Assembly: GCA_028826165.1 (NCBI GenBank)
Contig: JAPDFW010000127.1
Span: forward strand, 85,293-149,292
DNA from: Anaeramoeba ignava BMAN
Taxonomy: Eukaryota; Protista; Anaeramoebae
Length of the DNA stretch: 64,000 nt
Direction of reading: 5' to 3'
Shown: piece by piece, positions 1-64,000 of the stretch
Layout of the letters: the number at the start of each line of letters is the position of its first letter
Position numbering within the stretch: position 1 is the first letter of the stretch
Made by a program: the position numbers and the translations under genes
The notes under the pieces: model-generated
Database searches by the model: none
What the model was told of the DNA's origin: nothing
Seen by the model: the letters and a program-made list of their open reading frames with translations, nothing else

Positions 1-1372
1 ATGGATTTTAATTTTAATTGAAGATTTGCTAATAAAATACATTTGCAAATGTTTGTGATTTTTTTGCTTTTGATAAACTTGGAATAACTGAACTACAAAG
101 ATTTTTAAAAGATTCCAAATCTGATTTTTCAAGAAAATTTGCAGAAATTATTTGAATCAAATCAATAAATGAATTAAATATTTCTAGTCGGCAACTATTT
201 TTTTTTGTTTCAAAAAATCGAACAATAGCGGATAATTCTTTGCTTTTTATTTTGGAAAGTATTTTAGGAAGTGATTCAAGTAATGAATTCTTCATTTTAA
301 ATTCATTCATCATTATATCAATTGCACAAATAAGATTAATAATAGATATATTAATTTGAATTTGTGTTCTTGAGACTTTCTTGATTTTCCATCGAAATTT
401 AATTTTGATTTTTTCTGTTGGAAATTTTTGTATTTGATTTAGAAGCATTAAATTTTCTAAAGAATTTCTGTTTTTAATTTTAAATTTAATTTTGATTTTA
501 ATTTTGATTTTAAATTTAATTTTAATTTTGATTTTAATTTTAATTTTAATTTTAATTTTAATTTTAATTTTGATTTTTTAAATGAATTTTAATTTTAATT
601 TTTAATTTAAAATTTAAATTTAATTAATTTTGATTTTAATTTTAATTTTAATTTTATAAATGAATTTTAATTTAAATTTGAATTTTGATTTTAATTTTAA
701 TTTTAATTTTAATTTTAATTTTAATTTTAATTTTAATTTTAATTTTAATTTTAATTTTAATTTTGATTTTGATTTTGATTTTGATTTTGATTTTAATTTT
801 AATTTTAATATTGATTTTGATTTTAATTTTAATTTTAATTTTATAAATGAATTTTGATTTTAATTTTGAATTTGATTTTGATTTTGATTTTGATTTTGAT
901 TTTGATTTTGATTTTTGAATTTGATTTTAATATTAATTTTGATTTTAATTTTAATTTTAATTTTAATATTGATTTTGATTTTGATTTTATAAATGAATTT
1001 TAATTTTAATTTTAATTTAAATTTTAATTTTAATTTTAATATAAATTTTATAAATGAATTTTAATTTTATAAATGAATTTTAATTTTAAAATTGAAAAAC
1101 AAACTTGTGCTGAATAATATTTTCTTCGTTTACACCAACACAACTTGTAAAAATATTTCCCCAAATAATTATATAAGGTTTTGGAACTTGTTGAGATAAA
1201 AGTTGATAATTAACTGGAAAAATTATAATTTTACGAAGAGATGTTTGCTAATTAAATAGAAATTTTGAAAATAAGAAAATTGATTGATTTATTATTTAAA
1301 ATATTGTTATTATTTTGTGGTTGTTTTATTTACTTTTTTATTTTTTTGATTTTTATTATTTTTGTTAGACAT
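1..1372 (-). CDS. Hypothetical protein, 3'-partial (runs off the window start), intron-containing
   Basis: Candidate ATG at 1372-1370, coding-like stretch ~1107-1370, a TTTTAA/TTTTGA repeat tract ~460-1095 (probable intron), then ORF 29..448. No family recognised; the 5' frame is interrupted. Confidence 0.35.
460..1095. repeat. (TTTTAA/TTTTGA)n hexamer tract, probably intronic
   Basis: Read directly; source of the spurious FNFNFN ORF 660..857. Confidence 0.9.
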
Positions 1373-2000
1373 TTAAAAAGAAAATTAAAAAATGAAAAAA
1401 ATGAAAAAAATGAAAATAAAATTAAAAAAAAATTTAAATTTCAAAAAGCAAAAAAAATTATTCAAAAATTGAATTAGATCAATCTAAAATTTACAATTTA
1501 AAAAAAATAAAAGGGGGTTAAAAAGACAAAATTCTGTTTTTTTTTCTTATTTTTTATTTATTTTATTTTTATTTTTATTTTCTCCTTTTTTTTTCTCCTT
1601 TTTTTTTTTCCACTTAATCATTAGTTAATCAATTAGGAAATAATTTAATTAATTAATTAATTAGGAAATAATTTAAAAATAATTTGGAAATTAAAAGAAA
1701 TAATAAATAAAAGAAATTTTTCATTTTGATTTCATTTTGATCTTTTTTTTTTTTTAAAAGAAAATTTGATTTTAAATCTTCTTTAAATTTTAGATTAACG
1801 TTTTTTTAATTTTTGGATTTTGGACAACTGGATACAGTTTTTTTTTTAAATTAAAAAGTGATTTATTTTTTTATTTTTTAATTGATCATTTTTTTTCTTT
1901 CTTTTCTTTTATAATTTTTTTTTTTTTTTTAAAATTCTTAGTTTTTATTTTTTTTCTTTTTATTTTCTTTTTATTTTTACTGTTATTTTTTTTATTACAA

Positions 2001-5000
2001 ATGAAATATATTTTAGAAAAAAAAATTGGAGCAGGAGCTTTTGGTTTAATTTATCAAGGAAAAGATAAAAATACAAATGAAAAAGTTGCAATAAAAATTG
2101 TAAAAAATTAAATTTAATTAAAAATTAAATTAAAATTTAAATTATTTTATTAAAAAATAAAACAACTCAGGAAAACAATAAAACAAAATATCCTCAATTA
2201 TTTCATGAAAACAGAATTTATCGAATACTTTCTGGCGGAGTTGGTATTCCTAAAATCAAATGGTTTGGTTCTGAAGGGGATCATAATATTCTTGTTATGG
2301 ATCTTTTAGGTCCAAGTTTAGAATCTTTATTTCATCAATGTTCAAGAAAATTCTCTTTAAAAACTGTTCTTTTAATTGGTGATCAATTGGTATTAAAAAA
2401 TAAATATTAAATTAAATATTAAAATAAATATTAAAATAAATATTAAATTAAATATTAAAATAAATATGAGTGATTTGAGGCTGATGTGAAAAATTTTTTT
2501 TTGTTTATTTTTTTTCCCTTTTTTAATTAAAATTGAACAAGAAATCTCGATAAAAGCCTCAAATTTTGGTGCTTCCTGAGGCACGATAAAGGTTTATTTC
2601 TTTGAGAATTAGAAAAATTGAATCAAAAAAAATCAATCAAAAAAAATCAATCAAAAATCAATCAAAAAAAAAGAAAAATGAATTAGATTCTTGTCAAAGA
2701 AAAAAGGAATAGAAAGAGTGATTATTTTTTCTTAATCTTCTCTTGTAAAAATCATCATTGTAAAAGTATCTTCTGTTCTAAAAGGATTCACGGGAAATAT
2801 ATGAGCATCACTTATTCCAAAAAAATTTGAACTAGTTTCGGTTTCTAAGATTTCAGTCCAATAATGACCTTCATTGGCATTTCCAATATGGCGTATTGAT
2901 CCAAGCAATTTCATTTCAGTTTCTTGATTAGGACAACTCTGAAACATGAAAGATTTGACATTGATCTTTTCTTCACATTGAATTTTGGTTCCAATTCTTG
3001 TTGTAGATTGAGTCAAGGAATCATAATAAGTTCTCTTGAAAAAAATAACCAAATATTTAGGAATAGTCAAAAGAGACAATTTAATGGAGCTTTCTACTTT
3101 TTGGTCACAATTTTCACAGTGATAATGTTGAGAGAAATCTAAATCCTTTTCAGCGAAATAATTATCGAGCATTGAAGAAATGCTAATTTCTCCGTTCAAA
3201 ATTGGAAAGCTAATCACAAGACTTGTTTCTTGAGGAAAGGAGTAAGTAAATCTTTTACATTTCTTACATGTCACCTTTTGCACAATACGAATGCGAAAAT
3301 CATTTATTATAGCTCGATTGTGAATATCAAATTCTTGATAAAGAAGATCATATGGAACATTGAAATCTGAAATATTCTCATTTGATATTAAATCCATCAA
3401 GGAAACAAAAAATTCATGTATATCTTGTTCATTAGTGTTGGAAAATTGAGTCACATGTTCTCCTATTACCTTTCTTAGTGGAGTTATATTAATCGATTCT
3501 TCTGAAGATTGTAAAATATCGCTCAAAGTTTCAGAAATATCACCTAAACCTAATAGTTCAATTACAGAAGTTCTTAAAAGCACTTGAATGATGGAAGCGA
3601 TATAGCATGAATTGTGTGAATTTGGAATCTTTCTTAAATTCTAATCAAAAATTAAAATGAGAAAATCAAAAAGAAAAAAATAATAAAAGAAGAATTTTCT
3701 TACTCCTGTTTTGCAAATGGATATTGATGATGTAAAATTCTTTTGTTTTGGGAGATTATCTTGAAATTTTGAAATGCGCAAATTTTTGATTTCTTCTTTT
3801 TCTTCAAATTCAATTTTTCTCTTGACTTGTTGATGTTTTCTGGAAGAACTTCGTAGATTTCCATTCATATGATTCATTTCCTTCATCTTCTTTTCTCTTT
3901 GTGAATGAAATTTTTGTGTTTCATTTGGAATCACCTTTTCATTTTTGGAATTTGTCATTTGAGTATTAAAGAAAGGAATAGAATAATTCTCCTGAATTAA
4001 TGCTGAATTTTGTTTAATTCCAAATTCTTTCTCTTGAAAAATTTGTTCAATTATAGGTATTCTTCTTTTTCGAAAATTGGTGTTTGGCATTCTTGCAGTT
4101 TTCAAGTTTCCTTTTAAGAAAATAAAAATGTGTGATTTTTTAATTTTTGCAATTGGATTCTTGTAAAGAAATTTGAGTGCTCTATTCACATTCAAAATAA
4201 TTGGTGTTGTGTTACTAAGTTGAGATAAATAATCAAAAAGTAAATTAATAGTTGTAATATCCCCAAAATTTGCCTTATTCCTTGATATGTTACCAAAATG
4301 ACGATCAGACATATGTTTAGCGTGGTTTCTAAGAAAGAAAATTACCTTAATATCTAAAAATTGCGAACTAAAAGCATCAAAAATCATCCCCAGAACAAAG
4401 TTATTTTTAATGTGTCCTCCATTATCAGAAAAAATCCTTAGTTTTGATATGTTTAATAGATTTCTTTTATGTTGCCATTCATTGAATTTATATCGAAAAT
4501 CTTGAAAACTTTGAAGAACAAATTGGGAATCCTATAAGAGAAATAGAAAATTAATAGAATCAAAAAGGAATTCAATTTTTAAACTTACTTTAGTTTGATC
4601 CTCTGAAATATAATCGAAATAGAACAACTGTTTTTCAAACTGAATAGTAATATTGAAGATCACCCATGATTTTTTATGATAGAATTCTTGTGTTTCCCAA
4701 TTATCTCGATACTCTTGAAAATTGACTGCAAAGTCCAAGAATAAAATAATTTGATCAAGAAGTTGAATTTCCGATTTGTATAAATTTCTCATTTCAAGAA
4801 CTTTTCTTTGGTGATTCTGCCTTTTTTTCATGATTGGATTAGAACATTTTGGACACTGGAAAAAAAAAGCTGTTGCAGAATGAATTGAAAAATACTTTTG
4901 AAGAAGTGAGCAGAAAGTCCCATATTTAAGATCATTTCCTTTATCCTGTATTTGATTAAAAAGTCTTTTTTTTGTCAAACTTGTGCGGAAAACAGGTATA

Positions 5001-8000
5001 TCTTTTCTGCTGTAAAAATCAATCGTTGTAAATGTTTCTAAATGATCTAAAATTCGAAGGATATTTTTTTCATGATTTGTGAAAACCCATTCTTTTGATT
5101 TTGTTTGAGATTTTAGGTAAAATGGAATCTTAAAACGATGATGTTCACAATTTAAATGTCTCTTTAGCTTCCATGAATTTAAATTTTTCAATTCCTTATC
5201 ACAAGAAGAACAAAAAACTTTTTGTGTATCTAAATTATATGAAAGAAATGGATCCTGATCGATCATTTTTTGAGTATTCATTGGCACTTTCTTTCCACTT
5301 TTTGAAATAGAGATTTGAACATTCAAAATAGGAATTTCCTCTGAAGTTATTAGAAGAACTTGTTCTTTAACACAATTTAGGAAGATTACAAGTTGTGAAT
5401 TGTTTGAAATACGAACAGTTTTATCTTGAAAGAGATAGGTGAATGCTTGAATCTTTTGTCGAATATTGAAGTTATCTTTCACATCTTTAATTAAGGTTTT
5501 AAAGTTTAGGATCTTTTCAGCATCAAACACACAAAAATTTCCTTGAAAACGAATAAAAAAAGCTTCATTTAAAAGAAAAATGAATTGAGATTTTATCAAA
5601 AATTCCTTTTGAAATCCTCAAAAAGTGGACATTGATTTAATTAAAAAGAAAGAAAAGGAAAAATCTTCTTGATCTTATTTCAAAAAGAAAAACTAAAGAA
5701 AAATTGATTCTTTAAACTATTTGAAGAAAAAGAAATTGAAAAGGAAAAAGTGGACATTGATTTAATTAAAAAAAAGAAAAAGGAAAAAAATCTTCTTGAA
5801 CTTATTTCAAAAAGCAAAGAAAAATTGATTCTTCAATCAAAATACAAATGTCTAATATGTAAAGATATTTTGTAATTGAATTATCGATAAAAACAAATTG
5901 AAAGGGAGAAGAAAAGCAAAATGAAAAATCTGATCTTTTGATTTTTGATTGATTAAAATATGATTCAAAAAAAGTTATTTTAAAAAAGAAGTCTAAAATT
6001 TCTCTTTTATTTTTTTAAGAGATTTAAAAAAGAAGACATATATGAAATTTAAATTCCTTTTTTAAAAAAATTCCTTTATTAATAAAATCAAAAGTAAATA
6101 AATTTGATGAGAATTTTTTGGAACAATATAAAAAAAATCACTCAATAAATTGATTATTTGATATTTTAATTTTGAGGCTCAAGAGGCTTTTTTTTTTATT
6201 GATTTTTTTTGCAACAGAATCACTCATATTAAATTAAATATTAAAATAAATATTAAATTAAATATTAAATTAAATATTAAAATAAATATTAAATTAAATA
6301 TTATAATAAATATTAAATTAAATATTAAAATAAATATTAAATCAAATATTAAATTAAATATTAAATTAAATATTAAATTAAATATTAAATATTTTAGTTG
6401 ACTCGAATTGAATATCTTCATAAAAAAGGTTTCATTCATAGAGATATTAAACCAGATAATTTTTTGATTGGAACTGGAAAACATTCAAATCAAATTTATA
6501 TGATTGATTTTGGTTTATCAAAAAGATACAAAGATCCTGAAACTCATCTTCATATTCCGTATAAGAAAAACAAAAAATTAACAGGAACAGCAAGATATGC
6601 ATCTGTTAATACTCATTTAGGAATTGGTAAATAAAATCTAAATCAAAATTAAAATCAAAATCAAAATCAAAATCAAAATCAAAATTAAAATCAAATTCAA
6701 ATTAAAATTAAAATCAAATTCAAAATCAAAATTAAAATCAAAATTAAAATCAAAATTAAATTCAAAATTAAAATCAAAATTAAAATTAAAATTAAAATTA
6801 AAATCAAAATTAAAATTAAAATTAAAATTCAAAATCAAAATCAAAATCAAAATCAAAATTAAAATCAAATTCAAAATTAAAATTAAAATTAAAATTCAAA
6901 ATCAAAATCAAAATCAAATTCAAAATTAAAATTAAAATTAAAATTCAAAATCAAAATCAAAATCAAAATCAAAATCAAAATTAAAATTAAAATTAAAATC
7001 AAAATCAAAATCAAAATCAAAATCAAAATTAAAATTAAAATCAAAATCAAAATTAAAATCAAAATCAAAATCAAATTCAAATTTAAAATTAAAATTAAAA
7101 TTAAAATTAAAATTAAAATGAAAATCAAAATCAAAATCAAAATTAAAATTAAAATCAAAACATAGAACAAAGTAGAAGAGATGATCTTGAAGGAATTGGA
7201 TATGTTCTTTGTTATTTCCTTTTAGGTTGTCTTCCTTGGCAAGGTCTTAATGCAACAAGTAGAAAACAAAAGTATGAAAGAATTGCAGAAACTAAAATTC
7301 GAACAAGTGTTGAAGAATTAACAAAATCTTTACCAAGTAAAATTGAATTATTATTCTAAAAAATGAAACAATTTATTTATCAATTTTTTTTTTGTTTTTT
7401 TTTATTATTAAAAAAGTGGAATTTTCAATGTATTTATCAGTTGTCAGAAATTTACGTTTTGAAGAAACTCCTGATTATTCTTATTTAAGAAAAATTTTCA
7501 GAGATTTATTTTGCAAAGAAGGATTTTTATATGATGGTATTTTTGATTGGACTCCAAATGATGTAAAAAATTAAAATCAAAATTCATTTATAAAATCAAA
7601 ATTCATTTATAAAATTAAAATTCATTTATAAAATTAAAATTCATTTATAAAATTAAAATTCATTTATAAAATTAAAATTCATTTATAAAATTAAAATTCA
7701 TTTATAAAATTAAAATAGAAACAAACTCATCAATCAGGAAAAAAAGAACAAAAATCTATGATTTTATTGAAAACAAATCAAACTGGAAATGATTCTTTAA
7801 AAAGAAAAAGAATTAATCAATTTGGGAATAACAATAACAATAACAATAACAATAACAATAAGAATCCAAATTTAGAAACTAGTAAAACAAATGATCGAAA
7901 TTCTTCTATTCGTCTTCTTCCAAAAGAAGAATATTTAGGTAAAAGACATCGAGCACAAATCAAAAAAACTCGAACAACTCAAATTTCTCATAATCAAGAA

Positions 8001-8060
8001 AAGTCTACTTTATCTTTTTCAAATACAAAAACTCATGAAAGTCAATTAATTCGAGTTTGA
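2001..8060 (+). CDS. CK1: Casein kinase I family Ser/Thr kinase, 6 exons (2001-2099, 2171-2389, 6398-6626, 7166-7336, 7417-7562, 7719-8060)
   Basis: Manual splicing at GT-AG sites gives a continuous frame: [99 protein letters not shown]. These are all CK1 signatures. Confidence 0.95.
2732..5599 (-). CDS. Transposase-USP deubiquitinase fusion, 3 exons (5599/5568-4589, 4531-3704, 3640-2732), ~915 aa
   Basis: Phase-0 introns 4588-4532 (GTAAGT...TAG) and 3703-3641 (GTAAGA...TAG) join ORFs 4532..5599, 3641..4387 and 2732..3583 in frame. Motifs: CSSC..H..H Zn finger; CPKC; [18 protein letters not shown] and [16 protein letters not shown] (DDD triad); USP Cys box [32 protein letters not shown] Zn ribbon, [10 protein letters not shown], His box [10 protein letters not shown]...ISD. 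The start codon is uncertain. Confidence 0.8.
5621..5835. repeat. Imperfect ~90-bp direct repeat, two copies, in the transposon 5' (promoter) region
   Basis: AAAGTGGACATTGATTTAATTAAAAA...TCTTCTTGA.CTTATTTCAAAAAG...AAAATTGATTCTT begins at ~5621 and again at ~5747. Confidence 0.75.
6627..7165 (+). repeat. CK1 intron 3 filled with (AAAATC/AAAATT)n
   Basis: GT at 6627, AG at 7164-7165, hexamer repeat between. Confidence 0.9.
7563..7718 (+). repeat. CK1 intron 5 filled with the 18-bp unit AAAATTCATTTATAAAAT
   Basis: About 7 tandem copies between GT 7563 and AG 7717-7718. Confidence 0.85.
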
Positions 8061-8389
8061 ATGAATTTTTTTTTGAATGAATTTTTTTTTGATTGAAAAG
8101 TTGATTGGAAAATTAATCAATAGTTTTTTTTTAGTTCAATTCTATATATTTTTTTTTGCTTTGTTTTATTTGATGAAAAATGAAAATCCAAAATAGTTTT
8201 TAAATTGAAAAATTTATTTTTTATTTTTAATTTTTTATTTTTTTATTTTTTTGGAATTCATTTTTTTTTTTGTAAAATTTTATTTTAAAAATTATATTTA
8301 TTAAATTTAAATTGAAATTTTTTTTTATAAAATTTTTTTTTTATGTGTTAAAAATTAATTTAGAAATTAATTAACAAAACAAAAAAATT

Positions 8390-11300
8390 ATGGCATTTCG
8401 AGTTTCAAAGTTTAGACATGTTTATGGAACTGCATGTAAACCTGAAGAAAGATATTCAGATCTAAGTGTTTCATCAAAAGAAACAACAAGTAATACAATA
8501 ACTGTTTCAACAAAATTTTTCGCAATTCCTGCTTATGTAAAATTAAATTAAATTAAAAAATTATAATTAATTAAAAAATTATAATTATAATTATTTAGTC
8601 GGTTAGTGGTGGAAATGTTATAGTTCATTCTTTAGAAAAAGTTGGTAGAGGAACAAAAGCTCATCCTGTTATTCAAGGTCATACTTCTTATGTTACAGAT
8701 ATGACTTTTTCACCTTTTGATGATAATTTATTATTTACTTCTTCTGATGATGCAACAATAAAAGTATATTTATATCAATATTTATATCAATATTTATATC
8801 AATATTTATATCAATATTTATATCAAAATTTATATCAATATTTATATCAAAATTTATATCAAAATTTATATCAATATTTATATCAATATTTATATCAAAA
8901 TTTATATTAATATTAATATCAATATTTATATCAATATTTATATCAATATTTATATCAATATTTATATTAAAATTTATATTTATATTTATATCAATATTTA
9001 TATCAAAATTTATATCAATATTTATATCAATATTTATATCAATATTTATATCAAAATTTATATTAATATTTATATCAATATTTATATCAATATTTATATC
9101 AATATTTATATCAATATTTATATCAAAATTTATATCAAAATTTATATCAAAATTTATATCAATATTTATATCAAAATTTATATCAAAATTTATATCAATA
9201 TTTATATCAATATTTATATCAAAATTTATATTTATATTTATATCAATATTTATATCAAAAATTTATATCAAAAATTTATATCAAAATTTATATCAATATT
9301 TATATCAATATTTATATCAATATTTATATCAATATTTATCAAAATTTATATCAATATTTATATCAATATTTATATCAATATTAATATCAATATTTATATC
9401 AATATTTATATCAATATTTATATCAAAATTTATATCAAAATTTATATCAATATTTATATCAATATTTATATTTATATTTATATCAATATTTATATCAATA
9501 TTTATATCAAAATTAATATCAATATTTATATCAAAATTTATATCAAAATTTATATCAAAATTTATATCAAAATTTATATCAAAATTTATATCAAAATTTA
9601 TATTAAAATTTATATCAAAATTTATATCAAAATTTATATCGAAATTTATATTAAAATTTATATCAATATTTATATCAAAATTAATATCAAAATTAATATC
9701 AAAATTAAGATATGGAGAATACCAGATGAAGGATTAACAAGTAATATTTCGGATTGTGAAATGAAATTAGTTGGACACAAAAAAAGAATCTTAACAATCA
9801 AGCACAATCCAACTAGCAAAGACATATTAGCAAGTGGGTCACTTGATCAAACAATGAAGATCTGGGATATAGAAGAAGGAAAAGAAGTATCAACGATAGA
9901 AAATATATTTGGAGGAGAAGTTGAAGAAATAGATTGGAATTGGGATGGAAGTCAAGTTGTAAGTGTTTGCAAAGATACAAAAGTAAGAATATTCGATCCA
10001 AGAACACAAAGTGAAATGATTGAAGGAAAAACACATGTTGGAACAAAATCAAGAAGGGTTTGTTGGCTTGGAAACTCAACAAAGTTCATCACAACTGGTT
10101 TTGGAAGAGGTGTTCGTGAATACAGTATTTTTGACTCTCGATCAATGGAGAAGCCTCTAACTAATACTATTCTTGATTCATCAACAAGTATTCTTATGCC
10201 CTTTTTCGATAATGATTCCTCTTTGTTGTTTTTGGCTGGCAAAAGTGAAGGTACTATTCGTGCAATGGAAATTCTTGATTCAGATCCTTATTGTCTTTCT
10301 GCTACAGCTTTCCAAGAGGGAAATTTGCCTCAGAAAGGTTTGGCAATGTTGCCAAAAAGAGCAGTTGATGTCACAAAAACAGAAATTGTTAAATTTTTCA
10401 AAGTGACTCCAAGATTTATTGAATCAATATCATTTCAAATTCCTCGAAAGGTATTTATAAATTTTAATTTTAATTTTAATTTTAATTTTAATTTTAATTT
10501 TATTTCAATTTTAATTTTGATTTTAATTTCTATTTTGATTTTAATTTTAATTTTGATTTTAATTTTGATTTTAATTTCTATTTTGATTTTAATTTTAATT
10601 TTAATTTTAATTTTAATTTTAATTTTAATTTTAAATTTAATTTATATTTAATTTTATATTTTAATTTGATTTTGATTTTGATTTTGATTTATATTTTGAT
10701 TTATATTTTGAATTTATATTTATATTTAATTTTAATTTTGATTTTAATTTTGATTTATATTTTGATTTTAATTTTATATTTAATTTTAATTTATTTTATA
10801 TTTTAATTTAGACAACAAGCTACTTCGCAAAAGAATTATACCCAGATACTAAAGGTCCAGAACCATCACAATCAGGAAAAGAATGGCAAGAAGGACAAAA
10901 CAAAGAACCAATTTTAATAAGCCTTGAACCAACAAACTTGACAACAGATGGAGCATTCATTCAAGAAGAACCTAAAGAAGAAAATCAAAATCAAAACGAC
11001 GATGATATTAAAATAGATTACAGTATCAAATCAAAAGAAGAAAAAAAACCAGCAAAAAAATGGGTATCTCCATATGAATTGAAGAAAGAAGAAGAAGCAA
11101 AGAAACGGGGAGACACAAACGAAGACAAGGAAATCAAAATTCAAAGAAGAGATTCGCCAGTTCAAGTAGTAAGACAATCTCTTGTAAGACACACTTTTAT
11201 CACACCAGGAAAAACATCGGAACAATTTTTCGGACTCAAACTACAGAACATAAGACCAGTCCAGACAAACAGCATCGATGTGAACGAGAAGTTCTTCGCA

Positions 11301-12539
11301 ACGCCATTGGCAGGAATTGGCGGAAACGTCGGCGTTTTCGATGTAAACAAGTTCGGACGAATAAAACCTAATCATCCAATAATTCGCGGACATTCGGGAG
11401 CAATAACGGATCTCTGTTTCTCGCCGCATAAAAAAAACTTATTAGCCACCGCGTCGGAAGACGGACATGTAAAGTTGTGGACAATCCCCGAAAATGGACT
11501 CACGACAGATCTGAACGACTCTACTGTCGATCTGTCTGGACACAAACAAAAAATCACGTTGATAAAATTTCATCCGTTAGCTGAAAATGTTTTGGTCTCA
11601 AATTCTGCCGATTGCACAATCAAGTTGTGGGATATCGAGAAGAACGATCCTGTTGTTTCATTATCGCACCACAACGACGTTCTCACAAGTCTCGAATTCA
11701 ATTATGAAGGTTTATTAGTTGCCACTTTGTCACTTGACAACCAACTGAGAATTTTTGATCCCCGAACAGAAAACATCGAGAACCAGACAAACGCCCATGA
11801 GTCCGTCAAAGGATCCCGCTTGTGCTGGCTGGGAGACACCGGATTCATTCTGACAGCAGGATATTCCAAAACAAGTTCGCGCGAAGTCATGCTTCATGAT
11901 CTCCGCAACTTTTCCTCACCACTAAAAAAAATCACAATAGACCAATCCGCAGGCATCCTCATGCCCTTCTTCGACCCAGGTTCTAACGTCATCTTTCTCG
12001 CAGGCAAAGGAGACGGAAACATCAAACTCTACGAACTGCAACAGGATGAAAAAACCATCCACTATCTCAGCGATTATCGCTCCAGTTCCCCTCAAGTTGG
12101 TGTTGCGGCCTTCCCTCTTTCTGCTAGAGATTTTGCTCAGGTAGAAATTGCGCGGTTCGTCAAGTTGATGGAGAATTCAATCGTGATATTGCATGCCAAA
12201 ATCCCTCGCACTCGTGCAGAATTTTTCCAGGATGATCTCTTCCCTCCTGTATACTATACAGACAAATCCCTTTTGTCTGCGCAAGAGTATTTCGAAGGGA
12301 GTGATGCCCAAATCTCAAAAGTTGATTTTTGTCCAAATGGTATGACAAAATTAAGTGATGCTCCTCAACAAGAAAAGAAAAAAGGTAAATATTCTTTTGA
12401 AGTAGAAAGTAAACAAGAAAAAGAACTTACTCGTGATTTGGTTCTTCAGAAAATGTATGAGAAAATTGATATGTATGCTGATTCTTCAAGTGATGAGGAT
12501 GAGAAAAAAGATGATTCTGATGATTCCGATTGGAATTAA
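8390..12539 (+). CDS. CORO7: Coronin-7 (tandem coronin, POD-1/CRN7 type), 4 exons (8390-8536, 8599-8763, 9710-10450, 10812-12539)
   Basis: N-terminal [13 protein letters not shown] coronin signature, two WD40 coronin propellers ([30 protein letters not shown]) and an acidic C-terminus ending DDSDDSDWN. The exons splice in frame. Confidence 0.93.
8764..9709 (+). repeat. Coronin intron 2 filled with the 12-bp unit TTTATATCAA(T/A)A
   Basis: Tandem 12-mers from the donor GT (8764) almost to the acceptor AG (9708-9709). Confidence 0.92.
10451..10811 (+). repeat. Coronin intron 3 filled with (TTTTAA/TTTTGA)n
   Basis: GT at 10451, AG at 10810-10811. Confidence 0.88.
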
Positions 12540-12559
12540 ATAAATCAATACTCAATCCA

Positions 12560-13220
12560 AAAACAAAAACAAAAACAAAAACAAAAACAAAAACAAAAAC
12601 AAAAACAAAAACAAAAACGATTTAAAATTCAAACAGAAAATAAAAAAAAATTTAAAAAGAAAATAAAAAGAAAATTTAATTTAAAATTTAAAAAAACAAA
12701 AACAAAAAAAAAGAAAAATTTAATTTAAGATTTAATTTAAAAACGATTTAAAATTCAAACAGAAAATAAAAGAAGATTTAATTTAAAATTTAATTCAAAA
12801 TTCAAAAAGAAAATAAAAGAAAATTCAATTCAAAATTCAATTCAAAATTCAAAAAGAAAATAAAAGAAGATTTAATTTAAAATTCAATTTAAAATTCAAA
12901 CAGAAAATAAAAGAAGATTCAATTTAAAATTCAAACAGAAAATAAAAGAAAATTTAATTTAAAATTTAATTTAAAATTCAAACAGAAAATAAAAGAAAAT
13001 TTAATTTAAAATTCAATTCAAAATTTAAAAAGAAAATAAAAGAAAATTTAATTTAAAATTCAAACAGAAAATAAAAGAAAATTTAATTCAAAATTTAATT
13101 TAAGATTCAAACAGAAAATAAAAGAAAAATTCAATTTAAAATTCAATTTAAAATTCAAACAGAAAATAAAAGAAAATTTAATTTAAAATTTAATTTAAAA
13201 TTTAAAAAGAAAATAAAAGA
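12560..13220. repeat. Intergenic minisatellite: (AAAAAC)n followed by ~35-47-bp units with core TTCAAACAGAAAATAAAAGAAAATTTAATTTAAAA
   Basis: More than ten degenerate tandem copies between the coronin stop and the RNF213-like start. Confidence 0.8.
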
Positions 13221-13360
13221 CGATTAAAAAAAAATGGAAGATTTATTCTCCTTTTCTTATTTTTGAATTTTTCTTCTCCTTTTCTTTTTTTTTTTCTTCT
13301 TCAAAATTTTTTTTTTTCCTTTTTTTAATTTTATTTTTTTTTTTTCATTTTTTTTTTAAA

Positions 13361-16300
13361 ATGAGTTCTAAAAAAGTAAAATTATTAATTTGGTTAATAA
13401 TTAATGAAAAATTTATAAAAAACTTGGAAAATATTCAAGTTTTTATAAATTCTAAACATAAGACAGAATTTAAACAAAAAAGTAAAACAGATTCAATTTG
13501 GTTTTGTGAAACTGAAATTGAAATGGAAAAAGAAAATAAAGAAAATAAAGAAAATAAAGAAATAAAAGTAAAGAAAGTAAAGAAAGTAAAGAAAGTAAAG
13601 AAAATGAAGATCAACCCTTTCAAAAAAACATCAAATTTATAATAAAAGCTCAAAAAAATGATCTTAAAGAAAAAATTCAATCTGCAAATTATAAAATTAT
13701 TGAAACTAATCCTCATCAAACAATCTTTTATTTTTTCCAATTTACTAATGATGAAAAAAAAACCGAAATGTTGAATACCTCATCTATTTTGAAATTCCTT
13801 AATATAATTCTTTTCTCAAAAAAAACAAAAATCCTCAAAGAAGATATTTCTAAAAAATGGGAAATTGTTTCTGCTTTATTCCAAATCAAAAAACCCCAAA
13901 AAGTAGAGTTTTATGATTGGATCAAAAAATTAAAAATTACTCAAAATACTCAAATATTCTTATTGATATCTTTAATCTCAAAAAGATTCAATCTTAAAGT
14001 TGCCCAAAACTTGTTATTCGGTTCAAATAAACCAGAAAATAAATTCCAAGATTTAACTGAACTCACTTTTGAATTCTTTTCTCAAGAAAATCAAGAAATA
14101 GAATCACTCAAAACCAGTTTCAAAACAACAATTTCTAATATTTGTAGAAAATCAAAAAAAGTGGATTATGTCAAATTAGTTCCTTTTTATTTAATGCTTA
14201 AAAAAATGCAAATCAATCATAATTTCCAAGTTTGCTTGAAATCTCAAGAATTAGCACCAAATTTTATCATTTTGTTAAATGTCACTTTCCTCAATAAATC
14301 TTTCTTGGATTTTTTTAACATTTCACTATTCACATCAATTTTTGGAACAGATTTTCATTCAACAAAAGCTTACGAACAATTTCTTCTTAAACTTGTTTCA
14401 CATTTTGAAATAATCAAAAATATAGAACTTTATTTATCTGTTGATAATTTCCTCAAGCTTTTTGATAAACTAAAGTTCAATGATATGAATAATTTTTTTA
14501 GTTTTTGGAGTCCTTTTTATATCCATGTGAAAAAAATCATAGAACAAAATAAAAAAAAAGTAGATAAAAGAATGACAAAAACTTTCAAACAAATATTAAA
14601 AGGTTCTAGATCTACTAGCAACACTATTTCTTCAGAAAAGAAAATAGAACTTCTTCAAATTGAAGAAATTATTATGAAGAATTTCTCTGATCAAAAATTT
14701 CAATCAGATCAGGATATTCTTATATTGGTTAATTTTGCAAATCCCGATATTATTTCTCATATTAGCAAATTCTCCACAAATCTTTTTAATTATTTTTCTT
14801 CAGAAATTACCAAACTTTACAAAAAAGTTGATAAAGATTCCATTCTAGATAATGACAAAATAATAAAACATATCCCTTTCGTTCAAATTCAATGCAAAGA
14901 ATGGCAAGATTTTTCAGGAATAGATCCTCAAAATATAAATTATCAAAGCTCTTTCTCTTCATTAATTCCTGAATTTAAAACATCAGGAAAAATTCCAAAA
15001 TTATCTCAATCATTCCTTTGGTTTAAAAAATCTCAAAAATTAATCAAAGATTGGTCAACAAAAAAAATCCCGTTTTTAAAATTACTCAACGAATATAAGG
15101 AAAATCTCTTGAAATTTGCTGGGAATTTGTCTTCTTGTTCGTGCACATTTCAGGATTTCTCAATCTTTTCTCAATATAAAACCGATTATCAAAATCTTTT
15201 CAAATCTTTATTAATAAAAGATTTGAATTTCGAAAAGGCAGAATCAATTTACAATCAAATACAATCCAAATCAAAATGTTTATCTGATTTCGCTGATTTT
15301 TATTTACCAGAAACAAACGAAATGTGCCAAAAAATTCATAATGAATTCATATCTAAAGCTAAAACTATTGAAACAGAGCAAAAAAAACTAAGTGATTTCG
15401 ATCCCTCTTTTTCTGATTTCGAGATTGATTTCGATCTTTTGAAATGGATGAATACTCTCCAAACATCATCAATCTTCTGGAATTTGTGGAATTCCCAACT
15501 CCAAAAAACTTCACAAGAAAAACCTATCAAAATCGAACAACTCAAAACTAAAATTATTAAAAACACAAAATCTGAATGGGATCAAATCCATAAATCTATT
15601 ACTGATCAATCTATTAAAATCTCCAAATTGGATTTACTTTTTTCTGAAAACATTAATGATAAGACCTGGATTCAAAAGGAGATTAAATTCCTCAATCCAA
15701 AATATAAAAATGAAAAATCCATAATAAAAAAATCCAAAAATGAAAAATCCAAAAATGAGAAATATCTTGAAGAATACCTGAAAGTAAAAGAAATTCAACT
15801 TTTTCTGCTATCTTTCTTTAAATTTTGTGAAAAATATTCCTTCGAAAATAACCAAAACAATTATCAAGATTTATTCTCAAATTGGGATAATTGGACTCTT
15901 AGCGATACAACATTAATATTATCAAATTTAAATCAGGAGTTCGGTTCTGTTGAAAGTTCTATTATCACTTTTTTCCAGAATTTAATTGAAATCAAATATC
16001 AAGAAAACACTTCAAAAACAGAATATTTATATAATACTGATTTACTTGATTTTCTCTTGCAAAAAAAATACCAAAATGACGAACTCTTTTTTTCAGAAAT
16101 TGATCCAGATAGGATGGAAGATGGAATATACAAGGAAGCTGTGCAGCAATTAATCAATTTAAGAAAAAGAATGAAAGCATACTTGTATTCTAATAATACA
16201 TACAAATCAAAAAAGTATCTCTTGCAAATCATTTCCCATGAAGAAGCAAGATTCAAATCTTCCTCTCATCAAACTTCATTTTCCTTAATTCGTAATTCCC

Positions 16301-19300
16301 TTCCTGGTATTAAAGAATGGATTCAATCACAAAAAGAATCATTCCAAACAAAAGCAAAAAGAAATATTACCAAAATATTTTCTGAAGGATCTACATTTCT
16401 ATTTCAGTCTTCTATTACCGAAAACAAAACATTTATTTGTGAAACTTCCCAATCTGAGAAATTTACATTTGATGATTTCACAGATTTTTATTCTTTTTTC
16501 CATGATTTCGACTTTAATCAAAATTCAATTCAACCCCAAAATATCAAAAAAAACAAAAGCAAAAAAAACAAAGACAACAACCAAAATATAAAAAAAAATA
16601 AAGAAAATAAAGAAAATGACAAAGAACAAATAGAGGATTTTCTTGATTCGTTTAAATACATTGAAAAATGTACGGAACTTCTTTCTAAACTTACTTCAAA
16701 CTCTCATTTCAAATACAAAAATTACTCTCATAAAATTCCAGTCAATAAATCCAAAAAATATAAACAAGATTTGAATAATTTCCAAATTAAATTAGAACAA
16801 GATTTGACAGAATGGAAAAAAACAGTAAATGAAATTTTTGTAGGATTTCCTTTTCTTTCTTTCTTTTCTCAAGAACAAATTTTGGGATTTTTACACATGA
16901 TTCAATCTTTTTTTGATAAACAACAAAACTCTTCAAATTTGCTCAACTCAAACGAAAAAGAAGATTTCATCCAAATATTAAAACTTTATTCAAAATCACT
17001 CACAGTTGAAATTATTGAAACAGAAATCAAAAAAACACAAAATACAAATTCTGAATTCAAAGAATATGCCAAAATCTTAAACGATATTTTGCAAAAACAT
17101 TTCGATCCAAACAGAACAATCAAAATTGAAGATGATAATCTATTTGAGAACCACATTTACAAAGAGGCAAACAAGGAATTAAACAAACAATTCAACAAGA
17201 AAAGCGGCAAAGTTACAGATCCAAAAATTTTCGTTCATTCTTCAAAAAATGAATTGAATGTTTATGATATTGTTTGCACTTTCTATTATATATTTTCTCG
17301 CAAATTCCCATTAAGGGAACAAGTACTAATTTGCAACGAAGAAACAACAGAAGGAGATATTTCCCAATTCTTGAAAGTTTACGAATTTTACAACTTAGAT
17401 AGAAACATACAAACAAATCAAAACACACACTCTTCTCTATTCTCCATTGTTCATGCAAACAGACTCTCAAAAAAGAAAGCAAATTTCCTCATTTCAAGTA
17501 TCCATTCTATATCCTTTGATACCCAATTCCCATTGGTCATTTTTTGCTCAGGTAGTGACTATCTAACTAAAAACTTACTTTATGCATTTTCTACAGGAGA
17601 AGTTAAAAACACAGATATAGAACCAATCCACAACAATGAACTCAAAAAGTTTATGAAAATAAACCCATTTTCACAAAGAATGAAAGTTTTCACATCAAAA
17701 CTTGCTGGATTTGGCAAAACATTCCGCATTCGCCAAGTTTGTTACAAAGAAAATCCTTCATCAAACTATCACCACATTGTTGTTACATCAGAAAAAAAAT
17801 CTGAAATTATCAAACAGATTATTGATAAATTGGCCAATCATGAAAAAAAAGATATAATTTATTTTCATATTGAATTTCCTTATTCACCAAAAAGTACAAT
17901 TTCTGATTATATTTGGACTCTTCTAATGTGGGGATCAATAGAAGACAAAAGATCTTTCTCATCCATAAATTCTGCATGGAATATACCAGAAAATGTTAGA
18001 TTGATGTTTGAAGTTCCAAGTCATAGAACTGAAGATTCTTTGCAGGGACTTAAATTCTTTCCTCCTCTTAAATACTTGGAACAAAATGAATGTGAAGTCA
18101 ACTCAAAATCCTTTTCTTTTAATTCCTATTCTCCAACAAATAATGGCATAATCGTAAAAACAAAGGATTGGGATCTGATTTATGTTCGAAATTTATTTAA
18201 ATTTTATGACCAAGAATTTGAGATACTAAGAGGCAAAAACAAAGAAGCTCGTATTACAATTTTCAAAGATATATCAGATCTCAAATCCAAAGAACAAAAA
18301 GAAGCAGCCAAAAAAACATTCTACAAAAAGAGCAAAAAATTTATTTACGAAGTAAATAAAGATGAAGAACTAACTTTTCGATTACTTGCAAACTTTTGGA
18401 GAGTCTTGAAATCTCACATTCATGCTTTGATGTCTTATAATTTTCTTAATCCAAATATGGGGAAAGAGTTGTTCAATAACGAATCAATGGGAAAACTATT
18501 CCTAAAGCAATTCATAAAAGCCTATTTCTCTTCCGTTTCAAAAATGATTGCTCGCTCATTTGATTGGACAAATACATCTCCAGAATCTGGATTGACAGAA
18601 CTAGAAGATTTATGTAATACGTTCGATAAGGCTCTTCCTTGGGAAAAAAGAGATCTTTTTATTATTCTTTTTGTAATTTCAATAACCAAAACAAACGATC
18701 AGAAAACATCTGTAAACTTAAGTGGAATTAATCTTCTGGGAAGAGATGAAAACGAAATGAGAAATTGCTTCGATACCAAGTTACATAAAACATTAGAAAA
18801 AAATGGTTTTGTTTTCCACAAATCTCTTCCTCCAGATTCAATTATTAATGAGTACGAGAAAGCTTTTTCAGCTCTCAATTCATTATCCTTCAAAAAATTT
18901 GATTTCAAAAAATTATCCAAAGAACATCAAGAAAACAAATCAAAATATACATTCACAACAGATAACTTCTTGAAGATGATATTTATACAATACAAATTAT
19001 TTGCAAGACTGCCTGTGATTTTGCTTGGAGAAACTGGATGTGGAAAAACTTCCTTAATTTCATATTTGTGTGAAACTGTGATGAACCAAAAACTAAAACT
19101 TCTTACTATTCATGGCAAAATCAAGAGAAAAGAAATCTTTAATTTTGTAGAAAATGCCCAAAAAGAAGCTGAACAAATAGGTGAAAAGATTGCAATTTTC
19201 TTTGATGAATTCAATACAGCTCCCAAAAAATGTCTTATGATTTTAAAAGGTTTGTTTTCTGATCGTATTCTCAATGGAATTCCCATTTCTGACCAAATTT

Positions 19301-22300
19301 ACATTTTTGGAGCTGCTAATCCTTATCGTTTGAGAGAAGAGAAAAGTGAAAATGATGATTTCTTAACAGATGAAGGATTGGCGTTCGATTACGGAGAAAG
19401 ACAAGAGGAAATGAAACTTTTAAGAAGAGCCGTATATCGTGTTCATGCAATTCCAGATTCGTTTTTCGATGATATTTTTGATTACGGAATACTATCACAA
19501 AACTCTGAGCAAAGATACATTGAGAAAATGATCCAAAACTCCTTTTCTGAAATTGATGCTAAAAAAAATCAAATTGTTACAAACAGAGAAGCAACATTCA
19601 TTTTGCTTTCTCGAGTCCTATTCGAATGTCATAATTTTCTTCGAGAAAACTCAAACGACGAACGCAGCGCTGTTTCTTTGAGAGACACATCAAAAGCGCT
19701 CAGAATTTTCAAATGGTTACTAACAGAAAAAATTGGAAATTTAATAATCGATTCAAAAAACCCCAAGGAAAAACTCGTAAATGCTTTTATCGTTTCATTA
19801 TTTGTTTGCTTTGGATGCAGATTTAATACTGGAGTAAGGATTGATTTCTACAAAATGATTGAAAAGAAAATATCAACAAATGACAGTAAATTTTCTGAAG
19901 GTAAAATTATTTCAGATGTGATCGCAAAGTCACAGGATAATCTTATAAAAGAATTAAATATAAATTTCAAAAAATGGACTGTTGCTTTAAATCAATCACT
20001 AAGAGAAAATTTATTTTTGATCTTCTTTTGTTCATACACACAAATCCCATTGTTCTTGGTCGGTAAACCTGGCTCATCAAAATCAATTTCAATAGAGATT
20101 TTAATGCAAGAATTAGGACCACCAAAATCTACAAAAAAATTTTTAGAAAAATGGAATCTTCCTTCTTTAAAACCGTTTTATATTCAGTGCTCACCAATTA
20201 CAACAGCTTTGGGAATCACTAAAATATTTGAGCAAGCTAGAAGTTATGCATCACATTTGGATCCAGAAAATGCTCTCAGTGTTGTTATTTTGGATGAAAT
20301 TGCACTAGCTGAGTTGAGTCCAGATCTTCCATTAAAAGTTCTTCATTTTGAACTTGAAAAGGTTGATAAAAAAATAATGAACCAAGAAAATTTAATAAGC
20401 CAAAAAAACGAACCTTTAGTTTCTGTTCTAGCTGTTTCAAATTGGCAATTGGATCCAAGTCAAACAAATCGAGGAATATTATTAAGAAGAGTTGATCCAA
20501 ATTCATCTGAACTTTTTTCAACAGCTCTCCAAATTCTCCGCTCTTTTGATAAACGTTTCCCAAAAAATTTTGCAGAGAAAATTTCTAGTGTTTATGAATT
20601 GATTTTCAGAACTCAGATGAGTGAATTCCAAATGTCAAACATGAAACAGAGCCAATCCCAAATACAAAACAACGATCCAAGAAATTATTTTGGATTGAGA
20701 GATTTTTACTATTTTATCAAGATGATCGGCTTTAATTTCGCAAATAACAAAATCAAATATGATGATCCTTATATGATTTGGAATGTTATTTACCGCAACT
20801 TTGGATCAAAACCAGATTTTATTGGGAATCTCAGACCAGAAATTATGAAAATTTTCAACTTTAGTAGTATGCCTAAACCTCCTTCAGCTTTATCACTTAT
20901 GCAACAGAACTTATCATTATCTATTGTTGATCAAAAGCGATTTCCTGATGCTAAACTTCCCCAAAGTATTTTAAATCATCCACAAAAGTTTTCTCGACAT
21001 CTAATGATATTGCCAGACAGGGCATCAATTCTTCCGTTAATTCTTTCTCAAATAAAACGGAAATATATTGTTATTTTTGGTTCTTCTTTTGCTGAAGATA
21101 AAAAAGCACTTAGAATCATCCAAAATCTCAAAAAAGTTGAAAAGGCTGTTACTGAAGGCAAAACCATTGTTTTATGCTATAATGAACAACTTTATGAGCC
21201 TCTATATGATTTATTGAATCAGAATTATATTCAAGAAGATGATAGATTGTTTGCTCGTATTTCATTTGGGCATATTACCCAAAACATTTCCATTAATCAA
21301 AACTTCAGGATTATTACTATAATTGATAAAACTCGAGCATATGAAACACAATCTCCTGCCATTTTGAACAGATTTGAAAAGCAGCTTGTTTTACCTGAAG
21401 ATTTCATCGTGCAAAAAGAATTTATCTCATTTCTAACTGAGCAAACTACTAACCTCAGCAATATAAAAAAATATACAAAATTCAGAATCAGTAATAAGAA
21501 TTTGATCATCAATTATCACGAAGATCTTTTGTCATCACTTGCAGTAAAATTAAAAGATGATAATGGAGTTGAAGAGAAGATCAGAAAAAAATATAAAAAA
21601 AGCAAAAATATCGAAAAGAAAGTAATTGAGGAGAAAAAGAAATATGGTGAGAAGTGTTGGATTAGACTTTGTAAAACAGAGAAGATGATCCAGCTTTTTG
21701 ATATCATTTCAAATGAGAAATTAGAAGAATCAGAGAAAACATTTCTTCAAAATATCTGGAATACTTTCGAAAGTCAATATTGCTACAACTTTTCAGAACT
21801 TTTTAAAAAAGAAATATCAAAATACAAAATCAAGAACTGCGCCATTTTAACTTATTCATCATACACAAACCAGAAAATTGATATACCAAAAGAATATAAA
21901 TTGGAAGAGATTGATCTCTCAAATTATACAAGTGATACTGAATTGAAAAGAGATTTAGAAGATAATTGGTACAACCAAATTAATAATAGCAAATTTATTT
22001 TGGGAGTTCATCTGAATCTTGCTGAAAAAGAATCATTAGAACTGTTTTATCAAACAAAATATCTGATCGAAAGTATGATTGAAAGGAATTCCTCCAAAAT
22101 AGACAACCAACATAGTATTGATGAATCTGAGAACAGAAGTTATTTATTGAAAACACATAATTGTTATATTGTTTTTTCCTCCATTTACCACCAAAACAAA
22201 CAAGTAATTCATTTTACTATTGTTTTGAAAACGATTGGGAGTTTTATTACCTGGATGAATTGGAACAAAAATACAATTTTGATTTGATTAAATTGAAAAA

Positions 22301-25300
22301 GGAAAACTGGGATCTTAAGGATATTCTTAACAACTTCCAAAACAATTTCAAAGAATTTATTACACAAATTTTTCCAGTTTCAATATCTCAATTTTCAGAT
22401 CCTTTGAACCCAAATTATTCTCAAGAATTTCAAGAATTGGATAAATTGTTGAACACTAATGACCAACTTCAAAAAATTATTTTTAACAACATTTTAAATA
22501 TGATCACTGAAGGAAATGAAAAAGGTTTGGAGTTATATAAATGGGACATAACAACTATTATATCGAGTTATAATCAAAATGTCTCAGTTTCAGAGTATGT
22601 ATTTAATATCTTCATAGAAAAAATTACACGAATTTTCGCAATATTACTTAACAATTTGAACCGAAACGAAAATTCTAGACTAATTAAAGAAAATGAGATT
22701 ATCAGAGATATTTGGTTTTCGATTGTGAGTGAATATCAAATTCCTTTTTATGATATTTTCATTCTAAATCAGTTCAAAAAAGCAGAATTCCCATTTTCAT
22801 TTTTAATATATTCATTAATTGAAGATTTTGGATCAGTTCCCAAAGAAAAGAAATATCTAAGGAATATTATCAACATTCCATTCAGTAAAATTAAAACTTT
22901 TAAAAGCAGTAATAATGATAATGAAAATATTGATAAAAAGATTATCAAAGATATTGTTATTCGATATTTCCATGATTTTCTGAAGATTTCACTAGGAAAT
23001 CAAATTGAAAAAATTCAAGAAGTTCAAAATCATTTAATTAATGCAATTGAAGGATTTAATAACCAAAAAATTATTGACATTTCATTGAAAAGAATTCACT
23101 CAACATTTTCTGAAAAAGTTAAACCTCATTTGCAAGATATACTTTTACTTCATAAATATTACAGCTTATTAATAACACAAGATGAATCATCGCAAAGAAA
23201 AATTCCAAAATCTAAAAAAAAGCATTTCTCTATCTTTTCACTTCTTCAAAATTATTTTAAAGCTTTAGAAAACACATATAAAAAAGGAAATCTAGAAAAT
23301 AAGAAATATTTGTGTGGAATCATTTCCGAATCAATCCCATTTGTTCAAAATTTGATGATATCACTTACAAATCAATCAAAAAAAGCAAATGAAATCAGCT
23401 CTTTAAGTGATCACTGGAGTAGAGTTTTGATACTAAGAAATGTTTTTATTTGTTTCCTTGTTCCTTTTGGGAAAGAGTTATCAATTTCTTCACAAACAAC
23501 AAGCCTCCTATTTTTGGAAAATAATGAAAATAATGAAAATAATGAAAATACAAATATTGTTGATCATTTTTTTAATGATATTTGGGGTGAAATTGAAAAA
23601 AAGTTTGTTTCTTTCAAGAAAGATTCAGTTCTAAAATATATTGAAATGATTGGAGAAAATCCGAAAAAAAATAAATTGAAAAACATTTGCTTTTGCGAAA
23701 ATAATAACCATCCAATATTAACAAATGAAATTAAACAAAAGAAGCCTTATATCTGTTCTTGTTGTCAAAAAGAATATAAAAGTAAATCAAAACATTACGA
23801 AAAAGCAACTGCAGAAAAAATAAGTAATTATAAACAAAAATTGGCCAAGTTTGCGAATTATTCCTCATTTTTCTTGGAGAACTTTGGCAAAATTTTATTC
23901 CAACAAATCTTGATTAAATTTTATTTGAAGGAAAAATTAGATCAAATTAAAGGAAATTTTGTTAAATATATAGATAATTTACTTAAAGATACTTCCAGAG
24001 TTACACCTTCACTATTTAATTCTTTAATTAGAGATTTTGTGTTTCCACCAATAGAAGATCCGGAACTAAGGGATTTGCTTATGGATATTCTTAATATTTT
24101 TTTAAACAAAGTTGATTTATCAGAACAAAATATTAATAACATATTTGGAGCTTCATGCTTACAAATATTGATAAACCAAGATTCAAATGAAGAAATTGAT
24201 CAAATAGAACAAATCATGGATACTATCAACATTAATGAACTTCTTCCAGAAAAGAAATACACTCTAAGAAAAATTTATAGAATCGCTAATTTTAGGAAAC
24301 TTCTTATTGAAAATACAAAGAATTTTGTGAAAAAAAATCAAGAATTTTTTCAGAAAAAAGAAGGAAAAAAATGGATTATGTTTTTATTCAGGTTCATATA
24401 TCATGAAAAAGGTAGTGCAGAATTAACTCGATTTGCTGCAGAAAATCTTCATTTTCTCCGAAAGAATATTAAAGAGGTTGGGGATATCATTAGTATAGAC
24501 ACTAATGCTTTTAATTGTGAAGTTATCATCCCAAATTTGAAAAATGAAGAAACTTTAGTTAAACATTTCCAAAACAAAATTATGGGGATTCCCAACAAAA
24601 AAGAGTACAAATCAAAAGTTTCTTGTTTACAATTTGCTTTTGATTTTAGTGATACGATTCAAAACACAATTAAAGATGTTGGAATAATAAGATTGCTTTT
24701 CCATACATTAGAAATTGTTAATAGTATTAATTTTGAGCCATTAGTAAAATTAGTTTCAATAGAAATTACAAGAAATTCTAATGAACCAACAGCCAAAAAA
24801 ATGATAGATAAATTAAGCAGTATTTATTGGCCTAGCATGCCTGAACATCCTTATTTGCAAAGCTTCCACAAACAAAAAAAGCATTGGTGGATTTGTCCCA
24901 ATAAGCATCCCTTTTATATTGATGGATGCGGGAAACCAACAGTGATTAACAATTGTCAGACCTGCGGCGCAAGAATTGGAGGGATTAAACACAAACCTAT
25001 TGAAGGAACAGTACGAGCTACTATTGAAAATTTCCCAGAATATTTGGGTTACTCACATTCAATTTTTCCAATCGATGAATCATTAAATGTTCGAATATTA
25101 TCTCCAATATCATATTTAATACTTAAAATTATGACAATTTCTTGTGTTCTTTCTTTAGCAACCATAAATGATTCATTTGCGGATAATTTTTCTTTGATAA
25201 TCAATCCAGAATTAGAAAAACCTGAAAATAAAACTCAAATTATTGGTAATTTCTTGAAAATTATTAATAAATCAATTTCAATAATGAAGAATATTCTCAA

Positions 25301-27062
25301 AATATCAATTGAAGATACCTTTAAATATTATCACAAAGTCTTGAATTTACTAGCAAAAGATGAATACTCAAAGCATCTTAGATATGAAATTGATGATCTT
25401 CAGACGATAGAAAATCGAAATCAAATTGAAGAGCATTTTAATCAAATAATTGTCAAAGAACATGAAAATATTATTACTCAAATAAAAAACGAAAAATCAA
25501 ATGAAAAAGAGAAAAAAAGCGCGCTGAAGAATTTAGAAAAAGAAGAAGTACTTTGGCCCTATTTATATTACAAAACACAAACTTATGATGAATTTCTTGG
25601 GTTGTTTCATCGAGATCAAGCAAATTCCAGAAATTTTCCAATAATTCATTTTGTGAATGAAAATCGAGAGAATTTAGAAATACTCAGATTATTCCCACAA
25701 TTTATTCGATTCACATCACTTATCATGCAAAGGTTTAATGGAATATTGTCATCTAACGATATTCAAGATATGAAAATATCTCATTTTATTGAAAAAGAAA
25801 AAGAAAAAGGAAATATAAGTAATTCAATTGAGAATTTATATCAAGATTTTGAGAATTTTTGGAACTTAACTTGGAAATATGTGAAACAATTGTTAGTCTG
25901 TCATGAAACACCTGAATATCTTCAAAAAATTGTAATGAATAAAGATCAAAGTATTGGGTTATGTTTAACTGGAGATGAAGATGTGTATCTTTGTGTACCA
26001 AATTTAATAAATCATGTAATTGATTTACATAATAATTTGATAAGACAAGAATCTATTCAAGAAAATATCAAACAACAAATTTTGTCAAATCAAAAGAAAA
26101 AGAAAAACAATAAAAATAACAATAATAATAATAACGAAAATGATAATAATGAAATTATTGAAGATGAAGATGAAGATGAAGATGAAGATAAATTTGATAT
26201 TCTTCATTTCCCAACTCAAAACTATTTTGATTGGTCGAAATTAATAAGTATTGATATCAATGAAATCATAAATTTTATTAATGATCATCAAATTGATCAA
26301 ATTTCTTATGAAATTTTGGAACAATATCTAATTGAAAAATTCAATTTCTCAACTAAGTCAAAAAAGATTGTATCTCAAATTGAATTTTTCTCATTTAAAG
26401 ATAAAATTGATAAAAAAGTTTATGCTTTACAAAATCTGAACTGGAGACAAGAAAAAATACCAATTGAAAAATGGGATCGAATTGTTGGAGAATTAACTGT
26501 TTCAAAATCGATAGAGCAATGCAAAAATTTAACCAAAACAGTAATTTTTTCTTGCTCAAATATTCCACTAGATTCTGTTCATTTAAACAACATTCCAGAT
26601 TTAAATTTAATTGAATTTGCAGCTGAAAAACTTAAATTAAAAAAAAATGATGATTTAATTGCGACTAAAGAAGGCTCAAAAATTTTTACAAAAGAGATTC
26701 AATTGAAACATTTACTTGATTTATATAAAAAATTTGAAGAACATTTTACTGATTTAAGAGAAAAAATTTCAGATAAATTTAAAGAGCAAATCAATCAAAA
26801 TCAAAAAGAAGATTTGGATAAAATTCAAGATCATTTTGATATTGAAACTCTTTTAATAATTTGGAAAAGATCACTTTTAAAATTAAATGAAAAAACTTCA
26901 GCTTCTTATCTTTTTAAAGAATACATGAGTTATATTCCATATGAAAATGATCAAGAAGAGCAATGCATAGATTTACTTCATAAACATTTCCCTAAATCCA
27001 TTTCCTGTTCTCATTCATTATCTGCTTTTGATTATGTTTCCAATTTTAAGAAGATAAAATGA
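13361..27062 (+). CDS. RNF213/mysterin-like giant AAA+ ATPase / RZ-finger E3 ubiquitin ligase (~4,500 aa, apparently intronless, two apparent frameshifts at ~13565 and ~22175)
   Basis: RNF213-type motifs in order: SKLAGFGKT, LPVILLGETGCGKT/FFDEFNT, AANPYR, VYRVHAIP, SAVSLRD, IPLFLVGKPGSSKS, VILDEIALAE..PLKVLH, SNWQLDP..NR, YFGLRDFY, FGSSF, LYDLLNQNY, LNRFEK, then RZ finger CPNKHPFYIDGCGKP...CQTCGARIGGIKH. ORFs 13361..13642, 13768..22287 and 22161..27062 join if single-base indels are corrected. Confidence 0.88.
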
Positions 27063-27167
27063 TCTTATTTTTTCTTTTTCAAATTTTTTCAATTAAAAAA
27101 AAAACGGAACAAAAAAAATAAATTTCATTTTTTTCTTTTTTCATTTTTCATTTTTTTCTTTATTAAA

Positions 27168-28341
27168 ATGTGGGTAAGTTTTAAAAGTAAAAATGATTTA
27201 AATTTCAATAATAATAATTTTAATTAAAAATTTAAAAATAAAAATTAAGAATTTAAATGAACAAAAAAAATTAAATCAAAGAGCAAAAAATTTAAAAGAA
27301 ATTAGTCAAAAATTAATTCAAAAAATTGAAGAAGAAAATATCAATTTAGGAAATTATGAAGAAAAAGAAAAAGAAAAAGAAAATACAGAAAACTTTGAAT
27401 TAGCAATAAAATTAAGAGAATTATGTGGAAAATATAATGAAATTTTCTTTGAAAATGAAAAAGAAATTCAACTTCATTTTAAAAAAGAAAAAGAAAAAGA
27501 AAAAATAATAAATCAAAATTTAGAAATTTCAAGTCAAAAACTTGAAGAAATTAACAATTTAATTCTATTAGAAAAAAAGAATCAAATTCAAACTCAAATT
27601 GCAATTATGGAAAAAATTGTTGAAAAAAAAGAAAATGAAGAACATGAATATTTAAATGAAGTAATTGATTTATTTCAAAATACAAAATTATCTTTAATTC
27701 AAGAAGAATTAGAAATTGAACAAAACAAACAAAATAATAAAGAATCACTTGCTAATTTATCAAAAGAAATCCAAAAAGAATTACAAAATGGATCTTTTTA
27801 TGATGAAAATTATGAAGAAGTTTTAACATTAAATTCCATTTTGAAAAGAAAACTTAAAAAAGAAACCCAGAAAAAAGAAAATCGAAAAAAGAAAATTGAA
27901 AAAAACGATCTCAAAAGTAAAATTGCACAATTAAAAGAAGATAATGGAACTTTATTAAGCAATCTTTTTGAATTTTTGGATCAATTTTATCCCAAACAAA
28001 CAAAAAAAGAAATTGAAAAAAAGGAAAAAAAGAAAAAACTTACAAAAAGAACCAAAAAATCCAAAAAATCCAAAAAAAAAGAAAGTGATTCTAATTCTAA
28101 TTCTGATTCTAATTCTGATTCTGATTCTGATATTGTTATTGATATTGATGGAATTGACCAAGATTTTTTTAGTTTAAAACAAATTATTCAACAATTACTA
28201 AATCAAGCAAAATCTCCAAATAAATTTATTAAAATTAATAATCAATTTTGGAAACCTTATATTGAATTACTTGAACGTTCAAATATAATTGTTTTTCATC
28301 CAGAAGATAAAAAACAAATTAAACTTTCTTTTGATTTTTAA
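27168..28341 (+). CDS. CENPK: Centromere protein K (CCAN subunit), 2 exons (27168-27173, 27250-28341)
   Basis: Long coiled coil followed by LFEFLDQFYP...SLKQIIQQLLN...FIKINNQFWKPYIELLERSNIIVFHPEDKKQIKL, closely matching the CENP-K C-terminus (FWPPYVELLLRNGIALRHPED in vertebrates). The intron GTAAGT...AAG at 27174-27249 keeps the frame. Confidence 0.8.
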
Positions 28342-28523
28342 AAGAAAAACAAAAACAAAAAAAAAAGAAGAAGAAGAAGAAGAAGTTTTTTTGCTTTTAT
28401 TTTAAAGAGAAAGAATAAAACTAAAAGGAATTTTAAGAGAAAAAAATTTTTCTTTAAAATTTTTAATCCATTTCTAAATTAGAATCAAAAAAATTAAAAT
28501 TAAAATTAAAATTTAAATTTATT

Positions 28524-30790
28524 CTAAAACAAATTACTTATTATTGTTTTGCACAAAGGACATTTTTTATTTTTTTTTAACCAACTTTCAATACATCTAA
28601 TAAAAAAAAAAAAAGAAGAAGAAGAAGAAGAAAAAAATTTTTTTATTTTTTGGATCATTTTGTTAAATTAATTTTACGCTGAATGAAAATTATGTCCACA
28701 AGGAAGGATTGTAATACTATGATTTTCTTCATATTCTCCTAAACAAATTACGCATCTAAAATTTTATTTTTATTTTTAAATAAAAATATTAAATAATTTT
28801 TGAATTAAATTTAAAAGAAGATTATTACTTTGAGAATTTTTGATCATCAAGATCATGTGAAAAAAATATTTTGGGAATTTTGTCAATTTCATCTTGAGTT
28901 AGTCCACATTCAACAACACCAATTCTTTCCGAAATTGAGAAAAAATCAAAATGATCTGAGATATCGAGATTGAGTCGATCGTTTAAAGACGGAACTTGTT
29001 CAATTAGTGAAGATTTCAATGAATTATTTCTATTTTGTTGATGTTCTCTTAAAATTGGAGATTCATGAATAAAAATATTTCTTGAATTAGAAAAGAATGG
29101 ATTAGAGTTTTGTCTTTTTTCTGTTGGAAGTGATCTTTTTGATGAAAGGTCATTGTATTTCTTTTCCAATTCTTTTTTCTGTTTTTGATATTTTTCTATT
29201 TTCTTGTTTTTTGTTTTTTTTGTTTTTTCTGTTTGTTTATTTTGAATTTTTATTTGATTTAATTTTTCCACTTTTTTAGTTTGTTTTTGTATTTTTTTAG
29301 CATATTTCTCATCTTCTTGAAGTATTTCTTTTTGATATTGTTGCCAATTTTTTTCTTCTTCATCAAATTTTTGTTGTAATTTCATTGCTAGAAGGTAATC
29401 AGAAGAATTTTCATTTTCATTTTCATTTTGATTTAAATTCTTTTGGAAATTTTGATTTTGATTTTGATTTTGATTTTGATTTTGATTTTGATTTTGATTT
29501 TGATTTTGATTTTGATTTTGATTTTGAATTTGAATTTGAATTTGAATTTATATTTTGATTTGAATTTGAATTTGAATTTGAATTTGAATTTAAATTTGAA
29601 TTTGAATTTAAATTTGAATTTGAATTTGAATTTGAATTTGAATTTTGATTTGAATTTATATTTGAAATTGAATTTGAATTTTGATTTGAAATTGAAATTG
29701 AATTTTGATTTGAATTTATATTTTGTTTTAAATTGAAATTTTGTTGGAAATTTTGTTGAAATCTTTTCTTTGAATTTTGTTGAAAATTTTGATTTGAATT
29801 TATATTTTGATTTAAATTTGAATTTGAATTTTGTTGAAAATTTAAATTTAAATTTGAATTTTGATTTAAATTTGAATTTTGATTTGAATTTGAATTTTGA
29901 TTTAAATTTGAATTTAAATTTTGTTGGAAATTTTGTTTTAAATTTGAATTTGAATTTTGATTTGAATTTGAATTTGAATTTATATTTTGATTTGAATTTG
30001 AATTTGAATTTGAATTTGAATTTGAATTTGATTTTGAATTTGAATTTAAATTTGAATTTTGTTTTAAACTGAAATTCTGATTTAAATTTAAATTTGAATT
30101 TGATTTTGATTTTGAATTTGAATTTGAATTTGAATTTAAATTTGAATTTGAATTTGAATTTAAATTTGAATTTGAATTTTGTTGGAAATTTTGATTTGAA
30201 TTTTGTTGAAAATTTGAATTTGAATTTGAATTTGAATTTGAATTTGAATTTGAATTTGAATTTGAATTTAAATTTAAATTTGAATTTATATTTTGTTGGA
30301 AATTTTGATTTATATTTTGATTTGAATTTATATTTTGATTTAAATTTGAATTTGAATTTGAATTTAAATTTGAATTTGAATTTTGTTGGAAATTTTGATT
30401 TATATTTTGATTTGAATTTGAATTTAGTTTTAAATTTGAATTTTGATTTGAATTTATATTTTGATTTGAATTTGAATTTAAATTTTGTTGAAAATTTTGA
30501 TTTGAATTTGAATTTGAATTTTGTTTTAAATTTGAATTTATATTTTGTTGGAAATTTTGTTGGAAATTTTGATTTGAATTTTGATTTTGATTTGAATTTG
30601 AATTTAAATTTGAATTTGAATTTTGTTTTAAATTTGAATTTATATTTTGATTTGAATTTAAATTTTGTTGAAAATTTTGATTTGAATTTATATTTTGTTG
30701 AAATCTTTTCTTTGAATTTTTATAAAAAACTGATTCATTTAATATCTCTGAAAAATCAATAGGAACCCATTCGGAATCATTTGATTTCAT
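28524..30790 (-). CDS. RING-H2 E3 ubiquitin ligase with a long N/Q/S low-complexity N-terminus and MIU-like ubiquitin-binding helices
   Basis: The spliced C-terminus reads GLTQDEIDKIP...CVICLGEYEENHSITILPCGHNFHSACIESWLKKNKKCPLCK. SDYLLAMKLQQKF and EDEKYAKKIQ resemble MIU motifs. There is one apparent frameshift inside the repeat at ~29430-29520. Confidence 0.82.
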
Positions 30791-30960
30791 TTGAAAAAAA
30801 ACAAAAATATTTATAAATATAATTAGGATAATAATAAAAATAAAAAATGAAAGAAAAAAAAAATGAAAAAAATTTTTTAATTTTGAAAATTTTTTTTTCA
30901 TTTTTTTCAAATTTTATTTTATTTTTTTTCGATTTAATCATTTTCAAAAACAAAAAGAAA

Positions 30961-32098
30961 ATGCATTTAAATGATGTAATTAATCAAGTTGCACCATCAG
31001 CAATAAGATTAAAATGTGTTTCACTTGGATTTCTATCAGTTTTTTATCTTTTAATTGCAATTTTCACATTTTATGTTTTATATTTGAATTTAAGAAGTTT
31101 CTTTCAATTTTCAAGACTAAAAATCAAATATCGAACAGCTCTTCTTATCCTAATTTTCATATTCATGTTTTTGCGTTTTGTTCTTTTATTCTTTCCAATT
31201 CAATGGAAATATCTTTTTGATCTATTATTTATTTGTTATGTTATTCCTTTATTTTTACAATTTTCAACGTAAATGATTTTTTTTTTTTTTTTAGTTTTGA
31301 GTTTTTTAATCGACATAATAAAGAGGAATGAAAATTCCATCTTTTGAACCGTCGAGAAGACTAATATAGAAAACAAGATGTTCAAGTTTTTTTGTCTTTT
31401 TGTGGGTTTTATTGCTCTTACTAACTGCAATTTTTTTTTACTATTTAAATAGGTTTTTTATGTTAGTGATTTTTTTACTTGTGATGATATTTGCAGCAAA
31501 AGAAAAGAAAAAGGCGCAGCTTATAGCCCTTATCATATATATATGCGTAGATGTTGTGATATTTGTTTTACTGATTTTGGGTGTTGTTTATCAAATGTCA
31601 CTTTCAATCGAAGAATTTGATAATCGTACTTCAACATATGTTGCAATTTCTTATATTATTCTAATTATTGTTTTCATTTCTTTTCGGATCAAAATATCGC
31701 GGCAATTCTTCATCAAGTCTTTCCCAGAAGGAATCAAAAGATCCATCATTAAATTCATGACTTTAATCACGATATATTCAGTTATTTATTTTATTCGATC
31801 CATTTTTGGATTAGTTAGTGTTTTAGCAAATAAAAGCAGTTTCTATGAATTTCTCCATCTCGGAGACTCTTCGAATAAAGAGGCCTATTATGGTTTGTAC
31901 GGCATCTTCATGTTCATGTTCGAAATATTGCCCGCTATTGTTCTTGTTTTTAGTTTTTATGGAAGTCTTCATTCAGAAAAAAAAGCATTTGATCAAAATC
32001 AAAATTCTGTTGATAAAATCGATCAATATAACAATATATCTTCGCCTGAATCTAATGAAGACAATTCAGAATCAAACGAGAACACTTATTTGAATTGA
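30961..32098 (+). CDS. THH1/TOM1/GPR137-like 7-TM membrane protein, 2 exons (30961-31268, 31453-32098)
   Basis: About 7 hydrophobic helices, with FLRF, IPLFLQFSTFFMLV, FIRS and FEILP motifs typical of the TOM1/DUF1084 family. The GT-AG intron keeps the frame. Confidence 0.6.
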
Positions 32099-32247
32099 TT
32101 TCTACAGATGAAAAAGATTTTTGTGTTATTTCTGCTTGTGAAATTTTTTAATAAAAACAAAATTTTTCAATTAAAAAAAATAAATTAAAAAAATTAAATT
32201 TTTCAAAAAATTTTTTTCATTTTTTTCATTTTAAATTTATTTTAATC

Positions 32248-33060
32248 ATGTCAATTACAAAGAATCCGCGATGTTTTTTTGATATAACGATCGGAGGCGA
32301 TCCAGTAGGAAGAATAGTATTTGAATTATTTGCAAATATAGTTCCAACAACAGCAGAGAATTTTCGTGCTTTATGCACAGGTGAAAAAGGAATGGGAAAA
32401 TCAAAAGCTCCTCTTCATTATAAAGGTTCTAAGTTTCATCGAATTATCCCCGATTTTATGATCCAAGGTGGTGATTTTACTCGCCATAATGGAACTGGTG
32501 GTGAAAGTATTTATGGTTATCGTTTTGATGATGAAAATTTTAAAATTCAACATTCTGGTCCTGGTTTATTGAGTATGGCTAATGCTGGTAAAAATACTAA
32601 TGGTTCTCAATTCTTTATTACTACCGTAAAAACTCCTTGGCTTGATGGGAAGCATGTTGTTTTTGGTCAAGTTATAGAAGGATATGATGTAATTCAAATA
32701 AAAATAAAATTTAATTCAAATGAAATAAAATAAAAATTCAAAATTCGAATTTAATTTAATTCAATTTAATTCAAATAAAAATTCAATTTAATTCAAATAA
32801 AATAAAAATTCAAAATTTAATTCAATTCAATTTAATTCAAATAAAATAAAAATTTAATTTAATTCAATTTAAAATTTAAAAATTAAAAAGGTTGTTACTG
32901 AAATTGAAAAACAAGGAACTCAATCAGGAAAACCAAAAGAAATTGTTTAAAATTTGAAAATTAAAAAGGTTAAAGATGAAAAATAAAAAAAAAAGGAATC
33001 AAAGGAAAACTTAAAAGAAGATTGTTTAGTTGAAGAAATTGGAGAAATTAAACTTTTAAA
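32248..33060 (+). CDS. Cyclophilin-type peptidyl-prolyl isomerase (exon 32248-32688, intron to 32890, garbled last exon)
   Basis: [67 protein letters not shown]; second exon [17 protein letters not shown]. The 3' end is uncertain because of an apparent local duplication. Confidence 0.9.
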
Positions 33061-33348
33061 ATTTACTTTCAATTTACTTTCAATTTACTTTCAAAATTTA
33101 CTTTTAAAATTTACTTTCGAATTTACTTTCAAATTTACTTTTAAATTTATTTCAAATTTACTTTTAAAATTTAATTAAAATTTACTTAAAATTTACTTAA
33201 AATTTACTTTTAAAATTTAATTAAAATTTAATTAAAATTCTTTTTAAAATTTAATTAAAATTCTTTTTAAAATTTCAAACTTTTATTGAAAAATTCTTTC
33301 TTCAATTCCATTCAAAAATGAAAAATTTCAAATGAAAAAAAAAAAAAA

Positions 33349-35763
33349 TCACTTCTCAAAATCAAATTGAGTTTGATCTTGAAAATCTTCATCCATATCA
33401 AAAATTTCTTTTGCATTTTCTTTTTTCAATTGATTTGATTTGTTATTCAAACGAATTTGAGAAGGAAAAGAAAAACCATAAGGAGTAGAAGAAGAACGTC
33501 TTCTTGTTCTTCTTTCAGACAAATTATCTTGAGGTTGAACATTTTGATCACAAACTGGAACAATTTTTTTTAAAAAAAAAGAATTGGAAGATCTTTTTTT
33601 TTGAAGAATTGGATTATTTGCTAAAATTGTAGGATTTTGAGGTTTTTTTGGAACAAAATTTTTCTGAAACAATAAATTTGTTGATGTTTTTCTTTGTAAT
33701 TGATTTGGTAAACTTGATGATAATGAAAGTGATATTGTTGCTAATGGTTTTGGATTTTTTTGAGCTGGTAAAGATTTTCTAACTGGTTTTTTGAACCGTT
33801 TCATTTTTGCTAATTCTCGAAATTTTGTGTGAAATCGATGTTTTTTTTGAGAGAGAAAAAATATCTTCAATTTTAATATTTCAACTTGTTTTTTTAAATC
33901 AATATTTGCCATTTTTAATCTTTTTGCTTCCGTTGAAATTTTTTCGTTTTCTTCAGATTCAATTTTTTCTTGATTTTTGTTTAATATTTGCAATTTTTTT
34001 TGTTTTTCTTCTGATATTTTCTTTTCAAGTTCTATTTTTTGAATTGAAAGTTCTCGTAATTGTTTTTGTAATTTATTCACAACATATTCTTGTTCTGCTT
34101 CAAGTTCAATTTTTTCCATTAAAATTTTGTCTTTTTCAAATTTGTTAGTTTTTGTAAATTGTTTTTAAATATTCTTCTTCTGTTTGATTTTTCTTTTGAA
34201 TATGAAATTTTTCAAATGAAGGTCATGAACTTTTTCAAAAGTTTATTTTGATATATTTTCTTCTTGTTCTGAAATTTTCATCTTTTTAATTGAAAAATTT
34301 ATATTAAATTTATTATTTTTTAATATTTTTATTATTAATTTTTTATTTATTTTTATTATTTTATTATTAAGGAAATTAAAACCCATATTATTATTTTTTT
34401 AATTATTTTTTGTTCTTAATTTCAGACAAATTATCTTGAGGTTGAATTTATTATTAAATTTTATTATTAATTTTATTGGAAGATCTTTTTATTATTAATT
34501 TTATTATTATTTTTATTATTATTAATTTTGAACAAAATTTTTCTGAAACAATAAATTCGTTGATGTTTTTCTTTGTAATTGATTTGGTAAACTTGATGAT
34601 AATGAAAGTGATATTGTTGCTAATGGTTTTGGATTTTTTTGAGCTGGTAAAGATTTTCTAACTGGTTTTTTGAACCGTTTCATTTTTGCTAATTCTCGAA
34701 ATTTTGTGTGAAATCGATGTTTTTTTTGAGAGAGAAAAAATATCTTCAATTTTAATATTTCAACTTGTTTTTTTAAATCAATATTTGCCATTTTTAATCT
34801 TTTTGCTTCCGTTGAAATTTTTTCGTTTTCTTCAGATTCAATTTTTTCTTGATTTTTGTTTAATATTTGCAATTTTTTTTGTTTTTCTTCTGATATTTTT
34901 CTTTTCAAGTTCTATTTTTGATTTTGATTATTAATTTTATTATTAATTTATTTTTGTAATTTATTATTAATTTTATATTCTTTTCTTATTTCAAGTTTTT
35001 CCATTTTAATTTTGTCTTTTATTAAATTTATTATTAATTTTGAAATTGTTTTTAAATATTCTTCTTGTTTTATTATTTTTCTTTTGAATATTTGATTTTC
35101 TTCTTGAAGGTCATGAACTTTTTCATTATTGTTTTTTTTATTATTTTATTATTTAATTTTATTCTGATATTTTATTTTTTAATTGAAAAATTATTATTAA
35201 TTTTATTATTTTTATTATTATTATTATTAATTTTATTATTATTTTTATTATTATTTTTATTATTAATTTTATTATTAATTTTTATTATTAATTTTTATTA
35301 TTAATTTTATTATTAATTTTTATTATTAATTTTATTATTAATTTTTATTATTAATTTTATTATTAATTTTATTATTATTTTTATTAATTTTTATTATTAA
35401 TTTTATTATTAATTTTATTATTATTAAATTTATTATTAATTTTATTATTAAATTTATTATTAATTTTATTATTAATTTTATTATTAATTTTATTAATTTT
35501 ATTATTAATTTTATTATTAATTTTATTATTAATTTTATTATTAATTTTATTATTAATTTTATTATTAATTTTATTATTATTTTTTTTATTAATTTTAATT
35601 GAAAAATTTTTTTTTTTGCATTTTTGTTATTTTATATCATTTTAAAATAATTTACCAAATTAAAAGAGTGTTTTTGAAGGTTTGAAATTTTTTCACGTAA
35701 AACTTTGTTTAGTTTATTTTCTTCTTCAATTGCTTTTTGTAATTGTGCAATTTCTTTTTCCAT
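33349..35763 (-). CDS. CCDC6/DUF2046-like coiled-coil protein (first exon 35763-35656; main exon ~34281-33349 with sequence errors)
   Basis: Repeated EQEE..SNKL / EEEYL / EAEQEYVVNKLQKQL heptads typical of CCDC6. ATG at 35763 and GT donor at 35655. Frame disruptions at ~34120-34260. Confidence 0.55.
34420..35130 (-). pseudogene. Degenerate or chimeric duplicate of ~33515-34260, interleaved with the TTATTATTAATTT repeat
   Basis: ORF 34522..34908 is essentially identical to part of 33349..34119, while its flanks alternate between gene sequence and repeat. Confidence 0.5.
35190..35600. repeat. (TTATTATTAATT[T])n intronic tandem repeat
   Basis: Read directly. Confidence 0.88.
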
Positions 35764-35910
35764 TGAATAACTCACAAAAAAAATAAAAGAAAATGAAAGA
35801 AAAAAATTGAGAAAAAAAAATAAAAAAATGAAAAAAAAATGAAAAAAATTTTTTATTCAAAATTGTTAAAAGAAAAAAAAGAAAAATTGTTTTCCTTTTT
35901 TTTCATCTTT

Positions 35911-36474
35911 TTAATCAAATAATGATTTTTGATCCCACATTTTTTCTAAAACAGAAACAACTGAAGATAAAGAAACTCTTTTTGAAAATGGATTTTCTTT
36001 TTTAATTTCTTTTCTTAATAAACTTAAATTTTCTTCTTCATTTTTTTCTTTTTCATTTAAATTTTCTTTATTTTGATGATAAGTCCACTCATTTCTAACC
36101 TTTTTAAAATGCTCTAAACCTTTAAATATAAATACAAATGTTAATTTTGCATATTAAGCATTAAATTTAATTTTTCAGAAATAAAAACCTTTATTTTCAA
36201 AACTTAAATCTTCTTGATCTGCAAAATTTTCAAAATTTTCAAAATTTGTTTTTGTTTTTGCTTTTGTTTTCGTTTTTGCTTTTGTTTTTGTTTTGAAATT
36301 TTTCGCTTTTTCTTTTTTTTCAGTTTGTTTTTTATTTTCTTGTTCAAAATGTGAAAAAGAATTATTTTCATAATTTGTTGGTTTTAATTGAGATAAAATA
36401 TTGCAAATAACTACCCAAAACCATTTCAATAATCCAGTTATTAAATTAATTATTTTTCTTTTTACAATTTTCAT
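35911..36474 (-). CDS. DUF4050 / Gag1-like clamp domain protein, 2 exons (36474-36189, 36119-35911)
   Basis: The spliced C-terminus FENKGLEHFKKVRNEW...PFSKRVSLSSVVSVLEKMW fits the N-GL-x-W/F-xxx-R-xx-W ... F-xxx-I/V-x-L-xx-V-xx-L-xxx-W pattern. Confidence 0.6.
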
Positions 36475-36536
36475 TTTATTCCAAAAAAATAAAAAAATAA
36501 AAAAATGAAAAAATGAAAAAATGAAAAAAATTGTTT

Positions 36537-38282
36537 TTAATCTTTTTTTGAAAAATTTTCACAAAAATCAATCAATTTTTCACATTCATTTCTTTCTGCA
36601 ACTTTTAAAATTCTTCTAATATTGTTTTCATTAGCATTTCTAATAATTTCATCAATACAAAAATTATGTAGTTGATCTTTCGAATTAAGTCCATAATAAT
36701 CACTTGCGGTTAATAATTCTAAACATTGATCAAAAGAGATTTGACTTGCTTCCCCTGAATAAAGAAACATCAATAAACATTTCACAGTTTCCAAATCATA
36801 TCCACTTAGATCAGGTGCAATATCGGATGAATCTTTTGTTGAAAATTCAAATAAACCTTGATAAAGTGTTGTTCTGGCATACAAAATCTCTTTATGAACT
36901 GGCAAATACTTTCCCTTAATTTCAATCCTAAAATTCGCACTTTCTTCATCTAAAAAAATCTTTTTCAAATCCTTTCCTAATTTATCTGGATTGTATTCAC
37001 TTGAATCTTCAATGATATTGATTCCTAACTTTTCTGATAGTTCTATCAATTGTTCCATTTCTTCCATGGAAAGATTAGAAGGATCAAAAAATCCAAAGTA
37101 AATAAACCTCATCATATTTTCGAGAATTCTGAAAGGAAAAGTAGAAAAAATTTTTCTTAATTTTTCTAAAGAAATTTGATTTGGCAAACGTGCTTTTAAA
37201 ATTCCTTTATGAGCTCCTATTTTTAGATTCTCAAGTGAATCAAAAACAACATCTTGAAGTAATTCTGATTCAAGCAATTTCCTCATATCACTTTCTAATT
37301 CTGATTCTTGAAAAGAAAAACAATAGAGATCATTGAGATATTGAGTTTCATCAAATCCTCCAAAAAGAATCGTAATATCTTTTCCTGGAAGATACACAGT
37401 TGCTTGCCTTAATCTTGCGGATGGTTTTGGTTCAACAATTTCAATTTCTTTCCAAGTTTTCGAGAAAAAATCAAATTCAAAAAGATCTCCAAAAAACAAA
37501 TCTCTTTCTATTGAAAAACCTGAAGTAATAATCATTTTGCTTTTCCGAACAAAACAAGAATGACCAAAACGAGAATGAGGCCAAATCTGAGCTGATCTTG
37601 GTGAAAATTTTTCCCATCTTTGAGTTTTCAGATCCAAAATAAACAAAGAATCTGTTTCCATTTCATTTTCATTTTCAATTTCATTTTCGATTTCCATTGA
37701 ATTTGAACTAATTAATCCTCCAAAAACATAAAGTTTCTCCTGAAAAATAACAGCTGAATTTGAAGAAGATTTTGGAGCGAAACCTGAAGTTGTGATTTTA
37801 TTCCATTGATTTGTTTTGAAATTGAAATACACTAAATCATTTGAAAATCTCGGATGATCTTTCCAATAATCACCAACAACAATTAAGAAATCTTTATAAA
37901 CAACTGCTGAATGATCAACAAACTCTACTGGAGAATCTGGGAGTTTCTGATAGCAATTCATAATTGGATCAAAAACAAAAAAACTTGTTCCACATTTTGT
38001 TGAATTTTCACAAATTCCTCCCAAAATATAAATTTTGTTTTCATAAACATTCATTGAATGAGCTGAACGATTCTTTGGGATTATTCTTGTTTGAGGAACA
38101 ATAAATTCCCATTGATTTGAGCCAAAATTTAATCTGTGTAATGAATTCAATCTGTGATCAGAGCTTCTTCCTCCAAATAAAAATAATGTAGTTCCAATTA
38201 CAATCATTGAATGATTACTTCTTTTTTCTGGTTGTGAAATGAGATCTGTTTCAATTTTTTTGATTTTAACTTTTTGATTCAT
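36537..38282 (-). CDS. Kelch-repeat + tandem BTB/POZ protein (LZTR1-like Cullin-3 adaptor)
   Basis: Six Kelch repeats (RSNHSM..LFLFGG, RSAHSM..IYILGG, LYVFGG, RFGHS, ILFGG) followed by two BTB domains (AHKGILKAR, VHKEILYAR...FLYSG, AS DYYGL). Confidence 0.88.
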   Translation of the reverse strand: MNQKVKIKKIETDLISQPEKRSNHSMIVIGTTLFLFGGRSSDHRLNSLHRLNFGSNQWEFIVPQTRIIPKNRSAHSMNVYENKIYILGGICENSTKCGTSFFVFDPIMNCYQKLPDSPVEFVDHSAVVYKDFLIVVGDYWKDHPRFSNDLVYFNFKTNQWNKITTSGFAPKSSSNSAVIFQEKLYVFGGLISSNSMEIENEIENENEMETDSLFILDLKTQRWEKFSPRSAQIWPHSRFGHSCFVRKSKMIITSGFSIERDLFFGDLFEFDFFSKTWKEIEIVEPKPSARLRQATVYLPGKDITILFGGFDETQYLNDLYCFSFQESELESDMRKLLESELLQDVVFDSLENLKIGAHKGILKARLPNQISLEKLRKIFSTFPFRILENMMRFIYFGFFDPSNLSMEEMEQLIELSEKLGINIIEDSSEYNPDKLGKDLKKIFLDEESANFRIEIKGKYLPVHKEILYARTTLYQGLFEFSTKDSSDIAPDLSGYDLETVKCLLMFLYSGEASQISFDQCLELLTASDYYGLNSKDQLHNFCIDEIIRNANENNIRRILKVAERNECEKLIDFCENFSKKD

Positions 38283-38503
38283 TTTGAATTCCTTGTTTGT
38301 TTTTTCAATAAAACTTTTTAAAAAAAAAATATCAAAAAAAAAATGATCAGAAAGAAAAAAAAAAATTTTTATTTAAAAAAAGATCAGAAAGAAAAAAAAT
38401 TTTTTTTTTAAAAGAAAAATTAAAGGTTTTATTTTTGATTAATTGAAAGAAAAAAGAAAAGCGAAAAAGTAAAAAGATTTTCAAAATTTTTTCATTTTTT
38501 GTT

Positions 38504-40837
38504 TTAATTATTTGAATTATTTGAATTATTTGAATTATTTGAATTATTTGTGAATTCAAAAGGAGAAACTGGAATAAAAGAATGGTCTTCTTCAAAAGCA
38601 CTAACTATATCATTTGAGATTAAAAATGGATTTTTTTGATTTGGATTAGTTATGATAGATTTTTGAGGAATTTGTTGAATATTTTCATCCAATTCAGTTG
38701 GATCAAAGAAATTTCCAAGTGCAGCAAAAGCACTTTGAGAATCTTCTTGAATTTTTTCTTGTTCGTATGATTTAATTTCTGGCAATTTAAATTCTGTTTC
38801 TTGTTCTGTTTCTTTGATTGCAATTTCTGAAAATTTATAAAATAGTCTAAAAATGATTTCCCTTAAAATATGAGAAGAACATTTAAGAATATATTTATCC
38901 AAAACTAGTTTATCATTGTTTGTGTGACCTTTAACAAGATACAACTAAGAAAATAAAATTAAAATTAAAATTAAAATTAAATAAAATTAAAATTAAATAA
39001 AATTAAAATTAAAATTAAAATTAAAATTAAAATTAGAATTTAAATTAAAATTAATATTAAAATTAAAATTAAAATTAATATTAAAATTAAAATTAAAATT
39101 AAAATTAAAATTAAAATTAAAATTAAAATTAAAAATAAAAATAAAATTAAAATTAAAATTAAAATTAAAATTAAAAATAAAATTAAAATTAAAATTAAAA
39201 TTAAAATTAAAATTAATTTTCTTCTTATTTTTCTTATTTTACTTTTGTTGATTCATTTTCCCAAGAAAATAAAATTGGATCTTTTTCTGCTTGTGATAAT
39301 GTTACAAAATATGGATCAATTTGTAATAAACATCTTTTTTGAAATGAATCTTCTTCAATTTTTTCATTATCAATTAAAGAATCAATTTCAACTTCAAATG
39401 TAGCTTCTCCTCGATTTAAACATTTATTGATAATTCCATTTAATTCATCACCAACTTTTTATTTCCAAGAAATTTTAATTTTAATTTTGAATTTTAATAT
39501 TAATTTTATTTTAATTTTGATTTTTAAATTTAATTTTAATTTTAATTTTAATTTTAAATTTAATATTAATATTAATTTTATTTTAATTTTAATATTAATT
39601 TTAATTTTAATTTTAATTTTAATTTTAATTTTAATTTTAATTTTAATTTTAATTTTAATTTTAATTTTAATTTTAATTTTAATTTTAATTTTAATTTTAT
39701 ATTTTAATTTTTAATTTTAATATTCTGTTTTTTAACTTTCAAAAATTGGTGTTTAATTAAAGTTGAATAACTGTTTTCTTTTTTCCAATTTTAAAAATTT
39801 TAATTTTAATTTTAATTTTAATTTTAATTTTTAATTTTAATTTTAATTTTAATTTTAATTTTTAATTTTAATTTTAATTTTAATTTTAATTTTAATTTTA
39901 ATTTTAATTTTAATTTTAATTTTAATTTAATTTTAAATTTAATTTTATATTTAATTTTAAATTTAAATTAAAATTTCGATATTTATGAGAACATTTCAAA
40001 AAATTTTAATTATAATATAAAATTTAATTTTATTTTTAATTTTAAACTTTCAAAAATTGGTAATTTTGTTTGAGATGTAAGAAGTTGAATAACTGTTTTC
40101 TTTTTAAAATCCATATTTTACATCTAAAAATTTTAATTTTAATATTAATTTTAATTTTAATTTTAAATTTTAATTTTTAATTTTAATTTTAATTTTAATT
40201 TTAATTTTAATTTTAAATTTTAATTTTAATTATAATTTTAATTTTAATTTAAATTTTAATTTTAATTTTAAATTTTAATTTTGATTTTAATTTTAATTTT
40301 AAATTTAATTTTGATTTTTAATTTTAATTTTAATTTTAATTTTATAAATGAATTTTAATTTTAATTTTAATTTTAATTTTAATTTTATAAATGAATTTTA
40401 ATTTTAATTTTAATTTTAATTTTAATTTTAATTTTAATTTTAATTTTAATTTTAATTTTGGTTTAATTTTAAATTTAATTTTAATTTTATAAATGAATTT
40501 TAATTTTAATTTTAAATTTTAATTATAAAATAAATTTAGAAACTACATTAAGATTTTCATTAAATGATTTAGAAAAAAGAATATGTTTTCCAGATATCAA
40601 AGTAACACCTAAACAATTTAAACGAAGAAATGATCTCAAAGTTGTGTCTTGAGACTGATTTAGTGAAAAAGTTTGAGATGGAATTTCCAATAAAGAAGGA
40701 CCTGATGAATCAATAATTATATCAACTACAAAATCTGCTGTTGATTTAACAAAATGACGAAGGATTGTTTGATTTAAATTATTTAAATTATTTCCAAATT
40801 GCGTTAAGAATGTTTCTGTTGTTTCTATTTGATTCAT
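38504..40837 (-). CDS. Hypothetical multi-exon protein (possible PH-like C-terminal domain)
   Basis: Coding-like blocks at 40837-40530, ~39470-39243 and ~38945-38504 are separated by repeat tracts. The middle exon structure is not resolved. Confidence 0.5.
39470..40520. repeat. (TTTTAA)n tracts with short embedded coding-like fragments
   Basis: Read directly. Confidence 0.8.
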
Positions 40838-41140
40838 TTATAAAAGAAAACAATTTCAATTTTTAAAAAAAAAAAAGAATTAGAAAAAAAAATGAATTTT
40901 ATTTTTATTTTTATTTTTATTTATTTTTTTTTTGCTTTTTAATAATATTTTATAAAAATTAGTAATAATAATAAAAAAATTACTAAAAAAAAAATTTTAA
41001 TTAAAAAAAAAATGATTCATCAAAAATAGTTGGAAAATAATCTCTCATTAATTCAATCAAAAATTAATAACAAAAAAAAATTTTTTATTTTTCACTTTTT
41101 TTATCCCATTTTTTTTCTTTTTAAAATTATTAATAAAATT

Positions 41141-42376
41141 ATGTCTAAAATAGAATCCGATTCTTGGTTAGAACTTACAACTGATATTTCTGATTCTGGA
41201 ATTGAAAATCAAAAAGAAAATCAAATTAAAAATGAAAATGAAATTAAAAATGAAAATGAATTTGAAAATGAAAATGAAAATGAAATTAAAATTGAAACTG
41301 AAAATGAAATTAAAACCCAAAATCAAAATGAAAATAAAAAAGATCTCAAAAAAGAAGATCAATTTTCTGAAAATTTCCAAATTACTGTTTTGGAAAATCA
41401 ACAAAAAAATTCTTTTTCAGAAACAGAAAATGTTTTTTTAAGAGGTCCTTTAATGAATTCTACAGAATCATCTGAACCAGAAGAATCAGAACAAGAAAAA
41501 GAAGTTGCAGTTGATTTTTATGATATCCATTCAAGTAGTAAATTTAATCCTGGTCAAATAGGTTATATGGGTGTTTCTATTGGTTCAATTATTATTGCTT
41601 CTGCAAATTTTGGACTTTCTCAAGAAGCTTGTAATAATTTTCAAAAATCAAAATCAATATCAATATAAATATAAATATAAATATTAATCTAAAAATTGTG
41701 TTCTTTTTTTAGCTCAACAAATTAAATGGTTATTATTTTTACCTTCAGCTTTAATTCTTATTGCTGCTTCACTTGATCTTTGGACAGGTAGAATAGTTGA
41801 AGCAACTTTATTTTTGGTTTAAAATTATAAAAAAAAATTTTCCTCAATTCCACATTTTTTTTAATAATTTTAATTTTTCAAAAAAAAAAATAGTTATATT
41901 CGATTTTATGGTTTGGTTTATCAATTACTTGGTCAACAGAACTATGGAATTTAGCATCTCAACTTAAAGGAGGAATAATGAGAGTTCTTTCAGCTTATCT
42001 TATTGGATTTTTATTTTTTTCTTGTATTTTCATGTTATTCTCAATGCAACTTCGAAAAGTAGTTTTTTGGACAATTTTTTCACTTAATTTATCAGTGTTT
42101 TTTCTTATTTTAAGACTTATGCACGGTTATTCAGGTGCTTTAGTTGGAATTCCTTTTATTATGGTTGCTCTTCTTAGCTTTTATACTTCAATGAATTTTT
42201 CTCTCAATGGATTACTTGGTTCTGAAGTTTTTTCAATGGGTTCTCCAATGATTGAATGGAAAGTTGTTCTTCAAAAATTAGTTAAATCTTATGAATCAAA
42301 TTTGAAAAATTTTCTTTTTGAAATGAAAAGAAAAATTTTAAAAATTGGAACAAAAATGGAAAATTTTTGTTTTTGA
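41141..42376 (+). CDS. GPR1/FUN34/YaaH (SatP/Ady2) family acetate/succinate channel, 3 exons (41141-41630, 41713-41816, 41894-42376)
   Basis: Acidic low-complexity N-terminus, then FNPGQIGYMG (variant of the NPAPLGL signature), GRIVEATLFLLYSILW (cf. GNTFGxTAFxxYGxFW), six TM helices and the ending LNGLLGSEVFSMG (cf. LNxxxGRxVLPIG). The introns keep the frame. Confidence 0.7.
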
Positions 42377-42940
42377 AAAGTAAAAAAATTTAAAAAATCA
42401 TTAAAAGAAAAAAAATTTGAATAAAAAATTTAATTTTAAATAATTTCAAACAATTTTGAATATTTTTGTTTTAAATTTTTAATTAAAAAAACTTTTTAAA
42501 ACAAAAATTAATTAAATTAAAAATTATTGGAAAAAGAAAAGAAACAACAAATGGAAAAATGGAAAAATTTTTTTAAATTCTGAATAAATGAATCTATTTT
42601 TGAATTTTCAAATTGTTTTTAATTGATAAATTTAAAAAGAAAATAAATTGAAAAATAATTGTTTTTAATTTTTCAAATCAAATATTTAAATCAAATTAAA
42701 TTAAATTTATCTAAAATAAAAACTTTTTTTTAAAAACAAATCAAAAAAATTTTTCATTTTTTTTCCAATTTTCTAATCATTATTTAGTAAGGATTTTATA
42801 TAAAATCAAAAAAGAGAAAAAGAAAAGAAACAACAAATCAAACAAAATTTTTTATTGAAAGGAAAATTTAATTTTTCATAAATATTGTTCAATTTGATTT
42901 TTCAATTTATTTTTAGAATTAAAAACTAAATTATAATTTA

Positions 42941-45900
42941 ATGGAGCAATTAACACTTGAGAAATATTCAAACCAATTAGGTAATTATTTCTTTATTTTC
43001 CTTTTTTAATCCAAATCAAATCAAATCAAATCAAATCAAATTAAATCAAATCAAATTAAATCAAATATAAATCAAATCAAATCAAATCAAATTAAATCAA
43101 ATCAAATCAAATCAAATCAAATCAAATTAAATCAAATCAAATCAAATCAAATCAAATATTTAAATTAAATCAAATCAAATATAAATTAAATCAAATCAAA
43201 TCTAATTCAAATACAAATCAAATTAAATATTTAAATCAAATCAAATTAAATCAAATTAAATCAAATCAAATCAAATTAAATCAAATCAAAATTAAATCAA
43301 ATCAAATTAAATCAAATCAAATATAAATTAAATATAAATCAAATATAAATCAAATTAAATCAAATCAAATCAAATCAAATCAAATCAAATCAAATCAAAT
43401 CAAATCAAATTAAATCAAATTAAATCAAATTAAATCAAATCAAATCAAATATAAATTAAATTAAATATTTAAATCAAATCAAATCAAATCAAATATAAAT
43501 CAAATCAAATATTTAAATCAAATCAAATTAAATCAAATACAAATCAAATCAAATATTTAAATTAAATACAAATCAAATTTAAATTAAAATAAAATTAAAT
43601 TAAATATAAATTAAATAAAATTAAATTAAATCAAATCCAAATCAAATCAAATCAAATCAAATCAAATCAAATCAAATCAAATCAAATCAAATCAAATTAA
43701 ATTAAATCAAATATAAATCAAATCAAATATTTAAATTAAATCAAATCAAATATAAATTAAATATTTAAATCAAATATAAATCAAATTAAATTAAATATTA
43801 ATCAAATCAAATATAAATCAAATCAAATCAAATCAAATTAAATCAAATATAAATCAAATTAAATCAAATCAAATCAAATCAAATCTTTAAATTAAATTAA
43901 ATATAAATTAAATCAAATATTTAAATCAATTCAAATCAAATTTAATTTTAATTTTAGGAGCAACAAATAAAATTCAGCGTATATTAATTGCAACAAATGG
44001 AATTGCAGCAGTAAAAGTAATACATTCAATCAAACAATGGTGCTACGAAACATTTGGAAATGAAAACTTAATGCAATTTGTAGTAATGGCAACACCAGAA
44101 GATATCAAAGCAAACGCAGAATACATTCGACTTTCAAACCGATTTGTTGAAGTAAAAGATGGACCAAGTTATTATAATTATGGAAATGTAGATTTAATTG
44201 TTGATATTGCAGAACAAACAAAAGTACATGCAGTTTTCCCAGGATGGGGTCACGCATCAGAAAATCCAAAACTTCCACTTGCACTTTCCAAATCTGAACC
44301 AGGAATTTCATTTATTGGACCAACACATTTTGCAATGAGCGCAATGGGAGACAAAATATATTCAACATTGATTGCACAGGGTCAAGGTATCCCAACTGTA
44401 CCATGGAGTGGAGGTGATTTTGAGATTAAAAATATTGACGAGAATGGGATAGATATCTATCAGCAATTGTACACAAAATCATGCGTTCAAAATATTGATG
44501 AATCCATTGAAATATCACGAAAAATTGGGTTTCCTGTGATGATTAAAGCATGCTCTAGTGGAGGAGGCAAAGGAATACGCAAAGCAAATAATGAAGAGGA
44601 GCTTGTTCGTGCGTATGCACAGGTGAGATATGAAGTTCCTGGATCTTCCATTTTGATCATGAAATTTGTCAATAAATGTAGACACATTGAAGTTCAAATT
44701 GTTGGTGATAAATATGGAAATATTATTACTTTATCAGGACGTGATTGTACAACACAAAGACGCCATCAAAAAATTGTGGAAGAAGGTCCTCCATCAATTC
44801 CTCGTGATGTTATGATTCAAATGGAATCTTGTTCGAAACGTCTTGCAAGAGCTGCTGGTTATACAAGTGTTGGAACTGTTGAATTTCTTTATCTCCCAGA
44901 TAGTGATCTTTTTTATTTTCTTGAGTTTAATCCAAGACTCCAAGTTGAGCATACTGTTACTGAGGTTATTACTCAAACAAATCTTCCTGCTTTACAATTA
45001 CAAATTGCAATGGGTATTCCATTGTTTCGAATTCCTATGATTCGGAAAATATTTAATCTTGGGAAAAAATTGAAAGAAGATTTCAATGAAAATGAAAATC
45101 AAAATCAATTCGAAAATGAAATTGAAGAAGATAATCCCTTCCAAAAAAATCTTTTCCAAAATAAAAATTTACCTAAACTAAAAGGTCATGCAATTGCAGT
45201 CAGAATCACATCAGAAAATCCAGAAAAAGGATTTGAACCAACAAATGGATCAGTAGAAGAATTGACATTCAGATCAATATCTGGAGTATGGGGATATTTC
45301 TCTATTCTCCCACTTGGAGCAGTTCATAAATTTTCGGATACACAAATTGGACATGTATTTTCATGGGGAAAAACAAGAGCGCACGCAAGAAAAAAGATGA
45401 TTGTAGCACTCAAACAACTTTCTATTCGCGGAGAAATTCGCACACCTGTTGGATATTTGATTCAGCTTCTGGAAAATGAACTTTTCAAAAAGAATCACAT
45501 TCACACTCAATGGGTTGATGCACTTCTTCCAAGTGAAACAAACAACTCAAAATCAGATCCATTGACACCAGTGGTTTGTGTGGGAGTATATAAGGCACAA
45601 AAAATGTATCAATTACGAAAAACAAGATTTATCGAGTTTCTCGAGCGCAGACAGATGCCGCAGAAGGAATTATTCGAAAGAGAATATGATGTATCGTTGA
45701 TTCACGAAAATATGAAATATGATTTGGAAGTTGAGTTTGTTAGTGAAATTTTAGCTGTTGTCAAATTAAGGAATAATAAAACTTTGCAAGCAAACACACT
45801 CGAAGTCGAGATGAAGGATCTTTCAGATCATGGACTTATTTTATTATTTAGCGGGAAGAGTCATATTTGTTATGTTCAAGAAAACGAAGCAGGAACAGCT

Positions 45901-48900
45901 CTAAGTATTGATAACACTTCTTGGTTCTTCCCAAATGCCCAAGACCCTTCTATCATCACAGCTCCTTTCCCAGGAAAGCTTGTGAGAATTGTCGTTGGAA
46001 ATGGTGAAAATGTTGAAAAAGGAAATGTTGTTGCTGAAATGGAGACAATGAAGATGATCCTTCCTGTCTTCACTAGAGCAAAAGGAACCATTATATTTGT
46101 CAAAGAAGAGGGAGCCATACTTGCTACTGGTGATATCATTGCTTCTCTTAAATTACCCAATTTGGTTCGTCGTGAATCCCTTGAGACATTTCAAGGAACA
46201 TTTCCAAATACTTCAAAACCCCGCATTTACGGAAATAAAATACATCAATCACTTCAGCAATCACTTGAGCGACTCCGCAATATTATGGCAGGTTTCTCAG
46301 CCTCAAAAGAAGTCATTTTTGATGCGCTTTCAATAATAGAAAAAGCTTTTAAAGATGAAACGCTTCCTCTTCTTGAATTCAAAGAAATTCTTTCCAATAT
46401 TACTGAACGAATACCTCTTAAACTAGAGAACCAGTTTGTTTCATTTGAGAAGAATATTCGTGATCGTTTGTTCACAACACAGAATTCTCACATGGATAAT
46501 TCTTTCCAGTACTATCCATGTGGAGAGTCAATTATGGATATTATTGACAGCTATTTAAATTCAATTAAAGATTCAAAAGAAAGAAGATATTTATCTGAAA
46601 TTGTCCAAGATTTATCTGATTTCGCAGATAAATACAAGAATGGTCTTCGTGGCTCATATTGTTCCACTCTTCAATGGTTTCTTGATCAATATTATGACAT
46701 AGAAAGACATTTCCAAGGCGATGAAGATGATCTAATGGTTCTCGAAAGATTGTTCCACTTTTTTGGTAAAAATAAATTTGAACAGATTTATCGTATTTTG
46801 TTTTCTCATTATTCAATTCGTGACAAGAATTCCCTTATCCTTGAAATACTCGCGATTATTTCCCGTGAAAATGATGTTATTGCTTCGCTTTCTTCAAGTC
46901 TTCAAAATCTTTGTTTGCTTCAAAATATGGTCAACTTGCCAGTTTCATTACGGGCAAAACAAATATTAAATCAATATCAAAATAATGAAAGTAACATTGA
47001 TTTGGAATCGATGAAGAAAATGATTTTCCAGAAAGTCCAAGAATATCAACTTACTGAGGATTTGTCTCCTCAAGACGGAAACAAGATCAAAAGTCGTCTT
47101 TATGAGTTGATAAATAAGTTTCTTCCTCTTGTTACAGAGTTAGATATTGTTGAGAAAATTACATCAAGTCTCATTTCTTGTGGTCATTATTCTCATGATC
47201 ATCAAATTCTTGAAATTAACAAAAAGAGGAAAGATCCTTATTTATTAGTTTGTTGGGATTTTTATCGTTTACATCAAAATTTAAATTCAAATATAAATTC
47301 AAATCCAAATTTAGATTTAAATTCAAATTTAAATTCAAATATAAATTCAAATTTAAATTCAAATATAAATTCAAATCCAAATCCAAATACAAATTCAAAT
47401 ATAAATTTAAATTCAAATATAGATTTAAATTCAAATTCAAATATAAATTCAAATTCAAATTCAAATATAAATTCAAATTCAAATTCAAATATAAATTCAA
47501 ATTCAAATTTAAATTCAAATCCAAATCCAAATCCAAATTCAAATTCAAATCCAAATCAAAACAAAATTATTCATCTTGGAATGGTTTCTTTTCTTCAAAC
47601 TCCACATAATTTAACAAGTTATCATTTCGAACAAATTTTGGCAAATTTCCAACCAAAATTAAATCTAAACAAAGGAATCCATTCAAAACCAGGAAACACG
47701 ATAATGATAATCACAACAACATCACAAAAAAATCAAAATCAATTGCATTTCCCAACATTTGATGAAAATCAAGCACAAATATATCAATCAATGGTGAAAC
47801 AATTCTACAATAAACTTATCCAATTGAAAATCAAATCAATCACATTTCTTGTAATTCAAAATGGATTAGAAAGCCCTGGATTCTATACATTCACATCCAA
47901 AATGGATTTTGCAGAAGATAAAACAATTAGACATGTTTATCCACTTTTTGCTAATGATCTTGAATTGCCTCGGTTATCATCTTACAATGTTACTCCTCTT
48001 CATATGAACTGCGCTCATATCCATCTTTATCACGGAGAGTTTTCCTATTCAAAAAACCAAACTCAACCTTCTCGTTTATTTATTCGTTCTGTTCTTCCAA
48101 TTGTCCAACATTTCCAAAACGATCTTCTTCATAGTTTCCATGAAATCATCAAAAAACTCGAGATTCTGCAGTTGAATTCTGTTTTTCGGAAATCAGATTT
48201 TCTTCATATTTTCATTAATATTCTTCCTCTTCTTTCAATTCTTGATGAAAAAGAAACTCAAAAAAATACTTCTGCATTTCTCAAAAAAGTTATTTCTGAA
48301 ATATCTTCCAAAATATCTGCTCAACTTTATAAACTCAAAGTTATTGAAATTGAAATTTATGTGAATATTAGAAATAACGACACATCCAATTCAGAAATAA
48401 CATCACAATCTGAGAAAAATCACTCTGATAAATGCAACCCTCTTGAATCGTCTAGATATAGAATTTTTATTAGTATTTTCTCTCCTTTTAGTCAAGATAT
48501 TGAGGTTTATTCAGAACAAATTTTTGATGGTCAAAAAATATTGAAATGGATTGATGGAACATCACAACATCCAGGTCAATATCATGATAAACCATCACAA
48601 GATCCTTATGGAGAAATCACTCCTATTCAACGCAAACGTGCATTTGCTAAAAAAGCAGGAACAACATATATTTATGATTTCTTGAAATTGTTTCAATGCA
48701 CAATTGAGAAAATTTGGAATGAATTTGTTTTGGTTCATCATTTATCAATAGATTCAATACCAAAAATATTACTTGAATATGAGGAATTTGTTTTACAAGA
48801 GTCTATATTGCCAAATAAAGAGAAAAAATATGACTTAAATTTAATTAAACGTTCTGATGGAAATAATAAAATTGGAATGGTTGCATGGAAAGTGAAAATA

Positions 48901-51622
48901 AAAACTCCAGAATTCGAAAAAAGAGAGATTGTTTTGATTGGAAATGATATTACTTTTCAAATAGGATCTTTTGGTTTTCGTGAAGATATGCTATTCAAGT
49001 TAGTAAGTCAATATTCAAGAAGGAAAAAAATTCCTCAAGTTTATATTTCAGCAAATTCAGGAGCAAGAATTGGATTATCAAAACTTATTAAAGATAGATT
49101 TCAAGTTGAATGGAATAATCCAGATGATCTTGAGCAAGGTTTTCAATATTTATATCTTAATGAAGAGGATAATAAAAAATTAAGTGAATATGTCTTAACA
49201 AAACTTGTTGAATCAAATCAAAATAAAAATAAAAATCAAAATCAAAATGAAAATGAAATTGAAAATAAAAATAAAAATGAAAATCAAAATCAAAATCAAA
49301 ATGAAAATCAAAATAAAAATCAAAATCAAAATCAAAATGAAAATCAAAATCAAAATCAAAATCAAAATCAAAATCAAAATCAAAATCAAAATCAAAATCA
49401 AAATCAAAATCAAAATCAAAATCAAAATCAAAATCAAAATCAAAATCAAAATCAAAATCAAAATCAAAATCAAAATCAAAATCAAAATCAAAATCAAATC
49501 AAAATCAAAATCAAAATCAAAATCAAAATCAAAATCAATGAAAATCAAAATCAAAATCAAAATAAAAAAATAAAAAAAATGAAAATCAAAATAAAAATCA
49601 AAATCAAAATGAAAATCAATATGAAAATCAAAATCAAAATCAAAATCAAAATCAAAATCAAAATCAAAATCAAAATCAAAATCAAAATCAAAATCAAAAT
49701 CAAAATCAAAATCAAAATCAAAATCAAAATCAAAATCAAAATCAAAATCAAAATCAAAATGAAAATCAAAATGAAAATCAAAATCAAAATCAAAATCAAA
49801 ATCAAAATGAAAATCAAAATCAAAATCAAAATCAAAATCAAAATCAAAATCAAAATCAAAATCAAAAATCAAAATCAAAATCAAAATCAAAATCAAAATC
49901 AAAATCAAAATCAAAATCAAAAATCAAAATCAAAATCAAAATCAAAATAAAAAATTTGAAATTACAGATATTATTTCAGAATTTGATGATATTGGAGTTG
50001 TAAACCTCCAAGGTTCAGGAATGATTGCAGGAGAAACTTCATCAGCATACACAGAATGCTTTACAATAAGTTATGTAACAGGAAGAGCTGTAGGTATTGG
50101 ATCATATCTTGTTCGATTAGGACAAAGAGTAATCCAAAAAAATGATTCACCAATAATTTTAACAGGAGCTCAAGCACTTAATAAACTTCTAGGAAGCAAT
50201 ATTTATACATCAAATATTCAAATAGGAGGTCCACAAATCATGGGAGCAAATGGAATATCGCATAGAATTGTTCAGAATGATTTGGAGGGAATCGAGGAAA
50301 TACTTAAATGGCTTTCCTTTATACCTAAAAAGAAAGGAAAATCATTACCAATCCATTTATCATCACTTCTTCAAGATCCAATAGAACGTGAAATAGAATT
50401 TATTCCCCCAAACGAACCTTATGATCCTGTGAATTTATTAAATGGTGCATATGATCCAAAAACCCAAAAATGGATCAGTGGATTGTGTGACAAAGGAAGC
50501 TTTATTGAAACCTTAGAGATGTGGGCACAAACAGTAAGAGTAGGTCGATGTAGATTAGGAGGAATCCCATTAGGCATCATTGTACCGGAGTTGAGAACTG
50601 TTACTTCAATTATTCCTGCGGATCCAGCTAATCTAAAGTCTGAGGAAACAACAATATTACAAGCAGGACAACTTTGGTATCCTGATTCAGCATTTAAAAC
50701 AGCACAAGCAATCCGAGACTTTGATCAAGAAGAACTTCCGCTTTTAATCTTCGCAAACTTTCGTGGATTCTCAGGTGGATTGCGGGACATGTTCCACGAA
50801 GTCCTCAAATTCGGATCTATGATTGTTGACAACTTGAGAACTTACAAAAATCCAATTGTTGTTTATTTACCTCCTTATTCAGAATTACGAGGAGGTGCTT
50901 GGGTTGTTTTGGATCCAAAAATAAACCTTAACGGATTATGTGAAATGTTTGCCGATCCAAGTTCCAAAGGAGGAGTACTTGAACCAACTGGAACAATTGA
51001 AATCAAGTACAAAAATCAAGATCTTATATCAACAATGCATCGTTTGGATCCTGTTTTGATTCAGCTTGAAAAAACTCTCAACGATCCAAATATCTGCAAT
51101 GTTGAGCACCAAAGAAACCATATTCTCAGTCAGATTTCTGAACGCGAAAATAAACTTCTTCCAATTTTTACTCAAATTGCAACCAAGTTTGCTGATCTTC
51201 ATGATACTCCTGTTCAAATGAAACACAGAAAAGTTATCAAGGAAGTTATCGAATGGAAAAATGCAAGATCTTATTTTTATTATCATTTCTCTCGCAAAAT
51301 CCAAGAGTTAAATATTTATAAAAAACTCATTTCATCTGGTGTTTCAAAAAATTTGGAACATTCTTCTTTTTTATTCCAAAAATGGATTTTCAAACAAAAT
51401 GATTTTGATCACAAACAATTCCTTGATAATAAGTTATTTATTTCTTATTTACTCAAAAAAAAAGAAGATATTCAAAAATGGATTCAAGATTTATCTATTC
51501 AATTTAATTCTTCTTTTGATAAAATTCTTAATGAAATGAAAAGTTTTCTTGATAATATTTCTGTTGAAAATCGAAAACAATTTATTGAAAAAATTAATTT
51601 GGAAATTAATGAAAAAAATTAA
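42941..51622 (+). CDS. ACC: Multidomain eukaryotic-type acetyl-CoA carboxylase (exon 42941-42980, intron, 43958-51622 with frameshifts in an internal repeat)
   Basis: BC domain (ILIATNGIAAVK, FVVMATPED, PGWGHASENP, GGGKGIRK, QRRHQK, FLEFNPRLQVEH), BCCP EMETMKM biotin site, CT domain (GNDITFQIGSFG, SANSGARIG, GSGMIAGETS, GIGSYLVRLGQR, AGQLWYPDSAFKTAQAI, ANFRGFSGG, ELRGGAWVV, GGVLEP). Confidence 0.95.
42981..43957 (+). repeat. ACC intron 1 filled with (AAATC)n pentamer
   Basis: GT at 42981, AG at 43956-43957; pentamer array ~43010-43940. Confidence 0.92.
49210..49950 (+). repeat. (CAAAAT)n hexamer array inside the ACC carboxyltransferase coding region
   Basis: Starts in frame as NQNQ..., has no internal GT or AG, and conserved ACC sequence resumes at KFEITDII (~49952). 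Confidence 0.9.
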
Positions 51623-51695
51623 TTAAAATTCAATTTAAAAAAGCAAATAATTTTTTGCTTTTTCTTTTTTATTTTTTATTTTTATTTTTATTTTT

Positions 51696-54600
51696 TTAAG
51701 CTTTTGGTTTAATTAAAAGACTTAAACTAGAAATTAAAGTTAAACCAGAGAAAATAAACATTAAAGTGAAATAATGTCCAGTTTTATTATTAATTCCTGA
51801 AGAAATTGAAGGAATTGCCATTGCAGCTGTTGATGAAAAAATTTGAAGAAAACCTAAATGAATTCCAAAATTTTTTTGACCAAAACTTTCACCAACCATA
51901 GTTGGAATTAAGACCAATGTTGTTCCAAAAATAAATCCAACATAAATCAAAAAAATACATCTAAAAACATCAATTGTTTTTCCTTTTTTAGAAACAGCTG
52001 TCAAAATACCAAGAATTAATAATATAACTGAAGATATAAACATAATAAGTGAAAGATATTCTTCTCTTCGATGATTTTTTTTCTTTGTTTTAATTTATTA
52101 ATTTATTAATTTATTAATTTATTTTTAAATTAATTTTAAAAATACTTTCAATAAATCTGAAAAAACTCCACTTAAAAATGATCCAGTTGCATTTGCTACA
52201 GAAAATAAAGTGAGAATAAGATCTGTTAAATCAAAAGAGGAGTTATAAGATTTCCAAATCAAATTAACATCTTTTAAAAAAAAATAAAAGAAAAAAGCAT
52301 TCCACATTTTTTTTTTAAAAAGAAAACAAATTTATAAATATAAATATTAATATTTTACCTGCAATAACAAAAACTCCAACTCCAACGCCAGTAAAAAAAG
52401 AAATTGCATAAATCCAAAATAATCGATTTTTAAGAATTTGTAAAGATTCTTTAAATGAAGCTTTATCCTCTTTTTTTTCTTCAATAATTTCGATTTCATC
52501 AACACAAATTGAAAGTAACTAAAAACAGAAAAAATTTCAATAAAAAATTTGTTTTGTTTTTTGAATAAAATTTTGAATAAAATTTTGAGAATTACTTTTT
52601 CTTTTTCATTATCATTTTCTTTTATCATTTTCTTTATCATTTTCATTTTCATTTTCATTATCATTTTCTTTATCATTTTCTTTTTCATTTTCTTTTTCAT
52701 TTTCTTTATCATTTTCTTTATCTTTTTCTTTATCTTTCTTATCTTTATTTTTCTTATCTTTATTAGATTGAGATTCTGTATCTGTTTCTGATAAAAGATC
52801 AGGTGAATTTGAAAATTTATCTAAATTTTCATTTTCATTAATATTAATATTTCCAAAATTTTCAAAATTTTCTTGATTGGTTTTTGTTATTTTTTTTGTT
52901 CTTCCATAAAGAAATAAACTAAAAGGAATCAAAATAATTCCCATTAAAATTGCAAGAAATCTAACTTCTTTTTTCCAACAAGAATCACCACTACAACCAG
53001 AAACTTTATCATATACTAAAATTTAAAATAATTAAAAAAAAGTCCCGAAAGAAAAAAAAAATTTTTTTAAGAACTTTTTTTTGGAAAAATTTTTGCTTTT
53101 TAAAAATAAAAAGAAAACACAAACAACTATAAAGAGAAACAACTAATCCCATAGAAAGACTCATTGCAGTTCCAACAAGAGACATATTAATACCCAAATA
53201 TTTAAGTGGACTAACTTTAAGAGCTGTACCTAAAGAACAAATAAAACCAGTTCCAAGACCAAAACCAGCCAAAGTAAAAAAAAAAGTGATTGAAGCTTTT
53301 GTTTGAATAAATGTAGCCATTAAAAAACTAAAAACTGCACAAACTCCTCCAATTAAGGATGCTATTTTTGCTCCAAATTTATCATGTAAAAATCCTGCAG
53401 GAATTGTGAAATATAAACCTAACATTTCGAGTGATGTTAAAACTTGAATGAAACCATCATTGTAATGTTCTGTGTTTTGAATTTTAGAACTAATTTTATC
53501 AAAAGCATTCTTTTTTTTTTAAGGAGAAAATTTATATTTTAATTTTATATATATTTATATTTCTAATTGCATTTATATTTATATTTATATTTATATTTAT
53601 ATTTATATTTATATTTATATTTATATTTATATTTATATTTATAATTGTATTTATATTTATATTTATATTTATATTTATATTTATATTTATATTTATATTT
53701 ATATTTATATTTATATTTATATTTATATTTATATTTATATTTATATTTATATTTATATTTATATTTATATTTATATTTATATTTATATTTATATTTATAT
53801 TTATATTTTATTTATTTTTATATTTATATTTATATTTATATTTATATTTATATTTTATTTTATATTTTATTTTTCATATTTATATTTATTTTATATTTAT
53901 ATTTTATATTTATATTTATATTTTTAATTTTATTTATATATATTTTAAAATGTATTTTATATTTATATTTATATTTTTATATTTCATTTATATTTTATAT
54001 TTTATATTTATTTTATATTTTATATTTATATTTATATTTATATTTTATATTTATATTTATATTTTATATTTATATTTATATTTAATTTATATTTATATTT
54101 ATAATTATATTTATATTTATATTTATATTTATATTTATTTATATTTATATTTTATATTTTATATTTTATATTTATATTTATATTTTATATATTTTATATT
54201 TTATATTTATATTTTATTTATATTTTATATTTATTTATATTTATATTTTATATTTATATTTTATATTTCATATTTATATTTTATATTTATAATTACATTT
54301 ATAATTTATATTTATATTATATTTATATTTTATATTTATATTTATATTTTATATTTATATTATATTTTATATTTATATTTATATTTATATTTATATTTAT
54401 ATTTATATTTATATTTTATATTTATATTTATATTTATATTTATATTTATATTTATATTTATATTTTATATTTATATTTATATATTTATATTTATATTTCA
54501 TATTTATATATATTTATATTTTATATTTATATATATTTTATATTTTATATTTTATATTTATATTTATATTTATATTTTATATATTTTTATATTTTATATT

Positions 54601-57154
54601 TTATATTTATATTTCATATTTTTTATATTTTATATTTATATATATTTTATATTTTATATTTCATATTTTTTTATATTTATATTTTATATTTATATTTTAT
54701 ATTTCATATTTATTATTTTATATTTTATATTTTATATTTATTTATATTATATTATAATTTATATTTATATTTTATATTTTTATATTTTATATTTTATATA
54801 TTTATATTTTTATATTTATATTTATATATTTTATATTTATAATTTATATTTATATTTTATATTTATATTTATATTTATATTTTATTTATATTTATATTTT
54901 ATATTTTATATTTACATATATTTATATTTTATATTTTATATTTTATATTTTATATTTTATATTTATATTTATATTTTATATTTATTTTATATTTTATATT
55001 TTATATTTCATATTTTATATTTCATATTTCATTTTATTTTATATTTATATTTATATTTATATTTATATTTATATTTATATTTTATTTTTATATTTATATT
55101 TATATTTCATATTTATATTTTATATTTTTATATTTTATATTTATATTTATATTTTATATTTTTATTTTATATTTTATATTTATATTTTATATTTATATTT
55201 TATATATTTTATATTTATATTTATATTTATATATTTATTTATATTTTATATTTATATATTTTATATTTATATTTATATTTATATTTTTATATATATATTT
55301 ATATATCATATATTTATATATTTTTATATTTTATATTTATTTATATTTATATTTAATATTTATATTTATATTTATATTTTATATATTTCATATTTATATT
55401 TTATATTTCATTTTATATTTATATTTCATATATATATATTTATATATTTTATATTTATATTTTATATTTATATTTATATTTATATTTCATTTTATATACA
55501 TATATTTATATTTCATATTTATATTTATTATTTTATTTTATATTTTATATTTTATATTTATATTTTATATTTATATTTTATATTTCATTATATATTTATA
55601 TTTATTTTATATATATTTATTTATATTTATATTTTATATTTTTATATTTATTTTTATATTTATATTTTATATTTCATATTTCATATATTTATATTTATGT
55701 TTCATATTTTATATTTATTTTATATTTTATATTTATATTATTTATATTTTATATTTTTATTTATTTATATTTTATATTTTTTTATATTTATATTTTATAT
55801 TTTATATTTATATTTATATTTATATTTTATGTTTATATTTATATTTCATTTTTATTTTTATATATTTATTTTTTATTTATATTTATATTTCATATTTTAT
55901 ATATTATATTTATATTTTATATTTATATTTCATTATTTCATTATATATTTATATTTTATATTTATATTTTATATTTTATTTTTTATATATTTATATTTTC
56001 ATATTTGCTATTTATATTTTATATTTATATATTTATATTTTATATTTGTATTTATTTCAATATTTTATATTTTTATATTTATATTTCATATATTTATATT
56101 TATATTTTATATTTATATTTTATATTTATTATATTTTATTTTTATATATATTTTATATTTTATTTTATATTTATATTTATATTTTTTTATATTTATATTA
56201 TTTAATTGTATTTTATATTTTATATATTTTATATTTTGTATTTACATTTCATATTTTATATTTTATATCATTTATATTTATATTTATATTTTGTATTTAT
56301 ATTTATATTTCATTTTGTATTTATATTTATATTTTATATTTATATTCATATTTTATATTTATATTTTATATTTTATATTTTATATTTTTATATATATTTA
56401 TATTTTATTTATATTTATATATTTATATTTTATATTTATATTTTTAATTTAAATTTTATATTTATATTTATATTTATATTTATATTTATATTTATATTTA
56501 TATTTTAAATTTTTATATTTATATTTTAATTATATTTTAATTATATTTTTTAATTTATATTTTATATTTCTAAATTATATTTATATTTATATTTTATATT
56601 TATATTTATATTTATATATTTATATTTATATTTATATTTATATTTTTATATTTTATATTTTTATATTTCAAAATGTATTTATATTTATATTTATATTTAT
56701 ATTTATATTTCAATTGTATTTATATTTCGTATTTATATTTATATTTATATTTATATTTTATATTTATTTTAAAATATTTATATTTATATTTCTAAAATGT
56801 ATTTCTAATTGTATTTTTATATTTTATATTTCTAATTATATTTATATTTCTAATTGTATTTATATTTATATTTATATTTATATTTATATTTATATTTATA
56901 TTTATATTTATATTTATATTTATATTTATATTTATATTTATATTTATATTTATATTTTGTATTTATATTTATATTTTATATTTATATTTATATTTTAATT
57001 GTATTTCTAATTGTATTTATATTTATATTTATATTATTTTTAAATTGTGTGTTGATTAAGATTTTTATACAGGTGCTCCACATAATAAAGAAATAATAAT
57101 TGCAGAAATTATTTGTAAAACTTGAAACCAACCAAATTTATTTCGAGTTTGCAT
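51696..57154 (-). CDS. MFS transporter (nodulin-like/OxlT-like), multi-exon, first exon 57154-57071
   Basis: TM helices with the motif-A variant [18 protein letters not shown] and [14 protein letters not shown]. Intron 57070-53510 splices exon 1 (..LLCGAP) in frame to NAFDKISS...MLGLYF. Confidence 0.8.
53510..57070 (-). repeat. 3.56-kb intron almost entirely (TATATT)n, degenerate in the middle
   Basis: Nearly pure A/T. Minus-strand GT at 57070-57069 and AG at 53511-53510. Confidence 0.9.
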
Positions 57155-57249
57155 TTTGTTAATTAAAAATAAAGAAAATAAAAGAGAAAAATGATTTTTA
57201 TTTATTAATAACAAATAAAACGAAGTTAAAAATTTTTGCTTATTTAAAT

Positions 57250-60200
57250 TCAACAAGACATTTTCCATAAAAACTTAAAAATCGGATAAAAATTGAATGT
57301 CTTCTTTTTGATAATAAATCCAGATTCTTCTTGAAGTTTAAAATGAATTTTGCTTTTTAAAATTTCTTCATTCAAATCAATCCCAACAAATTTGAATTTT
57401 TTAACAAATCGTAAATTATCTTTTGAATTTGGGTCTAACCAATATCCCCTGCATGAAAACAATCTCAAATTATCATTAGACTCATCATTCTTATGGAGAC
57501 TCTTTTCATTTTCCTTTGAATTCACGCCAAAATTGTCGTCAATACAACGTTGAATTTTTTCAAACCAGAAATCAAGCTTTGATTGAGGAGTAATCAAGAG
57601 GGAATGCTCAGAATTAAACAAGAAAAAAGATTCGTTCTCCTTTGGGATGTCTGCATTTTTTTCAGAAAGGGGAAGCTTGATAAAAAGATCGTGGAGAGGG
57701 ATATATAGCTCAGGAATAAATTCAGATAAATGTTTTTTTGTGTCACAAATTAATAAACAATCGTTGAATAAAAAGCAGTATTTTTGGGATGTTTGGGTCA
57801 CAGTAAAGTTCTCCAGAATAGGGAACAAGATCGAATACTCGGCGGTATCTTTCTTTTTCTTTTGTTTTTTATGGACAAATAGTGATTGAGATCGTCTTCG
57901 TGGTGAATCTATTCCGCGAGGAGACATTTCTCCTGAAATAGAACGGTTTTGTTGAACTTCGACTGTTGTTGTTTCTGGATCGGAATGTTCAAATTGCACT
58001 TTTAAAGCCTTCTTCCCAGTTTTGATGGTTCCGTACTTCGAAACTCCTGATTGTTTTTCGGAAGGATTTTTCTCACCGTTTGATGTTATGTATTTTTCTT
58101 TTGGAATTGATGTGTGTTTACGAAGCATTTTATCGTTTAGAGGATCAGGTTTTTCTTCTTTGTGTGTCTTTTTGTTTGGGATTATTTGGTTGGGAGTTAA
58201 TATTTGGGAATTTATTTTGGATAATTTAACCCTTTTTTTATTTGAATTTTTTTTGTTCTTTTTTTGGTTGTCTTGATTTTCATCAGAAATAAGTTTGTTT
58301 TTGGAAGAAAAACAACACTATGCTTTTTGTTTCATATCTCTTGAAACTGGGCTAAGAAACCTATTTGATTTGCGTTCCAGAAATTGAAATGTGATAAACC
58401 CTTCTTGGATCAGTCTTCTATGAGATTGATCCAGTAAATTAATTCCTTTTCCGCTTAATTTTGTTTGAATCGAGATGAGTTTTTGATGTTCTTCTGCAAT
58501 TCGCTTAGTTTCATTCACTTTGATTTCCGAATTTATTCACAATTTCAAGTGCGTCAGTTAGATCTTGATAGTCTGGATGCGATTCATCAGTGTATTTCTG
58601 GATCTGCTCAAACAAAAGCTTGTATTGCCCGATTCTTTGAACTGGTTGAATCAATATCGCATCCAATTCCAGTCTCTGAAAAAACGGATCCTGTTCTTGA
58701 ATTTTGAGGAAATTTGCAAATGAATGGTTTTGTTTTCTTGCTTGTTTCAGAGTTTGAATTGATCGATCAAAGTTGTTGTTATATATGATGTAATTACTAA
58801 CAAATTGCGGAATATGATTCTTGGCAATATCGCCAACACCTTTTTTGGGATTCCAGTTCTTGAACCTTTCCAAAAGATTGCTCAAAAAAAGCGATCCGTC
58901 TTGATAGATATTCTGAATATTAGAGAAAATAAGCTCTAATTGATCCTTCGAAATCATTGGATTGTTCTTCTCTATTGAGCTTGTGCGATTTGATAGAGGA
59001 TCGATTATTTTAGATATTAATCCTGACAAAATACGTAAATAATTTTTCTCAGTGTCAATCAATTCGAAAATACTAAAATCACGCATAAAATGTTTTTTGA
59101 TAAATTGCGCGCATTTTTTGTGTTTGTGATTCTCAGCAAGAATATGTGGGCGTTGCATGATGTCTGTGTAGTGTATCAAATTTGCGCCGTATTCAATAAG
59201 AATTTCACAAATCTCAAAAAATCCGTTTTTGGATGCAATTTGGATCGCATTCATTCCGTTTCCATTTCGGATGTTGATATTCTTGCAAGTGGGGATGATT
59301 TTTTTTGCAATCTCAATGTTATTTGCTTCAACCGCATAATGCAAGAGATTTTTGGATTCTTTGTTATTGACCCATGAAGGGAATCCAAGTTCAACGTAAA
59401 TATTTGCAATTTCCATATTTGAATTTTTAACAGCATCAAATACTTGCTCCATTGCACCGTTATCCAATAAGAGCTCAACAATATCAATGAATCCCTTTGA
59501 AAGGGCAAGAAATAACGGTGTGTGTTGTTGATCATCTTGTTGATCCAATTTTGCTCCATAACTTATTAATATTTTACTGCATTCATAATTTCCGTTGAAA
59601 CAACTTAAATGCAATGGTGTTTGTTTCTTCTTGTTTTCTATGTTGATATTTGTTTCTCGTATGATTTGAAGCATTAATTCTGTGTTTCCTGTTGTTGCAA
59701 TAATGTGTAGAACTGTGTTTCCTTCTTCATTTTGTTTGTTTATGTCTGTGATTTCTTTGTGTTTGGTAATAAATTGTTTTCTTGAATTTTTTGCTGCATG
59801 ATGAAGAATTGTATTTCCTTCTCTGTCTGTTTCTTCTTTATAGGATGGAGATTCTTTTTTTATGTAAATATTTTAATTTCAAAATGAATTTTAATTTCAA
59901 TTATAATTTTCATTTCAATTATATTTTTAATTTATAAATGAATTTTAATTTTAATTTTAATTTTGATTTCAAAATGAATTTCAATTTTAATTTTAATTTA
60001 TAAATCAATTTTAATTTTAATTTTAATTTTTTACTCAAAAACTTCATTAAAATATCAAAACATTCCATATTTTCATTACAAATTGCACACAAATGCAAAC
60101 AAGGAATTCCATCAGTTGTTGAAAGCGGTGAAGACCTCGAATCTCTAAGAAGATGAGTTAAAGTATTTGGTTGATTTTTGATAATTGCATGATGAAAAGC

Positions 60201-61635
60201 ATTGAATCCTTTATTATCAAAAATATTTGCATCAGCAAAATAACTTAATAAAATTGATATTAAAAAAGAATTTCCCAAATCAATAGAATCAATCAAAGGA
60301 GTTTTTCCATCTTTATCTTGAGTATTAATTTGCACTTGTACTTTTGCTTCTTTTCTGAAAAAAAGACCTACAAAACCTATTTTTTCTTCAGCAATCGAAA
60401 GATGAAATGGTGTTTTTCCTTGTTTGTTTTGAATATTAACATCAGATCCAATTGCAATAAGTTGTGTAATAAATTGTTGGTTTTTATTCTCTACAGAACA
60501 ATGTAGAGGTGTTTCATCAAATTCATTTTGTTGGTTAAGTATTTTCATTGTTTCTGGATTTGAAGAAATGTGTTTTAAAATAAACTTGAAAATATCAACA
60601 TGTGAATAAAGAATAGAATAATGAAGGCAATTCATTCCATTTAAGTTTTGGATTGTGATATCTGCTCCTGATTTAATTAATATTTTTGCCATTTTGAGAT
60701 ATCCATTTCTGGCAGCTATTAAAAGTGGTGTTAGATGATCTTGATCTAATAAATTTACATTAGATCCTGTTTTAATCAGAAGTGTTACAATTGCTTGATT
60801 ATTATTCATAACTGCATAATGTAAAGCAGTTTTTCCAGTAAGATCCACAGCTGTTAATATAAAAAATTTAAATATTTTATTAAATATTTTTATTTAAATT
60901 CTTGATTAAATATTTATTTAAATATTTATTTAGATATTTTTATTAAATAATTATTTAAATATTTTTATAAATATTTATTTAAATATTTGTTTAAATATTC
61001 TTGATTAAATATTTATTTAGATATTTGATTAAATATTTGATTAAATATTTATTTAAATATTTATTTAAATATTTATTTAAATATTTATTTAAATATTTGA
61101 TTAAGTAATTGTTTAAATATTTATTTAAATATTTGTTTAAATATTTATTTAGATATTTGATTAAATAATTGATTAAATATTTGATTAAATAATTGTTTAA
61201 ATATTCTTGATTAAATAATTTATTTAAATATTTATTTAGATATTTGTTTAAATATTTGATTAAGTAATTGTTGAAAATTTTTTATACCATTTATATTAAG
61301 AAATGGTATTTTTAAAACTAATTCAATAATTTTTATATTTCCATCTTTAACGGCTTCATGAAGAACTAACTTAGCACCATGTTCAATTAAAACATTTGAA
61401 ATATTATTATGATGGAAAAACTATTTAAAACACAAATTAAATTGATTAAAAAATTTTTATTTTTATTTTTATTTTTATTTTTAAAAAACAAATTTACTTG
61501 AGAAATCATTAATGCTGTACTTCCATTTAGATCAGGATGATTAATATCTTCAATTTTATCAATATTCTTATTTATAAATTCAATATCTCCATTTTTACAA
61601 GCAACAAAAAATTCTTGATAAATATCCTTATTCAT
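57250..61635 (-). CDS. Ankyrin-repeat + DH (RhoGEF) + PH domain protein, multi-exon, two apparent frameshifts near 58320 and 58515
   Basis: Many TPLH/TALH ankyrin repeats; DH motifs ELIDTEKNYLRIL and LIQPVQRIGQYKLLF...TDESHPDY; PH strands RRLIQEG and YCFLFNDCLLIC and helix WFEKIQRCI. Confidence 0.87.
60860..61270. repeat. (TTAAATATTTA/GT)n ~12-bp intronic repeat in the ankyrin-RhoGEF gene
   Basis: Read directly; bounded by minus-strand splice sites. Confidence 0.85.
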
Positions 61636-61858
61636 TTAAAGAAAGAAAGAATGAGAAAGAAAAATGAAAAATCAAAAATTTTTCTTTTTTCTTTTTGCTT
61701 TTTTTTTGGATTAAAAAGGAAATTAAAAATTTAAAAAGGAAATTAAATTTAAAAAGGAAATTAAAAATTAAAAGGAAATTAAAAAGGAAATTAAATTTAA
61801 AAGGAAATTAAAAAAGGAAATTAAATTTAAAAAGGAAATTTAAAAGGAAATTAAAAAA

Positions 61859-63607
61859 TTAATCCTTTTTTGCTTTTGGTTTTTTAACTGCATCTATTAT
61901 GTTTTTGATAACAGTCCAAACCCAATAATATTGAATAGCATAAAATGGAATGCAAATTATTTGAATGTAAAGAGAAGATTGAAGATAATAATGAGAAAGA
62001 ACATAAATTGTATCCCAATAAAGTCTTGTCCAGAAAAATGAAAGTGCGAAAATCAATCCAGTTATTGTATTTGTTTTCCATCGATAAATTGTTAAAAAGA
62101 TTGTTGAAAATTCATTAATTTGCATTGCAACATAAGTCATTTCATTTTTCTTTATTACCAATTCAGTTGCACCAAAAAAGAAACCTTTTAATATTTTGAT
62201 TTTGATTTTAATTTTAATTTTAATTTTAATTTTAATTTTAATTTTGATTTTAATTTTAATTTTCAATTTGATTTTAATTTTAATTTTGATTTTGATTTTG
62301 ATTTTAATTTTAATTTTGATTTTAATTTTAATTTTAATTTTGATATTAATTTTGGTTTTAATTTTAATTTTAATTTTGATTTTAATTTTGATTTTAATTT
62401 TGATTTTGATTTTGATTTTGATTTTAATTTTAATTTTGATTTTGATTTTAATTTTGATTTTAATTTTAATTTTGATTTTAATTTTGATTTTAATTTTAAT
62501 TTTAATTTCTAAATGATTTTAATTTTAATTTTAATTTTAATTTTGATTTTGATTTTAATTTTGATTTTAATTTTGATTTTGATTTTCATTTTAATTTTGA
62601 TTTTAATTTTGATTTTGATTTTAATTTTAATTTTAATTTTGATTTTAATTTAAATTTTAATTTTAATTTTGATTTTGATTTTAATTTTAAATTGATTTTA
62701 ATTTTAATTATTTTGATTTTGATTTTAATTTAAATTTTAATTTTAATTTTGATTTTGATTTTAATTTTAAATTGATTTTAATTTTAATTATTTTGATTTT
62801 GATTTTGATTTTGATTTTGATTTTGATTTTAATTTTGATTTTGATTTTAATTTTGATTTTCATTTTAATTTTAATTTTAATTTTGATTTTAATTTTAATT
62901 TTAATTTTAATTTTAATTTTGATTTTGATTTTGATTTTAATTTTGATTTTGATTTTGATTTTAATTTTGATTTTAATTTTGATTTTAATTTTGATTTTGA
63001 TTTTGATTTTAATTTTAATTTTAATTTTAATTTTGATTTTGATTTTAATTTTAATTTTGATTTTGATTTTAATTTTAATTTTGATATTGATTTTAATTTT
63101 GATTTAAATTTTGATTTTGATTTTGATTTTGATTTTGATTTTGATTTTAATTTTGATTTTGATTTTGATTTTGATTTTGATTTTAATTTTCAATTTGATT
63201 TTAATTTTGATTTTGATATTGATTTTAATTTTAATTTTAATTTTGATTTTAATTTTGATTTTAAATTGATGGTTAAATTTCTAAATTGGTTTTTGATTTA
63301 ATTGTCAAAATATAAATATACCAAAAGCATGATGAGCAACAGTTGTCCAATTTTCATGAGATGAATAAGTCTCTTCTTTAATAAAATAAGTATGATAAGG
63401 AAGATAAACAATAGTAATCATCATTGAAATATGAGGTTTCAAATTGAAAAAATACACAGAAACTGCAGATATTGATGATAAAATACTGTGAACGAAAACA
63501 AGTAACTTAATATTAGTTTTTTTTGTAATATGGAAAATTATTAAAGAAAGTATTCCAGTAACAACAATTTCAATATATCTTTGATTTTCTGGATTTAATG
63601 GAATCAT
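61859..63607 (-). CDS. TLC (TRAM/LAG1/CLN8) domain membrane protein, 2 exons (63607-63322, 62184-61859)
   Basis: VFVHSI, VAHHA, NEFSTIFL, LIFALSFFWTRL and YYW motifs of TLC proteins; C-terminal dilysine KAKKD. The phase-1 intron 63321-62185 keeps the frame. Confidence 0.8.
62190..63270. repeat. (TTTTAA/TTTTGA)n filling the TLC-gene intron
   Basis: Read directly. Confidence 0.9.
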
Positions 63608-63759
63608 TTCCTTTGAGTTAAATTAATATTTTTTAATTATTTTTTTTTTGAGAAATAAAAAATGAAAAAAAAAATTCAATTAAAAAAATTTTTTTTTTCT
63701 TTCTTCTTTCTTCTTTTCTTCTTTCATTTTTCTTTTAATTGTTTAAAAAAAAAAAGAAA

Positions 63760-64000
63760 ATGAATTTTGCTTTTTCTTTTTAACTTTATTTACTCTTTTT
63801 CTTTTAATTCCAAATTCAAAACAAGATCCACAACAATGTTTTAACGCAATTCTTGATGTTTTTATTATCGAAATGCATCTCATTCAACAGAAATGATTGA
63901 TGCAAGTTCATTCAAATTTAATGATTTGGGGAATTTTGATTTTGTTATGAATTAACAAGTGAAAAATAGCAAAATATTGTTTTAATAAGTTCCGAAATTT
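63760..64000 (+). CDS. 5' end of a probable secreted or membrane protein, possibly NRF-domain O-acyltransferase-like
   Basis: Signal-peptide-like start, then MIDASSFKFNDLGNFD resembling the NRF MxDAxG...LGxFDxC motif. The frame is broken in homopolymers and truncated by the window end. Confidence 0.3.

Follow-up and report, generated by a model that had tools for sequence, protein, structure and literature searches.

The minus strand between positions 2468 and 6225 of the window (the whole 64,000-nucleotide stretch of Anaeramoeba ignava DNA that was analysed) raises the question of whether a USP deubiquitinase can be an integral part of a transposase, as a first-pass annotation of the locus had proposed. 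We found that this segment is one copy of a 3.76-kb DNA transposon, here called family A. Six copies, 98 to 100% identical, lie on six contigs of the A. ignava genome with unrelated flanks, and in all five with a recognisable 5' end the element runs from GAGTGATT to AATCACTC with ATAT directly outside each end. The inverted ends and ATAT duplication described in the first-pass annotation are thus borne out at this locus and in its sister copies. The window copy sits antisense within an intron of a casein-kinase-1-like gene, inside the 12-bp satellite of that intron; the upstream exon of the gene ends ...LLIGDQL at 2392 and the next begins at 6398. Subtracting the element and one ATAT leaves an intron of ~243 nt. 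In three insertions, the same deletion of element plus one ATAT restores the period of the host satellite, which is 12 bp at the window copy. The terminal 8-mer is repeated a short way inside each end (Table 1), and this inner pair is likewise inverted; the window contains 8 occurrences of GAGTGATT where 1.74 would be expected, four of them inside the element.

Two further families share the domain architecture of family A. Family B comprises five copies, 97 to 99% identical, with ends GAGAGATT...TCTCTC and flanked by ATAT in 5/5 cases, and the third family, C40, has a 13-bp TIR and ATAT flanks (1/1). GenBank labels the products simply as ubiquitin carboxyl-terminal hydrolases, and protein searches of their own genome yielded one match apiece for C40 and C26, both of which would suit a domesticated host gene family in which a USP has acquired a transposase-derived DNA-binding part. 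We consider such a history extremely improbable, given that families A and B each number five to six almost identical copies, inserted at unrelated positions and bounded by inverted ends and duplications, that C40 is bounded in the same manner, and that several copies contain frameshifts, like a decaying transposon family. That the element is mobile is shown by its several copies, by their inverted ends and target duplications, and by the satellites restored on its removal; we regard it as a genuine cut-and-paste DNA transposon of autonomous type that has moved recently. The first-pass annotation had also looked to other TIR-bounded copies with different 4-bp duplications. Other TIR-bounded copies exist, but the target was ATAT in every insertion seen, and no copy with any other 4-bp duplication was found. 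ATAT is palindromic as well as invariant, and a 4-bp duplication can be distinguished from a 12-bp TIR only through the period of the satellite.

Table 1. Coordinates of the window copy of the element and of its host intron.
Feature	Position	Strand	Description
Host context	2393..6397	+	intron of casein-kinase-1-like gene, from translations and splice sites
TSD ATAT, 5' side	6226..6229	.	present in 5/5 family-A copies with intact 5' end
5' TIR GAGTGATT	6218..6225	-	8-bp perfect inverted repeat
Subterminal copy of terminal 8-mer	6136..6143	-	82 nt inside 5' end; putative transposase binding site
Exon 1	4589..5568	-	ATG 5568-5566; PB1-like domain, BED finger, CxxC...H motif, first Asp
Intron 1	4532..4588	-	57 nt, phase 0, GTAAGT...TAG
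Exon 2	3704..4531	-	second and third Asp, rest of RNase H-like core, linker
Intron 2	3641..3703	-	63 nt, phase 0, GTAAG...TAG; separates linker from USP domain
Exon 3	2732..3640	-	USP/UCH domain; stop 2734-2732
Subterminal copy of terminal 8-mer	2716..2723	+	directly past stop codon
3' TIR, AATCACTC on element strand	2468..2475	+	8-bp perfect inverted repeat
TSD ATAT, 3' side	2464..2467	.	six perfect 3' ends followed by ATAT in genome

The locus had been read as three open reading frames joined by two phase-0 GT-AG introns. The coordinates of this model were confirmed, and identical junctions appear in the GenBank models for sister copies. The splice sites of intron 1 are invariant among the six family-A copies, and a homologue of this intron is annotated in GenBank protein P0001; in the C142 paralogue the intron is missing and the core is a single open reading frame. 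The junction at intron 2 (KTG/NLRK) is identical in GenBank model P0010, which describes the C105 copy. Frame conservation, conserved splice sites and the GenBank models, which are perhaps purely computational, lead us to infer that both introns are spliced. The motifs IFSDNGGH and NSHNSCY both precede the first start codon in the mechanically called open reading frames and are therefore omitted from the list of those frames, as the first-pass annotation had noticed for the second Asp and the USP Cys.

If left unspliced, exon 2 indeed meets an in-frame stop (TAG, 3643-3641), so that retention of intron 2 could in principle give a transposase and a USP as separate products, the latter as passenger cargo that is either expressed independently or silent. 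This reading is very unlikely. Exon 3 has no start codon ahead of the Cys box, and a stand-alone USP would therefore be without its nucleophile. Frame, phase and GT-AG boundaries are kept in the six copies and in family B. In the diverged C40 paralogue there is no intron at the place of intron 2, and core and USP form one uninterrupted 567-aa open reading frame, while GenBank proteins P0001, P0010 and P0011 unite the transposase and USP parts, P0010 at the very junction found here. The single frame in C40 and the three GenBank models show that our splice model did not produce the fusion as an artefact.

The fused protein was previously put at ~915 aa, a count that begins at a TTG codon; intact copies encode 905 aa. 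Only two of the six family-A copies, C1 and C24, are fully open. In the window copy the true ATG is out of frame, because the T run at 5561-5555 is seven nucleotides long (T7), against eight (T8) in four other copies. With this run past the ATG one nucleotide shorter, the window copy, as assembled, is probably unable to produce full-length protein and would rely on C1 and C24, the intact copies.

The first catalytic Asp of the core (codon 4735-4733) lies in exon 1, and the second, within IFSDNGGH (codon 4426-4424), and third (codon 4306-4304) lie in exon 2. Two Asp, the first among them, are invariant in 55 aligned core regions of relatives, and the third, with its HG motif, is nearly so. An AF2 model of the core, of moderate confidence (mean pLDDT 66), gave the order b1-b2-b3-a1-b4-a2-b5-a3, with the Asp residues on b1, after b4 and on a3. 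Foldseek matched this model to the HIV integrase core with probability 1.0, and to ISCth4, IstA and Mos1. By these predictions the core is an RNase H-like fold with a D-D-D triad, in agreement with the expectation of the first-pass annotation for a structure search. Beyond the core, the exon 2 linker is basic and of low complexity, rich in K, E and N, with a conserved RKRRIPII motif.

The Sola superfamily had been suggested for the element, and our data uphold this assignment and narrow it to Sola2. Published Sola2 transposases have a D(86)D(42)D spacing with motifs MDFKEN / WSDGxKHF / YHGKSxxDxHF, which in dictyostelids read MDFKEN / FWSDGAKHFKS / YHGKSDVDRHF; the elements have 12- to 13-bp TIRs, GAG termini and AWWT/ATAT duplications, and DFa-2 begins GAGC and finishes GCTC (PMC3627910). 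The spacing here is D(83)D(39)D. An exhaustive HMMER search returned 587 relatives of the core, whose consensus is the dictyostelid Sola2 motif set, DFKEN itself being found in 37 of them. Compared by motif and spacing, the core accords with the printed sequences of Sola2_DFa-2 and PPa-1. Besides an RNase H-like D-D-D transposase, the element has a short TIR with a GAG terminus (the 8-bp repeat) and a 4-bp AT-rich duplication of the AWWT type, which is ATAT in families A, B and C.

The core of the window copy has no Pfam match, and just 20 of 112 relatives match DUF7869. We therefore weighed whether the core belongs instead to a separate, unnamed superfamily (a DUF7869 clade, or one nearer to Zator/ISAzo13) that shares the D-D-D triad and 4-bp duplications. 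The DFAENY motif of Hydra Sola2-1_HM occurred in none among the matches listed (up to 150 relatives), and in one ESM-Atlas DUF7869 cluster 11% of members also match PF07592 (ISAzo13). No relative, however, matched PF07592 at E<=0.01, and Zator duplications are reportedly 3 bp long, which differs from the length seen here. Moreover, the dictyostelid motifs and D(86)D(42)D spacing that form the consensus of our relatives belong to elements in which 4-bp AWWT/ATAT duplications are likewise combined with GAG...CTC ends (PMC3627910). A separate superfamily is accordingly unlikely, and membership in Sola2 is supported by motifs, spacing, ends and shared relatives.

Two further domains precede the core. 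A beta-grasp domain at about 5568-5290 (b1-b2-a1-b3-b4-a2-b5) was modelled by AF2 with a pLDDT of 83 to 94 over residues 1 to 70. Its top Foldseek matches were the PB1 domains of NBR1, MAP2K5, Par6 and Cdc24, with target TM-scores of 0.66 to 0.75 and E-values of only ~3e-3; Pfam gave no PB1 match. The model suggests a PB1-like domain that probably serves oligomerisation. A marginal Pfam zf-BED match follows at 5233-5141 (exon-1 residues 123 to 153, E=2e-4, 21.7 bits against a cut-off of 20.6), and its CxxC...HxxxxH pattern is shared with P0010 and the paralogues. This BED finger probably binds the terminal and subterminal GAGTGATT sites.

The C-terminal part of the protein is a USP domain. Exon 3 matched Pfam UCH (PF00443) at 94.1 bits, above the curated cut-off of 23.9 (E=1.4e-26, profile positions 4 to 239 of 254), and P0001 matched it at E=2.9e-37. 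The catalytic motifs, which had been called intact, were confirmed: the Cys box NSHNSCY (Cys codon 3607-3605), the His box GHY (His codon 2866-2864) and the downstream Asp (codon 2809-2807) are all present, together with EQDIHEF and a CxxC...CxxC zinc ribbon. PDB sequence matches of exon 3 were USP21, USP15, USP8 and USP46, and in alignment NSHNSC, GHY and SD fall on the boxes that cellular USPs have.

Certain features might indicate that the domain is retained yet inactive, either as a ubiquitin-binding or scaffold module or as a recently captured host fragment in decay. The Cys box of family A deviates from the canonical GNTCF/Y, the N-D or D-D found in most USPs is S-D in family A, and family-B copy C90 has stops within the USP. 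Set against this, exon 3 is open in 6/6 family-A copies, and four diverged element lineages, which cluster on the core tree (SH-aLRT 85), all retain the fusion together with the Cys and His boxes, the QQD-EF motif, the zinc ribbon and the Asp. Although these lineages are only 21 to 40% identical (23 to 40% in six-frame matches), none has lost the catalytic Cys, His or Asp, the oxyanion Asn or any of the four Cys of the zinc ribbon. Among family-A copies pN/pS is 0.20 in core exon 2 and 0.20 in USP exon 3, and synonymous changes are in excess in each, although counts are small (10/18 in the USP exon, P=0.0009; 7/13 in the core exon, P=0.005). Core and USP exons alike are under purifying selection. 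The best non-element USPs of the A. ignava genome are just 19 to 33% identical, and there is no close host donor; the USP was therefore captured long ago and has been maintained since. An inactive USP thus seems rather unlikely, and the balance tips slightly towards an active deubiquitinase that serves transposition, as judged from its sequence.

We consider it probable that all three parts of this reading hold together: the element itself, its place in Sola2 and the in-frame fusion to a USP. We propose that a single three-exon gene would yield a 905-aa protein composed of a PB1-like domain, a BED finger, an RNase H-fold core, a linker and a C-terminal USP. The D-D-D core would cut and rejoin DNA, such that the transposase would excise the element and reinsert it at ATAT with duplication of 4 bp. 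The USP may aid transposition by deubiquitination, its most likely substrate being the transposase or transpososome, which would be spared proteasomal turnover; alternatively, it may act where the element leaves or enters the DNA, on ubiquitinated chromatin or ubiquitinated repair factors. More tentatively, the USP could be an active counter-measure against ubiquitin-dependent control of transposition, stripping ubiquitin from the transposase/transpososome or from ubiquitinated chromatin at the AT-rich target, maybe in concert with the PB1 domain, itself ubiquitin-like, at the opposite end of the protein. If true, this would be the first USP-class deubiquitinase shown to be integral to a transposase, and would add to OTU, Ulp1 and VTD one more independent case in which mobile DNA has recruited a protease of the ubiquitin family.

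A transposase-USP fusion had been flagged as unusual and possibly undescribed. This impression holds: a Pfam scan found UCH in 0/112 non-Anaeramoeba relatives, and no report of such a fusion was found in the literature searched. The closest described elements are Sola2 (Bao et al. 2009; DFa-2, PPa-1, PMC3627910), whose D-D-D transposases match ours in motif set and spacing and whose TIRs are likewise short, with a GAG...CTC terminus in DFa-2 and AT-rich duplications of 4 bp, ATAT among them. The target of the present element was strictly ATAT in all insertions seen, unlike the AWWT range of published Sola2. Dictyostelid Sola2 likewise carry an extra function, Fanzor1 (PMC3627910); in the present element, however, the addition is no separate gene but a USP joined in frame to the transposase. 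The element also adds the N-terminal PB1-like domain and BED finger, and at 3.8 kb it is smaller than the dictyostelid elements of 10 to 15 kb.

Relatives from environmental metagenomes (L053-L058, encoding P0014-P0016) belong to the same core family (E=1e-31 to the profile) and share the ATAT flanks and GAG(T/A)GA termini, including GAGTGATGGTAG; the GAGTGAT terminus of the element recurs in L053/L054. In contrast to the element, they span ~2.6 kb between ends and encode one intronless transposase of 400 to 520 aa without a USP, in genomes of 37 to 46% GC. These USP-less relatives likely show the ancestral state.

Proteases of related kinds occur in other transposons: Ginger1 carries Ulp1 and OTU (PMC2836005), and Helitrons/Helentrons carry OTU and VTD domains (PMC9741609). 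As in those systems, the element places a papain-fold ubiquitin(-like) protease with intact catalytic residues inside a transposon protein, and in all of them the protease presumably shields transposition proteins from ubiquitin-dependent control. The peptidase here is of the C19/USP class, whereas those of Ginger1 and Helitrons are C48, OTU and VTD, and the transposon superfamily differs too. With the cellular USPs USP21, USP15, USP8 and USP46 the element USP has in common the Cys box, QQD-EF, zinc ribbon, His box and final Asp, but it is only ~20 to 30% identical to them and is a minimal catalytic domain of 300 aa attached to an enzyme that cuts DNA.

A search of the A. ignava genome (42.8 Mb, 147 contigs) returned six copies of the window element on six contigs at 98-100% identity (family A). 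In each of the five copies whose 5' end is recognisable, we observed the arrangement ATAT/GAGTGATT...AATCACTC/ATAT between unrelated flanks, and perfect family-A ends occur in the genome exactly five times for the 5' end and six times for the 3' end. Being a palindrome, ATAT could in principle have formed part of the inverted repeat. However, three of the insertions interrupt satellites with a period of 12 or 18, and removal of the element together with one ATAT restored the period exactly, ruling out this possibility and identifying ATAT as a 4-bp target duplication. Near-matches to the 5' end that follow ATTT on four contigs (C60, C64, C93 and C131) were rejected as chance 11-mers with no similarity beyond. 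The diverged family B comprises five copies of 97-99% identity arranged as ATAT/GAGAGATTCGAGGCAC...CTTTCTCTC/ATAT, and the element on contig C40 (family C) measures 4.63 kb, with a 13-bp imperfect terminal inverted repeat (TIR) and ATAT on both flanks. The first-pass annotation had expected other TIR-bounded copies, which were found, and also copies with different 4-bp duplications, which were not: every duplication recovered in the genome-wide search of ends was ATAT. No MITE family with the element's ends was found in the A. ignava genome. These data show that the family-A element is a cut-and-paste transposon, probably of Sola2 type, that inserts at ATAT, duplicating it, and the two families of five to six near-identical copies each show that it was recently mobile.

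The terminal 8-mer has one further copy inside each end, also inverted (2716-2723 and 6136-6143), and is matched eight times in the window against 1.74 expected; GAGTGATT also occurs at 48418 and 48615, within ordinary coding-like sequence. The 5' untranslated part contains a tandem repeat (5693-5816) whose copy number varies among copies, forming a 148-column indel block. Also variable are the TTGATTGATTTTTT-type repeats of the 3' part (2607-2671), which have matches among simple repeats at many loci elsewhere, the 3' part of family B among them.

The element lies antisense in an intron of a casein-kinase-1-like gene (plus strand; 1900-2392 and 6398-7600), the upstream exon ending at a gt at 2392 and the next beginning after an ag at 6398; this intron is 4005 nt long with the element and approximately 243 nt of 12-bp satellite without it. 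The minus-strand ORFs listed at 6224-7170 and 2393-2584, with their LILI, NFNF and IFNL runs, are translations of AT-rich satellite and not genes. Elsewhere in the window, a 2-kb stretch (54001-56000) is almost pure A/T, with a G+C content of only 1.5% and strong skews.

Within the element, two short introns put three minus-strand open stretches in one frame, with the phase-0 GT-AG junctions at the coordinates first claimed for them. The motifs containing the second core Asp and the nucleophile of the deubiquitinase (USP) part were also found where the splice had been said to add them; both were missed by the ORF list because they come before the first start codon in the mechanically called ORFs. 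The intron 2 junction (KTG/NLRK) is identical in P0010, the GenBank protein of the copy on contig C105, which begins MKLFFIRF. We infer from the sequence that both introns would be removed by splicing. The start codon in the window as assembled (ATG, 5568-5566) is out of frame because it is followed by a T7 run where the copies on C1, C24, C105 and C80 have T8. The protein had been put at approximately 915 aa by a count that began at a TTG, and this figure is revised to 905 aa (327+276+302), the reading frame in C1 and C24, which are open throughout. The copies on C105, C80 and C59 carry frameshifts in exon 1 or 2, and the USP exon is open in 6/6 family-A copies.

Features of the window element and identity of diverged USP-bearing lineages to it
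Feature	Position or contig	Strand	Detail
Exon 1	4589-5568	minus	
Intron 1	4588-4532	minus	57 nt; GTAAGT...TAG, phase 0
Exon 2	3704-4531	minus	
IFSDNGGH	Asp codon 4426-4424	minus	read in sequence
Intron 2	3703-3641	minus	63 nt; GTAAG...TAG, phase 0
Exon 3	2732-3640	minus	
NSHNSCY	Cys codon 3607-3605	minus	read in sequence
Family B	C96, C48, C90, C93, C105		core 36-37% full length (42-44% partial matches); USP 30-40%
Family C	C40		core 33%; USP 23%
C26 lineage	C26		core 33%; USP 25% (40% over first 62 residues)

Exon 3 matched Pfam UCH (E=1.4e-26, profile positions 4-239 of 254), as predicted for the USP part, and aligned with the catalytic domains of USP21, USP15, USP8 and USP46. The description of its catalytic motifs as intact is borne out by four lineages (21-40% identical to the window in the alignment), all of which keep the oxyanion Asn, the Cys, QQD-EF, the His and the final Asp, as well as both CxxC pairs of the zinc ribbon. 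No close cellular USP donor was found in the genome, where the best non-element USPs are 19-33% identical. Exon 1 contains a BED zinc finger, barely above the Pfam curated cut-off. The first 90 residues are predicted to adopt a beta-grasp fold (pLDDT 83-94 for residues 1-70), with the PB1 domains of NBR1, MAP2K5/MEKK, Par6/aPKC and Cdc24 as the nearest structures, then ubiquitin and NEDD8, at an E value of only ~3e-3.

The exons were scanned with Pfam separately, and the C40 ORF and the GenBank proteins were used as natural fused forms. Pfam gave no match in exon 2 or in the core of a USP-less paralogue on contig C142. An alignment of paralogue cores was folded with AlphaFold2 (mean pLDDT 66, moderate confidence), giving a model whose strands and helices follow one another as in an RNase H-like domain, with three conserved Asp residues in strand 1, just after strand 4 and in the helix after strand 5. 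The best Foldseek matches were the ISCth4 transposase, HIV/SIV integrase catalytic cores (probability 1.0), IstA and Mos1, in agreement with the RNase H-fold DDD core that had been expected. An exhaustive HMMER run seeded by this alignment recovered 587 proteins at E<=0.001, of which 79 reached E<=1e-10; among 55 aligned relatives, two Asp residues were invariant and the third, together with an H-G pair, nearly so. In a Pfam scan of 112 relatives, DUF7869 was present in 20 and UCH in none, the scan for extra domains covering 125 of the 587 HMMER relatives. The ESM Atlas yielded eukaryotic DUF7869 clusters, and a further search of it gave no usable match. Homologue searches with the C40 ORF returned only itself and ordinary USPs, the C40 transposase region retrieved only itself, and a search with the 55-sequence profile was swamped by USP candidates. 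A literature search for DUF7869 found no paper.

The Sola2 transposases of Dictyostelium fasciculatum and Polysphondylium pallidum, for which sequences are given in the supplement of PMC3627910, carry the motifs CPxC...H...(L/I)(M/C)DFKEN, FWSDGAKHFKS and YHGKSDVDRHF with the spacing D(86)D(42)D, and their elements end in TIRs of 12-13 bp and make 4-bp AWWT duplications, ATAT among them; DFa-2 starts with GAGC and ends with GCTC (PMC3627910). This consensus also describes the relatives recovered here (DFKEN in 37), and the spacing of the window core is D(83)D(39)D. The relatives fetched lack DFAENY, the motif of Hydra Sola2-1_HM. The cores of Sola1 and Sola3 (PMC3985635) fit the window core more poorly than Sola2. 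Since motifs, spacing, GAG termini and ATAT duplications agree with published Sola2, the original placement in the Sola superfamily holds and can be narrowed, and we file the element under Sola2 as its probable group, the comparison with printed Sola2 being by motifs, spacing and ends.

Six-frame protein searches of the genome revealed diverged A. ignava paralogues that encode a core homologue and, immediately after it, a USP homologue (see table). In C40, the second and third core Asp residues, the linker and the whole USP lie within one uninterrupted 567-aa ORF, so the fusion is independent of the splice model. The GenBank protein P0001 joins this ORF to an upstream exon, giving 973 aa, with an intron homologous in position to intron 1; P0010 (family A) has 852 aa and P0011 (family B) 834 aa. 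All three are named only "ubiquitin carboxyl-terminal hydrolase". The elements are invisible to routine annotation because GenBank presents them as plain cellular ubiquitin hydrolases and Pfam recognises the core only as DUF7869. The Sola2-type C142 paralogue (L047:4296-7802, minus strand) is one intronless ORF of 1168 aa that shares the PB1-like domain, finger and core and has long N/Q-rich tracts and a C-terminal CCHC knuckle in place of the USP; the ends of its element were not found.

The closest relatives outside Anaeramoeba came from environmental assemblies, on contigs of 2.6-3.3 kb. Five ENA metagenome contigs (L053, L054, L055, L056 and L058, one from groundwater) hold complete Sola2-like elements of ~2.6 kb, from organisms of 37-46% GC. 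These relatives encode a single intronless transposase of 400-520 aa, and no UCH-bearing gene was found in the ~0.6-1 kb 3' of it. Their ends read, on both sides, ATAT/GAGTGATGGTAG (12-bp TIR), ATAT/GAGAGAAG or ATAT/GAGAAAAGGGTACGAAAACGGC (22-bp TIR), with TIRs ranging from 8 to 22 bp, which makes the GAG terminus and the ATAT target features common to the clade. Against these relatives, the USP appears to have been added; it was seen only in A. ignava, the sole Anaeramoeba genome searched. When the exon-2 region was used to build a tree, the four lineages that bear a USP clustered with one degenerate A. ignava fragment (SH-aLRT 85), and C142 and all metagenomic relatives fell outside, a topology compatible with a single gain of the USP.

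Older, degenerate relatives were also seen. Two fragments with stops lie 3 kb apart on C73 (208480-208908 and 211393-211821), with 83-84% DNA identity to exon 2, and another (C67:24557-25821) is annotated as the hypothetical protein P0013, with no adjoining USP detected. The A. ignava protein P0025 (KAJ5076628.1, 744 aa) has a tyrosine-recombinase (Phage_integrase) match at residues 122-316, and its C-terminal residues 626-740 match the Sola2 core profile (E=9e-19); a Crypton-like element lying beside a Sola2 fragment or fused to it could account for this, as could a chimeric gene model.

Family-A copies gave a non-synonymous/synonymous ratio of 0.20 in both exon 2 and exon 3, from small substitution counts. 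Synonymous changes made up 7/13 in exon 2 (P=0.005) and 10/18 in exon 3 (P=0.0009) where a share of 0.2 was expected, again on small counts; exon 1, with few changes, gave a ratio of 0.85. The USP Cys codon shows a synonymous TGC/TGT polymorphism among copies. Across lineages, the USP-transposase fusion is old enough to have diverged to 23-40% identity with its catalytic residues kept under purifying selection.

In the mechanism that we propose, the BED finger would read GAGTGATT at its terminal and subterminal sites, pairing of the enzyme would be aided by the PB1-like domain, and the USP, predicted to be active, would deubiquitinate the transposase or transpososome, or else chromatin or repair factors at the site. 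The same role has been proposed for the OTU and VTD domains of Helitrons (PMC9741609) and for Ulp1 and OTU in Ginger1 (PMC2836005). The enzyme acquired in this case comes from the deubiquitinase class that is best understood; it is joined directly to a small transposase and persists in at least four diverged lineages. Close relatives that share the element's ends and target but have no USP offer a natural with/without comparison. With the enzyme's class, its direct fusion and the USP-less relatives, the role can be tested by standard ubiquitin probes and assays of transposition. Literature searches found no fusion of a transposase or transposon with a USP or UCH domain, and databases class these proteins as ordinary USPs, in keeping with the initial suggestion that the architecture may be undescribed. 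Mobile elements have repeatedly acquired ubiquitin and SUMO proteases, among them Ulp1, OTU and the tegument-like VTD. Sola2 transposons and ubiquitin-family proteases on mobile DNA are known; the peptidase class and the set of domains are new.
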